Assembly (NCBI RefSeq): GCF_009914755.1
Contig: NC_060928.1
DNA: 64,000 bases
Reading direction: 5' to 3' (one strand)
Source: the human T2T-CHM13v2.0 reference genome, Homo sapiens
This document shows, in pieces, positions 1-64,000 of the stretch. How positions within the stretch are numbered: position 1 is the first letter of the stretch; each line of letters begins with the position of its first letter. A program made the position numbers and the translations under genes. The notes under the pieces are model-generated. The model was not told where the DNA came from. It searched no databases and was given only the letters and a program-made list of their open reading frames with translations.

Positions 1-433
1 TAGAATAATTATGTACATACATAATTTTAGACACACATTTATACAATGTGTTTCCCATAAGAGAGCTATCTCTGAGTATTGTGGTTGGTGTATTTAAATA
101 GAGCAGGAATTGTATATTGAAGTTGACAAATATTTTTCATTCCTACTTTGTGTGTCAGACACTGAGCAGAAAAGTTTGAAAAGCACAACAGAATATTTTC
201 CAACAAGATATTCATGATCTAGTGGGGAATAGTGATGCCCATGTGTACTATAAGAGATAGGAGAGAGGCAAACTCTCCATGAAAACCAGAGGAGGGAGCG
301 GGTAATCCTGGTTGCGGGGGAGGCACAACGGAAAGTTCCATCAAGAGAAGGTGACTCTTGATTTGGGCCTGATATGATGATTCTAACATGTCCAGGGAAT
401 AAAGCAGAGGATTCCAGGGAAATCATTTTGAGA

Positions 434-763
434 AGTCACAGCCCCCTTTTCGTATGAAGTATATTCTGCAACACAGGAATACTAAAAAGTTGAAGATTAC
501 TTGGGATTGCAAAGCTGCATGCATGTTTAAAATGCCGTCCTTGTCTACACTCAAGCTTATTAACCCAAGGTCAGAATTTTGAAATTCAGACTTTTAGATG
601 CATTTGATTGAGCTTCACAATTTAAGGTTACAAGAATTAAGTCTTTTAGTTTGAACTTGTTTATTCAATAGACAATCACCATAAGCTTGACACCTGGTTT
701 CCTGATTTCTAATAATCAACTGCTATAGGATGTTGGGGCTCAGAAAACAAAACCCCAGAGTGA
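434..763 (+). repeat. Dispersed ~330-bp direct duplicate of 2248-2582
   Basis: Long shared blocks such as tacttgggattgcaaagctgcatgcatgtttaaaat, tcaagcttattaacccaaggtcagaatttt and taaggttacaagaattaagtcttttagt occur in both copies. This copy ends ~35 bp into the LTR start (tgttggggctcagaaaacaaaac). Confidence 0.93.
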
Positions 764-1667
764 AGGGTTTGACAAAAGGGTCAAAGTGCAAGTCTTGTCC
801 AGGAGGAAGTAGATAATTCTGTGTAATGAGAGAATAAAATAGGAGTAAGGAGTTGCAGGAGACCTGGACTGGGCATTCCTATTGAAGGAAGATTATGAAT
901 ATTGTTCGTGCCAAGGTAAGAATTAAGTTTTTTTCTAAAGAACATAGGGTGGTATCAGAAAAAATTATGATGAAAAAGTATTTTGTTTTAGAAAAGATGC
1001 CTCTGACTTTTCATCGGAAAATATATCACAGCTGAATGAAATTTTCAAATATAAGGGATAATAATACTAAAATATCTTCCTGTAGGCACTTATAATATGC
1101 TGGGCCATGAACTATTCTATAGATGTTATTCCTTTAATGCCCTCATAGCAAGAAGACATAGAAATCATTTTCTCCATTTTAGGTATAAAGTAATGTGCTT
1201 AAATTCCCACACCTTAAAATTATAGAGCAGAATTCAAATCCAAATTTGCGTATGTCAATGTTTTTAACAATTATTCTATGCTAACACCCATAAAAATCAT
1301 AAAATAAGTAGAAGGAAATATGGGTGAAGGATTTCTTTTACATTCATGAGGATAGGAAAATACTTTCTAAATATATATTAAAGTCAGAAAGAGAAAATAC
1401 TTAAGAAAAAATGATAGATTTGATTACATAAATATTAACATTTATATAGCATAATTATAAACAAAATTATAAACAAAATAGAAAAGCAAGCAACAAAATA
1501 GAAAAACACTTGCAACATGTGACAGAGACCTAATTAATCTTATATCAAGAGTTTCTAAAAATAAAAAAAATGTGGACTCCCCTATTACAAAAATAAGCAA
1601 AGGATGGAGACTACTAGTCATTAGAAGGAGAAATACTATTCCGAATATCTGTGGATAGGCAGAATTT

Positions 1668-1812
1668 TTTTCCTTTTTTTTGGTGGGGGTGGGGGGTAGT
1701 ACTGGGTCTCGCTATATTGCCCAGGCAGGTCTCAAACTCCTGGGCTCAAGCTATCCTCCCACCTCTGCCTCCCTAAGAGCTGGCATTGCAGGTGTGAGCT
1801 ACCACACCTGGC
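1668..1812 (-). pseudogene. BCYRN1: BC200 RNA (FLAM-C-derived) processed pseudogene
   Basis: The minus strand reads cagctcttagggaggcagaggtgggaggatagcttgagcccaggagtttgagacctgcctgggcaatatagcgagacc...aaaaaaaaggaaaaaaa. These are BC200-diagnostic motifs. TSD aggcagaattt at 1657-1667 and 1813-1823. The symbol names the parent gene. Confidence 0.85.
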
Positions 1813-2547
1813 AGGCAGAATTTAAGGTGATAAACGTACTCATATCAAGTTGGTTGGGGTCTAACTTTGCACCCCTAACTTTCTAGAGGTAAGTTTGAGA
1901 ATATGTATCATAATGTAAAGTGTGAGTTCTTTGACCCAGTAATTTCATTTCAGGATATTTTCCTTAAAAAATAATTAATAAGATGCAGCTGGATGATAAA
2001 TAGGAACAAAATAAGGAAATTGGTTGGGAGAAGAGAGGCTTTATAAGACTAAATCAAAGTCTTATGGATATGAGATATCAACCCCATTTAAATGATTTTC
2101 TTTTCTTTCAAATGTTTTAGGCAGACTCTGTGGTCCTTGCTATATTCTCAAATGTAACAAGTCTACAGGGAGAGATTATGGGTCTCACACAGGGCAGTGA
2201 GCTAATAAGGGACCTTCGTAAAATTTGGCTTGGAGACATGAAATTCAAAGTCATGGCCCCTTTTTTCAAATGGAGTATATTCTGCAACACTAGAATACTA
2301 AAAAAGTTGAAGACTACTTGGGATTGCAAAGCTGCATGCATGTTTAAAATACCATCCTCACCTAGATTCAAGCTTATTAACCCAAGGTCAGAATTTTAAA
2401 ATTCAGACTTTTAGATGCATTTGTTTAAGCTTCACAATCTAAGGTTACAAGAATTAAGTCTTTTAGTATGAACTTGTTTGTTCAATAGACAAACAAAGAT
2501 AAACTTGACACCGGGCTTTTGATTTCTAATAACCAACTGCTGTGGAA

Positions 2548-3177
2548 TGTTGGGGTTCAGAAAACAAAACCTCAGAGTGAAAGCCTCAGAAACAGTTTCT
2601 CTCTGACTTTCTCCTGCCCTCCTGACCCTTGCCCCTCATTTCCCCCTCTAGGCAAGCCATAGAAACTAGAATTCCTCTTTCTCTAGGCAATACAAACCGA
2701 ACCCCATTTTCTCAAGGCCAGCAATAAGACCTAAAGTATTACTGTAATCTTCCACTACCTTTCTGTTAAGAGCTGGCCTTAAAGAAATCTTCTGACCTAC
2801 CTTGTTGAACAGTAGGTTATGAGAGCCCCATTCCAGAAAGGATACTGATCCATACCCAGGAGGAAAGAATGTTACACAAAGAAGCCAAGAAAAATCCAAA
2901 CAGACAGGCCTTGCTGGGTTTTCCCACTCAGTATACTACTATTAGATCATACCCTCTTTGTCCAATCAGATTTCTACACAGCTATCCACTCTTCATCAAA
3001 TCTAAGCATAAAAATCGGCGGTTTTCTCTGTATCTTTGGGCCTTTGTTCTGAAGGTTCTTGTGTCATGTAAAATTATGATTAAATAAATTTGGAATGCTT
3101 TCCTCTCGTTAACCTGTCATTTGTTGTAGCAGTGTTGGCCATGACCCTCATGATGGATGAGGAAAGGTTTCACTGCA
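2548..3177 (+). mobile_element. ERV1-class solo LTR, MER39-like
   Basis: Starts tgttggggttcagaaaacaaaac, contains gccatagaaactagaattcctc and attaaataaa near its 3' end, and ends ...gaggaaagg...ca. Resembles the recalled MER39 consensus. Confidence 0.75.
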
Positions 3178-6100
3178 ATGGGTAAATATCAGTGCAGCAA
3201 CACCACCTAGATATCATTGTGAAACCTCAGAATCCTCTAGTTGTTTCTCAAAGACACAATTAAGCAAAAAATGAAGTCAAGAGATGAAAAGTATTTGAAC
3301 GTGAAAGGGGCTAGAATCTATAATCTCTATGGAGATGAAGGCTATGCACCAAGGACATTTAAATAACTGGAAATGTTTTATTCTCTTAAAACTCTATCTC
3401 AGTTGTTAAAAAATAAACACAAAAAAAGCATTTCTCTGTAATTTAACATCCTCCTGCTGTATCTCTTAACATAACTTTCCCATTCATTTGAATTTCTGCC
3501 AGTCAATGTCTTTGGCTCCTTATTTCCTTTTCTATTGAACTAGGAGAAGCTTCTAATCTTTGCTTTTCTCCAATAAATACGAATGCTGCATGGTTTGTGT
3601 TTCCTCCGTAAAGAGAATCGGAAGCAAGGAGCCTGCAGTAAATACTTCTAATTAAAGGTTTTTCTGACATATAGGAAGCAGCCCTTTCCTAAGTGTGTGC
3701 CCAGGGTGAATTTTTACTGCGATAAGGTGGTCACCAAAATCTCATTCAGAGTCTAATATAGATGTACACTTCCTATCTGAATCCGAGAATTTATGTTGTA
3801 TTTGGATATTTAGATCTAGCCACTAATGAACAATGTTTGGAAGACAAAATTAACATATGAATAAGACTAATGTATAATATTCTATGGTTTGTTTTGGTTT
3901 TCGTTTTTTAGTGTTATGAATGTTCCTTTTAAATAAAACAGTTATATTATTCAGGAATTACTGAATGTAAACATTATTTAACCAGTTTTTATCACTTACT
4001 GCTAACACAGGACATGCAACCCAATTCAGAATCTGAATAGTTAACTTTGAGAGAGCCCAGGAGTGGTTCAAATGCTCCCCAACACATCCCATCAGCTTCC
4101 ACACAGCCTTTCCCATTTCTTTTTTCTTCTGTTGTAACCTCCCACTGGGGGACCCCATTGTCACCACCTGAGTGCGGCTCTTGCCATCTCCACAGAGCAT
4201 CATTATTATTCCTTATGGTCTGACATTCAATTTTGATTTCCTTGTACTGTACATCCATTTGTCTTTGAATTTTATATCTTCTATTTGAGTTTTGGTTTCA
4301 ACAGGAAATAGTTTCACTTCACAGAGAATATGCAGTCAAAAATTTAAGCTAGTTTATGAAGAAATTCTTCTTGTTTTTTTCTATTTCCTGTCTCTCTCAT
4401 GGCTGTTACTATTCTTTGCTTCTTGCTAGATTGTCTTGACACATATACTTAGAGGTCCCACCATCAGTGTTTTCTGTTTATCCTGATTATGACTTATGGG
4501 GCTCTATTTTAGGACCACTTAATAACTGGCAAAGAGCTGGTCTAGTAGAAAGGTTGGATATAGAACTCTCAGAAGATCTACATATTTCTCAGAACATTTT
4601 CTTTCTAACTCTGCAATTTGGTGTAAAGATTTGCTTAATACACCAGATAAATGGATGCCTGGCTTGCAGAAAAACTCCTAATGCTACAGGTTCTTCATGG
4701 AGAGTTTTGGAGTTTACTTAATTTCAGAAGCTTTGGACTTTATTCTCATGTACAATCCCTTTTTTATTATCCTGCCTCCCTAATAGTCTGTTTCTTGTAA
4801 AACCTGTGTTTGAATGAATGAATAAAAAATTATTGCTTGAGGATGGCAGTTTGATATATTTCTCTAGGCACTGTTTTCTCTACTACATTACTCCCAACAC
4901 CTCAACATTCAGTCTTTATTATTTTCTGACCTGAGGAAGCATCAAAACCTATTCTTACCAAATGTAGAGAGTTTTACATTTTATGTATCCAAATTTAAAC
5001 AAAACTAAAAAGAACATCAAGCTAAGTAGCATAAAGTAAAGGTGAAATGTTGCTTGCCAAGATTTCAATAACTTGATCATCCTTCATAATGTAGATGTTT
5101 AATTAACTTCATGAGGTCTTGTTTTTAATCTCACCCTCCAAACAGCATGCTAAGTAACCCACATAACTAAACCTGAAACTTAAAATTACATTAATAATAG
5201 CTAACATTTATGCAGAGCTTACCATACGCCAGGCGCTCAGCAAGTATATTACATACATTATTTCTATTTATCCTTGACAACAACACTATGTGTGGGCATA
5301 ACATGGAAAATTGAAGTAAATTTCTAAGCTAATAAGCAGTGTAAAACATTATTGCAGCCCAGGCAGTCTGATTACAGAAAATACCTCATGAATTCTTAAC
5401 ATATGAAACTTTAACATGTTAAAAGTAAAGACATTCTTCTTTTCAGTGTCAAGTAACAAATAGTTTTAACAATACCTTACATAAACCTACGTTAGTTTTC
5501 CATATCCACAATCAACTTTTTCTAATGTCCTTTTTTTGTGTTTATATTACTTTATTAAATTGTGTATAAAGCATTCTCCTAGGCATACACATTCTTTTAG
5601 TCATTATCTCAACACTCATACTCAGGAGTAAATGTAACCATCAGATAATCTTTTCTCAATGCTCATTTTTATGTCAAGGCAAGTATAGGCAGATAATACA
5701 AATGTATCTTTCTTCCTGAGGTTAACATTTTAGTTTGGTTTATTACAGTAGCCAGGGCATCCCACTCAAGTTGGACCCAGGAACCTTCCTTTGTCAAAAA
5801 GCCCACTAGTGCCTTTCCTTAGAACTATATAGAAAACAATGCTTCTGGTGCTATGAAAGAAGGAGTCTCTAACATGACTCACCCTCTTGGGCTCATATGC
5901 ACTTTAGAAAGATAAGCACACAGATGCAGGCAGACACAAATCCGACCCAGCATGATCTAGTGCTATAATTCTCACCTGAACTTCATGCTGTGAAGGTTCC
6001 ATGGTGAAGGAAAGGATTTGTGCTCTCTGGGAATGGGATCAGGGAAAATTTTAGAGAGAGTGACTTTTGAGCTGGAATCTGAAGGATATGTAAGAGTGAA

Positions 6101-6349
6101 AGGCACAAAGGAGAAGTATTCTAAGTTCTATTATAAAACATGTCTTAAATGAATTAGATTCATCTACCAGAAAATAATGCCTCTCACCATACATATCCAG
6201 AGAAAAAAAGGGAAATAAAACATAATTAAATAACCAATTAATGAATTTTATAAAGAATTCAGATTTTTGAATCTGCTGTGAGCATTTCTACATTTTTTTG
6301 TAAATTTGAACTTTACTTTTATTTTATTAAAACTTTACTTTTAAGTAGG

Positions 6350-6540
6350 AGGCAATGTGTGCTGGTTAAGAGCATGTACTCTAGAATGAGACCAAGATGG
6401 CTTCATTAAATCCTGACTCTGCTGCTTAGTAAAGTAGTTGGGTGAGGTTGTATAAATTATTTAACTTCTCTGAGCCTCAGATTCTTCCTCCAGAAAATCG
6501 GGGGAAATAACATTTATCTTAGTGGAGTGATGTGTACAGG
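6350..6540 (+). mobile_element. MIR SINE fragment
   Basis: ggttaagagcatg...aaatcctgactctgctgcttag...ttatttaacttctctgagcctcag MIR core. Confidence 0.7.
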
Positions 6541-8689
6541 ATTTGACATGTCATGGATTCTCAAAACATATATATATATGTATATATATTTATACATACA
6601 TTTGAAGTCCTCAAAATAGGGAAATATCTCACATATTTTGAAGCCCACTCTGCATAGTATTTTATTTTAGGTAAAATGAGTGAATGGATGAATAATTACA
6701 CAAATGAATGGAAGGAGTTAATTAAGGAGTGAGTGAATTTGGCATACTTCAATTCTGCAAGTTATAGCCTTCAAAAAAGAAAGGTGCCTGTAGAATATTT
6801 CTGTAAAGAAAAATTAAAAATTATTTATTTATCAGTACATCTTGCTGTGCTATGAAGATGTGATATTATTCTGATGTTAGGGGGATATGTAGTCAAGTAA
6901 TCAGAACTACATGGATCCTGTTCTGCTCCATCTGCACTCTTTATAAACTCCCTGGAATTTTATGATAGTTTAATTGTATTATGTTACTTACATGAATATA
7001 TACCTTTAAAAGTTCATATGGGTATAAAATAAGAATGCAGTGAATGAAAAAAAGTGACACTTTGGGACAAAATTAGCCAGCAGTCTAAAATGGTGTATGT
7101 CACAAAGGTGAAATCTGCATTAGGACATATTCTGGAAAAACTTTTTTCCCAAGAAAAAGTGGAGAATTGCTTTGTGGGGAACATCACTGATAATTCAAAA
7201 GGGTTCCCTGTGAATAGCCTTAAAATATTATATTACAATGTTCATGAAGCATTGAAATGTTTGGATTTAGGGGAATAACTTTAATGAAAAGCATATATTG
7301 CTTTTCCCCCTTAGTTGTTCTCTTTTTCTTCCTTTCTTCCTCTCTCTTAATCATGCTGAAATGAATGTAAGGTGAGACTAATTCTATGCTGCACCAGACA
7401 GAAAGCTAATGGGATGAATGATAGGGAATGAGATACTGTGTATAAAGCTGCTTGCAAGAAGAAGATTGGAACGACTATGGATTCATTTAAGAAGAAAGTA
7501 ACTAAAAGAATTAAAGATTTATTAAAGTTAACCAAGTTGAAAGAGTGAAGACATTAGATAAAGAAAGTATTTGTAGAGGGGATATTGGGTTTAGAATTGA
7601 TGGAAGCAGGTTAAGTAAGACTCAAGTGACTATGGAAGACCAAAAGTTATCTATATCACAGGGCTTAAATGTGGAGCCCTATATGAAAGGGCTAAGAATT
7701 TGTGTTCATCTAAAAATCAGGGCTGAAATCAAACTTGCTGAGTGTGAGTATCAAGAAATTGGGTCATTAGTGTCCAGCTGGAATTCAGTGACCAAGCCAG
7801 ACTTATTATTGATATAGAGCATGCATCCTAAAATTAACAATACCTTAACTGAATATATATTTGTCACCTAAACAGCATATGATATGTTGATGATACTTAC
7901 AAACCAGGGTAAAATATAAGAGCACATGACTGGGCTGCATAAGATGTAACAAGCAATGCAATCTTACTAAGATGCACGTATCCTTCTACATGCTTTATAC
8001 ATATTTTTTCATTTATCTTCATTATAAACCTATGCAACGGGTACTATTATTTTCCCTATTTTGCAGATAAAAATTGAAGAACCTAAAGTTAAACAACAAT
8101 CCTAGATGAGCCAGCTGGTTAGTTAAGGAGCTGATTTGACCCAGCTTCAGTACTTTAACCACTCTAGCACACTGCTCCAGAGGGACACCTCCTAAAGGCT
8201 GCACCACTCTCCTTTCATTTTTGTGGAAGGAGGGAGTGTGCTTTGTACATGATAACAACATCTATTTGTGCATATGTTCAAATTTTAACTCAGGATCTTC
8301 CTCTGTGTTTCCCTTCTGAGAATATACCCTCACCGACTGCCCAGTGCTCAGAGCCAAAAAAAGCTGCAGTCTTTGTAGATACCTCCCTCTCAAGTTTTCC
8401 CATTCAACATGTTACCTAATTCTACCAATATCACCTCACACCTACTGAGTTCAGCCAGTTCTCTGTTTCCGCTGCCCCAGACTTTTCATACCTGGACTTC
8501 TGCAAACCTTTTCTGTTGATTTTTTCCCCTAATTCTCTCTTACCCTCCCTCCCACTGCTCCCCAATATAGCCTTGGCTTTGCAGAGAAATCTTTTCAAAA
8601 TATTGATTTGATCACATATCTCTCAGTTTAAAATCTTTAAATAATTTCTCATTTTTTTTTGTACAAAGACCAAACTCCCTAGCATTATT

Positions 8690-9110
8690 TAGGATAAGCA
8701 AACTTAGCAAAAATCTCTCCAAAATTCAATGATTTAAAGATGAAAATTTATCCCTCTCTAATATAACAAAGCAGGACAAGGTCTCCAGGTTGGCAGAGGA
8801 TCATGTGTAAGATGTCATTGAGCATCCCAAGCTGAAGATGGTAAAACCTCTTTGATCACACACCTTCCAGCATCACACTGCTCTCACCATTAGAGCTCAC
8901 AGAATGGAGAATGAGCCTGTGGAGGAAATATACCTGCTGCCTTGAAATCCTGTCTAGGTTGTGGTAACATCACTTATACTCATGTTTCCTTGGAGAGAAA
9001 CCAGTCACATGGCCACATTGGATGCAAAGGAGACTGGGAAATGTAGTCTCTGACTGGGCAGCTATATGCTGTTACTCAAAGGGGAAACAGATTCTGATGG
9101 ACAGTTAGTT
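8690..9110 (-). mobile_element. Old MaLR LTR (MLT1J/K/L-like) within L2-like sequence
   Basis: ccagtcacatggccacattggatgcaaaggagactgggaaatgtagtc motif typical of old MLT1 LTRs. Boundaries approximate. Confidence 0.5.
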
Positions 9111-12100
9111 TAGTCATCTCTGGTGCACCTTCTTCCCAGCTTCATTTTCTACCATCATCAACCTTGCCCTTGATTGCAGTCACAACTTTACATTTGCATG
9201 TGAACACCTTACCTGAATCCAATTATCTTCTTCTCATACTGCAGGTATCAAGTCAAATGGTACTTGCTCAGGAAAGTCATTCCTCACCCGCAGGTTAGGT
9301 TAGGTCCTACCGTACAACATATGGTACAGACTCCTTTTCCTCATAGTACTTATCACAGTTTTAATTTCTGCATTTTACTCATGATTATTCATTATATTTC
9401 TTTGTTACTGGATTTTAAGTTCCTCAGAAGCAGAAGTCTTGCTCACTTTAGGACACCACCATATCCCTTCCTAGCACAGTAACTGACTAGATACATAGTA
9501 ACTTATTGTTTATATGTTGTTTTTGAGTTTTTCTTAGTAGTTTTGCCACATGATACTGTGTTAGTCTTTAAAGCATTTTCCTTATGTTATCTTTTACTGC
9601 AACCTGTACTCACTCATTCAATAAATGTATGTCTTATGCTAGACAATGAGGTACATAGACAGTATGATGAGAAATAGAACAATGTGGTCTTTGATCTGAA
9701 AGTTTTTATTATGTAGTTAGGGAAAGGGCACAAAAATCCTTGAGTATAAAATATCTGAAAAAAGGTGTTGCTGAGTGGTATAGGATTAAGTGCTGAATGA
9801 GTAATATTGACACAAAGTATTATATAATCTCAGAAGAAGTCAGCTGAGTGAGGCCTGCTATGCTGGTGGAAAGTTTTCTAGAGGAAATAAGGGGTGGAGC
9901 TGGACCTTCACCTGTAGGTGCAGGAGCAGTGCCCAAACATTTTGAATATATATGAGACTTTGGAGATACCAGCTAAACACCTAAACTGGAGTTGGAGCTA
10001 GTCTGATATTCCTCAATAAGTCTGAACAGGAAAGTCCTTTGGGAACATCCTCTGACCTCCTGTGACCTCTTCTAGGAAGCAGCTTAGCATTTGAACTAGA
10101 GACAGGAATTGCCAATTGTCCTGGCCTGTGTCCAAGCAATTGTGTGTAAAATGGTTAGCATCCTGTGCTGTGTAACCAGCAGCATACTGTCTTGGCCTAC
10201 AGTGGGATATAAAATCACACTTTAGTTGATTTGTTATAGCTTGGCCAAAGGCTATAGGTAAAAGGAACTTTCATCAATATAAAAAGCCCGAACATTTCAG
10301 ACAAATCTGGAAAAAGGTTTGTGGCCATTGGAGCTGCTAGGTGGTGAAATAAAAAAATACAATATTCAGATGGGGAAAATACAGAGATGTTGGCAAGCTG
10401 AAGAATATTCCCAAAAGACTAGAAAAAATAAAGATCTCACCCCATCAAACCAAAATTAAGCAAATGGATAAGTAATTTTGCCCCTGAATAAAGGCAAATT
10501 GTAGCAATCTTTGATTGTGTTCCCTGTATTCCCCAACTCCCCTGACTCTCCTTGCCAAGCCCACCTGCCCTGTTAGAGGTTGGAAATGCCAGGCACAGCC
10601 CACTGGGAAAGCTGGCAGCTATGGCAAGACATGAAACCAATGCTGACCAACTGGGACCTGAGTGGAAGGAGGCTTTGGGTTAATGCTTTCCTACTAAAAG
10701 AAACAGAGACTCAAAAGAAATCACCTCTTTTTCCTTCACTGGGTTGGTGGTGCCTGCCTGTGCCTTGTGGAACCATCGCAGCTGAATTGAGATCATGAGG
10801 GTGACAATGCTGATGATGGGGAGGAATTCAGATGAAAAAATAACAACGGCATCACTAAACTGTGGCTCTGTGACAGACCTATCTAGCCGTATCTGGCACC
10901 CTATTATGTGAAATTACAAATTCCCTTATAATTTATGTCATTTGACCTGTGTGTTCTATTACCTGCAGCCCAAAACATCTTATGTGATAGAATATTTAAT
11001 CAAATGAGGTATCAGATTCATTTAGATTAAAATAAAATGTAGCATAAGAATCAAAGTAAGGATTTTTAAACTGATTTACAAAATTATTTCTTACACATTA
11101 TATTTGCTTGTACAAGAAATTAAATATATTCTGGTAATGTAGTGCCAAAACATCAGAGACCAACAAATATCAATCACAGTTCTCCTCATGTATTTGAGCA
11201 ACTGAAGTATTCATTCCTGTTGAATTTCAGTTTGCAGCATTTCAAAATTGATTGATCAGTTTTCTTTATGTAATACATTAAAATATACTTTTCATTCCTC
11301 TAGAAATGTAGTTGAAATTTCATGTCCTTTTCACTTTGAATGTAGAAATTTGGGTTCGTTGACCTGGCAAAAAAATGTTCCCACCCACGAAACCTGTCAA
11401 TAATGACAAAATGAGCCAAGTAGAGCATTTGTAACAATCTCTCTATAAAGGATATTCTTTATACAATTTGAAAAGGAATTAAAATTACAAATGCAAAATT
11501 GAGCATAGGGTCTTGTAAGACCAAATTCAAGTGAGAGACCCTGATGTTTTACCTTCAGATGTTTTACCTTCATTAGCTTCAGGGTATAACTATCTCTGAT
11601 AATCAGTTTTTAATTAAAAAAAAAAGTCAAAAGCCTCAGTCTATTCTTTAGATATCGATATCAAAATTCACATCACAGGTTCCAATCATGAAAAGCCAAA
11701 ATAAATACCATTAACTTCAAAACCTGATCTGTAGCATAAAGGTTATTGGGTGAAACGGGCTCAAGGCAATCTTCCTTCTTTTTCTAAAACTGTGCCCCAC
11801 AATTTTTTTCCTATAATGTCTTCTATCTGAAGTTTAGTCATAAAGTCTGTTCCCGACAGGGGAGAGAAATGAGGACATAATGGTATGATCTATGCTTCCT
11901 GCCAAGCCCGCTGCTTCGGTGATGGAGGTGCTTTGTACACTGGGTTATTGGATTATGGCCTCTGTTCCTGCCTGCATCCACCAGGGAGCCAAGCGCTCTG
12001 TCTTTATTTCGTGACCCTTGTGTTTACACTATTTCCCTCTCTGTGCCATGATTTCCTCTGAGCTATCAAATACTTCTAATTCCTATCCTCGGCCTGTGTG

Positions 12101-12188
12101 TTTCCTGCCAACTCCCAGGGGCAATCAGTCGCTTCCTCACTTCTTAGATTCTGCCTGCCAAACTTCCTGCTCAAACATGTAACTGTAT

Positions 12189-12191
<3 letters not shown>

Positions 12192-12227
<36 letters not shown>
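12192..12227. repeat. (CA)n microsatellite
   Basis: Visible directly. Confidence 0.97.
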
Positions 12228-12228
<1 letters not shown>

Positions 12229-13662
12229 CCAATTTTTATGTCCCTTCTTATGGCTGTCTTCTAAAGTTGAAGAACTTTGAAACTATAAACTGTTTATCCT
12301 TTCTCTTAACTACCAAAACTTCCTTCTTCTTCTTCTTTTTTTTTTTTTTTAATGCAACACCTTTTAACTCATTTAAGGCTGGCCTCAGTGTCTGTATTCC
12401 TCCAGCGTGTTCATTTTGCAGTGGAAAGTTTTCAGGAAAATTGGACTTTACCCATTTATAGACTTCAAGCCTTATATTTTATTCATTTGGAATGGATTTT
12501 AAAAATGGGTTACTAATTTTGAAGGTTATTAATTTTTTGAAAGTGACTTAAATAAGTAATTTCCTGTTTGCTCCCCTAGTGGCCCCATGAATTGTGCTTG
12601 AATTGTTTTCTCATCTCATGACCGAGTAGACTGAATTATTAGGGCAGGATTAGGACCATGTACATCTCAGTACAGCCTTAGCACCTGGTTCAAGGACTGG
12701 AATATAGTAGGTGCTTGATGATTCTTTGTGGAATGGAATGAAAGAGAAAAATATTTAGTGTATTTAAAATTTATTTTAATTATTAGAGTAATTATATTGT
12801 AGAGGTAAATTTTTTAAATATGGAAAATTTAGATTTTCTGTATAATCAGATTGTTCAGATTTCCTCCATGTCTGTACCTAAAACCACCAAAAATTATAAT
12901 TTTTAAATGTGAATTTAAATATTTCATTTCATTTACTATCTAAAATGCTTGAACTGCTGATGGCTCATTTTCATTTAGTCCTAATGTCCTGGTTACTTTT
13001 TAAAGTAAAATGTTATTTTACTTATATATCATAGAGATGGCAATTCATTCATAATTTGAGTTTCTTTCTTTACATGTCACCCACATCTCTGTTTACTTAC
13101 CTGATGCTTCTGCTCTTTCCTTTTTTCTCTAATTTTTATTACTAATAACAGTGTTAAGAAATATATACATTTCTAATTTCCAACAAGTAAGCCTAGCTCA
13201 TATTTTTAATTGTTAAAATCAGGTCTAATTTTAAAGTGAATGCACACAAATAATGGGTCCTTGCTATTTCCACACATATAACATGAATTTCATGAAGGTA
13301 ATTAGTAAGCAGAATAAGAGAAAATTCCACACATCCCTTCTAAGAGAGAGGGGCATTGGAAAGTTTCAAACCCAAGTGGTTTCAAATCCAGCTCTGACAT
13401 TTAGTAACTGTGTGTTATTCAGGAGTTACTTAACTTCTTTGAACTTCAGTTTTTTCATTAGGAAAATAGAAAACATAAGGACCTCAACTGGTGGTTAGCA
13501 GGATAAATGGTATTAAAATACATTAATTATTTAAGTCATGGTAGATTATATATTGATACTATTATTTTGTGGACTTTTAAAGTCAAATAGACAACCAGCT
13601 ATAAATATCAGAACTTGATTTTAAAATGAAAAAGAAAAACTATATTTAAATAATCTATTCCA

Positions 13663-13966
13663 GGCCAGGCACAGTGGCTCATGCCTGTAATCCCAGCAAT
13701 TTGGGAGGCTGAGGCGGGCAGATCATTTGATGTCAAGAGTGCAAGACCAGCCTGCCCAACACGGTGAAACCCTGCCTCTATTAAAAATACAAAAATTAGC
13801 TGGGTGTGCTGATACACACCTGTAATCCCAGCTACTTGAGAGGCTGAGGCATGAGAATCGCTTGAACCTGGAAGGCAGACGTTGGAGTTAGCCGAGATTG
13901 CGCCAACGCACTGCAGTGATAGAGCGAGACTGTCTCAAAAATAAATAAATAAATAAATAAATAAAT
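13663..13966 (+). mobile_element. Alu (AluS-like), full length, with (TAAA)n tail
   Basis: ggccaggcacagtggctcatgcctgtaatccc start, A-rich linker and tail. Degenerate TSD aataatctattcca / aataacatattcca. Confidence 0.95.
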
Positions 13967-15049
13967 AGAATAACATATTCCAAATATTTTGTCTACAATG
14001 TACTTACAATGTTAAGATTATTTACAACTTCATGTTCTTATGTAAGATTTTGATATTTTATAGGTAAAAAATGAAATATATGTGTTCATGTATGAATTAA
14101 GGTATTATTTCTACATACAAAAAAATTTGCAGAACTAAGAAAATTACTCTGGGAAACCAAGAGGAGAAACACACTTCTATTTGCATTAGGTGGATGTCTC
14201 AGACACAGCCAAACCTGTATCTAATCAGAATAGGCAGTTCCTGAAATTATAACTTTGAGGTTCTAAAAAGCTTGAACATTTTAAAAGAATTTCTGTTTTA
14301 CATGACTGTTGTACATTTTAGCATGAGTGATTCCTGTTTAGCTTTTAAGCATGCCAATTCCATGAGTGCAGTTAACTCATAGTTCTGGACTGCCTATTTC
14401 AGAACCATTTACAATTGCTTTCTCATCTTCTACTGTGAAAACTCCACAGATAGGGCTTAAATACTCAGGTTCCACACACACTTCTGGCTAGCAGTGACCT
14501 GACCATGTGATCCAGCTCTACACTCAAAGATTGAGTAGCTTACCTGCTGAGAAACGTTTTTTAAAAGTGGTTTACAGAGGGCACTGTCCTTTGGTTTTTC
14601 TCTTCCCACTTCTTCTGGCTTCAGCCTGGATAGTGGATGTGAGCTTGCAGAGCAGCAGCCATGTTACAACCTGAGACAACATACACAAGACCTGGCCTGT
14701 ACACTCTGAGAACAACGGAAGAAGAAAAAAACAAAATTCTCTGGAACCCTGGACTACTAACCCCTGCTTCTCTCTGTTAAGATAGATAATTCTTGTGTAT
14801 CTAAATCATTGCACAGACTTCTGGTTGGTTAAACCTGAATTTAATCCTAATTGATATGAGCTTCAACCCAAGCACAGAAGAAACAAAACATGATTTAACG
14901 ACTATTTTCACAGTTCTCTTAAGGATGGTACATATCACACACCATTCTAGGCATACTGAAATAAAATTAATTCATTACAGAAAATATATTATTAGGACAT
15001 TAGAACCTACTTCTCTTCCAGGTCTGGTTGAGAAAGATTGTACCAAACC

Positions 15050-15216
15050 CTGCTATATAAAATACAGCCTGTAGACCAACAGCATAGGCACCATCTGGTA
15101 ACTAATTGGATGCCTAGAATCTCAGAATTCTCCCTCTTCACCTACTGAATCAGAATTTGCATTTCACCGTGATTCCCAGATGATTCATATGTACCATAAA
15201 GTGTTTTAAATGCTGG
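15050..15216. mobile_element. MER5A-like hAT MITE relic
   Basis: cctactgaatcagaatttgcatttc...gattcccagatgattcatatgtaccataaagtg motif. Confidence 0.65.
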
Positions 15217-15742
15217 ATGAATTATGAGTTCCCGAGGTCAAAGGAACAGTATTAAAAAAAAATCTTTTCTATCTCTATTTCCCGGTACAATGTCTAGACG
15301 GAACATAATAAGCCCAACCAAATATTTGATGAATGAAACATAACACTGGCTCAGTGTCAAGTATTAAATTCCATTATAGGTTTGATTATCACAAATCTAA
15401 CTATTATTTGCAAAGCTGAGCTTATGACTATGAGGAAATGAATGAATAATGAGACAGATATCATGAAAAAAGGAAAAGTGGTTAAAAAGTTACAAAGCAT
15501 AGAATGAAAGAAATCACAGGCTCTAGATGTGCACTGAAATTAAAAGTTTTAAGGAACATAGTCCCCTATAACAGAAAGTTAAAACTGGAAAATTAATGGG
15601 TAAGTAATGGGGATCTGTCCTTGCCAAAATTCATTATATTACCTAGAGCTGTCTTGATTTGTCTATTTTAGATTCTCCTATTTGGGAGAGTGGTGGACCA
15701 CTTGACTCTGACGAAAGCTAAAAATGCTGTCTCATGAGAATG

Positions 15743-15831
15743 CACACATACACACAGACACACATACACACAGACACACATACACACAGACACACATACA
15801 CACAGACACACATACACAGACACACAGACAC
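15743..15831. repeat. CA-rich tandem repeat, 16-bp unit cacacatacacacaga
   Basis: About 4-5 successive units are visible. Confidence 0.9.
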
Positions 15832-16037
15832 GCTTAATTGAGTTTCAGGAAGTGCTCAGACTTTCTAAAACTTAGCTATCGAAGAAGGTACAGTGTACTT
15901 CAGGTAAAGAGCCCTTCATGATGTTTGAATTTTCTACATTACAAGTTAAATAAATGATGGTCTATGAAATCTAGAAATGATTTGGAGAAACAGACTTAGT
16001 CTCCCTCCTTACATATTCCACATCCTAAATTAACTTT

Positions 16038-16480
16038 TGACTGAGGGTTGAATTGTGGCCTCCACTCCACTCCAAATATATTGAAGTCCTAACTCTGGTA
16101 CCTCAGAATGTGACCTTATTTGGAAATAGGGTTGCTGCAGATATAATTAGTTCGATGAGGTCATACTAAAGTAGAGTGGGCCCTTATCCAATATGACTGA
16201 TGTCATAGTGAAGAGACACAGAGACAGACACGCGAGGGGAGAACATCAGTGATGATGCAGCCCGAGATTGAAGTGCTGTATCTGCAAGCCCAGGAACACC
16301 CGCGGCCACCAGAATGTGGAAGAAGCGAGGAAGGATCCTACCCTGGAAGTTTAGGAGGGGGTATGATTCTGCCTACACCTTGATTTATGACCTCGAGACT
16401 CTAGAACTGTGAGAGAAGAGATTTCTGTTGTTTTAAGCCCTCCAAGTTTGTAGAAATTTGTTACAGCAGCCCTAGGAAAT
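16038..16480 (+). mobile_element. MLT1A/B-like MaLR solo LTR
   Basis: gtacctcagaatgtgaccttatttggaaatagggt...ctagaactgtgagagaag...tttgttacagcagccctaggaaa. Confidence 0.85.
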
Positions 16481-18175
16481 AGTGGGAAAACATAATCTAG
16501 AATTATAATAACTGATTTCAAAGTGTCTGTCGTGGTTATTAATAAAAACTTTTATTCAGAAGGCATTCACTGATCTTCACTATGTGAATTCACTGATCTT
16601 CAATTTGCCATGTAATATACCCAAATAAATCAAGAATAGACTCTTATTCTTAGAGAAAAGGTAGCCTAATTTTAATTTAAAATTTACTTAGTTGATCGGG
16701 GTTTCAGTTGTTTCATCAGTGAAATGGACATTAAATGTTTAACATTAAAATTGTCTCTGAGTTCCTCTCAGAGTTCCTATCAGAATTTCTATCAGATATA
16801 GATAATAATTGATTGGCAGTTTATTTGCTAAGAAATTATTTAAAATGAATTGTAGATACTTAACCTAAAGAAGAGAAAACTAGCTCTCTTCAATTAGTTG
16901 AAAGGCAATTAACTAGAAGAGTTATTGTTGTGTATGACCTCAAATGATAGACGGGAACTGGCAGAGATGAAATTAGGCTAAATATACATAAGAACTTGTT
17001 AATTATTTTAGCTTTAACAATATATTCTGGCCCTCAATAAGTTCTTGGTCATAAGACTTGTTTTGCTGAAGAGTCATTTGCCAAGATGCCTTTAAGGGTT
17101 TCAGTCATTCCCAAGTTGGTTGGAAGATCATATCTTCCAAACACTATGGGATCAAAAAGGGTATATTTGGAAGATTAATCACTCTGGAGATAAAATGAAC
17201 TTCAAACCCTGTATCTGTTCCTTAGTAACTATGTAAACTTAATTTCTGAATATCACGTTCCTCTCCTGTAAATACAGATATGAATACCCACATTAAAGTA
17301 TTGTTTTGAATTATAAAATAATGCATACCAAGTGTATAGTCATTAGTTGACAATAAAGTCTGATTCTCTCCTACGCCCTGTAACTCTATGTGTATTTATA
17401 TGTGCTACTGTTTACTATGTTAGGATACAAAAATAAACTCCTAAATAAAACAAAAGACCACCATTAAATAATATTTTAAAACAATTATTCAGAAAGATAA
17501 GTAATAAAGTATAACCTACTGCCACATGTTAATTTTTATAGTTGTGGGGATGTAGAAGTTTGTCACCAGCCACTCAGGTTTTTTCTACATTTGATCCTTA
17601 AGGGGAGCAACAGTACTTTCCTCAGAGCATTTAGAATAGAAAGTCCTGAACAACATTTTGAAGGTATAGGGAAAGAGCAAAGGTTCAAAAACATTGCTAA
17701 GCTCTGATCCTTAGAAGCACCAACAAAGTTCTGAGTAATTTGACAACAAAACCAGCCTCCAATTATTTTATCTTTAAAAGCAATTACTTCTTCATGACAA
17801 TTATTCACATATTTTTAATTTGCAAAAATATTCTCTTTATAGTGAGCATATATGGAGCTGTATACTCAGCTTCTTTAATTTAGCTGCTGTGTGGTATAAT
17901 TTTATAGTTATTTTGTTTTCAGATTTCATGTTCTGGATGTGGATATTAATGTAGCAATAGTCTGCATGTTTTTTTCACTAGAGATAGGCTGTTTGCCCAC
18001 ACATTCCTGAAAGCAACATGAAAAAAACAGGCCCATCAATTACCCTTTGCAAAATCTACATATTTTCCTATGCTTTCTCTGTGTAAAGCAATGCAAATTA
18101 CAAAATATTTTAAAATGTATATCTATCCTTTTGGGTGTTAAGTTCTGTTTTGCTGAAGCTACTAAATCCTTCTGT

Positions 18176-18176
18176 T

Positions 18177-18208
<32 letters not shown>

Positions 18209-19719
18209 ACCATGCAAGGAGACTGTTTATTTCCAAAGGATTTTGCAATAACCATAATGAATAGGCTCCAGGCAGTTGTTCTATTCTTCTCCCTCATTCT
18301 CATCCTCAGAGGAGTCGTTGCCTACTTCCTCATAATCCTTCTCCAGGGTGGCCATATCCTCCCTGAGCCTTGGAGAACTCACCATTCTTCATGCCCTCAC
18401 CAGCTTCCCAGTGTACAAACGCCCTCTTGACATACATCAGCTTGAACTTGTGGTCCAGGTGGGCCCAGGCCTTGGCAATGGCAATTGTGTTGTTCAGCAG
18501 GCACACGTCACACTGTACCTTGGCCCAGGTCACCCCCAGGCACCACAGTGGGCAGCGGTTAGTTGATACCAACCTTGAGGCCTGTGGGGCAGCAGTACAC
18601 AAGCTGAATGCTGCACTTGGTCTTGATGGTGGCAATGGCAGCATTGACATCCTTGGGTACATCTCTGTGGTACAACAGGCAGTAGGCCATACACTTGCCA
18701 TACCAGTAAGCCATATTCCCTAAAGTGCCATACCATCACACTTTGCCATCTGGCTGGCAGGCTGAAAGCAGGCATTGGCGATCCCTGCCAAAAACAGCTG
18801 TTGTGGTACACCTTCTCTGCAGATGACTGGCACATAGATGGCCGGGGGGATGTAGATGCGAGTGCTGGCCACCAGGTTGATCTGAAACTCTGTCAGATCC
18901 ATGTTGAGGGCCTTGTCAAAGTGCAGAGAAGCTGTAGTGGAGGAGATTACTTTGCTAATGAGGAAGTTGAGGTTGGTGTAGGTTGGGGACTCAATGTCCA
19001 GGTTGTGGCAGCAATTGTCATAGATGGCTTTGTCGTCCACCATGAAGGCACAAGCTGAGTGCTCTAGGGTGGTGTGAGTGAGTGGTCAGGATGAAGTTGT
19101 AGGGCTCAACTATGGCTGTGGACACCTGCAGGGCTGAGTAGTTGGAGAATTACAGCTTAGATTTTGCCATTGTACCAGAGAGCTGCTCCATTAGGAGTGA
19201 GGTAAAGCCAGAGCCAGTGCCCCTGTCAAAGCTGTGGAACACCAGGAAGTCCTGAAGTCCTGTGCATTGGTCAGACGGCTTCCAGGTCCAGTCCAGCACT
19301 GGGTCATTGATCTCTTTGCCAATGGTATAGTGACCACGGACATCGTTGTTGAGAGCATCCTCTTTTACAGTGATGAGCTACTCTGGGTGGAAGAACTGTT
19401 GTTATAGGCCATTTCAGATTTCATCAATGGCCATAGGCTCCAGATCCACAAAACAGTCAGGACACATGTTTTCTAGCACTGGTTTCACAGAAGAAGCTGG
19501 TGAAGGTTGACTATCCCCTTCACCAATAGTCTTTTCACTGGGCTTCTGCCCATCAGTTTGAATCTCATGTTCCAGGCAGTAGAGCTCCCAACAGGTTAGC
19601 ATTGCCCATCTGGACACCTGCCTGCCCCATATGGACTGAAATGTACTCACACATGGCACGTGGTGAGTCCCAGTGGTGTGTCTTATGTAGAGTCACGGTG
19701 ATGGGTCTCAGCGAGAACT
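18176..19719 (-). pseudogene. TUBA4A: Processed pseudogene of alpha-tubulin TUBA4A; former CDS 19654..18281, both UTRs, decayed poly(A)
   Basis: Intronless alpha-tubulin frames ([44 protein letters not shown]) with many stops and frameshifts. TUBA4A-type residues: SVHMGQAGVQMGN, DPVLD, SDQCTG, and a C-terminus ...EDENEGEE* lacking the terminal Tyr. AATAAA at 18226-18231 (-) and a (TAAA)n tail. The symbol names the parent gene. Confidence 0.95.
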
Positions 19720-20269
19720 AACCCATCTTTTTAAGGACATTTTGGGTCTTGATTTAAAAAGTTTTAATTTTCCCGACACAAAAACATTGATGTTAAAATG
19801 TGCAATTCAAATATATGTGGGAGAAAAGTGAAAGAAACACTGATTCAGCCTTAAGATAAGTGTATCCTAAGAATTCATTTTAGCTTTACTATGTATTAGT
19901 AGTATGATTCTGGACAAATTATCTGATTTCTCTGAATTTTTATTCTCTTATTTACAAAAAGGAAATAATATATTTTTCCTGCAAATCTTAGAGTGGTAAA
20001 TTTAAATTTAGTATGCATATAAAATTTCTTTGCAAATTATTAAGGGCTAAATGGATAAAAAATATTATTTAACATGATATTATATCTTCATCACCAATTT
20101 CCATATTTCTATTGTTTCTTTTATGCCTATCTTTGGCATAATTTTACTCAGCACCTAAGACAACGAATGATAGGCTTGGTCCATTTTATATCTGGCTTGT
20201 TATTTTGAAAGTCTGAAGAAAATAAAGACCCTAATTCACCAAATGAGGAAGATTAATTCCTCATTCAAC

Positions 20270-21160
20270 AAGTGCATTCATTCAACAAATAATTATCAAG
20301 CACCAACTATGCACAAGAACTGTGCTGAGTGATGGGCCTGCAACAGTGAAAAATACAGACCATATTTTTCTCTTCATTCAACTTCTATTTTACTAGGTGA
20401 GACATAAAATAAACAATCTAAACAAGCAAGAAACTATATGTGAGGTGATGAGAAATGTTAAGGAGTAAAAGCAGAGCAGCAGTGAGTGCTTGTGGATGCA
20501 AGTTTATGTAGGGTGACTAGGAAAGGTTTGCTGAGTAGGTCATATTTCAGTAAAGATCTGGACTGATAAAAGTGAGGGAGTGGCCCATGCAGCTATCTGG
20601 TACAACAGGGTTACAGGCAGAAGGAACAATGTGTACCAAAGCTCCAAGGCAGAAGCATATTGGCATATTAGAGGCAGAGAGAAGGCCAGTGCACCTGGTG
20701 AAGAGTGAATAAGATGAAGAGCTGTAGGAGATGAATTTGGATAGGTAAGTGGAAGAGGCAGATGACCTACAAGCTGTCAGCCATTGTTAGAATTCAGGCT
20801 TCTGTGAGAGATAGGAAGTCATTTGCTAGTTTCATACAGAGAAAAAACAGGATCTGACCATTGTTTTAACATGATCTCTCTGGCTATGCTGCCTGGAACA
20901 CAGTGAAGAAGATCAAGGTGAAACAAGGACATCATTCAAGAGGTCATTTAAATAATTATTGTCTTGGACCAAGATTTTAGTATGAAGGTAGTAAAATTGG
21001 TAAGATTCTGAATATATTTTCAGGATACAGCTGTCAGAGTTTGCTGATGGATTAGTCATTGAGTATAAAAACAAAGTGAAGAGTGAAGAATATCTCTAAG
21101 AATCATGGCCTGAGCAATAAAATAATAGTATTACCATTTTCTCAGATGGGAAACAAAACG
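20270..21160 (-). mobile_element. L2 LINE 3' fragment
   Basis: cattcattcaacaaata...caccaactatg terminus and L2-type internal motifs (ggcagaaggaacaatgtgtaccaaagc; tttgctgatggattag). Confidence 0.7.
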
Positions 21161-23682
21161 AGAGTCCTATTTAGGAGAATATCAGTCCCCCAGTTTTGGA
21201 CATTAAAAGTGATTATTACCCATATCATAGCCACACACTTTCTCCTGGGTTCTCACTCAGGAACACAGGCAAACATTACTGACTTCTAGTGAGAAGCCTT
21301 GAGTCAACTAATAGAGGAATTCCCAAAGTATGCAGTTATTTTATTTTATTTTATTTTATTTTATTTTATTTTTGCCATAAGAGCCAGGCTTCCAGCTTTC
21401 ACCATATAAATAGCAGTGAAAAAAAACAGTGGTTATAACTCATTTCCCTGTCAAGCCTTCAATCAATATTCTCAGCCATAGACAGTAGCTTGTCTCACCA
21501 GCAGGAAGGCAATAGTCAGAACCAGCTGCCCACATCTTTAAAAGTCCAATACCTCTAAGTAGCAAATTTGAGGTAACGCTGGAAAATTCACAGAACTCTC
21601 TGTTCTTCAACTAAATAGGAAATAACACACTCTGTGATCTACCTTTGTTACAGGGTTATTGTAAGGATCAAATAAGACAAAATATACAATAATGTTATAT
21701 AGGCATAGTAGTCATGACTCTGTTTAACAACAAAGCCATAGTGAGACTATTTTTTTTTTTTGCAAATAGACCCTTATCAGCTGTAGATGGTATGATTGGA
21801 AGAATATAAGTTGTTTTTAAAAAAAATCAGTTCCAAGCAAGTTGCTTTTTTACTGATATATAATATTTATAGATATTTATAGACACGTGATATTTTGTTA
21901 CATGCATAGAATTTGTAACAATCAAATCAAGGTTTTAGGATACCCATCACCTCAAGCATTTATCATTTTTATTGGGCTCATTTCAAGTCCTTTCTTCCAG
22001 CTATTTTGAAATATGCAATACATTTTTGTTCACTGTAGTCATTCTACTATCGAATAGTAGAACTTATTCTTTCTATCTGACTGTTTTTTTGTACCCATTA
22101 ACCCAGCTCTCTTCATCCCCCTCCTCCTACCCACATACTCCTCCCAGCTTCTGGTATCTATGATTCTACTCTCTACCTCTATGTGATCAACTTTATTATC
22201 TACTACATATGAGTGGGAACATGCAACATTTCTCTTTCTGTGCCTGGCTTGTTTCACATAACATAATGACCTCCAGTTGCAATCATGTTACTGCCAATAA
22301 TAGGATTTCAGTCTTTCTTATGGCCAAATAGTATTCCACTATGTATATATACCCCATTTTCTTTATTCATTTATCTATGGATGAACACTTAGATTAAGTC
22401 CATATCTTTGCTATTGTGAATGGTGCTGCAATAAACATAAGGGTGGAGTTATCGTTTTGATATACTAATTTCCTTGCCTTTGGATATAAACCCAGTAGTG
22501 AGGTTGCTGGATCATATGGTAGTTCTGTTTTTAGTTGTTTGGATAAATCTCCATACTGTTTTCAATAGGGGCTGTACTAATTGACATTCTCACTAACAGT
22601 GTTTAAGAGTTTCATTTTCTCGACATCCTCACCAGCTACTGCTATTTTTTGTATTTTTTATAATAGCTATTCTGACTGGGGTAAGATGATAGTTCATTGT
22701 GCTTTTTATTTGCATTTCCCTGCATTAGTGATGTTGAGCATTTTTATATACCTGTTGGCATATGTACATCTTCTTTTGAGAAACGTCTACTCATGTTCTT
22801 TGCCCATTTTTTAATGGGATTATTATTTTTTTCCTGTTGAGTTGTTTGAGTTCCTCGAATCTTCTGGATATTAGTCCTTTGTTGGATAAGTAGTTCTCAA
22901 ATATTTTCTCTCATTCAACATGTTGTTTCTTCATTCTTTTAATTGTTTCCTTTGCTGTGCAGAAGAATCTTAGTTTACACTTGCCACATTTGTCTATTTT
23001 TTGTTGTTGTTGCCTGTGTTTTTGAGGTCTTAGCCAAAAAATCCTGTCTAGACCAATGTACTGGAATATTTCCCCTATGTTTCCATCTAGCAGTATTAGA
23101 GTTCTGGGTCTTATGTTTAAGTCTTTAATCCAGTTTGAATTCATTTGAGTGAAAGATAAGAATCTAGATTCATTCATCTACATATGGATATCCAATTGTC
23201 CCAGCACAATTTATTGAAGAGGGTTTCATTTTCCCAGTATATACTATTGGTGCCTTGTTTAAAATCAGTTGGCTGTAAACACATGGATTTATTTCTGGGT
23301 TCTATATTCTGTTCCATTTGTCTATGTGTCTAATTTTATACCAATACTATGCTATTATGGTTACCATAGCCTTGTAATACATACTGAAGTCGGGTATTGT
23401 AATGCCTCCAGCCTTATTCTTTTTGCTCATCATTGCTTTGGCTATTGGTTATTTTGTGTGTGTGTGTACTTTCATAAAAATTTTATGTTTTTTTATTTCT
23501 GGAAGAATGCCATTGGTATTTTGATAATAATTACATTAAATATGTAGATTGCTTTGGGTGTTAGTAATTCTTCCTATCCATGAGCATGTGATATCTTTTC
23601 ATTTGTGTGTTCTTCAATTTTTTCATCAGTGTTTTTGTTTCCTTTGTAGAAGTCTCTCAACTCTTTGGTTAAATTTATTCCT

Positions 23683-23684
<2 letters not shown>

Positions 23685-23762
<78 letters not shown>
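23685..23762. repeat. Compound (CT)n(GT)n microsatellite inside the L1
   Basis: Visible directly. Confidence 0.97.
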
Positions 23763-23764
<2 letters not shown>

Positions 23765-26700
23765 TTATGGTAAATGGTATTGGCTTGTTGTTGTTAGTTT
23801 ATTATTGGTCAGTAGAAATGCTACTGATTTTTGTATACAGATTTTGTATCTTGTAACTTTACTGAATTTATTTATCAAACCTAAGGATTCCTTTGGTTTT
23901 TAAAAAGTCTAAGATACTATCTGAAAAAAAAGACAATTTGAAGTACTGTTTTCCAATTTAGATGCCTTTTATTTCTTTCTCTTGCTGATTGCTTTGACTA
24001 AGACTTCAAGTACTATGTTGAATAAAAGTGGTGAAAGTGAGCAAACTTGTTCCAGTCCTTAGAAGAGAGGCTTTCAGCTTTTTTCCATTCAGTAGAATGT
24101 AAGCTGTTAATTTGTTGTATATGGCATTTATTATGTTGAGGTATATTATTTCTATGCCTAGCTATAGTTAAGAGTTTTTATCATGAAGGGATTTTGAATG
24201 TCATCAAATGCTTTTTCTGCATCTGTTGAGAGGATAATATGGTTTTTGCCTTTCATTCTGTGGATATGATATATCACACTGATTGATTTGCATATGTTGA
24301 ACCATTCTTGCATCCCTGGAATAAATCCCACTTGATTATGGTGTTTTATCTGTTGGATGTGTGCTGTTAGATTTAGTTTACCAATATTTTGTTGAGAATT
24401 TTGGCATCTATGTTCATCAGGGATATTGACCTTTAGTTTTCTTTTTCTATTGTGTCCTTGTCTGGATTTGGTTTCAGGAAGATTCCGGCCTTATAGAATA
24501 AGTTAGGGGAGAATTTCTTCCCCTCAACTTTTTGCAATAGTTTCAGGAGAATTAATGATAGTTTTTCCTCAGTAAAATTCAGTAGTGCAGGTATCCGGTC
24601 CTGTGCTTTTCTTTTGGGAAACGTTTTACTACTGATTCAATATTGTTAATTTTTCTTTGTCTGTCCAGATTATTTCTTCCTGATTCAGTCTTTATAGATT
24701 GTATGTTTCCAGGTATTTATGGCATATAGTTGTGCATAACAGTCCTTGACGATCTTTTTTATTTCTGTAAAATCAGTGATAATTTCTCTTTTTTTAAATT
24801 TCTGATTTTGTTTATTTGGGTCTTTTCCTTTTTTCTTGATTAGTCTAGCAGTTTATTTATTTTGATTACCTTTTCTAAAAACCTTTTTTGTTGATCCTTT
24901 CCTTTTTTTAATTTCATTTAGAAATACTACTCTGTTCTTTCTGCCTACTAATTTTGAATTTGAGTTGTTCTTGCTTTTCTAGTCTCTTGAAGTGCATCAT
25001 TAGATTATTTATTTGAAGTCTGTTTACTTCTTTGATGTAGGCATTTATTGCTATACAGTTCCCTCTTAGCACTGCTTTTGCTGTATTCCACAGATTTTGT
25101 TTGTTGGGTTTCCATTTTCATTTGTTTCAATAAATGTTTTTTATTTCTTTTTTTTAATTGACCCAATGGTTGTTCAGAAGCATGCTATTAAATTTCAGTG
25201 TATTTATACAGTTTCAAAAGTTGCCCTTGTTGATTTTTAGTTTTATTATGCTGTTGTCTGAGAAAAATACTTAGTGTGATTTTGGTTTTTTGAAGTTTTT
25301 TGAGACATGTTTTGTGGTCTAATATATGGTCTATTCTGGAGAATGTTTCATGTGCTGATAAGAAAAATGTGTATTTTGTAGCTGTTGGATAAAATGTTCT
25401 GTAGGTGTTTGTTAAGTCCATTTGGTCTAAAGTGCCATTGAAATCCAATGTTGCTTTATTGATATTTTGTCTAGATGATCTGTCTAATATTGACACTGTG
25501 TTATTGACATCCCCAACTATTATTATATTGGAGTCTATTTCTCCCTTTATATCAAATAATAGTTGCTTTATATATATATTTGTGCTCCATTGTTTCATAC
25601 ATATTTAGAGTTGTTATACCCTCTTACTGAATTGATCCCTTTTTCATTACATAATAACCTTCTTTGTCTCTTTTTACTATTTTTGACTTAAAGTCTGTTT
25701 TACCTAATATAAGAATAGATACACCTGCTGCTTTTCGCTTCTGTTTGCATGGAATATCTTTTTTCATCCTTTTTTTTTTCTGTCTACATGTATCTTTAGA
25801 GGTGAAGTGAGTTTCTTGTAGACAGCATATAATTAGATCATTAAAAAAACTATTCAGCCAGTCCTAATTTTTCAAGTGGGAAATTTAATTCATTTACATA
25901 AAAGGTTATTCTAGATATGTCAAGGCTTATCCTTGTTACGTTCTGAATTGTTTTCTGGTTGTTTTTTATAGTCTTTATTCCTTTCTTTTTCTCTTACTGT
26001 TTATCAATGTGATTGTATGGTTCTCTGTAATAGTAACATTGGACTCCTTTCTCTTCATCATGTATGTTTGCTCTACCAATGAGTTTTATACTTTTCTGTG
26101 TTTTCATGGTGGTAGATATTATCCTTTCACTTCCAGGTATAGGACTTCCTTAAGCATTTCTGGTAGGGCTAGTGTAGTGCTGATGAATTCTCTCAGTTTT
26201 CTTTTCCTGGGAAAGACATTATTTATCTTTCACTTATGAAGAACAACTTTGCTAGATGTAGTATTCTCAGCTATCAGTATTTTATCCCTTCAGCACTTTG
26301 CATATGTCACTCCATTCTCTCCAAGACTGTAAGGCTTTGGCTGAAAAATCTGCTGTTAGTCTGATAAAGTTTCCTTTATCTTTGACTAGATGCTTTTCTC
26401 TTGCTGTTTGTAGGAATCTGTCTTTGTCTTTGACTTTTGACACTTTGACTATAATGTACTGTGGAGACATTTTTGGATTTTATCTGTTTGGGGATTGCTG
26501 GGCTTCATATAACTGGATGTGCAAATCTCTTGGTAGACTTGGGAAGTTTTCATTTATCATTTTGTTAAATAGGTTTTTGAACCCTTTCATTCTCTCTTCA
26601 CCTTCTGGAATATAAATAATTTGTTTATTTGATCTTTTTTTAGTGTCCCATATGTCATATAGGCTTTCTTCATTCTTTGTTATTCTTTTGTTTTTTTTGT

Positions 26701-28279
26701 TTGACTGGATTATTTCAAATACCTATCTTCAAGTTCTGAAACTACTGTTTCAAGCTATTGTTGAAGCTCTCAATTGTATTTTTTATTCATTCACTGAGTT
26801 TCAGTTCTAGGATTTCTGTTTGGCTCCTTTTTATGATAGTTATCTCTTTGGCAAGTTTCTCATTCATATCCTGAATATTTTTTTCTGATTTCTTTCTATT
26901 GTTTTTCTTTGTTCTCCTGTATCTCAATGAGCTTCTTTAATATCATTTTTTTTTAAATTATTTTTCAGGCATCTTACAAATGTCTTTTTCATTGGAATCT
27001 GTTTCTGGAGAATTATTGTTTTTCTTTGGAGTTCTCATATTACCTTTTTTTCCCTCTTTATTGTGTCCTTTCATTGATATTTGTGCCTCTGGTATAACAG
27101 TCACTTTTTCCATTTTGGGGGGTTGGCATTTATAGATTGTTTTCTTGAAAGATGTACTAATAATATTGGTTGGTAGGGTACTTCAGCTTTGATATAGGGT
27201 GCATGCAGTAATGTAGTCTTAGTATTTCTTCAACTTCAAGCAGCTTCAGTGTTGTCTGTGATTTCCTCAGTGCCATCTGTGATTTCCTCAGTGCACTAGG
27301 CTATAGTTGTTAGTGGAGGCTGTGGTGAGGCTTTGCTTTGGATGGGGATATTGAATGGGCCTGTTCTTGGCCCCAGTGGTGGCAACAGTGGGCTAAGTAT
27401 GCCTGTTCTTGGGCCCCCAGGCAGCATATGCAGGTGTTAGCAGGTCCAGATGGGACAATTATTGGGACTCCAGACTACTTGCTCAGGTGACAGAAGTGGT
27501 AGCAGTGGCCTAGGTGGACAGGTAGAACCTTAGGCTCCTGGGCAGTATGCATGATATGGACAATGGCAGTGACAGTGCAGGACAACCCTTGTGCCTCAGA
27601 CAGTAATGCTGGTTTTAGCAGTGGCTAAGATGGCTGGGCAGGCCAGTCCCCAGGTCCCCAGGTGGTACATGTGGGTGGGTGCCAATGGTCGTTGTAGCAA
27701 CAGGCCGAGTGGGTTTATCTCAGGCCCTTAGGAAGACTGCAAAGATGCTGGCAATACTGGACACGGCAGGGCAATCCCAACACCTCTGGATGGCATGCTT
27801 GGGTGCTGGGGGTGTTTGGGGTCTATTGTTAGACCCTCTGGTGATGCACACATGTTCCCGGGGTAACTGACAACAGGGTGATCCTCAGGTCCCCACGCAG
27901 CATGCTCAGGTACTGGAAGGTGCAGTGCTAGGTTGAGTAGGCCTGTCCTCAGGTCCACCTAATGGTGTGCATGGCATCAGGCTGTGTTAGCAAGGGCAGA
28001 ATAATCTCTAGGCATCCAGGCAGCATGCTTGAGTGGCAGCAGTGACAGTGGTGGTCGCGGGCAGGGAAAGCCCATCCTTGGGATACATGCAAGTGTATGG
28101 CAATCCTGCTTCTGGGAGTGGCAGGATTGCTGTCAGTGGCAGAGATCCCAGGAAGGTGGCTTTCAGACTCTGGGGAGCACATGATTTGGCTCTCTTTGTC
28201 CTGAGAGCAGCCTCCCTGGTGCATTGCTGCCTGTTCCCCAGGGTGTGGGACTCTGTGGGTTAGAGTGCTGCAGACCATG

Positions 28280-30625
28280 TGTATTAGTCTGTTCTCACAC
28301 TGCTAATAAAGACATACCCAAGACTGGGTAATTTATAAAGGAAAGATGTTTAATTGACTCACAGTTCCACATGGCTGAGGAGGCCTTACATCATGGTGGA
28401 AGGTGAAGGAGGAGCAAAGGCATGTCTTACATGGCAGCAGGCAAGAGAGTACATGCAGGGGAACTCCGCTTCATAAAACAATCAGATCTCATGAGACTTA
28501 AGTACTACCATGAGAACAGCACAGGAAAGACCTGCCCCCATGATTCAATTACCTCCCACCAGTTCCCTGCCACAACAGATGGGAATTATGAGAGCTACAA
28601 TTAAAGATGAGATTCAGGTGGGGACACAGCCAAACCATATCATTTGGCCCCTGGCCTCTCCCAAATCTCATGTCCTCACATTTCTAAACACAATCATGCC
28701 TTCCAACAGTCCCTCAAACTCTTAACTCATTTCAGCATTAACTCAAAAGTCTGCAGTCCAAAGTCTCATTTGAGACAAGGCAAATCCCTTCCACATATGA
28801 GCCTGTAAAATCAAAAGCAAGTTAATTACTTCCTGGATAAAATGAGGATACAAGCATTGGGTAAATACAGCCATTCCAAATGTGATAAATTGGCCAAAAC
28901 AAAAGGGCTACAGGTTCCATGCAAGTTCGAAATCTAGTGGGGGCAGTCAATCTTAAAGCTCCAAAATGATCTCCTTTGACTCCATGTCTCACATCCAAGT
29001 CACATTGATGCAAGAGGTTGGTTCCCATGGTCTTGGGCAGCTCTGCTTTGCAAGGCACAGCCCCACCTCCCGGCTGCTTTCACAGGTTGGCATTGAGTGT
29101 CTTGCTTTTCCAGGTGCATTGTGCAAACTGTCAATGGATTTACCATTCCGAGGTCTGGAAGATGGTGGCCCTCTTCCCACAACTCCACTAGGCAGTACCC
29201 CAGTGGGGACTCTGTGTGAGGACTCACACCCCACATTTCCCTTCTGCACTACTTTAGCAGAGGCTCTCCATAAAGCCTCTGCCCCTGCAACACACTTCTG
29301 CCTGGACATCCAGGTGTTTCCATACATCCTTTGAAATCTAGGCGGAGATTCCCAAACCTCAATTGTTGACTTCTGTGCACCCACAGGCCCAACATCACAT
29401 GGCAGCTGCCAAGGTTTGGGGCTTGCAACCTCTGAAGCCATGACCTGAGCTGTACTTTGGCTTGTTCTAGCCAGTTCTAGAGCAGGTGGAATGCAGAGTA
29501 CCAAATCCCCAGGCTGCATACAGCAGGGGGGCTCTGGGCCCAGTGCATGAAACCATTTTTTCCCTCTAGGCCTCTAGACCTGTGATGGGAGGGGCTGCTG
29601 CAAAGGTCTCTGACATGCCCTGGAGACATTTTTCTCGTTGTCTTGGTGATTAAAATTTGCCTCCTCATTACTTAAGCAAATTTCTGCAGCCAGCTTGAAT
29701 TTTTCCTCAGAAAATGGATTTTTCTTTTCTATCACATTACCAGACTGCAAATTTTCTGAACTTCCATACTCTGCTTCTTTTTTAAACATAAGTTCCAATT
29801 CCAAACCATATATTTGTGAATACATAAAACTGAATGCTTTTAACCACACCAAAGTCACCTCTTGAACACTTTGCTGCTTAGAAATTTCTTCCACCAGATG
29901 CCCTAAATCATCTCTCAAGTTCAAAGTTCCACAAAACTCTAGGGCAGAGGCAAAATGCCACCATTCTCTTTTCTAAAACATAGCAAGAGTCACCTTTATT
30001 CTAGTTCCCAGCAAGTTCCTCATCTCCATCTGAGACCATCTTAGCCTGGACTTTATTGTCCATATTACTGTCAGCATTTTGGTCAAAGCCATTCAACAAG
30101 TCTCTAGGAAGTTCCAAACTTTCCATATCTTCCTGTCTTCTTCTGAGCCCTCCAAATTGTTCTAATCTCTGCCTGTTACTCAGTTCCAAAGTTGCTTTCA
30201 CATTTTCTTGTATCTTTACAGCAGCACACCACTCTACTGGTACCAATTTAATGTATCAGTCTGTACTCATGCTGCTAATAAAGACACACCCAAGACTGGA
30301 TAATTTATAAAGAAAAGAGATTTTAATGGACTCATAGTTCCACATTGCTGGAGAAGCCTCACAATCATGGCTGAAGGTAAATGAGGAGCAAAGGCATGTC
30401 TTACATGGCTGCAGGCAAGAGAGCATAGAGAGCATGTGCAAGGGAGCTCCCCTTTATAAAACCATCAGATCATGTGAGATTTACTCACTATCATGGGAAC
30501 AGCATGGGAGAGAACTGCCCCCATGACTCAATTATCTCTCACTGAGTCCCTCCCATGAGACATGGGAATTATCATAGCTACAATTGAAGATGAAATTTTG
30601 GTTGAGACACAGCTAAACCATATCA
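28280..30625 (-). mobile_element. Complete THE1 (THE1C/D-like) MaLR provirus: LTRs 28280-28642 and 30252-30625, internal region ~1.6 kb
   Basis: Two homologous ~365-bp LTRs (tgtat.agtctgt...aaaccatatca) flank a THE1-internal-like sequence. Inserted in the L1 5' region. Confidence 0.93.
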
Positions 30626-31709
30626 CTCTGCCACACTGCTGGGTTCATTCAGCAATGTGTGGCTGAAGTGTTCTGGGTGGCTGTAAAGGTAAGTCATTGA
30701 GGCTCCAGGGATATGGAGAGGAAGGGGCTATTTGGCCCCAGGTCAGTATATAGTCTAGTGGGAACTGGACTCTCAAAATGACAAATGGCATCATACTGCA
30801 GCTGCTTGAGTCTCAGGCAGGTGTGTAGAACCCAATTGAGCTTCCCCTCCGGAGCAATGCTGTCATGAGCACTCCAGGCAGCTCCCTGTACTAGTCTCAA
30901 GGCTCATGAGAGTTGAGGGGCTCTCCAATGGATAAGATTGCATGAGTCCATGATGGGAATATGGGCTACTGGGGATCCCTCACTTACTCTTTCCCTGTAC
31001 TGGGGAAACTTTCCAGGCTCCCAGCCGATCCTGGGTAAGCAGGCTGCCTTACTTGGCTCTTCTGCCATGCCTCAGGTATTTCCCGTCTCTACTGCTTTCC
31101 ACGGTGTTCTCTTAGATGTGCTATTCAAAGTAAGATAATCTACTATTTATCTAATTTGGTTCTTCTTTGTGGAGGAGGTGAGTGCAAGTTGTCTCTAGTC
31201 AGCCATTTTGAACCTTTCTTCCAAATAAGTTACTTTTACCTTCTAAAGCCATAGACAAGTAGTAACTTTTTTCCACTGAATAGAGGACATTAGTAAGATG
31301 AGACGTTTTTGGCAGCAGACAACTTGATATTCAAAGACATCATACCTTCTCTAGTTTTTGCAATGTACACGTCTGAGCAGTAGCAAGTGGAACCTCAAGA
31401 GGGAGAGTGAGAAAACATTTACATAATATTTGTCCACCTGAAGTTTGAGGCTATATGAAGAAGCTGAACTATCTGCAAGAGAAATCAGCTATAAAATAAA
31501 GAATTATAGTCTTGCGTGGACTGCCAGGCACAAGTGTTAGGTGAAGACTCAGAAGAACATATGAACAAATTAGGTAGGAGAGACAGGACAAAACTGAAGA
31601 ACAGGTTATGGCCTCAGTTAAGGACCTATCCAGTAATGGCCTATGTGTTTTGCCAATTTTCAGATTAAAAATTGTTCTAAATATTAGAAATATAGACAGA
31701 TGTGCATGT

Positions 31710-31712
<3 letters not shown>

Positions 31713-31748
<36 letters not shown>
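31713..31748. repeat. (GT)n microsatellite
   Basis: Visible directly. Confidence 0.97.
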
Positions 31749-34340
31749 ATATGTTTTGTATCACTGGTTCTTAGTCCCTCCTAATATTGCCACATATTTC
31801 ATTCCTGCAACTTCCAGATATTTCAAGTATGTCTTCAGGATTATTTCACTGAAATATAAATAAGTGTTTTCAGCTGACTCACAGTATTAGCTAATTTTTC
31901 CTGCCCTCCAGTTGTGGCCATCCTCTGCTGGGTCACACTATATATCCCAGCCTCTGCTTTCAGTTGTGCTGGGTATTCCCACTAATTCTCCTTGGCATTT
32001 TTACTTGTGCCATGCAGACTAGCCTCTCTTTCTGGCTATTATCATGTCCACAGTTTAGTCTTCTCAGGTAATGTCACTGCCATTCCTCTTTGGAAGCCTT
32101 GAAACCAGCAAAGCCCTAATATTTCCACTGCATCTAAAGCTTCATTTTCAAGGCAGCAAGCTAAGGCTGTTTTCTGGAACCTCCACAGGATAAAGTTATA
32201 CCATGTTCAATGTACTAGTACAGAGAATGCCTCTCTCTCTCTCTCTCTCCCCCTCTCTCTCTCTTTCCCTCCCGCCTTTCTCTCTGCCTTATTACTCAGA
32301 CAACAAAATGCTGCAATTCACAAAATAACGTTTCATTTAGTTCACTTTAACTTAAATGATATGCATATGCCATTAAAAAAATTGAGGAAACATAAATTAA
32401 TCATGCCCAACTGGGGTGGTTGAAAATTTTTTAAATGATAGGAATCAGTAAGCAATATAATATCATATTATTTCCCATATTATTCCAAACATCATGAACC
32501 CTAAAATAAAGTTTGTAGTTATCACAAGTTTTTAATCAATTCAGATCACATTTCAAAGTGCCACTGTGAGCTGCCCAAACCATGTGTTTTGCAGCTGCAG
32601 TGAATTTGACATGCTCTGAAATCACCATGGAATCCTCTGGATCTCTTGGAATTATGGAGCAAAGTCTAAGAAATAAAAACTGTAGTTTTTATTTCTTAAT
32701 ACGCTGGACAAATCAGGAAAGACATGCTTTGGAGAGCATGTGTGTGTAATTATTTTAAAGAATCCCAAATATGACTTTGTGAGTAGCTGTAGCTTTTAGA
32801 ATATTTAATTATATATATATATAATATATATATAAAATATACAGAGAATTAAAGATTTAATTATATATATACATGAACAATAGCATTTTTCAATGATTCA
32901 TTGTAAAGATGTTCAAACATAGAGAAAAATTAAAGTGAGTGAGTGCTTTTGTACATTCCACCTACCATTAATATTTTACTATACTTGCTTTATTACATAC
33001 CCATTCAACTATTCATCCCTGTCAAACCATCAGCTTATCTTACTTGTTATATAGTTTTTGATACTTTCTTAAATCTACATATGAACCAAATGTAAGATTT
33101 CAGAATATAATTGTTAGTTCCTAATCTGAGGATCACGGATTTTTAGAACTAAAACAGACCTTTAAAAACTCTTTATTGTACACATGTCGTTTTTCAGATA
33201 TAGAAATTAAGGCATAATGAGTTTAAAGTTTGAGTAAGAGCACCCAACAAATTAGTAACTAAACCAAGATTAAAATCCCTACTTGGTGTTTTCATGTAAA
33301 TATGCACTTCAACAGAGAAGTTGTAATGTGTGGGCATGATGAGGAGGAGAATTGTTGAAGTGTGTTCTTTGTTAGAAAATTAAAATGACTTCAATAGATG
33401 AATGTGCATTTGAATTAGCAGTAAGAGTTCAGAAGGAAACAGAAGTGAGTGAAGAGCTGAACATCTGTGAAAATCTTCCTACTGTATAATCAAAAGAAAA
33501 AACACTGCTAAAAAATACTTACTCTAGCATGTTTTTTATGTTTGCCAAGTTTCTAAAACTATGAAATATTGTGGGGATGAAAAATTAAAGGCTGAGCCCT
33601 GGAAGCAGGAAAGCTGGGTGGGAAACAAAGAGCATTTGCTGCTTAAATTCACTTTGACAAACTCATAGACTGTGGCAATAAGCTCTGCTTACAGAGTATA
33701 GAAGGGACGTGTTCTGTAGCCTATGCAATCCCTTGAATAAGTCCATTCCTAGAGTGGTACTTAACTTTTCTATTACCCACTATCGATCTACACTGTTTCA
33801 AGGCACATGCAAAGATAAGAGTCACGACTCTTCTGAGAATGAATATGTCACAATTTAAGGTACAAATGTCTCAATCACTTTTATGTTTCCTTGTTTTGAT
33901 ATAAATTTTTGAGAAAAATTTAAAATCAATGGGTGAATAAATGTTAGTTTACATTTTCATTCATGCTTCAAACATGGTGAGGCAGAAATGCAAGGTTTTT
34001 TCTTCTTCTTACATCCGTTAAAACTTAAAAGTACTCAGGATTTTGTATTTTTTAAAACCCTTCACGTAACTCTTTAGGTGACCAGTATTTGAGAGCTACT
34101 AGTATAAAGAATTCTACAGTAGAAGTCAAAAGGTCTGGTTTCTAGTTCTGGTCCCATAGTGATTTATTAAGTGGCCCTGTGTAATTCATTTCCCTCTAGA
34201 ATTTATTTCCTAAGCATGCAGTAGATGCCAGACCCACCTAGCATGTGTTATGGGGTTAATAGAATGAGATATTTGAAAGGAAAATACTCTGTAAAGGATC
34301 TAGTATTACATATTTACAAGTATGTGTGTACATGTATAAG

Positions 34341-34344
<4 letters not shown>

Positions 34345-34390
<46 letters not shown>

Positions 34391-34395
34391 TATAT
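34345..34395. repeat. (TA)n microsatellite
   Basis: Visible directly. Confidence 0.95.
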
Positions 34396-35088
34396 CAGTC
34401 TTCATTGTCTTAATCTTGTGACCAATGTAAACTATTTAAGCCTCAGGCCAGAGTCACAGAGGAAGTCTCCTGCTTTCAGGTGAGGAGAACATGTATCATT
34501 CATTGTGTGACTCTACTTAGGTCCCCTTGGCATAAACGATTATAAACAGAGCCCTTTGATTTTTTCTAACTGAAAATAATTGTAAGAGATACATTTACCT
34601 TGTTATATTCACACATAATCAATACATATGTTTTATGAAAAAATACTCACCTTTACCATGAGTTACACACTCTAATATGATTTTCTCTTTTATTTAACTT
34701 TGAAAAATGTTGTCATAAACCAATAACTGGATCTCACAATCATTAATGTATTTACCTGCCTCTTGAAAGACATTGTCGTAAAACCTCTATTGTGAGTCTC
34801 AATTATAGCGAATTATTCAATGAGAAGAGAAAAACAAGTTAATGGTGTCAACCCAATATTTTCAATCATGAAAAGAAATTGAAGGGGTTGAATCCTTTCT
34901 TATGAATCTCTACTGTGTGAGCTAATAATCTATCAATGTGAAAATCTACCTGGTCTAATGTGTGAATGGTAATGCATCCTGTTTCATCTGCATTTATGTA
35001 TCTATTCTTATGTTTGTTATAAAAAGAGACTTGTGGACCTTATGATACTAATAATATTAAATAATATTTTTAATGGACACTTGCTGTA

Positions 35089-35782
35089 TGATATAGTTTG
35101 TATCTGTCCCTACCAATCTCATGTTGAATTGTAATCCCGAGTGTTGGAGATGGGGCCTGGTGGGAGGTGTTTGCATCATGAGGGTGGATCTTTGGTGAAT
35201 GGTTTAGAGCCATCGCCTCAGTGCTGTCTTCACCATAGTAAGTTCTTTCGAGGGCCGGACATGGTGGCTCACACCTGTAATCCCTCACTTTGGGAGGCTG
35301 AGGTGGGAGGATCACTTGAGGACAGGAGTTTGAGACCAGCCTGGCCAACATGGTGAAACCTCGTCTCTACTAAAATTACAAAAATTAGATGGACATAGTG
35401 GTGCACACCTGTAATCCCAGTTACTCAGGAGGCTGAGGCAGGAGAATCACTTGAACCCAGGAGATGGAGGTTGCAACGAGCCAAGATCTCACCACTACAC
35501 TCCAGCCTGGGCAACAGAGCAAGATTCTGTCTCAAAAAAAAAAAAAAAAAAAAAGTTCTTGTGAGATCTGGTTGTTTAAAAGTGTGTGACACCTCCTCCC
35601 CACTCTCAAGCTCCCACTTTGCCTTCTGCCATAAGTAAAAGCTGCCTGAGACTCTCACCAGAAGCAGATGCCACCACCATACTTCTTGTACTGCCTGTAG
35701 AACCAAGAGCCAATTAAATCTCTCCTCTCTATAAATTACCCAGTCTCAGGTATTTGTTTAAATGCAACAATGGTCTAACACA
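35089..35782 (+). mobile_element. MST (MSTB-like) MaLR solo LTR split by an Alu
   Basis: tgatatagtttg...aatctcatgttgaattgtaatccc start. Resumes after the Alu at gtgagatctggttgtttaaaagtgtg. Ends after ataaattacccagtctcaggtat. Confidence 0.88.
35253..35554 (+). mobile_element. Alu (AluS-like) inserted in the MST LTR
   Basis: Full dimer with poly(A). TSD aagttctttcgag / aagttcttgtgag. Confidence 0.95.
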
Positions 35783-36017
35783 CTATGAAACAAGCAAAGA
35801 AAGGCACTTTCTCTGATTGTTATCTAATGCCAATGAAAATTTTAGAAGTGAACTATTATTCTCATATTACTTATGAAAAAATTTAGGAATAAAGAAGTTA
35901 AGTGACGCCTTAACTCTCACAATAAATTTGATAGTCCAGTCCTCTAATACAGTGGTCTTCAAAGTGAGGTAGGTATATCTCTTAGTATATACAAGTAAGT
36001 TTCAAGATATTTGCAGG

Positions 36018-36422
36018 TATATTAGGCCATTCTTGCGTTGCTATAAGGCAATACTGGAGACTGGTTCATTTATAAGGAAATAGGTTTAATTGGCTCTGCG
36101 GGCTGTACAAGAAGCATGGTGCTGGCAGCTGCTTCTGGTGAGGGCCTCAGGAAGCTTCTAATCATGATGGAAAGTAAAGGGGGAGCAGGCGTCTCATATG
36201 GCAGGAGTGGGAGCAAGAGAGAGAGTTTAGTGGGGGGCGGGGGGTGCCACATACCTTTAAACAACTAGATCTAGCAAGAATTCACTCACTATCATGAGGA
36301 CAGCACCAAGTCATGAGAAATCCACCCCCGTGAGCCAAACACTTCCCCCCAGGCCCCACCTCCAACACTGGGGATTACAATTCAACATGAGATTTAGAGG
36401 GGACAACATACAAACTCTATCA
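36018..36422 (-). mobile_element. MST (MSTA/B-like) solo LTR
   Basis: attaggccattcttgcgttgctataa...gggattacaattcaacatgagattt...tatca. Perfect 5-bp TSD gcagg at 36013-36017 and 36423-36427. Confidence 0.9.
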
Positions 36423-37749
36423 GCAGGCATAAAAAGTTGTAAGAGGCACAATTTTGAGTTTTCCGTTTCTTAGTTATTCTTTTCTAACACCAATATGCTA
36501 GAGAAGTCCCTCATAGTTGAGCTTCTTCTATATTCTTTGACAACGCTCCTCTCCTTTTACTAAACATGGACATTGCTCATCTCTTGGAGTTTTACAAATT
36601 TTCATTTTAAATTTCAGGGTCATTAAACCTTCTCCATCAGATCTAATGTTAACGGAAAGGCTGCAGTCATACTCTTGACTTTTAGTTCTCAAGGGTCAGT
36701 GTTGGGGCAAAATATAGATTTATCATTTTCCTCTGTGTTCCAGAAACTGATGTACATTTTGACCTGCAAACTTGGTCCGGGTATTTCCAGCAGACACCAC
36801 CCTCACAATGTCACTCTCAGATCAGTATCAGATACATGGCTGTAACTCTGAATTTAGAGTCTAAAAATGATCCAGTTAAAAATTTCCATGCATGTCTCAT
36901 TTTGTTAATAGTACAAGAATAGTAATATTATTTAGTGAAGGAGAATTAGAATAACAGTTACTTGAACTTTAGGATTCTGCTAAACTTGATTTGAATCTCT
37001 TCTGGGTCATTTGCTACTATGTAACCTTGGAGAATAACTGAAACTTGAGTTTCAATTATTTCTTACATTAAAAATAAAATAATAGTAATGAACTTGTGGG
37101 ACTTTGCTAGATTTTTAAAAAGTCATGTATGTAAGAACCTGGTACATTAGTAGTGCTCAATAAATGATGGTTATTGTTATAATCATACTGTTCATGTCAT
37201 TTAAAAAACAGGCATTAAACTCACTCACTGTTCAAGATTGGCCCATAAAAGTGCTGAAATGCTTAAAGAAATACATGTGTGAACAGCAGAGTCATCCTCT
37301 TCCTAACCCGTCACTGATTATAGTTATATCAGATTATTCCCTAAGTTTGAGGTTCCAAAAATGAGGGGCATATGCTTAGAAAAAGAAAAAAGTAACAGAA
37401 AAAAATGTTGGGTCTATAGCCACCAGAAAAAGACCACAGGAAATGAATACATTTAACCTCAGAAAGATAAGGCAAAGGGTGTATCAATCTCTTTGACTCT
37501 CAATTTCCTCATCTTCAAAGTTGGACTAATGATTCCTGTGCTCAGGTTCAAGGATCAAAAACAACTCTGATGAAATTCTGCCACATACTACATGTGAAAA
37601 TTTGGGCCAACTAATGTACCTCTATTAGTCTCAGTGTCTTAGTCCATAGAATATAATTAATGCTAGGAAATGCCTTATGGACTTAGAGAATTCTCAACGC
37701 ATGATACACACCTTGGCACTGAGTGAATGTTAGTTACTGACGTGGCTGC

Positions 37750-38095
37750 AGGTACCAGTTTCTTAGGGCTGACATAACAAACTACATACCACAAACTGGG
37801 TAGCTTACAAAAACAAATGTTTGTGTCAAAGTTCCAGAGACTAGCAGTCTGAAACAAAGGTATCAGTTGGGCTATGCTCTCTCTTAAACCTGTAGGAAAA
37901 ATCCTTCCTTGCTTCTCCTCAGTTTCCGATGATTTGCTGGCAGTGTTCAGTGTTCCTTGGATTGCAGTGGCACAACTCCAGTCTCAGCCTTTATTGTCAC
38001 ATGGCATTCTCTCTGGTGTCGCTGTCTTCACATGGCCATCTTATAAGGGTACCAGCCATATTGGACTACGTATGGCCCCATCTTAACTAAGTTAG
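37750..38095 (-). mobile_element. MLT1-type MaLR LTR fragment
   Basis: tagggctgacataacaaa...ccacaaactgggtagcttacaaaaacaaatg...ttataagggtaccagccatattgga. Confidence 0.75.
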
Positions 38096-38573
38096 CCTCG
38101 GCCTACAGGGTCAGGATCATCAGTATCACTGTCTTCCATCTCCACATGTTGTCTCACTGGAAGGTCTTCAGGGGCAATAACCTGTATGGAGCTATCATCT
38201 CCTATGATAACAATGCCTTCCTCTGAGGCTATTTTACAGTTAACTTTTCAAGTAAAAAGGAATACATTCCAAAATAATGATAAAATTTATAGTACAGTAA
38301 TACATAAACCAGTAACATAGTTTCTGGTTTATTTTCAAGTGTTATGTACTGCTTATTATCGTATGTGCTATACGTTTATACAACTGGCAGCACAGTAGAT
38401 CTGTTTATACCAGCATCACCACAAACATGTGAGTAATACATTGTGCTATGACATTATGATGGTTACAATGTCTCTAGGTGACAGGAATTTTTTATCTCCA
38501 TTATAACCTTATGGAACTACTGTCATATATGCGGTCCCTTGTTGACCAAAACATTGTATATGGTGTATGACTA
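38096..38573. mobile_element. Tigger3/GOLEM-like TcMar DNA transposon fragment
   Basis: ggtcaggatcatcagtatcactgtcttcca...caccacaaacatgtgagtaat. TIR-like end gttgaccaaaacattgtatatggtgtatgacta followed by TA. Confidence 0.75.
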
Positions 38574-41500
38574 TATATAGTTTTTTCATAAAAGCCTCCA
38601 CATGAAAAGGGATTTTTAGAATGAGAAGAAACTCCAAAAATGAACATGTTTAAATCTAACCAAAAATAATTTAAATGACACTTTAGAAAAACATGATAGC
38701 AATGATGTCTCTGAAATGATAGGATGTACTCTTTTGTTGTATTCTATTTTACAAATATATTGTAGATGCCAGAATTAAGTGACTTAATTAGTATCAGGAG
38801 ATTATGTTTTCCTAGAAAAACAGCAAGTATGATGCTAATATTGCAAATTATAAACTTTATATTTTATTTTACTAACTACATGTAACAAATACTAAATAAT
38901 ATTTTACAGGTATGTGCCAATTTTTTAAGATTTTTTTCTCATTGGTGATATAAATTGAACTTACTCTGAGGCATAAAGAATAGCTATTAACCTTCTATCT
39001 TCTTATTTTCTATTAAAAAAAACTGAAAGAAAACTGATAGAACAAACCTTGCCCATGGTTTCATAGTTAGTAAATCACAAGGCTAGAATTCAAACCTTGT
39101 GATTCAACTAACTTTTGAATGAAAATCTTGTCAGCATTTCCTTGGTTGTTCATCCATTTTTATTTTCGTTGTTGCTGTTATGTTATTCATGATACCAATA
39201 GTACTGGGTGTAATGTTAAATAGTAGCCACAACAGAGGGTATGACCAAGACCCTCTTGTCTTAGTCAGTGTAATTGTCCATTGATCAGAATTCCACAAGG
39301 GAAGATATACCACGCATTGGTAGGAGGAAAGCAGTTTTCTTTCTAAAAATAAATGTTTCCTATTAATTTTTTTCCTTCTTATTACATTTCCTCAATCAAT
39401 ATTCAATTACCTTATAATAAATTGAAATAATTCTGTGATAATTTGTTCCATTGAAGTGATGAGACATGTATGTAGGGAAATCGCAAATCATTTTATCTGT
39501 GTGCAGCAACCAATTATTTAATGATTTGGGGTCTACTGGCGTACAACAATAAACATAACAAGATATGAGCTGAAGTCAGTAAATGTCAGGTGCAGGTAGA
39601 GGAAACAGCATGTCAACTTAATTCTGCTTGCTCTACTATTTCCCAGGAGAATGCTCAAGCAGATTTATACCACAACTTTACTATACTGGGTTGCTTTACA
39701 AAAGACCATTTCTATACCAAAACAAAAAAGTTACACTCACCTTGGGAAAACATAAAGCTCCATCTCCAGAAACAACTTCCAGCTGGTCTTTCCTAACCAT
39801 GTCTCAGTGATTAGACCAAAGTCATGAGCATTAGAGGCAAAGGTCTAGCAGAAGTCCAAACTTTCAAAGTAACATCTGCAGAGAAAATATCAGCCGATAT
39901 AAAAACATGTGCACTGTTAATGAAATTGTGGAGTTTGCATCCTTTTGAATTTTTCTGCTTTGATGAGTATTCTTTATTCATAACCTCTCTAAGGCATTTT
40001 CTTTGGAACACAAAAGGATAATTCATATTCTATTTATTTTATTCTCATAAATTATTTCTTCATACTACTAATCCTAAAGTTCTGCAATGTTGCTTTGTTT
40101 CCTTTTACACCCACTCACCTAAACCTCCAATTCCAGAAAAAGAACAGCTGAAAAACTTATATATTACATATTTTAACACCAATTGGATTTCTTTAAGCTC
40201 CATGTGATATGTTTAGTTGACTATAGTTACGTCGCTCAAGTGATTATGATTGATTCAAATGTCTAAGATTAAAAATTGTAACCCAGGAAATCTTACTTTA
40301 GAAGAATCTTCCAGTTTTATAGCTATAGTTGATTGTCCTGTCTCCACATGAGCATCACAATAGTTATTCCATTCACTCTCTTAAACTCACTCAACAAATG
40401 TGACCTGTTTTACTGAGTACCAGGAGTTATGAGGAATATAAAGGAAACAGAAGTCATGGTCTCATTTTAGGGTACTTACAATATCTACAAAAGATACTAT
40501 CTTTTTCAACAGTCGCAAAATACAAATAGGAAAGAAAAAACCGTCTAAATCTTATTTGAGGAAATGACAAAATGCAAGGTACAGAAAATAAGTGTAAAAG
40601 GAGAATTGGTGCTCCTTAGTTCTAAAACTTCAGTGGTTGAAGTCCATTTTTATGTCCTGAAACATCAATAAAAACATCTGTTATATAATCTACTAGCTAT
40701 CTTCACTCAAAATTACTTGCTTATGTAAATATTTAGTTTATAACTTTTTTAGTAAAAACATTTAAATGTTGAATAATTTAAGAAAAACATTTTAGTCTAT
40801 ATTTAAAAACGAAAAATTTTTTTTTCTCTACTTCATAGATGTATGCAATTTACAAGAGTGAAAGGAGAAACATAGGCAGAGTTAAATGAATTCCTCTTGA
40901 ATGTGCGAAATTTATAGTTTTAAGACTTTCTGCTGGATTTTCACTTTTCACTATAAGGAGCAAGTGTGAAAGAAAGACCATCTGACATAGAAACAAATCA
41001 ACTGGATTCCTGATATAAGGAATGCTAAGCATTGATTTCTGAGGTAGCAATGAAGCAAATTTGTCTCTTGCTATTTTTCCAATAAGAATCCTATATTTTC
41101 TTTCAAAAGTGTCTGTAAGTGTAGACATCGGTGTAGATTTGCCATCTTCAATGTTATGCTTTCATCAGTCTCACTGAAGTCCAAAGTCAACCTCTTCTGT
41201 TGGCTTGGTTTGATAAAATGACAAAATAATAAATGACCTGATAAAAATGACAAATAAGGAAGGATTTATCTCTAGACTCCAAATCTCCTTTATTCATAAA
41301 CACACACACACATACACACTCACTCACTCACTCAAATATCAAGAGATGATTTCAGAACTCAATTCTTCATTTTTGTCTTATACTACTCCTAAAACCTTCT
41401 CTAAAGAAAAGCTAATAAATTCACTCCCAATAACATATTATTGCTTGAAAAATCCAGCTTACTTACTGTTCAAGTCATTCGATTTGATTATGCTTCTTTA

Positions 41501-43845
41501 AAACAAACACCTTTTTGGCATTTTTTACTGCTACATCTTTAGTGTCTAGGGCAGTGCCTGGCATATGTGTACAAGAAATTTTTGTTGAATTAATACATAC
41601 ATTAAAGTTTTCAGCCAAAGAAATTGAAAAATTGTTGGCAGCATGAAAAAAATGTTTAATTTCTTTTTGTTGTCCCTAAAATACCTCCGTCAACGCTGCT
41701 TCCAATTCTACATAAGGCCACCTTGTAATATTCTTTCCTCCCAGTTGTCTTCCCCCACTTCTCTGCCCTGATACTGAAGAGTAGGAATTGTCACCTGGAC
41801 TCTGAGTCTATATGCAGAGATTAGATACCCCTCTGGGAGTACTAGAAATGCAGTATGTCAGGTGAATTTTAGCGAAGCCTGAATTGCTAACCCTCTGGGT
41901 TCCCCAACCCCTCTAAGCTTTACAACTGCTGAGGATTCAGCCCTAGAGCAGCACAGAAGACACCTCTGTGGGGTGCATGGGACTGAAAAAGGATGGGTAA
42001 GTTATTAGGAGCACCTTGCTAGAAGCACCTATGTCAAGTCTTTTAATAAGTATTTAATTAACTGACTACAGAGTTAAGGGACAACATTGAGGCAGAGAAT
42101 ATGGATTTTTTTTTTTTTTTTGGTGCCACTTACACTTGACTCCTGAATTGGAAGAGCCCAAGGAAAGGAAATAATAAAAATTCTTACACTGTGGATCCTC
42201 GCAGGTTGTAGAGGAATTTTGCCATTGTTGTGTAAGTAGCAGTAAACGGTCACAGGACTAGCAGACATTCAACAAAGCTGTCCTTTATTATCATACTGAC
42301 TTCTGAGACTAAATCCCTCCTAATGCACCACAGCAGGATCTCCAAGGAACAAAGACACTAACATTAAATTTCAGTATCTTTTGGCCCAGATGATGGCCAT
42401 TTAAGCCAAGTTTCCCTTTCCATAACAAATCCTAATCTTGTGTCCCTATTCATTTTAAAATACATATATTTATAAACCCAAAGAGTTTGTATGCAGAGAT
42501 TAGATACCCCTTTGGGAGTACTAGAGGGGTACTTCTAATCTTCTGCTCAAGCTAGTTTGTAGTCAGTAGCTGACATTCCCCCTCGGCATTGTCTGAAAAT
42601 TGACAGCAGGAGCTCCTCAACGAAACCTTTTCACACACAATAGAAAGCCTTGAAGTCGGTGCGTGTCTGTGTCTGCTTTTTTCAAGAGGAACACAGCATG
42701 TTTGTAAACATGTGGCGTGGAAGGAAGATTTAGGATACAAGAGCAAGCCTGTGCCCCACTGATTTCCTGTTTGTTTCTCACATTATGTTACCCCTGGCAA
42801 CTAATGTGGGAAATACACTGAGAGAACAGCACTCCTTTTCCTTATTGTAAGTCCAAATTTGGCAAATAAAAGAAAATAAAACCTTTTAGCTGTTTTCTTA
42901 ATTGTGGAAAGTTTTTATATTCCTGTTTTATTTTTTACTCCAATTCTCTCCTTTTGCTTTCAGAAATAGAGAAAAAGAGATAGAGAAAGAGGAGTGGGAG
43001 AGAAAGAGTTTGCTTCAGTGATTTGATCTGCTAAAACCATATGGCACTGAGAACTAGAAGAGAAACTATTGAATAAAAATTATGCAATACTTATAGACAC
43101 AATAAATAAGTTTCACTTTCATATCACAAAATAAATAGCACACTTGCATAGATTAATGAATGTATCCTAGGTGATGTTTATTTACCATATAAACAGAAAA
43201 AAAATCACGTGAATTTGTTCATTCATTCATTCATTCATTCAGCATTTGCTTCACAGGAAGCACTATGTTGGACATGTGCATTCCTCTTTTATCCCCTTTG
43301 CAGTAGAGTTTAACCAACATGGAAACAGAACATTGGAAAGTGAGGATACTTGCCCTTGGCCACAGTCTGGTAGATTCAGGACCTGGTCTGTTTGATTCCT
43401 AAGCTGGTGGCATCCCTACACTATTATGTCCCTCCACATTGATGATCCTAGTGTCTGAGGTAGAGCAGAGATGAAAGGACGTGGGTTTTGAGAGGAATAA
43501 ACCAAAATAAGAAAATTATCACTGAGAAAATTGAGCAATTAGTACTTACCTGTCTTGTTCACTGTCCTTTAATGAGCAACAAGCCCCCCCAAAAAAGTCA
43601 GAGAATGAGGCTAATGATGACCTTTTAGACTCTAGAACATATATTAGTGTAAAATGAAAAGGATATTTAGAAAGAAATAGTAATCTGATTCATTTTTGTG
43701 TTTATATTTACATCACACAAAATAATGAGCAAAACCCTTTGGGAGTAGTAATTTTCAGACTACTATATTATTAAACATTTTATATTTTCCATCTCATGGA
43801 AGACATTATTTACTAAATGGCAAGCAAAAAGATTTTTATCTATAT

Positions 43846-44854
43846 TGTTGCGGGAAGTCAGGGACCCCAAAAGGAGGGACCGGCTGGAGCTGCAGCAGAA
43901 GAACATAAATTCTGAATATTTCATGGACATTTATCACTTCCCTAATAATACTCTTATAATTTCTTACGCCTGTCTTACTTTAATCTCTTAATCCTTTTAT
44001 CTTCATAAGCTGAGGATGTACGTCACCTCAGGACCCTGGGATGATTGCATTAACTGTACAAATTGATTGTAAAACATGTGTGTTTGAACAATATGAAATC
44101 AGTGCACCTTGAAAATGAAGAGAATGACAGCAATTTTAGGGAATAAGGGAAGACAACCATAAAGTCTGAGTGCCTGCAGGGTCGGGCAAAAAGAGCCATA
44201 TTTTTCTTCTTGCAGAGAGCCTATAAATGGATGCACAAGTAGGAGAGATATCGCTAAATTCTTTTCCTAGCAAGGAATATAATATTAAGACCTTAGGGAA
44301 AGAATTGCATTCCTCAGGGGAGGTCTATAAATGGCCGCTCTGGGAGTGTCTGTCCTATGTAGTTGAGATAAGGACTGAGATATGCCCTGGTCTCCTGCAG
44401 TACCCTCAGGCTTACTAGGGTGGGGAAAAGACCCCGTCCTTATAAATTTGAGGTCAGACCCGTTCTCTGCTCTCGAACCCTGCTTTCTGTTAAGATGTTT
44501 ATCAAGACAATACGTGCACAGCTGAACATAGACCCTTATCAGGAGTTTCTGATTTTGCCCTGGTCCTGTTTCCTCAGAAGCATGTGATCTTTGTTCTCCT
44601 TTTTGCCCTTTGAAGCATGCGATCTTTGGGACCTACTCCCTGTTCTTGCACTCCCTCCCCTTTTGAAATCCTTAATAAAAACTTGCTGGTTTTGCCACTC
44701 AGGTGGGCATCACAGACCTACCGATATGTGATGTCACCCCCAGCAGCCCAGCTGTAAAATTCCTCTCTTTGTACTCTTTCTCTTTATTTCTCAGATCTGC
44801 CAACACTTAGGGAAAATAGAAAGAACCTACGTTGAAATATTGGGGGTGGGTTCC
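43846..44854 (+). mobile_element. MER11 LTR (HERV-K11/HML-8), nearly complete but lacking the last few U5 bases
   Basis: Starts tgttgcgggaagtcagggacccc. TATA-like tataaa at ~44441, AATAAA at 44674. Ends aagaacctacgttgaaatattgggggtgggttcc without the expected terminal bases. Confidence 0.9.
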
Positions 44855-44870
44855 ACTAGCCCATGCAGCA

Positions 44871-45303
<433 letters not shown>

Positions 45304-45317
45304 TAGTTTTTGAAACT

Positions 45318-46414
45318 ACTGGGGCAGGCGGGCTTTATTCTGGGTGCTGGAGAGCTGTGGGCCCCACTCCTCCCGTAGAATGCCACCAGGGTGAGGGGCT
45401 GGGCCTCGGCAGGGGTGAGTGCTCAGAGCAGGAAGGGGATGATGGGCATGCGCAGGGGCGGGTAGTCCCAGAACTCCTTTAGGGAGCTGTGGTGCTTGCC
45501 CTTGGCCTAGATCGTCATCTGGGTAAAGCCCACCAGGGAGAACAGGGCCACTGGGAGACACTGTGTCATGATGGCAAAACTGATCCAGGACCCCATCTGG
45601 TAGGTGTAGTTGGGGCAGGACACCAGCAGGAAAAGCCACGTGAAAGGGTTCTTGGTGAGGTATGGGATCTTCTGGGTGTTGGACTCAGCGGGCCGCCGGT
45701 CCCACAGGGCCATGTGGATGGAGAAGTTGCCAAGCACAGGCAGATCACAAAGATGGCGAGTGCCAGTTTCACCTGCTGAGCTCTGTAAGTAGGGGGTGTG
45801 TAGAGAGGGTGGTTGATGTAATAGGCCATCCACCCAGTGAAGCCCCAGGAGTAGGTGCAGTTCTTGAAGATGTTGCGCAAGGCATGGTACCATGGGAGAA
45901 GTGGTGCATGAACAACGTCTCCAGCAGGTGCTTGACGTAGTGCAATGAGTGACAGATGCAGGTGAGGTGCACCACCATGTGCCGACTGGATGTGAAGTCA
46001 TATTTGTTGCCATAGATGAAGGGCACTCAGAAGTAGAAGAGCAGGTAGATGAAAAGAGGCCCCCCGTACTCTGTTAGGAAGACCGTCACCCAGCTGATCT
46101 GGGCCCCCACATCCTGGAAGTAGAGTGTGGCCATGGCGCCCACGGGCATCTTCTGCAGAACATCTTCATCATTCAGGGACTTGCCCTTGGGGTCCAGGCG
46201 GAGGGACTGGTGGGCAGGGTACCACTGCAGAGGGGTCTTGGTGAAGAGGTTCTTGATCTCTGCAGTGGTGGTGTGGGGCTCCACCTTGTCCAGGAAACAC
46301 AGCTTCTCCCCTGTCTTTGCGTGCAGAATCTCCACCTCTTAGTGCTTCATGGCTGTCTCCCACGGCGGCTACTGCTCCATGGCTGCTGCTGCCTAACTGC
46401 GCGGCACAGCACAG
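45318..46414 (-). pseudogene. TECR: Processed pseudogene of trans-2,3-enoyl-CoA reductase TECR; former CDS 46350..45423 plus UTRs
   Basis: Intronless: MKH*EVEILHAKTGEKLCFLDKVEPH...LFIYLLFYF*VPFIYG...NIFKNCTYSWGF...LVSCPNYTY...MPIIPFLL*. Stops at 46339-41, 46027-29 and 45507-09, plus frameshifts. AATAAA at 45334-45339 (-). The symbol names the parent gene. Confidence 0.96.
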
Positions 46415-46450
46415 GGTCCCGCCGTTCGGGGTCCCTGACTTCCCGCAACA
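46415..46450 (-). mobile_element. Inverted 36-bp copy of the MER11 LTR 5' (U3) terminus
   Basis: Reverse complement tgttgcgggaagtcagggaccccgaacggcgggacc matches 43846-43881 at 33/36 positions. Confidence 0.95.
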
Positions 46451-46701
46451 CTATATACCAAGTGGCATTATGTGATCTTCTTCATAGAGGTCCCAAAACA
46501 TATTGCCTTGTATATTTGGCCTTTTGATAGTTTACTTGTACTTTCTTAATTTTTTTTTTGCCGTCTCAGGATTAACTTTATACTCAGAAAAATGCTCAAA
46601 ATTTCTCACTATTGTAGACAAACATTTAAACATTTTATTATTTAATTGACCATTTACTCCTTAACCTCAGCTGTAGATAATGCCTTTGAAAACACTTAAA
46701 T

Positions 46702-46793
46702 TTGGGGGGCTTACTTAACACTAGAATTCACTGAGCTTAAAAAAAAATTGGGGGGCTTACTTAACACTAGAATTCACTGAGCTTAAAAAAAAA
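46702..46793. repeat. Perfect 46-bp tandem duplication
   Basis: ttggggggcttacttaacactagaattcactgagcttaaaaaaaaa occurs at 46702-46747 and 46748-46793. Confidence 0.96.
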
Positions 46794-46826
46794 TTACTGT
46801 CCCTTCATAAAAATCTTAGTGTTATT

Positions 46827-47030
46827 CATGGACACAGGAAGGGGAACATCACACACAGGGGACTGTTGTGGGGTGGGGGGAGGGGGGAGGGATAGCATTA
46901 GGAGATATACCTAATGCTAAATGATGAATTAATGGGTGCAGCACACCAACATGGCACATGTATACATATGTAACAAACCTGCACGTTGTGCACATGTACC
47001 CTAAACTTAAAGTATAATAATAAAATTTTA
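46827..47030 (+). mobile_element. 5'-truncated young L1PA (PA3/4-like) 3' end
   Basis: ggggaggggggagggatagcattaggagatatacctaatgctaaatga...cttaaagtataataat. 18-bp TSD aaaaatcttagtgttatt (46809-46826) / aaaaatctcagtgttatt (47031-47048). Confidence 0.95.
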
Positions 47031-50000
47031 AAAAATCTCAGTGTTATTAACACTCACTCATATATCATACTGCTACAGTAAATATGATACTGGAATCAAC
47101 TCACATCATTATTTATTGCATAACAAAAGAATGCCCATCAGTATATATCTTAACTCTCACCCACATTAGTACTCTGAATTTTACTCTAAACAAATCTGTA
47201 GCTTTATTAGTTTGTTAAATTTAACAGAGGTAAATTTACAATGATTTTAGCCTTTCACTTATGCAGGCTCCTCCATTAAGGGTACCCTAGCAATGTTTAC
47301 AAGATCATTATAATTTTTGTGAAATTTCCAATCATAAGACATTTTAACCACAATTGCTCTGCTGTCACTTTCCATACTGACTTCCCTCAGTGCCATGGGG
47401 TTTGGAATGGCCACACTCACATTTGGAATCTGGCTAAACAGAAGTTAAGTTGGGGATACTTTTAGTTTGGGTTTAGTGGAATACATTTATGTGGCACACT
47501 ACCACTTCAATGCACAGGTAAGCAACTGCTACCTGTTGGAATGCAGAAATAGCTCCAAGTACCCTCCTAATGCTCCTGGACTCAAAGGGAGGTCCTTTGA
47601 TTGTCATCAATCATGCTCATTCAAAGAGCATATAAGATTAGTCACTGCACAAGAAACCCAAAAATGCACCTGAAATTGCAAGTTCTTCTACGAAAGACAT
47701 TTGATAGAGATTTTTCCATGTACTTGACAGCAATCCTACATAACATTATTGATATGATTTATGGAGCTAAGAGAAACTTCTCCAAATGACTGAACAAAAA
47801 TTCTCATTCAACTGTGATAAAGCAAAGACAAAAGTTTCTTTCTATTCTGTTTATAGAAAATATCACATTACTGCAATGTTAAATTTCACAGAAAAAGTTA
47901 GAGACAGACAATAAATTAATACAAATGTTATGCTTTTTCTGGATTTTTGATGCCGATTGTATTTGTGACCTTGGGAAATTTTGAAATTTATTGTGATGCT
48001 TTTCTTATTTTCAGTAAATATTTGCATATAGCTCATATTGTATTTGTAATTTTCTTTTACTTTGCTTTAAGATCTCTACTTGTGTAAACCTCCATACTAC
48101 CTATGGAACCTGAATTCAACCCTGCATGATAGGAAACAAAAATAATTTGACTTATTTTCCTAAGAAGACTATTTTTTAAAAAATAAAGTAGGCTACATAT
48201 TTATTTCAGATTAAATGTATTTTCCAAAAATAAACGTTTGTTAAATTTTTCCTCTTTATTTTAATTAGTGGCTACAAAGATGAACATTTAAATAGTTGCT
48301 GTTCATATGGCAATTCTGTAAGGTTTCTTCATAGTCTGGAAACCTAAACCAAAGCAAATAGTTTAGAAATTTGTGGGGATTTAGTATGGCCTCTACTAAA
48401 TAAAAATAATGAATTTGTCTACTTTCCCTTCTCTCTGTTCTGTCATGCATCATGTCATGCTAAGTAAGAAAAAAAGAGAAAAATATCCATCCCCCAAAAT
48501 ATACAAAATATATGTCATAAATTTTACTGTAGCACAGCCTTCCAACTTGTCTGTTATTTAACTGTTTCAACACTAATATGGGACCATTGATATGTGCCTT
48601 ACAGGGATGTTCAGAGGGTCAGTAACCTAACACCAATATAAAGGAGTTGGGAAAAAAGTGAGGTAGTATTATACATGATGTGTCCTGAGCAAATTCGATT
48701 ATTCTAGAATGGCTATAGGCTTAGTTTAATGAATAGTCCTTTAAAAGCAAAGAGAGAAACCCTGGAGATTAAATTACAGCTTGATGAAGTACTTGAAATG
48801 ACCAACTTTGGAATTCAGACTTTGTCACACTTCAGAGACATGGAATAGCTACAGCTACCATTTCTTACACTTGTCCCAAATAACGTCTTGTTTTTCGGCC
48901 CTCTCTCCATAATTTGGAGCTTATTAGACTCAGCAACTTTTTACATAAATTCCGCAGGCATAAAATGGGTGGCTGCCACTGGATAAAAGTGGGCACCGAG
49001 TATACTTTCATGCACCACTGATCACAGCCTTAAATTTTAGTCACTTCTATTCCTTTCCTACCCACCCAATACCTTTGTTAAAATAACAAAACAGCAGTTA
49101 GCAGTTAACATTTTAAACATTTACTCATATTACTTATATAAGTGCTAATATTGAAAACCCTTTTAAAGAAGTAAAAGTTTTATTAAGTTTCATTCTTATC
49201 AACAAGCGCAAATTTAAATCTAACTCATTTAGGGTGCCTTCCTAAATTTAAAATCATTCATAGACACACTGTGGACTCACGGCACTGGCACTTTATTGCT
49301 TTATCACAGCTGTGACACAATCAGGCCTCACTGAAAGCACTCTCTGAATGGGAGAAGTTTTTAAGTACAACTCACAGCTGATCAGAAACCAGACCTTAAG
49401 TTGCCTCCTTAGGACTTCTGATTACCTTCAGAGTTCTCTTAGCTCACTCTGCTTGGATTTTTAAAATTTTACAGCTTTCTGCTCCATGTAGCTTCAGGTA
49501 GGAGAGAGATATCCACCTGGGTGCATAAATCTTTTCTATAGGCAGCACTACTTCCCCAGATTTGCCCAAACCTCTCCGAAGGTCTCTTTCTGGTAAAGCC
49601 TTTGTTTTCTCTTACTTCTTCACCGTTCCAGGAGAGTCCTATCCTTTACAATGACCACCTGGTATGAAAGCTAAACTATACCCAAGTAACTTTTTCTATA
49701 AGCTCTTCAAGCTTCACTGTTTTATTTCTGTTTTTTTTTTTTTGTTTTTTTCTGGAAATCCCTGGCAGCAACTTAATTCTTAAGGGGATTTGAGACTTTT
49801 TAAATAGCCTATATTTTAAAAACAACATGAACAGAACACTCAAGTTCTCCTCTCTTAAGAATCCATGGTCTAAATCAGAACTCAAATACAAAGTTTCCCT
49901 TGATGACCAGAAAAATCATATTGCTGGAAATTGGTTAAATTCCACTGACAATGTAACCTAGTTCCAGCTAAATAAAATGAATATTCTTAATGAATATTTT

Positions 50001-51197
50001 GTTGTGAAAATAGCTTTCCTCTTGTCTTTGCTGGTAAGTGTGTATTGTTTTGAAAGCTCGTGGTAGAAGAAACACAGCTACATATATGGATGTAATGTTC
50101 TTTGATCCAAATTTCTCTTCTGATATTTCCCTTACCTCCCATTTGCAATTATGTGAAGCTTTACGAAGCATCTGTGACACTGTTGCTTTATTTGTCCAAG
50201 TAAATGAGGTCATTTGCTCTAGCTCTGCTCCGGTAGCTTGAAAAGTGCCCATTAAACACCCAGGTATCTTCCTAATTGGAGCGAAAATAAAACTCATAAA
50301 GGCCCATTGGAAAATTCCTCTGATGTTTGACACCATGGGCAAATCAGAACTGAGGGCTTCTGCTTGAGCTTCCTTAAACAAAAAAAAAGCATTTTTTTAG
50401 ACTGTGAGCCAGGCACTTAACCAGTATAGCTCTTCCAAAGAATTCCAGAAGTAACTCTTAGCTTCTTGAATTGGGAAAAAAAAAATATCTAATTTATAAG
50501 ACAAGTCATAAGCTCTAACTAAAACCTTACCTTAGGAAATTATCCCTGGAAGCTACTGCATAATATTTTGTTATACAAAACCCCAGTTTCAAAAGAAAAA
50601 TCTTCCTTAATTAGAAGAAACCTTAGTGTAGATATTGAAAATGGACTCTCCTGAAACTCCTAAGGGAGCAACATCTCAACTCATATTCTTTTATTGATTC
50701 AAATAGCCGTGACCTCCAGCATAATTGTGGTCATGCTCCGTGTAACAGAGTCAATTGCTTTTGAATCACCTCTTCACTTAAGGTAATCATGAATGATGCC
50801 AGACATGTGTTTCTCCTCATGATGTTAACAAAAATTCCAGATTAAAAAAAAATGTGAAAGGAAGAGGCATGAGACGTGCCTGTTTTGGAGTTGTCCCCCC
50901 AGGTAGGCCCACATTTTATTGCTTTGGCAGGACCAGTCAGAGCCATGATTGACATATAATGAGGCTCCTATTCAGGTACCATCTGAAAAGCCTATTCTAA
51001 TCTCACAGTCCTGAGTTGCTCCTCATGCCAGTTCCTCTGTTAAACTGACACAAAGTTATCATCTGATAGTGTTAACTTGGCTGAAAAATCTTCAAATGTT
51101 CCCGTTTTTCCTAGAAAAAAGTTCAAAGTCCTCAACCTGATGTTCAAATCCTGATGCGGTTTGGCTCTTTGGCTCTTTCCTGACTGGAGTCTGTCTA

Positions 51198-51504
51198 TTT
51201 TTATTTATTTATTTATTTTTTTGAGACGGAGTTTCACTCTTTTGCCCAGGCTAGAGTACAGTAAAGGGATCTAGGCTCGCTGCAACCTCTGTCCCCCGGG
51301 TTCACGCGATTCTCCTGCCTCAGCCTCCTGAGTAGCTGGGATTATAGGCGCCGGGCACTACACCAAGCTAAATTTTGTATTTTTAGTAGAGACGGGGTTT
51401 CGCCATGTTGGCCAGGCTGGTCTCAAACTCCTGACCTCAGGTGGTCCACCTGCCTGAGGCTCCCAAAGTGCTGGGATTACAAGCATGAGCCACCACACCT
51501 GGCC
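51198..51504 (-). mobile_element. Alu (AluSq/Sp-like)
   Basis: Antisense dimer gagacggagtttcactctt...ccaccacacctggcc with a T-rich tail. Confidence 0.95.
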
Positions 51505-52857
51505 TGTCTCCTAATGTATTGCCCTCCCCTGGTACCCTCGTACGGTTTCCTGTCTAAGCACTCCCTGTGCTCACCAACCTCAGCTCCTTAATTGAACTGC
51601 TCTTACTGTCTGCAAGGCCCTTTACTCCATAGACAACCATCAGGTATCAGTTCTTCTAACAACTTCTCCGAAGACACTTTCTTAAATTTCTCTACACACA
51701 AAAATATCATTTTCTCTCCATGTCATATAGTATTTATTAATGCTATGAATTTATAAAACATATTGCAGGATACCTTATAGTGGTTTTTAAAATGTGTTCA
51801 TCTTCCCCACTGCTTCATAATCCAGAACAAGATTATTTTATATCTTAAACACATTTATAGTATCTTTTACAACTTCCTTCCAGTACCTCTCCACCAAAGG
51901 ACTAGCCAAGAGCTTTGCATATTGTTCTATTAAAAATATTTGCTACTTAGTTAAATAATCATTGCTTAGCTGCTTCTGATGATACTTTTCTATGCATAAA
52001 TTTTAAAGACAGTTTAGAGTGTTACTTGAATACACAAGAGATACTCTGATTCATAAAAAAGCATGTCTGTGAAAAATATGCTTGAAAAACTTTCTACTCC
52101 CAACTGATTCCCTGCAAAGCACAGTTTTTCCAAAACTGTAGAAGACCTGACTGCTTGGAATACATTGTGCTGATTTACTTAAATGCCATTTCTCTTCAGT
52201 GTCTGGTTTTTTTAAAATACCATTTAAAATAATTATGCCAAAATGTGTACAGACTATACCAAAATATAAAAGGGAGTAAAGTGAAAATTGACTCTACCAT
52301 CCCCACGTTTATCTCCCATTCCTCCTTCCTAGAGGCAACGTTACCAGTTTCCTATGTATTCTTACATTGATTTCTCTTTCTTTTAAGAATTGATCATGGT
52401 TTTCTGTTTTAAAATTAGATGTTTACTAGATGTGAAAGATACACTGCTTTCCCTTAGTTCATGTGACTATCAGTAAACCCCTAAAAGCTTCAAATATGAT
52501 CTGAAAAACAAGGGAGTTCTCAGAGTGATGCTCTATATCTTTGTCTTCATTGTCTATGTTCACACATATACAATTAGAGGATCTTTACCCTCTTACAGAA
52601 TATCTGTAGCAGACAAAATAACAAAAATGAAATTATCTTTTGAAAGGCTACAATGTAGCCAATGTATCACTATATGAGGCAATCTCCATGTATTATGTTA
52701 ATACCCACAACAAAGAGAGGTTATTGCCTCTCATCCACAGACAGATGTAGATTGAGGTTTAAGATTACAGGACTGGCCAGTAACTGGAATGCAATTTACC
52801 ACAGGTTTATTAGATGCCAATTTCAAGTAGCATTTTGAATTGTGGGATTATATGACT

Positions 52858-53169
52858 CCTTTCTTTGCTCTTCTCTCTTCTTTCTTTTTTCTTTCTTTCT
52901 TCTCTTTTCCTTTCTTCCTTTCTTTGGCTACTATACTACTTCTTTCTTTCTCTCTTCCTTCCTTCCTTCTTTCCCTCCTTCCTTCTTTCTTTCCTTCTTT
53001 ATCCTCTCCCTTCCCTTCCTCCTTCCCTCCCCCTTCCTTCCATCCTTCCTTCCTTCCTTCCTTCCTTCCTTCCTACCTTCCTTCCTACCTTCCTTCCTTC
53101 CTTCCTTCTTTCCTTCCCTTCCTTCCCTCCCTCCCTCCATCTCTCCCTTTCTCTTTCTTTCTTTCTTTC

Positions 53170-53209
<40 letters not shown>

Positions 53210-53240
53210 TTTCTTCTTTTTTTTCTTTCTTTCTTTCTTC
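52858..53240. repeat. ~380-bp polypyrimidine low-complexity tract, (TTCC)n/(TTTC)n
   Basis: Visible directly. Confidence 0.97.
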
Positions 53241-53619
53241 CACACCAAGTTATGCTACTTCTATATATTTTCAGGTTTATGGTGTGTTTTTTTAAAATAA
53301 ATTTTATATAATTCTAGAGGTATTTCTAAATAGTTTAGGAAAAAATGTTTTGGATGAAATTATCCTCAATCTCTCTCTCTCCAATTTCAAAGTCTCTGGA
53401 GATGAATAAGAGAGTCTCTTGAAAATTCAGACACAGTAAATCTGTCCTAAGAGTTTCAGGGTTGTAGGCTTGCTACAATAGTAGTATAGTAGCCAATTCC
53501 TTAAGAATAACAAAACATTGATTAAGTCAATAATAACACTCAGAAAATAAATTCCCTGATGCAATGCAGTTGAGCTTTTTACCTCCATGAGGAATGGTCC
53601 CAGGATCCTTTATGAGTTC

Positions 53620-56600
53620 TGTGATGGTTAATTCTGAGCGTCAACTTGATTGGATTGAAGAATGCAAAATATTGATCCTGGGTGTGTCTGTGAGGGTTTG
53701 CCAAAGAAGATTAACATGTGAAGTCAGTGGGCTCGGAAAGGCAGACCCACCCTTAATCTGAGTGGGCACCATCTAATTAGCTGCCAGTGTGGCTAGAATA
53801 TAAAGCAGGCAGAAAAAATGTGAAAAAAGTAAACTGGTTTAGCCTCCCAGCCTATATCTTTCTCCCATGCTGGACCTTTCCAGCCCTTGAATATCAGACT
53901 CCAAGCTCTTCAGTTTTGGGACTCAGACTGGCTTTCCTTGCTCCTCAGCTTGTAGATAGCTTAGGGGACCTTGTGATCATGTGAGTTAATATTTAATAAA
54001 TTCCCCTTTATATCTATCCTATTAGTTCTGTTCCTCTAGAGAACTCTGACTAATACAGATTTTGGTAGCAGGAATGGTTCTAGAGGAACAGAATATTAAG
54101 GATGGGTTTGTTTTTTTTTTTTTTCATTGTTTTTGGGGTTTCTGGAGTTGGTTGCTTAATATAATTAGACCCCAAAATGATAAGGACTCTACTTCTTACA
54201 GTATGGAAAACACTGACAGTCCTTGGCATGAACTGTTTAGAGAGTTATGCAAAATAAGTACATTTGGAAATGTTGATTCACCACTTGTGAGAGGCAAGGA
54301 GTTCAGTGAGCCTATACATAATATTTTTGACCACATGTGGAGAACCAAGGAACATAATGAAGCTGGTTGATTGCTCCTAAGTTCAGTGGACAAAGTGATG
54401 AAAGAAAATGATGAACTCAGGGATTCTACTTCCTGGCTTCAGAAGCAGATACTAAGTCTCAAATCTGCCAAAATTGCCCTGAGTGAGAGTCTTATCTCCT
54501 GTAGAGAAAGAGCTGAAATTGTGGAAAAAGAGACACAAGCTCTTATCATGGGAGTGGCTGACCTGCAATGAAAGGTGCATGCATAGCCTCTCCAGGTGTT
54601 TGCTGTTAAGGTGAGGGTATTGATTGGAAAAGAATGGGACCCTGCAACTTGAAATGGGGACATGTGGGAAGACCCTGATGAAGTTGGGGACACTGAGCTT
54701 GTAAACTCCAATGAACCTTTTTTGCCAGAAGGAGCAGCTTCCCCATCCCTGGTAGTGGCAACATCCCCTCCCCCACCCATGCTGCCATCAGACTTTCCAC
54801 CTTTGTCTGAGGAGAAAAACCCTGGGCTGCCTGAGGCAACAGTGATGGCCTCCCCTGAGGCAGTTGCCAGGTAAGATAATGTTGATTCTCCTCAGAAGCC
54901 ACCCCCAATATCCCTGTTTGCTTCTAGATTTATAACTAGATTGAAGTCCCAGCAGGCCCTAGAGGTGAGGTTGAGAGTATGACCCATGAGGAGGTGCACT
55001 ACACTTGAAAAGAACTGCTAAAGTTTTCTAATTTATATAAACAAAAATCTGAAGAACAGGCATGGAAATGGATATTAAGGGTGTAGGATAATGGTGGAAG
55101 GAACATAGAGTTGGGTCAGGCTGAATTTATTGATTTGGGCCCAATAAATATGGACTCTATTTCATGTTGCAGCTCAGGGAGTTAAAAAAAGGTTCTAAGA
55201 GTTTATTTTCTTGGTTAGCTGAAATATGGATTAAAAGATAGCCCACTGTGAGTGAGCTGGAAATGCCTGATCTCCCTTTGTTTTAATATAGAGGAAGGAA
55301 TCCAAAGACTTAGGGAGACTGGGATGGTAGTGTGGATTAGTCATTTTAGACCTACTCATCCCAGGTGGGAGGGTCCAGAAGATATACCCTTAACCAATGC
55401 CTTATGAAATAGATTTGTGAGGGCAGCACCTGCATCTTTGAAGGGTACTGTAATTGATCTTCTCTGTATGTCAGATCTAACAGTGGGAACCACAGTCACT
55501 CAACTACAAAATTTAAATACAATTTGAATAATTGGATCCCGAGGTGGCAGGGGCCAAGTGGTGGCAAACAACCATCAAAGGCAAGGTGAGCAGAGCTACT
55601 ATAATGGACAGCAGAGACAAAGCAGCATCAGAATAGTCTGAAAGGGAGGCAGTGTCCCCTTGAGGAAGGACCCCACTACACTACTGACAAATTATGCTGT
55701 TAATATTTCTCCCATCCTTCCCCCAGGATACCTTCAGCCTTTTACCAAGGTAACTGTACACTGGGGAAAGGGAAATGATCAGCCATTTTAGGGATTACTG
55801 GACACTGGCCCTGAGCTGATGTTGATTCCAGGGGACCCAAAATATCACTGTGGTCCTCCAGTTAAAGTAGGGGCTTATGGAGGTCAGGTACTTAATAGAG
55901 TTTTAGCTCAGGTCTGACTTACAGTGGGTCCAGTGGGTCCCTGGATTCATCCTGTGGTTATTTTCCCAGTGCCAGAATGCATAATTGGCATAGACATACT
56001 TAGCAGCTGGCAGAACCCCCACAATGGCTTCCTGACTGGTGAGATGAGGGCTAGTATGGTGGGAAATGCCAAATGGAAGCCATTAGAGCTGTATCTACCT
56101 AGATAAATAGTAAGTCAAAAACAATATTATATCCCTGGAGGGATTGTGGAGATTAGTGCCACCATGAAGAACTTGAAAGATGAAGAGGTGGTAATTCCCA
56201 CCACATCCCCATTTGATTATCCCATTTGGCCTGTGCAGAAGACAAATGGATCTTGGAGGATGACTGTGGATTATTGTAAGCTTTACCAAGTGGTGACTCC
56301 AATTGCAGCTGCTGTACTAGATGTGGTTTCATTTCTTGAGCAAATTAACACATCTCCTGGTACCTGGTATGCAGCCATTGACTTGGCAAATGCCTTTTTC
56401 TTCATTCCTGTCCATAGGCCCATCAGAAGCAATTTGCCTTTAGCTGGCAAGGCCAGCAATATCCCTTTACTGTCCTACCTCAGGGGTATATCAAGTCTCC
56501 GACTTTGTGTTATAATCTTATTCAGAGAGACCTTGATCACTTTTTGCTTCCACAAGAAATCTCACTGGTCCATTACCTTGATGACATTATGCTGATTGGA

Positions 56601-59600
56601 TTCAGTAAGCAAGAATTAGCAAGCACACTGAACTTATTGGTGAGACATTTGTGTGCCAGGGGATAGAAAACAAATCTGACTAAATTTCAGGGAACTTCTA
56701 CCTCAGTAAAATTTATAGGGGTTCAGTGGTGTGGGGCCTGTTGAGATATTCCTTCTAAGGTGAAGGGTAAGTTGTTCCATTCGGCCCCTCCTACAACCAA
56801 GAAAGAGGCATAACACCTAGTGGGCGTATTTGGATTTTGGAGGCAACACTTTCCTCATTTGGGTGTGTTACTCTGGCCCATTTATTGAATGACCTGAAAG
56901 GCGACCAATTTTGAGTGGGATCCAGAACAGGAGAAGGCTCCGCAACAGATCCAGGCTGTTGTGCAAGCTGCTCTGCCACTTGGGCCATATGACCCAGCAG
57001 ATCCAATGGCACTTGAGGTGTCAATGGCAGATAGGGATGTTGTTTGGAGCCTTTGGCAGGCTCCCATAGGTGAATCACAGTGGAGGCCTGTAGGATTTTG
57101 GAGCAAGACCCTGCCATCTTCTACAGATAACTAGTCTCCTTTTAAGAGACAGCTCTTGGCCTGTTACTGGGCTTTGGTAGAAACTGAACGTTTGACTATG
57201 GGTCATCAAGTCACCATGTGACCTGAACTGCCAATCATGAACTAGGTGCTTTCTGACCCACCTAGCCATAAAGTGGGTCATGCACAGCAGCATTCCATCA
57301 TCAAATGGAAGTAGTATATACGTGATCAAACTCAAGCAGGTCCTGAAGGCATGAGTAAGTTACATGAGAAAGTGTCTCAAATGTTCATGGTCTCCACTTC
57401 TGCCACCCTGCCTTCTTTCCCCCAGCCTGCACTGATGGCCTCATGAGGAGTTCCCTATGATCAGTTCACAGAGGAGGAGAAGACTAGGTAGGGCCTGGTT
57501 CACACATGGTTCTGCACAATATGCAGAAAGTGGACAGCTGCAGCACTACAGCCCCTTTCTAGGACATCTCTGAAGGACAGCAGTGAAGGAAAATCTTTCC
57601 AGTGGGCAGAACTTCTAGCAGTGCACCTGGTTGTGCACTTTGCATGGATGGAGAAATGGCCAGATGTGCAATTATATACTGATTCATGGGCAGTAGCCAA
57701 TGGTTTGGTTGGATGGTCAGGAACTTAAAAGAAGCATGATTGATAAATTGGTGACAAAGAAATTTGGGGAAGAGTTATGTGGATAGATCTTTCTGAGTGG
57801 TCAAAAACTGTGAAGATATTTGTTTCCCATGTGAGTGCTCACCAACAGGTGACCACAGCAGAGGAAGATTTTAATAATCAGGTGGATAGGATGGGATGAC
57901 CTGTTCTGTTGGCACCACTCAGCCTCTTTCCCCAGCCACCCCTGTCATCGCCCAATGGGCTCATGAACAAAGTGGCCATGGTGGCAGGGAGGGAGGTTAT
58001 GCATGGGCTCAGCAACATGGACTTCCGCTCACAAAGGCTGACTTGGCTATGGCCACTGCTGAGTGTCCTGTTTTTCAGCAGCAGAAACCAATACTGAGTC
58101 CTCAATATGGCACCATTCCTTGGGGTGATCAGCCAGCTACCTGGTGGCAGGTTGATTATGTTGGACCTCTTCTATCATTGAAAGGGCAGAGGTTTGTCCT
58201 TGCCTGAATAGACACTTACTCTGGATATGGGTTTGCCTATCCTGCACACAATGCTTCTGCCAGGACTACCATCTGTGGGCTCACGGAATGCTTTATCCAC
58301 CATCATGGTATTCCACACAGTGTTGCCTCTGACCGAGGCACTCACTTTACAGCTAAAGTAGTGAGGCAGTGGGCTCATGCTCATGGAATCTGCTGGTCTT
58401 ACCATGTTCCTCCATCATCCTGAAATAGCTGGATTGATAGAATGGTGGAATGGCCTTTTGAAGTCACAATTAAAATGGCAACTAGATGACAATACTTTGC
58501 AGGGCTGGGGCAAAGTTCTCCAGAAGGCCTTGTATGCTCTGAATCAGCATCCAATATATGGTACTGTATCTCCCATAGACAGGGTTCATGGGTCCAGGAA
58601 TCGAGGGGTGGAAGTGGACATGGCACCACTCACCATCACTCCTAGTGTATTACCATGCTCTGTGATTAAGGTCAATGGGAAACTACAACAACCCAATCCA
58701 GGCAGGACTACATATGGCCCAGACCCTTCAGAAATGAAGGTTTGGGTCACTCCACCAGAAAAAAAAACACTACCTGCTGAGGTGTTTGCTGAAGGCAAAG
58801 GGAACACAGAATGGGTACTAGAAGAGGGTAGTCATCAATACCAGCTATAAACACGTGACTAGCTGCAGAAATGAGGACTGTAATTGTCATGAGTATTTTA
58901 TTCTTCTTTTGTTAAAAATATGTTTGTGCGTGTATACATTTGCACTAAAAATTTTTTTCTTTTCTTTTTTTCTTTATTATGTGATTTCATTTATTGATTT
59001 CATTTCAGCATTTAAGTATTGTTAACTTTATGTAATAGTATTTTGGTTAGGGATTGGTGTGTTTCTGGTTGTACAAAGTATTGTTGTATTATGTTAGGCA
59101 TAATTATTACCTTATTATTGTCTTTATTTGAAGATTATGTATGATCTCAGGAGATGTGTATGGGTTCAAGTTGACAAGGGATAAACTTGTGATGGTTAAT
59201 ACGGAGTGTCAATTTGATTGGATTGAAGGATGCAAAGTATTGTCCCTGCTTGTGTCTGTGAGGGTGTTGCCAAAGGAGATTAACATTTGGGTCAGTGGGT
59301 TGGGGAAGGAAGACCCACCTTTAATCTGGTGGCCACAATCTAATCAGCTGCCAGCGAATATAAAGCAGGCAGAAAAATGTGAAAAAAACGAGACTGATCT
59401 AGCCTCCCGGCCTACATCTTTCTCTCATGCTGGGATAACATTATACTCCAAGTTCTTCAGTTTTGGGACTCAGACTGACTTTCCTTGCTCCTTAGCTTGC
59501 AGATGGCCTATTGTGGGACCTTGAGATCATGTGAGTTAATACTTAATAAACTCCCCTTTATATACCTATCTATCCTATTAGTTCTGTCCCTCTAGAGAAC

Positions 59601-59609
59601 TCTAATACA
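53620..59609 (+). mobile_element. HERV-L provirus with MLT2A-type LTRs (53620-54057 and 59188-59609); decayed gag-pro-pol
   Basis: LTRs tgtgatggttaat...taataca. Protease LLDTG at ~55795. RT motifs [26 protein letters not shown] and HYLDD (~56571). RNase H IYTDS. Integrase HEQSGH...C and WQVDY, plus sequence leading to GLIEWWNGLLK. Multiple stops and frameshifts. Confidence 0.95.
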
Positions 59610-61585
59610 AACTCTTTTTCCCCTCTTTCAATTTTCTTATTATCACGTTGAGATATATTTTAGGTTTTGTTTTTCTGATTTGAAACTTAACAGTCATAAT
59701 TAAATTAGGCAAAAACCCAATAGTGAAGTCTGTTGCTCCCTCTCTCTTTGTATGAGGCTATAATTAAATAATTATATATTGATTTAACAGAAATTGAAGG
59801 AGCTCAAAAACAAGGTAGGATAAGAGACAATGTATTGAATTTAGTCTCAGAATGTGACATGAATTAAGCCTTACTTTTTTCTTTATTCCTTTTAACTGCT
59901 CATTCATTCATTATATAAATAGACTAAATCCATTTATCACATAAGTTATTATTATGTATAGTTATTGCTGTTATTATTATTTTGTACCCTGTTGTCTTCA
60001 TGCGTAGAAAGGATTGAGCCAGCTGAGCAATCTCCAAGGTTATCTCAAAGACAATATTTCATTTTATTTTTGTCGTGAGAACCAGTGTTTTAGACTCTGT
60101 ATGACCTAAGACTGCTGGAAAGAAGGAAGATCTGGTTAAACTAACACAAAGAGCTCCTCAGAGTGTAGTTTTCTTACCTTTATTGCTTCCTTGAGTTCTT
60201 ATATTGTAGTGGAGACTGAGTCCTCCATACTGCCTGGGCTCTGATTAAAATAAGACCTCTGATATCACATGCAATGAAGAATAGAGAGTTCTAGTATGTA
60301 AAGCATTTTACATCTCCCAGTTGGATACTTCGGACTTGTGGTGAGTGAGTGATGGTACCTCACCTCTGGTGATGTTATGGTACTATTCATTTTAAACAAT
60401 GTCCTTCTCCTCCCTTTATAACACATGGTTACATCATTGTTCTGCCTGAAAAACAGCAGTGACTACCAGGATTAAATCTTTGTTGTGGGGATTATATGAA
60501 AGATTTTAAACAGTTCATTTCAGATACAATGGAGGGCTTCCTTCAATTACTACATCCAGTTAATAACAGAAATATTGATGGCAAAATATGTTAAGCTTAT
60601 CACTATTATAATAGTTTATTCTTCAAAACAGTTTGCACAAGAGCAGGAGAGGAGTCAAGACATTAACTTAAAGACTAAAAAGAGATTTGACCTTGGTTTT
60701 CTGAACTGGCAAAATAGGTTATCTAGCTCTATGCTCATTCAACGAACTAGAACATTCATGGAAGAAATCACTTCCTTGAAAATAAGATTAATTTGCAATA
60801 CATCCCACTCTAACACTGCAAATTTGCCACTGGCAAATTTGCAATCTTCACATATTTTATACTATCTTTTATCTATAGTCTGGATGTTCTGCCAAGCATT
60901 TATTTGGTATCATTAAACTGATAAATGGTCTTCAAGATATTTTCCACAATCATTCTGTAAACTCTGCAGAAATGGCCTTTCCCAGAATGAATAGCTATGA
61001 AATGCATTGGAATGCTAGTCAAATTTCAAACTTAAAAAAAAAAAAAAAAAAAAGAGTTACACACATTCAAAGCTACGAATTCTAGCTGCCAAAGACAATT
61101 ATCTTTGCTTTGGATATCCTAGTTATCTTTGCTAAAAGATATGAATACAAAAGCTGTGCATCCATAGTGAACTTAAGTCAGCATGGGGCTATAATGAAAT
61201 TATGCTTTACATTTATTAAAGGTTCATGGAGTTACCATAACAAACTACAGAAGCTAGAAAGCTCTGTTTTTTTTCTATTGTGTTTCCTCCAGCATAGCTT
61301 GATTTTTATCAAGGGTGTTGACATCATTTCCCTTCTAAGTGTCCATTGTTTAACTCTGGTGGAGAAGAACAGGAAAAGGGCAATATATTTATTTATATAA
61401 AAAACTCTAGGCAGGAAAATGCTTTCTTGGGTACTTTATTTCCTCATTGTGAAACATGAGGTTCTTATAAAAAGATAATGATGCTGTTTTACATCTTGAT
61501 ACATCTATTAACCCATATCACAGGCTAAAAGCATGGTAGATTTTTTTTCTATTCATGGAGTTATCACCTTACCTCCACATCACTT

Positions 61586-61697
61586 TTTTTTTTCTCAGTT
61601 GACAGATACTAATTGTGTATATGTATGGGGTACAATGTGATGTTTTGATCTATGTATACACTGTAGAAAGATTTCATCAAGCTAATTAATGTATCCA
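61586..61697 (-). mobile_element. Short old L1M(A) 3'-end insertion
   Basis: T-run followed by attgtgtatatgtatggggtacaatgtgatgttttgat. Flanking repeat cctccacatcacttt / cctcatatcacttt. Confidence 0.7.
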
Positions 61698-62199
61698 CCT
61701 CATATCACTTTTGACAGACACTTTTTGTTTTAAACATTACTTTTTATTCTTTCACAAATTCCAGAATGATATTTTGATATGAGGAGTCCCTGAAATTAAA
61801 GAAAAAGAAAAGAAAAAAAATCTAATACCCTCATGTTCAGTGAAGACTGAGTTGTCTTCTGAAATTCAACAATCCTTTCTTAGAACAAATCCAGCTAAAA
61901 TGGAAAGGATTAAATTTAGAGTTGATCAAAAGATTGGAGAAGGTTTGGGGTTTAGTTCGACTTAGAAATCAGGGAGAATGAAGTAATAATGAAAAAGTAA
62001 TAATTCCTAAAAGTATGCTTTAATCCCTATTTTTTTTTTCTCATTGCCATGGTCTCTTTTTCAGAAATGGGGTTCAGAAAACAAGGGCAGAATATGATGT
62101 TTTGGATCAGACTAGAAGTTACTTTTCTCTATATCCTTAATGATAGTGCACTGTGAGACATTTCTTTGGCCAACAGTGAATCTAAGGTTAATTCTTTCA

Positions 62200-62430
62200 C
62201 CTAATAAAAAATTGAACATTTATTGAGGCCTACCATGTTTTAATCACTCAGCTAAGTATTTTACTTGCATCAGTCATTTTATCCTCACAAAAACTCTGTG
62301 ATAGAACATTGGTTCTATTATTAACCCACATCACAGGCTAAGGAACAAGCAGGCTTGCCTAAATCATAGAGCTGGGATTCAAATCCGGGCAGTCTGACTT
62401 CAGGGCCTTCACTCTTAAAAACTGCTGTAC
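62200..62430 (-). mobile_element. MIR SINE
   Basis: aacatttattgaggcctaccatg...atcctcacaaaaactctgtga...gagctgggattcaaatccgggcagtctgact. Confidence 0.75.
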
Positions 62431-62501
62431 TGATTACCTAACGTGAGACGCTATTCACCAAATGCATCTGTTCTCAGTGACATTAATTTAAACGTATTTA
62501 A

Positions 62502-62850
<349 letters not shown>

Positions 62851-64000
62851 AAACCTCTATCTTTATGAAAACAAAATATTTGTCACCACCAAGATTCCAG
62901 GCACTGTGTTAAGAATTAGAGATATATAGATGTAAATAGTGCAGAGATTTTTCCTTCCTCCTTCTCAAAGTCTGGTCATGGAAGAAATTTCTCTATATAC
63001 TTATTTATTGGATTGTACGGTTTTAAAATAACTGTGCAGGGTCATCTAAGATCATAAATTGAAATGAGCTCGAGAATAGTTCTTAGATGCGGCTGACATG
63101 AAAATCTTATTTAACGCAATAAGCACGAATGATATTTACACATGACTGTGTAGTGATAAATTATTCATATTGTTCCATAATAAAATTGCTGTGCCTTTTC
63201 ATCAAGCAGGGTATAATATCTGACTGACAGGTACATGATAATTTTAATCCTATAGTATCCTAATAAACTTTTCCTTCAGTTTACAATCTCAGTGGGCGCT
63301 ATAGGTACTAACGCAGTAGCCTTATGTGAAAAGCATTCTTATGGGATGATATAAAACAAACACACACAGGCTTGAGGGCTAGAAGGTAGTGTTTTTATAT
63401 CACATCTGACCTTATAAGCAGTGGGACATTAAGCTAGTTACTTACCCTTTCTGTGTTTAGTATTAAAGAATAATTGAGAGGTAAGTAAAGCACATGACAC
63501 CATGAGTGAGTAGCACCATGTCCATCACAGCATGGGCTCTCAGTGTACACAGTCTCTTTTGCTAAGCCCCCAGATCTTGCAGTATTCATGGTCAAATGCA
63601 AGGAGGCTTAGTATAATATCTACAAAAAATGCTGTTGTTAGTGTCATCGTAGAAATGTACTCGATGGGAATAATATTATAAAGTCAGAGTCAAGCAGACT
63701 TGACTCACGTCTTTCCCTTGTTTCATATTCTTTCCAGATCCCTGGAAGAGGTGGTCCTTTACCCTCATTCCATTGTGTTTTCCTACTGGAACTTTATAAT
63801 GGAGAAATGATATTCCTATGACTATGCCTAGCCCTGGAGGCATAGGGATGACTCTGCTTGGGTCTTTCCAGCTCAGATATGGTGCTTATTAGGGGAGCAT
63901 TCTAAAATACGAAAATTAAAGAACACACACCAGATGAGCCCTGATCTGAGTCACTAGCCTGATTATCTTTTCTTCTTGTCTATGGCCACTGAAATCTTCT

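What the first reader, a model, noticed from the sequence alone, without database searches (positions are those of the whole stretch)
46351..46450. LTR U3 start is fused in sense directly to the TECR 5' UTR
On the minus strand, 36 nt of U3 run straight into ctgtgctgtgccgcgcagttaggcagcagcagcc, about 64 nt upstream of the TECR ATG. The U3 5' end is where PPT-primed plus-strand synthesis begins. Inference: either TECR cDNA reached the mRNA cap and jumped onto U3, or a short PPT-primed strand jumped onto TECR cDNA. Either would be a fossil strand-transfer junction.
Basis: partly seen in the sequence, partly recalled or inferred. Interest (0 to 1): 0.7.

Follow-up and report, generated by a model that had tools for sequence, protein, structure and literature searches.

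The report
Retrovirus-made pseudogene with two identical ends
A dead copy of the human TECR gene sits in a 2.6-kb block that has the same end of an ancient retrovirus at both edges, facing inward, with a 6-base duplication outside, so it was likely copied and pasted by that virus's own enzymes rather than by LINE-1, the usual maker of gene copies.

Summary
The junction is real, but it is one end of a larger object. Window 43846-46450 holds a MER11 (HERV-K HML-8) LTR on +, a short spacer, three Alu pieces in alternating orientation, a spliced TECR cDNA on -, and the 36-nt U3 tip on -. The block starts and ends with the U3 terminus in inverted orientation and is flanked by an exact 6-bp direct repeat, the family's target-site duplication length. 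The LTR has no such repeat at its own U5 end. TECRP2 has no L1-type duplication and no clean poly(A). The U3/TECR join has 6-of-7-nt microhomology. LTR and TECR parts are equally diverged (about 3% non-CpG). Best reading (0.7): one retroviral reverse-transcription product, built by template switches onto co-packaged Alu and TECR RNA and integrated through two U3 ends. Main rival (0.2): L1 inserted TECR into an existing U3-U3 element. A second U3-U3 insertion (41 bp, chrX) and eight other short-U3-tip fusions turned up among 1,225 tips. ERV-made retrocopies are known; TECRP2 is not among three listed human cases, and my searches found no two-U3 architecture in print. The orthologous empty site and TECR start sites were not testable.

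The parts
43840..43845 (.). Left copy of the 6-bp target-site duplication
   Evidence: Exact direct repeat with 46451-46456; only k=6 matches among k=3-12
43846..44857 (+). MER11 (HML-8) LTR, U3-R-U5, lacking about the last 4 nt of U5; its U3 start is the left integration end
   Evidence: 86-91% identity to 39 other LTR copies; end compared with six relatives; no TSD match within 12 nt of its U5 end. U3/R/U5 labels are from general knowledge.
44858..44870 (.). Short spacer of unknown origin
   Evidence: A 20-nt pattern over it has no other genomic match at <=1 mismatch; no tRNA gene or Rfam hit above threshold
44871..45056 (-). Alu piece 1 (about Alu positions 1-181), running to the last base of the Alu 5' end; no tail
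   Evidence: Conservation among 58 Alus ends at the base equivalent to 45056; ruler alignment
45050..45146 (+). Alu piece 2 (about positions 86-183), likely a fold-back copy of piece 1; 7-nt overlap 45050-45056; ends where piece 1 begins
   Evidence: 89 of 97 identical to piece 1 against a maximum of 89.8% (mean 83%) for 46 Alus of the TECR locus; shared 7-A linker seen in 1 of 30 linkers
45146..45285 (-). Alu piece 3 (right arm), starting exactly at the body/poly(A) boundary; no tail
   Evidence: 9 of 9 reference Alus turn to A-tail at the base after 45147
45277..45317 (.). AT-rich linker: 30-nt palindrome around a TA run plus 11 nt; either a decayed poly(A) tail or another fold-back
   Evidence: Self-inverted match 28 of 30; longest A run 5 against 23 in the control retrocopy L034
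45318..46414 (-). TECRP2: spliced TECR cDNA (13 exon blocks), ending 3 nt before the poly(A) site; stop at codon 4
   Evidence: 1,124 aligned nt, 85 mismatches, 30 of CpG type; poly(A) site from L034; translation
46415..46421 (-). Microhomology shared by U3 positions 30-36 and the TECR 5' UTR (6 of 7 nt)
46415..46450 (-). 36-nt U3 tip, inverted relative to the LTR; the right integration end
46451..46456 (.). Right copy of the 6-bp target-site duplication
   Evidence: the flank beyond is single-copy

Best explanation
The block 43846-46450 has a U3 terminus at each edge in inverted orientation and an exact 6-bp duplication outside, and it is likely one DNA molecule that HERV-K(HML-8) reverse transcriptase built by template switching onto co-packaged cellular RNAs and that the viral integrase then likely inserted using two U3 ends. 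Inferred steps: (1) a plus-strand LTR copy (U3-R-U5) failed to make its normal transfer and became joined to Alu cDNA; (2) RT ran off the Alu 5' end, folded back through 7 nt, then jumped to an Alu 3' end and on to the 3' end of TECR mRNA; (3) near the TECR 5' end the cDNA 3' end annealed over 6-7 nt to a short PPT-primed U3 strand (or to its own U3 start) and both strands were extended; (4) the result had an integrase-competent U3 end on both sides. Shown: the anatomy, the duplication, the microhomologies, equal divergence. Inferred: the enzymes, the order, and that all parts arrived in one event. The copy is dead (stop at codon 4).
For: Exact 6-bp direct repeat abutting both termini, p about 5e-4. 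Family TSD is 6 bp: of 17 LTR loci, 14 had a located 3' end, 7 of these had an exact 6-bp repeat, 2 had one mismatch, none was longer. The window LTR has none at its U5 end, which is truncated. No L1-type repeat of 7 nt or more around TECRP2; longest A run 5 against 23 in control retrocopy L034. Microhomology 6/7, null 0.6%. Private non-CpG divergence: LTR 2.8-3.5% (15 triplets), TECRP2 16 of 484 = 3.3%. All three Alu pieces lack tails and two break exactly at RNA landmarks. A second U3-U3 insertion with an exact 6-bp repeat at G000:C23:65041331. Short U3 tips fused in sense to downstream viral sequence recur in the family, matching premature second-strand transfer described for HIV-1 (PMC12657518, section 10 read). 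Multi-RNA captures including an Alu exist in mouse (PMC5131818, section 6).
Against: The empty site in an outgroup was not seen, so the TSD rests on sequence alone. The TA run next to the TECR 3' end could be a decayed poly(A) tail in an A-rich Alu linker, which would suit L1. The Alu fold-back junction is not diagnostic of retroviral RT: 4 other loci carry it and none has this LTR within about 400 nt. Dating resolution is low, and the TECRP2 figure is an upper bound because the outgroup L034 is young. The Alu divergence estimate was dropped as biased. Alu RNA is packaged poorly by HIV-1 (PMC2175372, passages). The tip and its own LTR differ at 3 of 36 sites with no shared private change, so they are not shown to come from one template.
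Confidence: 0.7

Rival explanations
1. Two steps: HML-8 integrase first inserted a U3-U3 element (LTR, Alu patchwork or later Alus, longer inverted LTR part); L1 machinery later inserted TECR mRNA at the A-rich Alu linker and deleted the target up to U3 position 36.
For: TECR 3' end lies beside an A/TA-rich Alu linker; the copy is nearly full length; short microhomology at 5' junctions and target deletions are known for L1 insertions (recalled); L1 makes nearly all human retrocopies (PMC5131818).
Against: No poly(A) run over 5 nt and the match stops 3 nt before the poly(A) site; it needs a rare U3-U3 precursor plus a second rare event within 2.5 kb; the breakpoint falls in the same 23-38-nt range as other U3-tip fusions (but the search could only see junctions at about 21-45); equal divergence.
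Confidence: 0.2
2. The 6-bp repeat is chance or was made later: a solo LTR, Alus and an L1-made TECR copy were rearranged by inversion, fold-back repair or deletion between inverted repeats, which copied the left LTR end to the right side.
For: The inverted repeat extends 4 of 5 nt into the flanks because the 6-mer is partly palindromic; inverted Alus and LTRs are unstable (recalled).
Against: The flank matches 6 of 6 in direct orientation but 4 of 6 in inverted orientation and nothing beyond (flanks); the chrX element repeats the same U3-U3 plus 6-bp layout (14 specified bases, about 2e-6 by chance).
Confidence: 0.07
3. A chimeric transcript starting in an LTR and reading into TECR was retrotransposed by L1, or an LTR fragment is native to the TECR promoter.
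For: The tip is in sense with TECR.
Against: No such LTR piece in 50 kb of the parent locus; a transcript would not normally begin at the first base of U3 (general knowledge); the 6-bp repeat and the distant inverted partner stay unexplained.
Confidence: 0.03

Closest known systems
LTR-mediated retrocopies: FAM8A1 copies captured by HERV-K14 and the cases in Tan et al. 2016 (PMC5131818)
   Same: Spliced mRNA fused to LTR-element sequence through microhomology, no L1 hallmarks, several RNAs including an Alu in one product (mouse 'Super').
   Different: There the mRNA replaces internal viral sequence between two LTRs in normal order. Here there is no internal viral sequence, one LTR and one inverted 36-nt U3 tip, the mRNA is antisense to the LTR, and both integration ends are U3. 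Table S8 lists three human cases with parents on chr6, chr6 and chr5; TECR (chr19) is absent.
Premature second-strand transfer products in HIV-1 (PMC12657518) and asymmetric-LTR proviruses (PMC9278108)
   Same: A short plus strand from U3 is joined to downstream sequence, leaving a truncated 5' LTR; the two HML-8 proviruses on chr2 with 33- and 38-nt tips look like this.
   Different: The acceptor here is a cellular cDNA and the product ends in a second, inverted U3 rather than U5. The passages read did not describe that.
Unintegrated retroviral DNA with LTR-associated cell-derived inserts (Dunn, Olsen, Swanstrom 1992)
   Same: By title, cellular sequence joined to LTRs during reverse transcription (title seen in a reference list).
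   Different: Text not held, so I cannot say whether two-U3 products were described; those DNAs were unintegrated.
L1-made processed pseudogenes (control: TECR retrocopy L034, chr4:90.28 Mb)
   Same: Spliced TECR sequence.
   Different: L034 ends at the poly(A) site with a 23-A run; TECRP2 does not.

Membership tests
MER11 / HERV-K(HML-8) LTR | Sequence identity to the family's LTRs | tested here: met
   86-91% to 39 genomic copies. No repeat library here; the name is tied in through relatives that match published HML8 loci by chromosome, strand and size (2q11.2, 2q14.2, 1p13.3, 4p16.3). Subtype A/B/C not assigned.
Retroviral integrase product | Family-length target-site duplication abutting both ends | tested here: met
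   Exact 6 bp; family 6 bp in 7 of 14 located ends
Retroviral integrase product | TG...CA termini | tested here: met
   Both ends are the U3 terminus
Retroviral integrase product | Empty orthologous site with one copy of the 6-mer | not testable with these tools
   No primate relatives held; right flank is single-copy
Canonical provirus or solo LTR | U3 end at one side and U5 end at the other | tested here: not met
   U5 end truncated and internal, no TSD there
LTR-mediated retrocopy (Tan 2016 type) | Microhomology at switch points | tested here: met
   6/7 at U3-TECR, 7 nt at Alu fold-back; LTR/spacer and TECR 3' joins unresolved
LTR-mediated retrocopy (Tan 2016 type) | mRNA replaces internal sequence between 5' and 3' LTR parts in normal order | tested here: not met
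   LTR and tip are inverted; no internal viral sequence seen in the block
LTR-mediated retrocopy (Tan 2016 type) | No L1 hallmarks | tested here: inconclusive
   No L1-type TSD, no long poly(A), but a TA run that could be a decayed tail
L1-mediated processed pseudogene | Introns absent | tested here: met
   13 exon blocks joined
L1-mediated processed pseudogene | 7-20-bp TSD flanking the copy | tested here: not met
L1-mediated processed pseudogene | Poly(A) tail at the cleavage site | tested here: inconclusive
   Ends 3 nt early, longest A run 5, TA run follows
Cap-terminated cDNA jump | Junction coincides with a TECR start site | not testable with these tools
   No CAGE data; microhomology starts at a pyrimidine-purine step in the parent, which fits but does not show a start site

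The most novel reading that the evidence does not exclude
TECRP2 is a human processed pseudogene made entirely by an endogenous retrovirus by an undescribed route: a cellular cDNA closed off by two inverted U3 ends and integrated without any U5 end, PBS or viral internal sequence. With the chrX element it marks a small hidden class of U3-U3 germline insertions that pipelines for both L1 retrocopies and LTR-flanked retrocopies would misfile.
Probability: 0.55. Interest if true: 0.75.

Novelty: new variant of a known kind. Interest (0 to 1): 0.62.

Why it matters
Human retrocopies are nearly all credited to L1; one survey lists only three LTR-mediated cases. This would add one with a different architecture and give a germline fossil showing that a betaretrovirus-like integrase can use two U3 ends in vivo, and that RT in a particle can chain Alu RNA and an mRNA through several switches. 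It also gives a simple search rule (inverted U3 termini plus family-length TSD) for finding more ERV-made gene copies in any genome. No function is implied: the TECR frame is dead.

Tried and rejected
L1-type TSD around TECRP2: none of 7 nt or more. Native LTR piece at parent TECR: none. Alu pieces from TECR introns: best identities 88-91%, no better than unrelated Alus, so rejected as source. Source of the spacer: not found. Paralogous empty site: right flank unique. Alu dating by triplets: discarded, because the comparison Alus were chosen as best hits. Alu fold-back junction as proof of retroviral RT: rejected, 4 other loci without this LTR nearby. C11:97579918 as a U3-U3 element: false positive, an ordinary LTR. 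Inverted pairs among listed tips: none within 20 kb among the first 100 of 372 or first 100 of 1,225, judged by eye; the rest were not listed. Clustering of tip junctions at 23-38 nt is not claimed, because the patterns could only see that range. Two older papers could not be read.

Full report
Observation. The minus strand at 46450-46415 carries 36 nt of LTR start followed directly by TECR 5' UTR. A genome search with 46250-46450 split it cleanly: query 1-36 hits LTR starts at 97%, query 31-117 hits TECR exon 1 at G000:C19:14656355. TECR-only sequence begins at 46414, 64 nt before the ATG. The LTR's own U3 positions 30-36 and the parent TECR sequence share 6 of 7 nt in register with the junction; 0.6% of 5,796 control window pairs do as well. 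Fifty kb of the parent locus hold no LTR piece of this family.

The larger object. The tip is the inverted partner of the start of a full LTR on + at 43846. The 6 bases before 43846 and the 6 bases after 46450 are identical in direct orientation; no other length from 3 to 12 matches, and random 6-mers from the flanks match at 5e-4. Among 17 other LTR loci, 14 had a located 3' end; 7 had an exact 6-bp repeat, 2 had one mismatch, 1 had two, 2 looked like 5' LTRs and 2 had none; none was longer than 6. The window LTR has no such repeat at its own U5 end, which stops about 4 nt short of the family end. So the duplication brackets the whole block 43846-46450, and both integration ends are U3. The family name MER11/HML-8 is recalled, and supported by relatives that match published HML8 loci in chromosome, strand and size (PMC10194239, passages including Table 1). 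Reported ages for the group are 23.5-52 My (bioRxiv 10.1101/2022.02.10.479833, passages).

Inside the block. After the LTR come about 13 unassigned nt (no second genomic match), then three Alu pieces without tails. Piece 1 (minus) runs to the last base of the Alu 5' end, judged from 58 Alus, and overlaps piece 2 (plus) by 7 nt. Piece 2 is 89 of 97 identical to piece 1, above all 46 TECR-locus Alus compared (maximum 89.8%), shares a 7-A linker seen in 1 of 30 linkers and ends where piece 1 begins: likely a fold-back copy. Piece 3 (minus) starts at the Alu body/poly(A) boundary (9 of 9 references). An AT-rich palindromic linker follows, then TECR cDNA: 13 exon blocks, 85 mismatches in 1,124 nt, 30 of CpG type, stop at codon 4. 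It ends 3 nt before the poly(A) site shown by the control retrocopy L034, and its longest A run is 5 against 23. No L1-type repeat flanks it. Private non-CpG divergence is 2.8-3.5% for the LTR (6 closest of 17 loci, 15 triplets) and 3.3% for TECRP2 (16 of 484 sites, an upper bound), compatible with one event but of low resolution.

Is it alone? A 20-nt U3-start pattern has 1,225 matches. Two patterns for tips that stop matching at about position 39-45 flagged 31 and 38 places, 53 in union. I fetched 13 of the 53, plus one; the window's own and one seen make 15 examined; the other 38 looked like small indel variants from the printed 44-45 nt and were not fetched. Ten are real short-tip fusions: this one; chrX:65041331, a 41-bp element with 33 nt of U3, 8 nt of inverted U3 and an exact 6-bp repeat; four mini-LTRs with TSDs (chr4:8.43, chr5:78.86, chr11:9.65 exact; chr20:52.96 5 of 6); one internal LTR deletion (chr6:69.56); two proviruses whose 5' LTR is a 33- or 38-nt tip (chr2, TSD 5 of 6); and one unresolved (chr12:6.39, no partner in 5 kb). 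One more (chr5:134.79) has a 20-nt tip 89 nt before an LTR and was left unclassified. Later genomic deletion could explain the mini-LTRs; it does not easily explain inverted U3 ends at a TSD.

Mechanism. The plus strand reads sense LTR, then antisense Alu and antisense TECR, then antisense U3 tip: what one expects if a plus-strand LTR copy was joined to cDNA of cellular RNAs and the far end then annealed over 6-7 nt to a short U3 strand, both strands being extended. That leaves a U3 end on each side for integrase. These steps are inferred. Premature second-strand transfer, which leaves truncated 5' LTRs, is documented in HIV-1 (PMC12657518, passages and section 10). Packaged 7SL RNA is reverse-transcribed in HIV-1, though Alu RNA is packaged at least 50-fold less well (PMC2175372, passages). 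Against: no outgroup empty site; the TA run may be a decayed tail in an L1-friendly Alu linker; the same Alu junction occurs at 4 other loci without this LTR nearby. I put the single retroviral event at 0.7 and a later L1 insertion into a U3-U3 element at 0.2.

Known or new. LTR-mediated retroposition is known; Tan et al. list three human cases, none from chr19 (PMC5131818: passages, section 6, rows of Table S8; its Dataset 1, figures and methods files could not be read). Their cases keep LTRs in normal order; this one does not. Searches for TECRP2 or TECR with retrocopy terms gave no listed paper naming it (15 of 298 and 8 of 8 listed), and searches for two-U3 or inverted-U3 proviruses gave nothing relevant (one search listed only in-vitro integration papers, not read). 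The library lacks most subscription and older papers; Dunn 1992 was seen by title only, and the solo-LTR supplement of PMC10194239 was not read, so prior description is not excluded. PMC9278108 and PMC3187697 were seen as passages. Verdict: real, larger than reported, a new variant of a known kind.

Noticed in passing
L054 72-112 (G000:C23:65041331-65041371): 41-bp element: 33 nt of U3, 8 nt of inverted U3, exact 6-bp flanking repeat; a second U3-U3 insertion.
   Followed up: partly
L065, L055, L053, L061 (chr4:8.43, chr11:9.65, chr20:52.96, chr5:78.86 Mb): Mini-LTRs of about 23-241 bp: a U3 tip joined to the U5 end or nearly nothing, with 6-bp repeats.
   Followed up: partly
L052+L066 and L060+L067 (chr2:100.82 and 119.81 Mb): Truncated HML-8 proviruses whose 5' LTR is only a 38- or 33-nt U3 tip, with 5-of-6 flanking repeats; they look like premature second-strand transfer products.
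   Followed up: partly
L062+L068 (chr12:6.39 Mb): 30-nt U3 tip followed by non-LTR sequence; no partner end within 5 kb.
   Followed up: partly
L004-L020 LTR 3' ends: This family's U5 end reads ...ATA rather than ...CA in every located copy, while U3 is canonical; this might make U3 the better integrase substrate (speculation).
   Followed up: no
L034 (chr4:90.28 Mb): Young 5'-truncated TECR retrocopy with a clean poly(A); the sequence 5' of the match looks like a retained splice-acceptor region.
   Followed up: no
L069-L072: Four other loci share the same Alu head-to-internal inversion junction; three look like 5'-inverted Alus, one like a head-to-head pair with a deletion.
   Followed up: partly
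window 46698-46789: 46-nt tandem duplication (98% identical) 250 nt right of the element.
   Followed up: no
window 44281-44481: The RefSeq silencer in the task's table lies inside the LTR.
   Followed up: no
window 41804-41846 and 42483-42525: 43-nt direct repeat, 93% identical, 679 nt apart.
   Followed up: no
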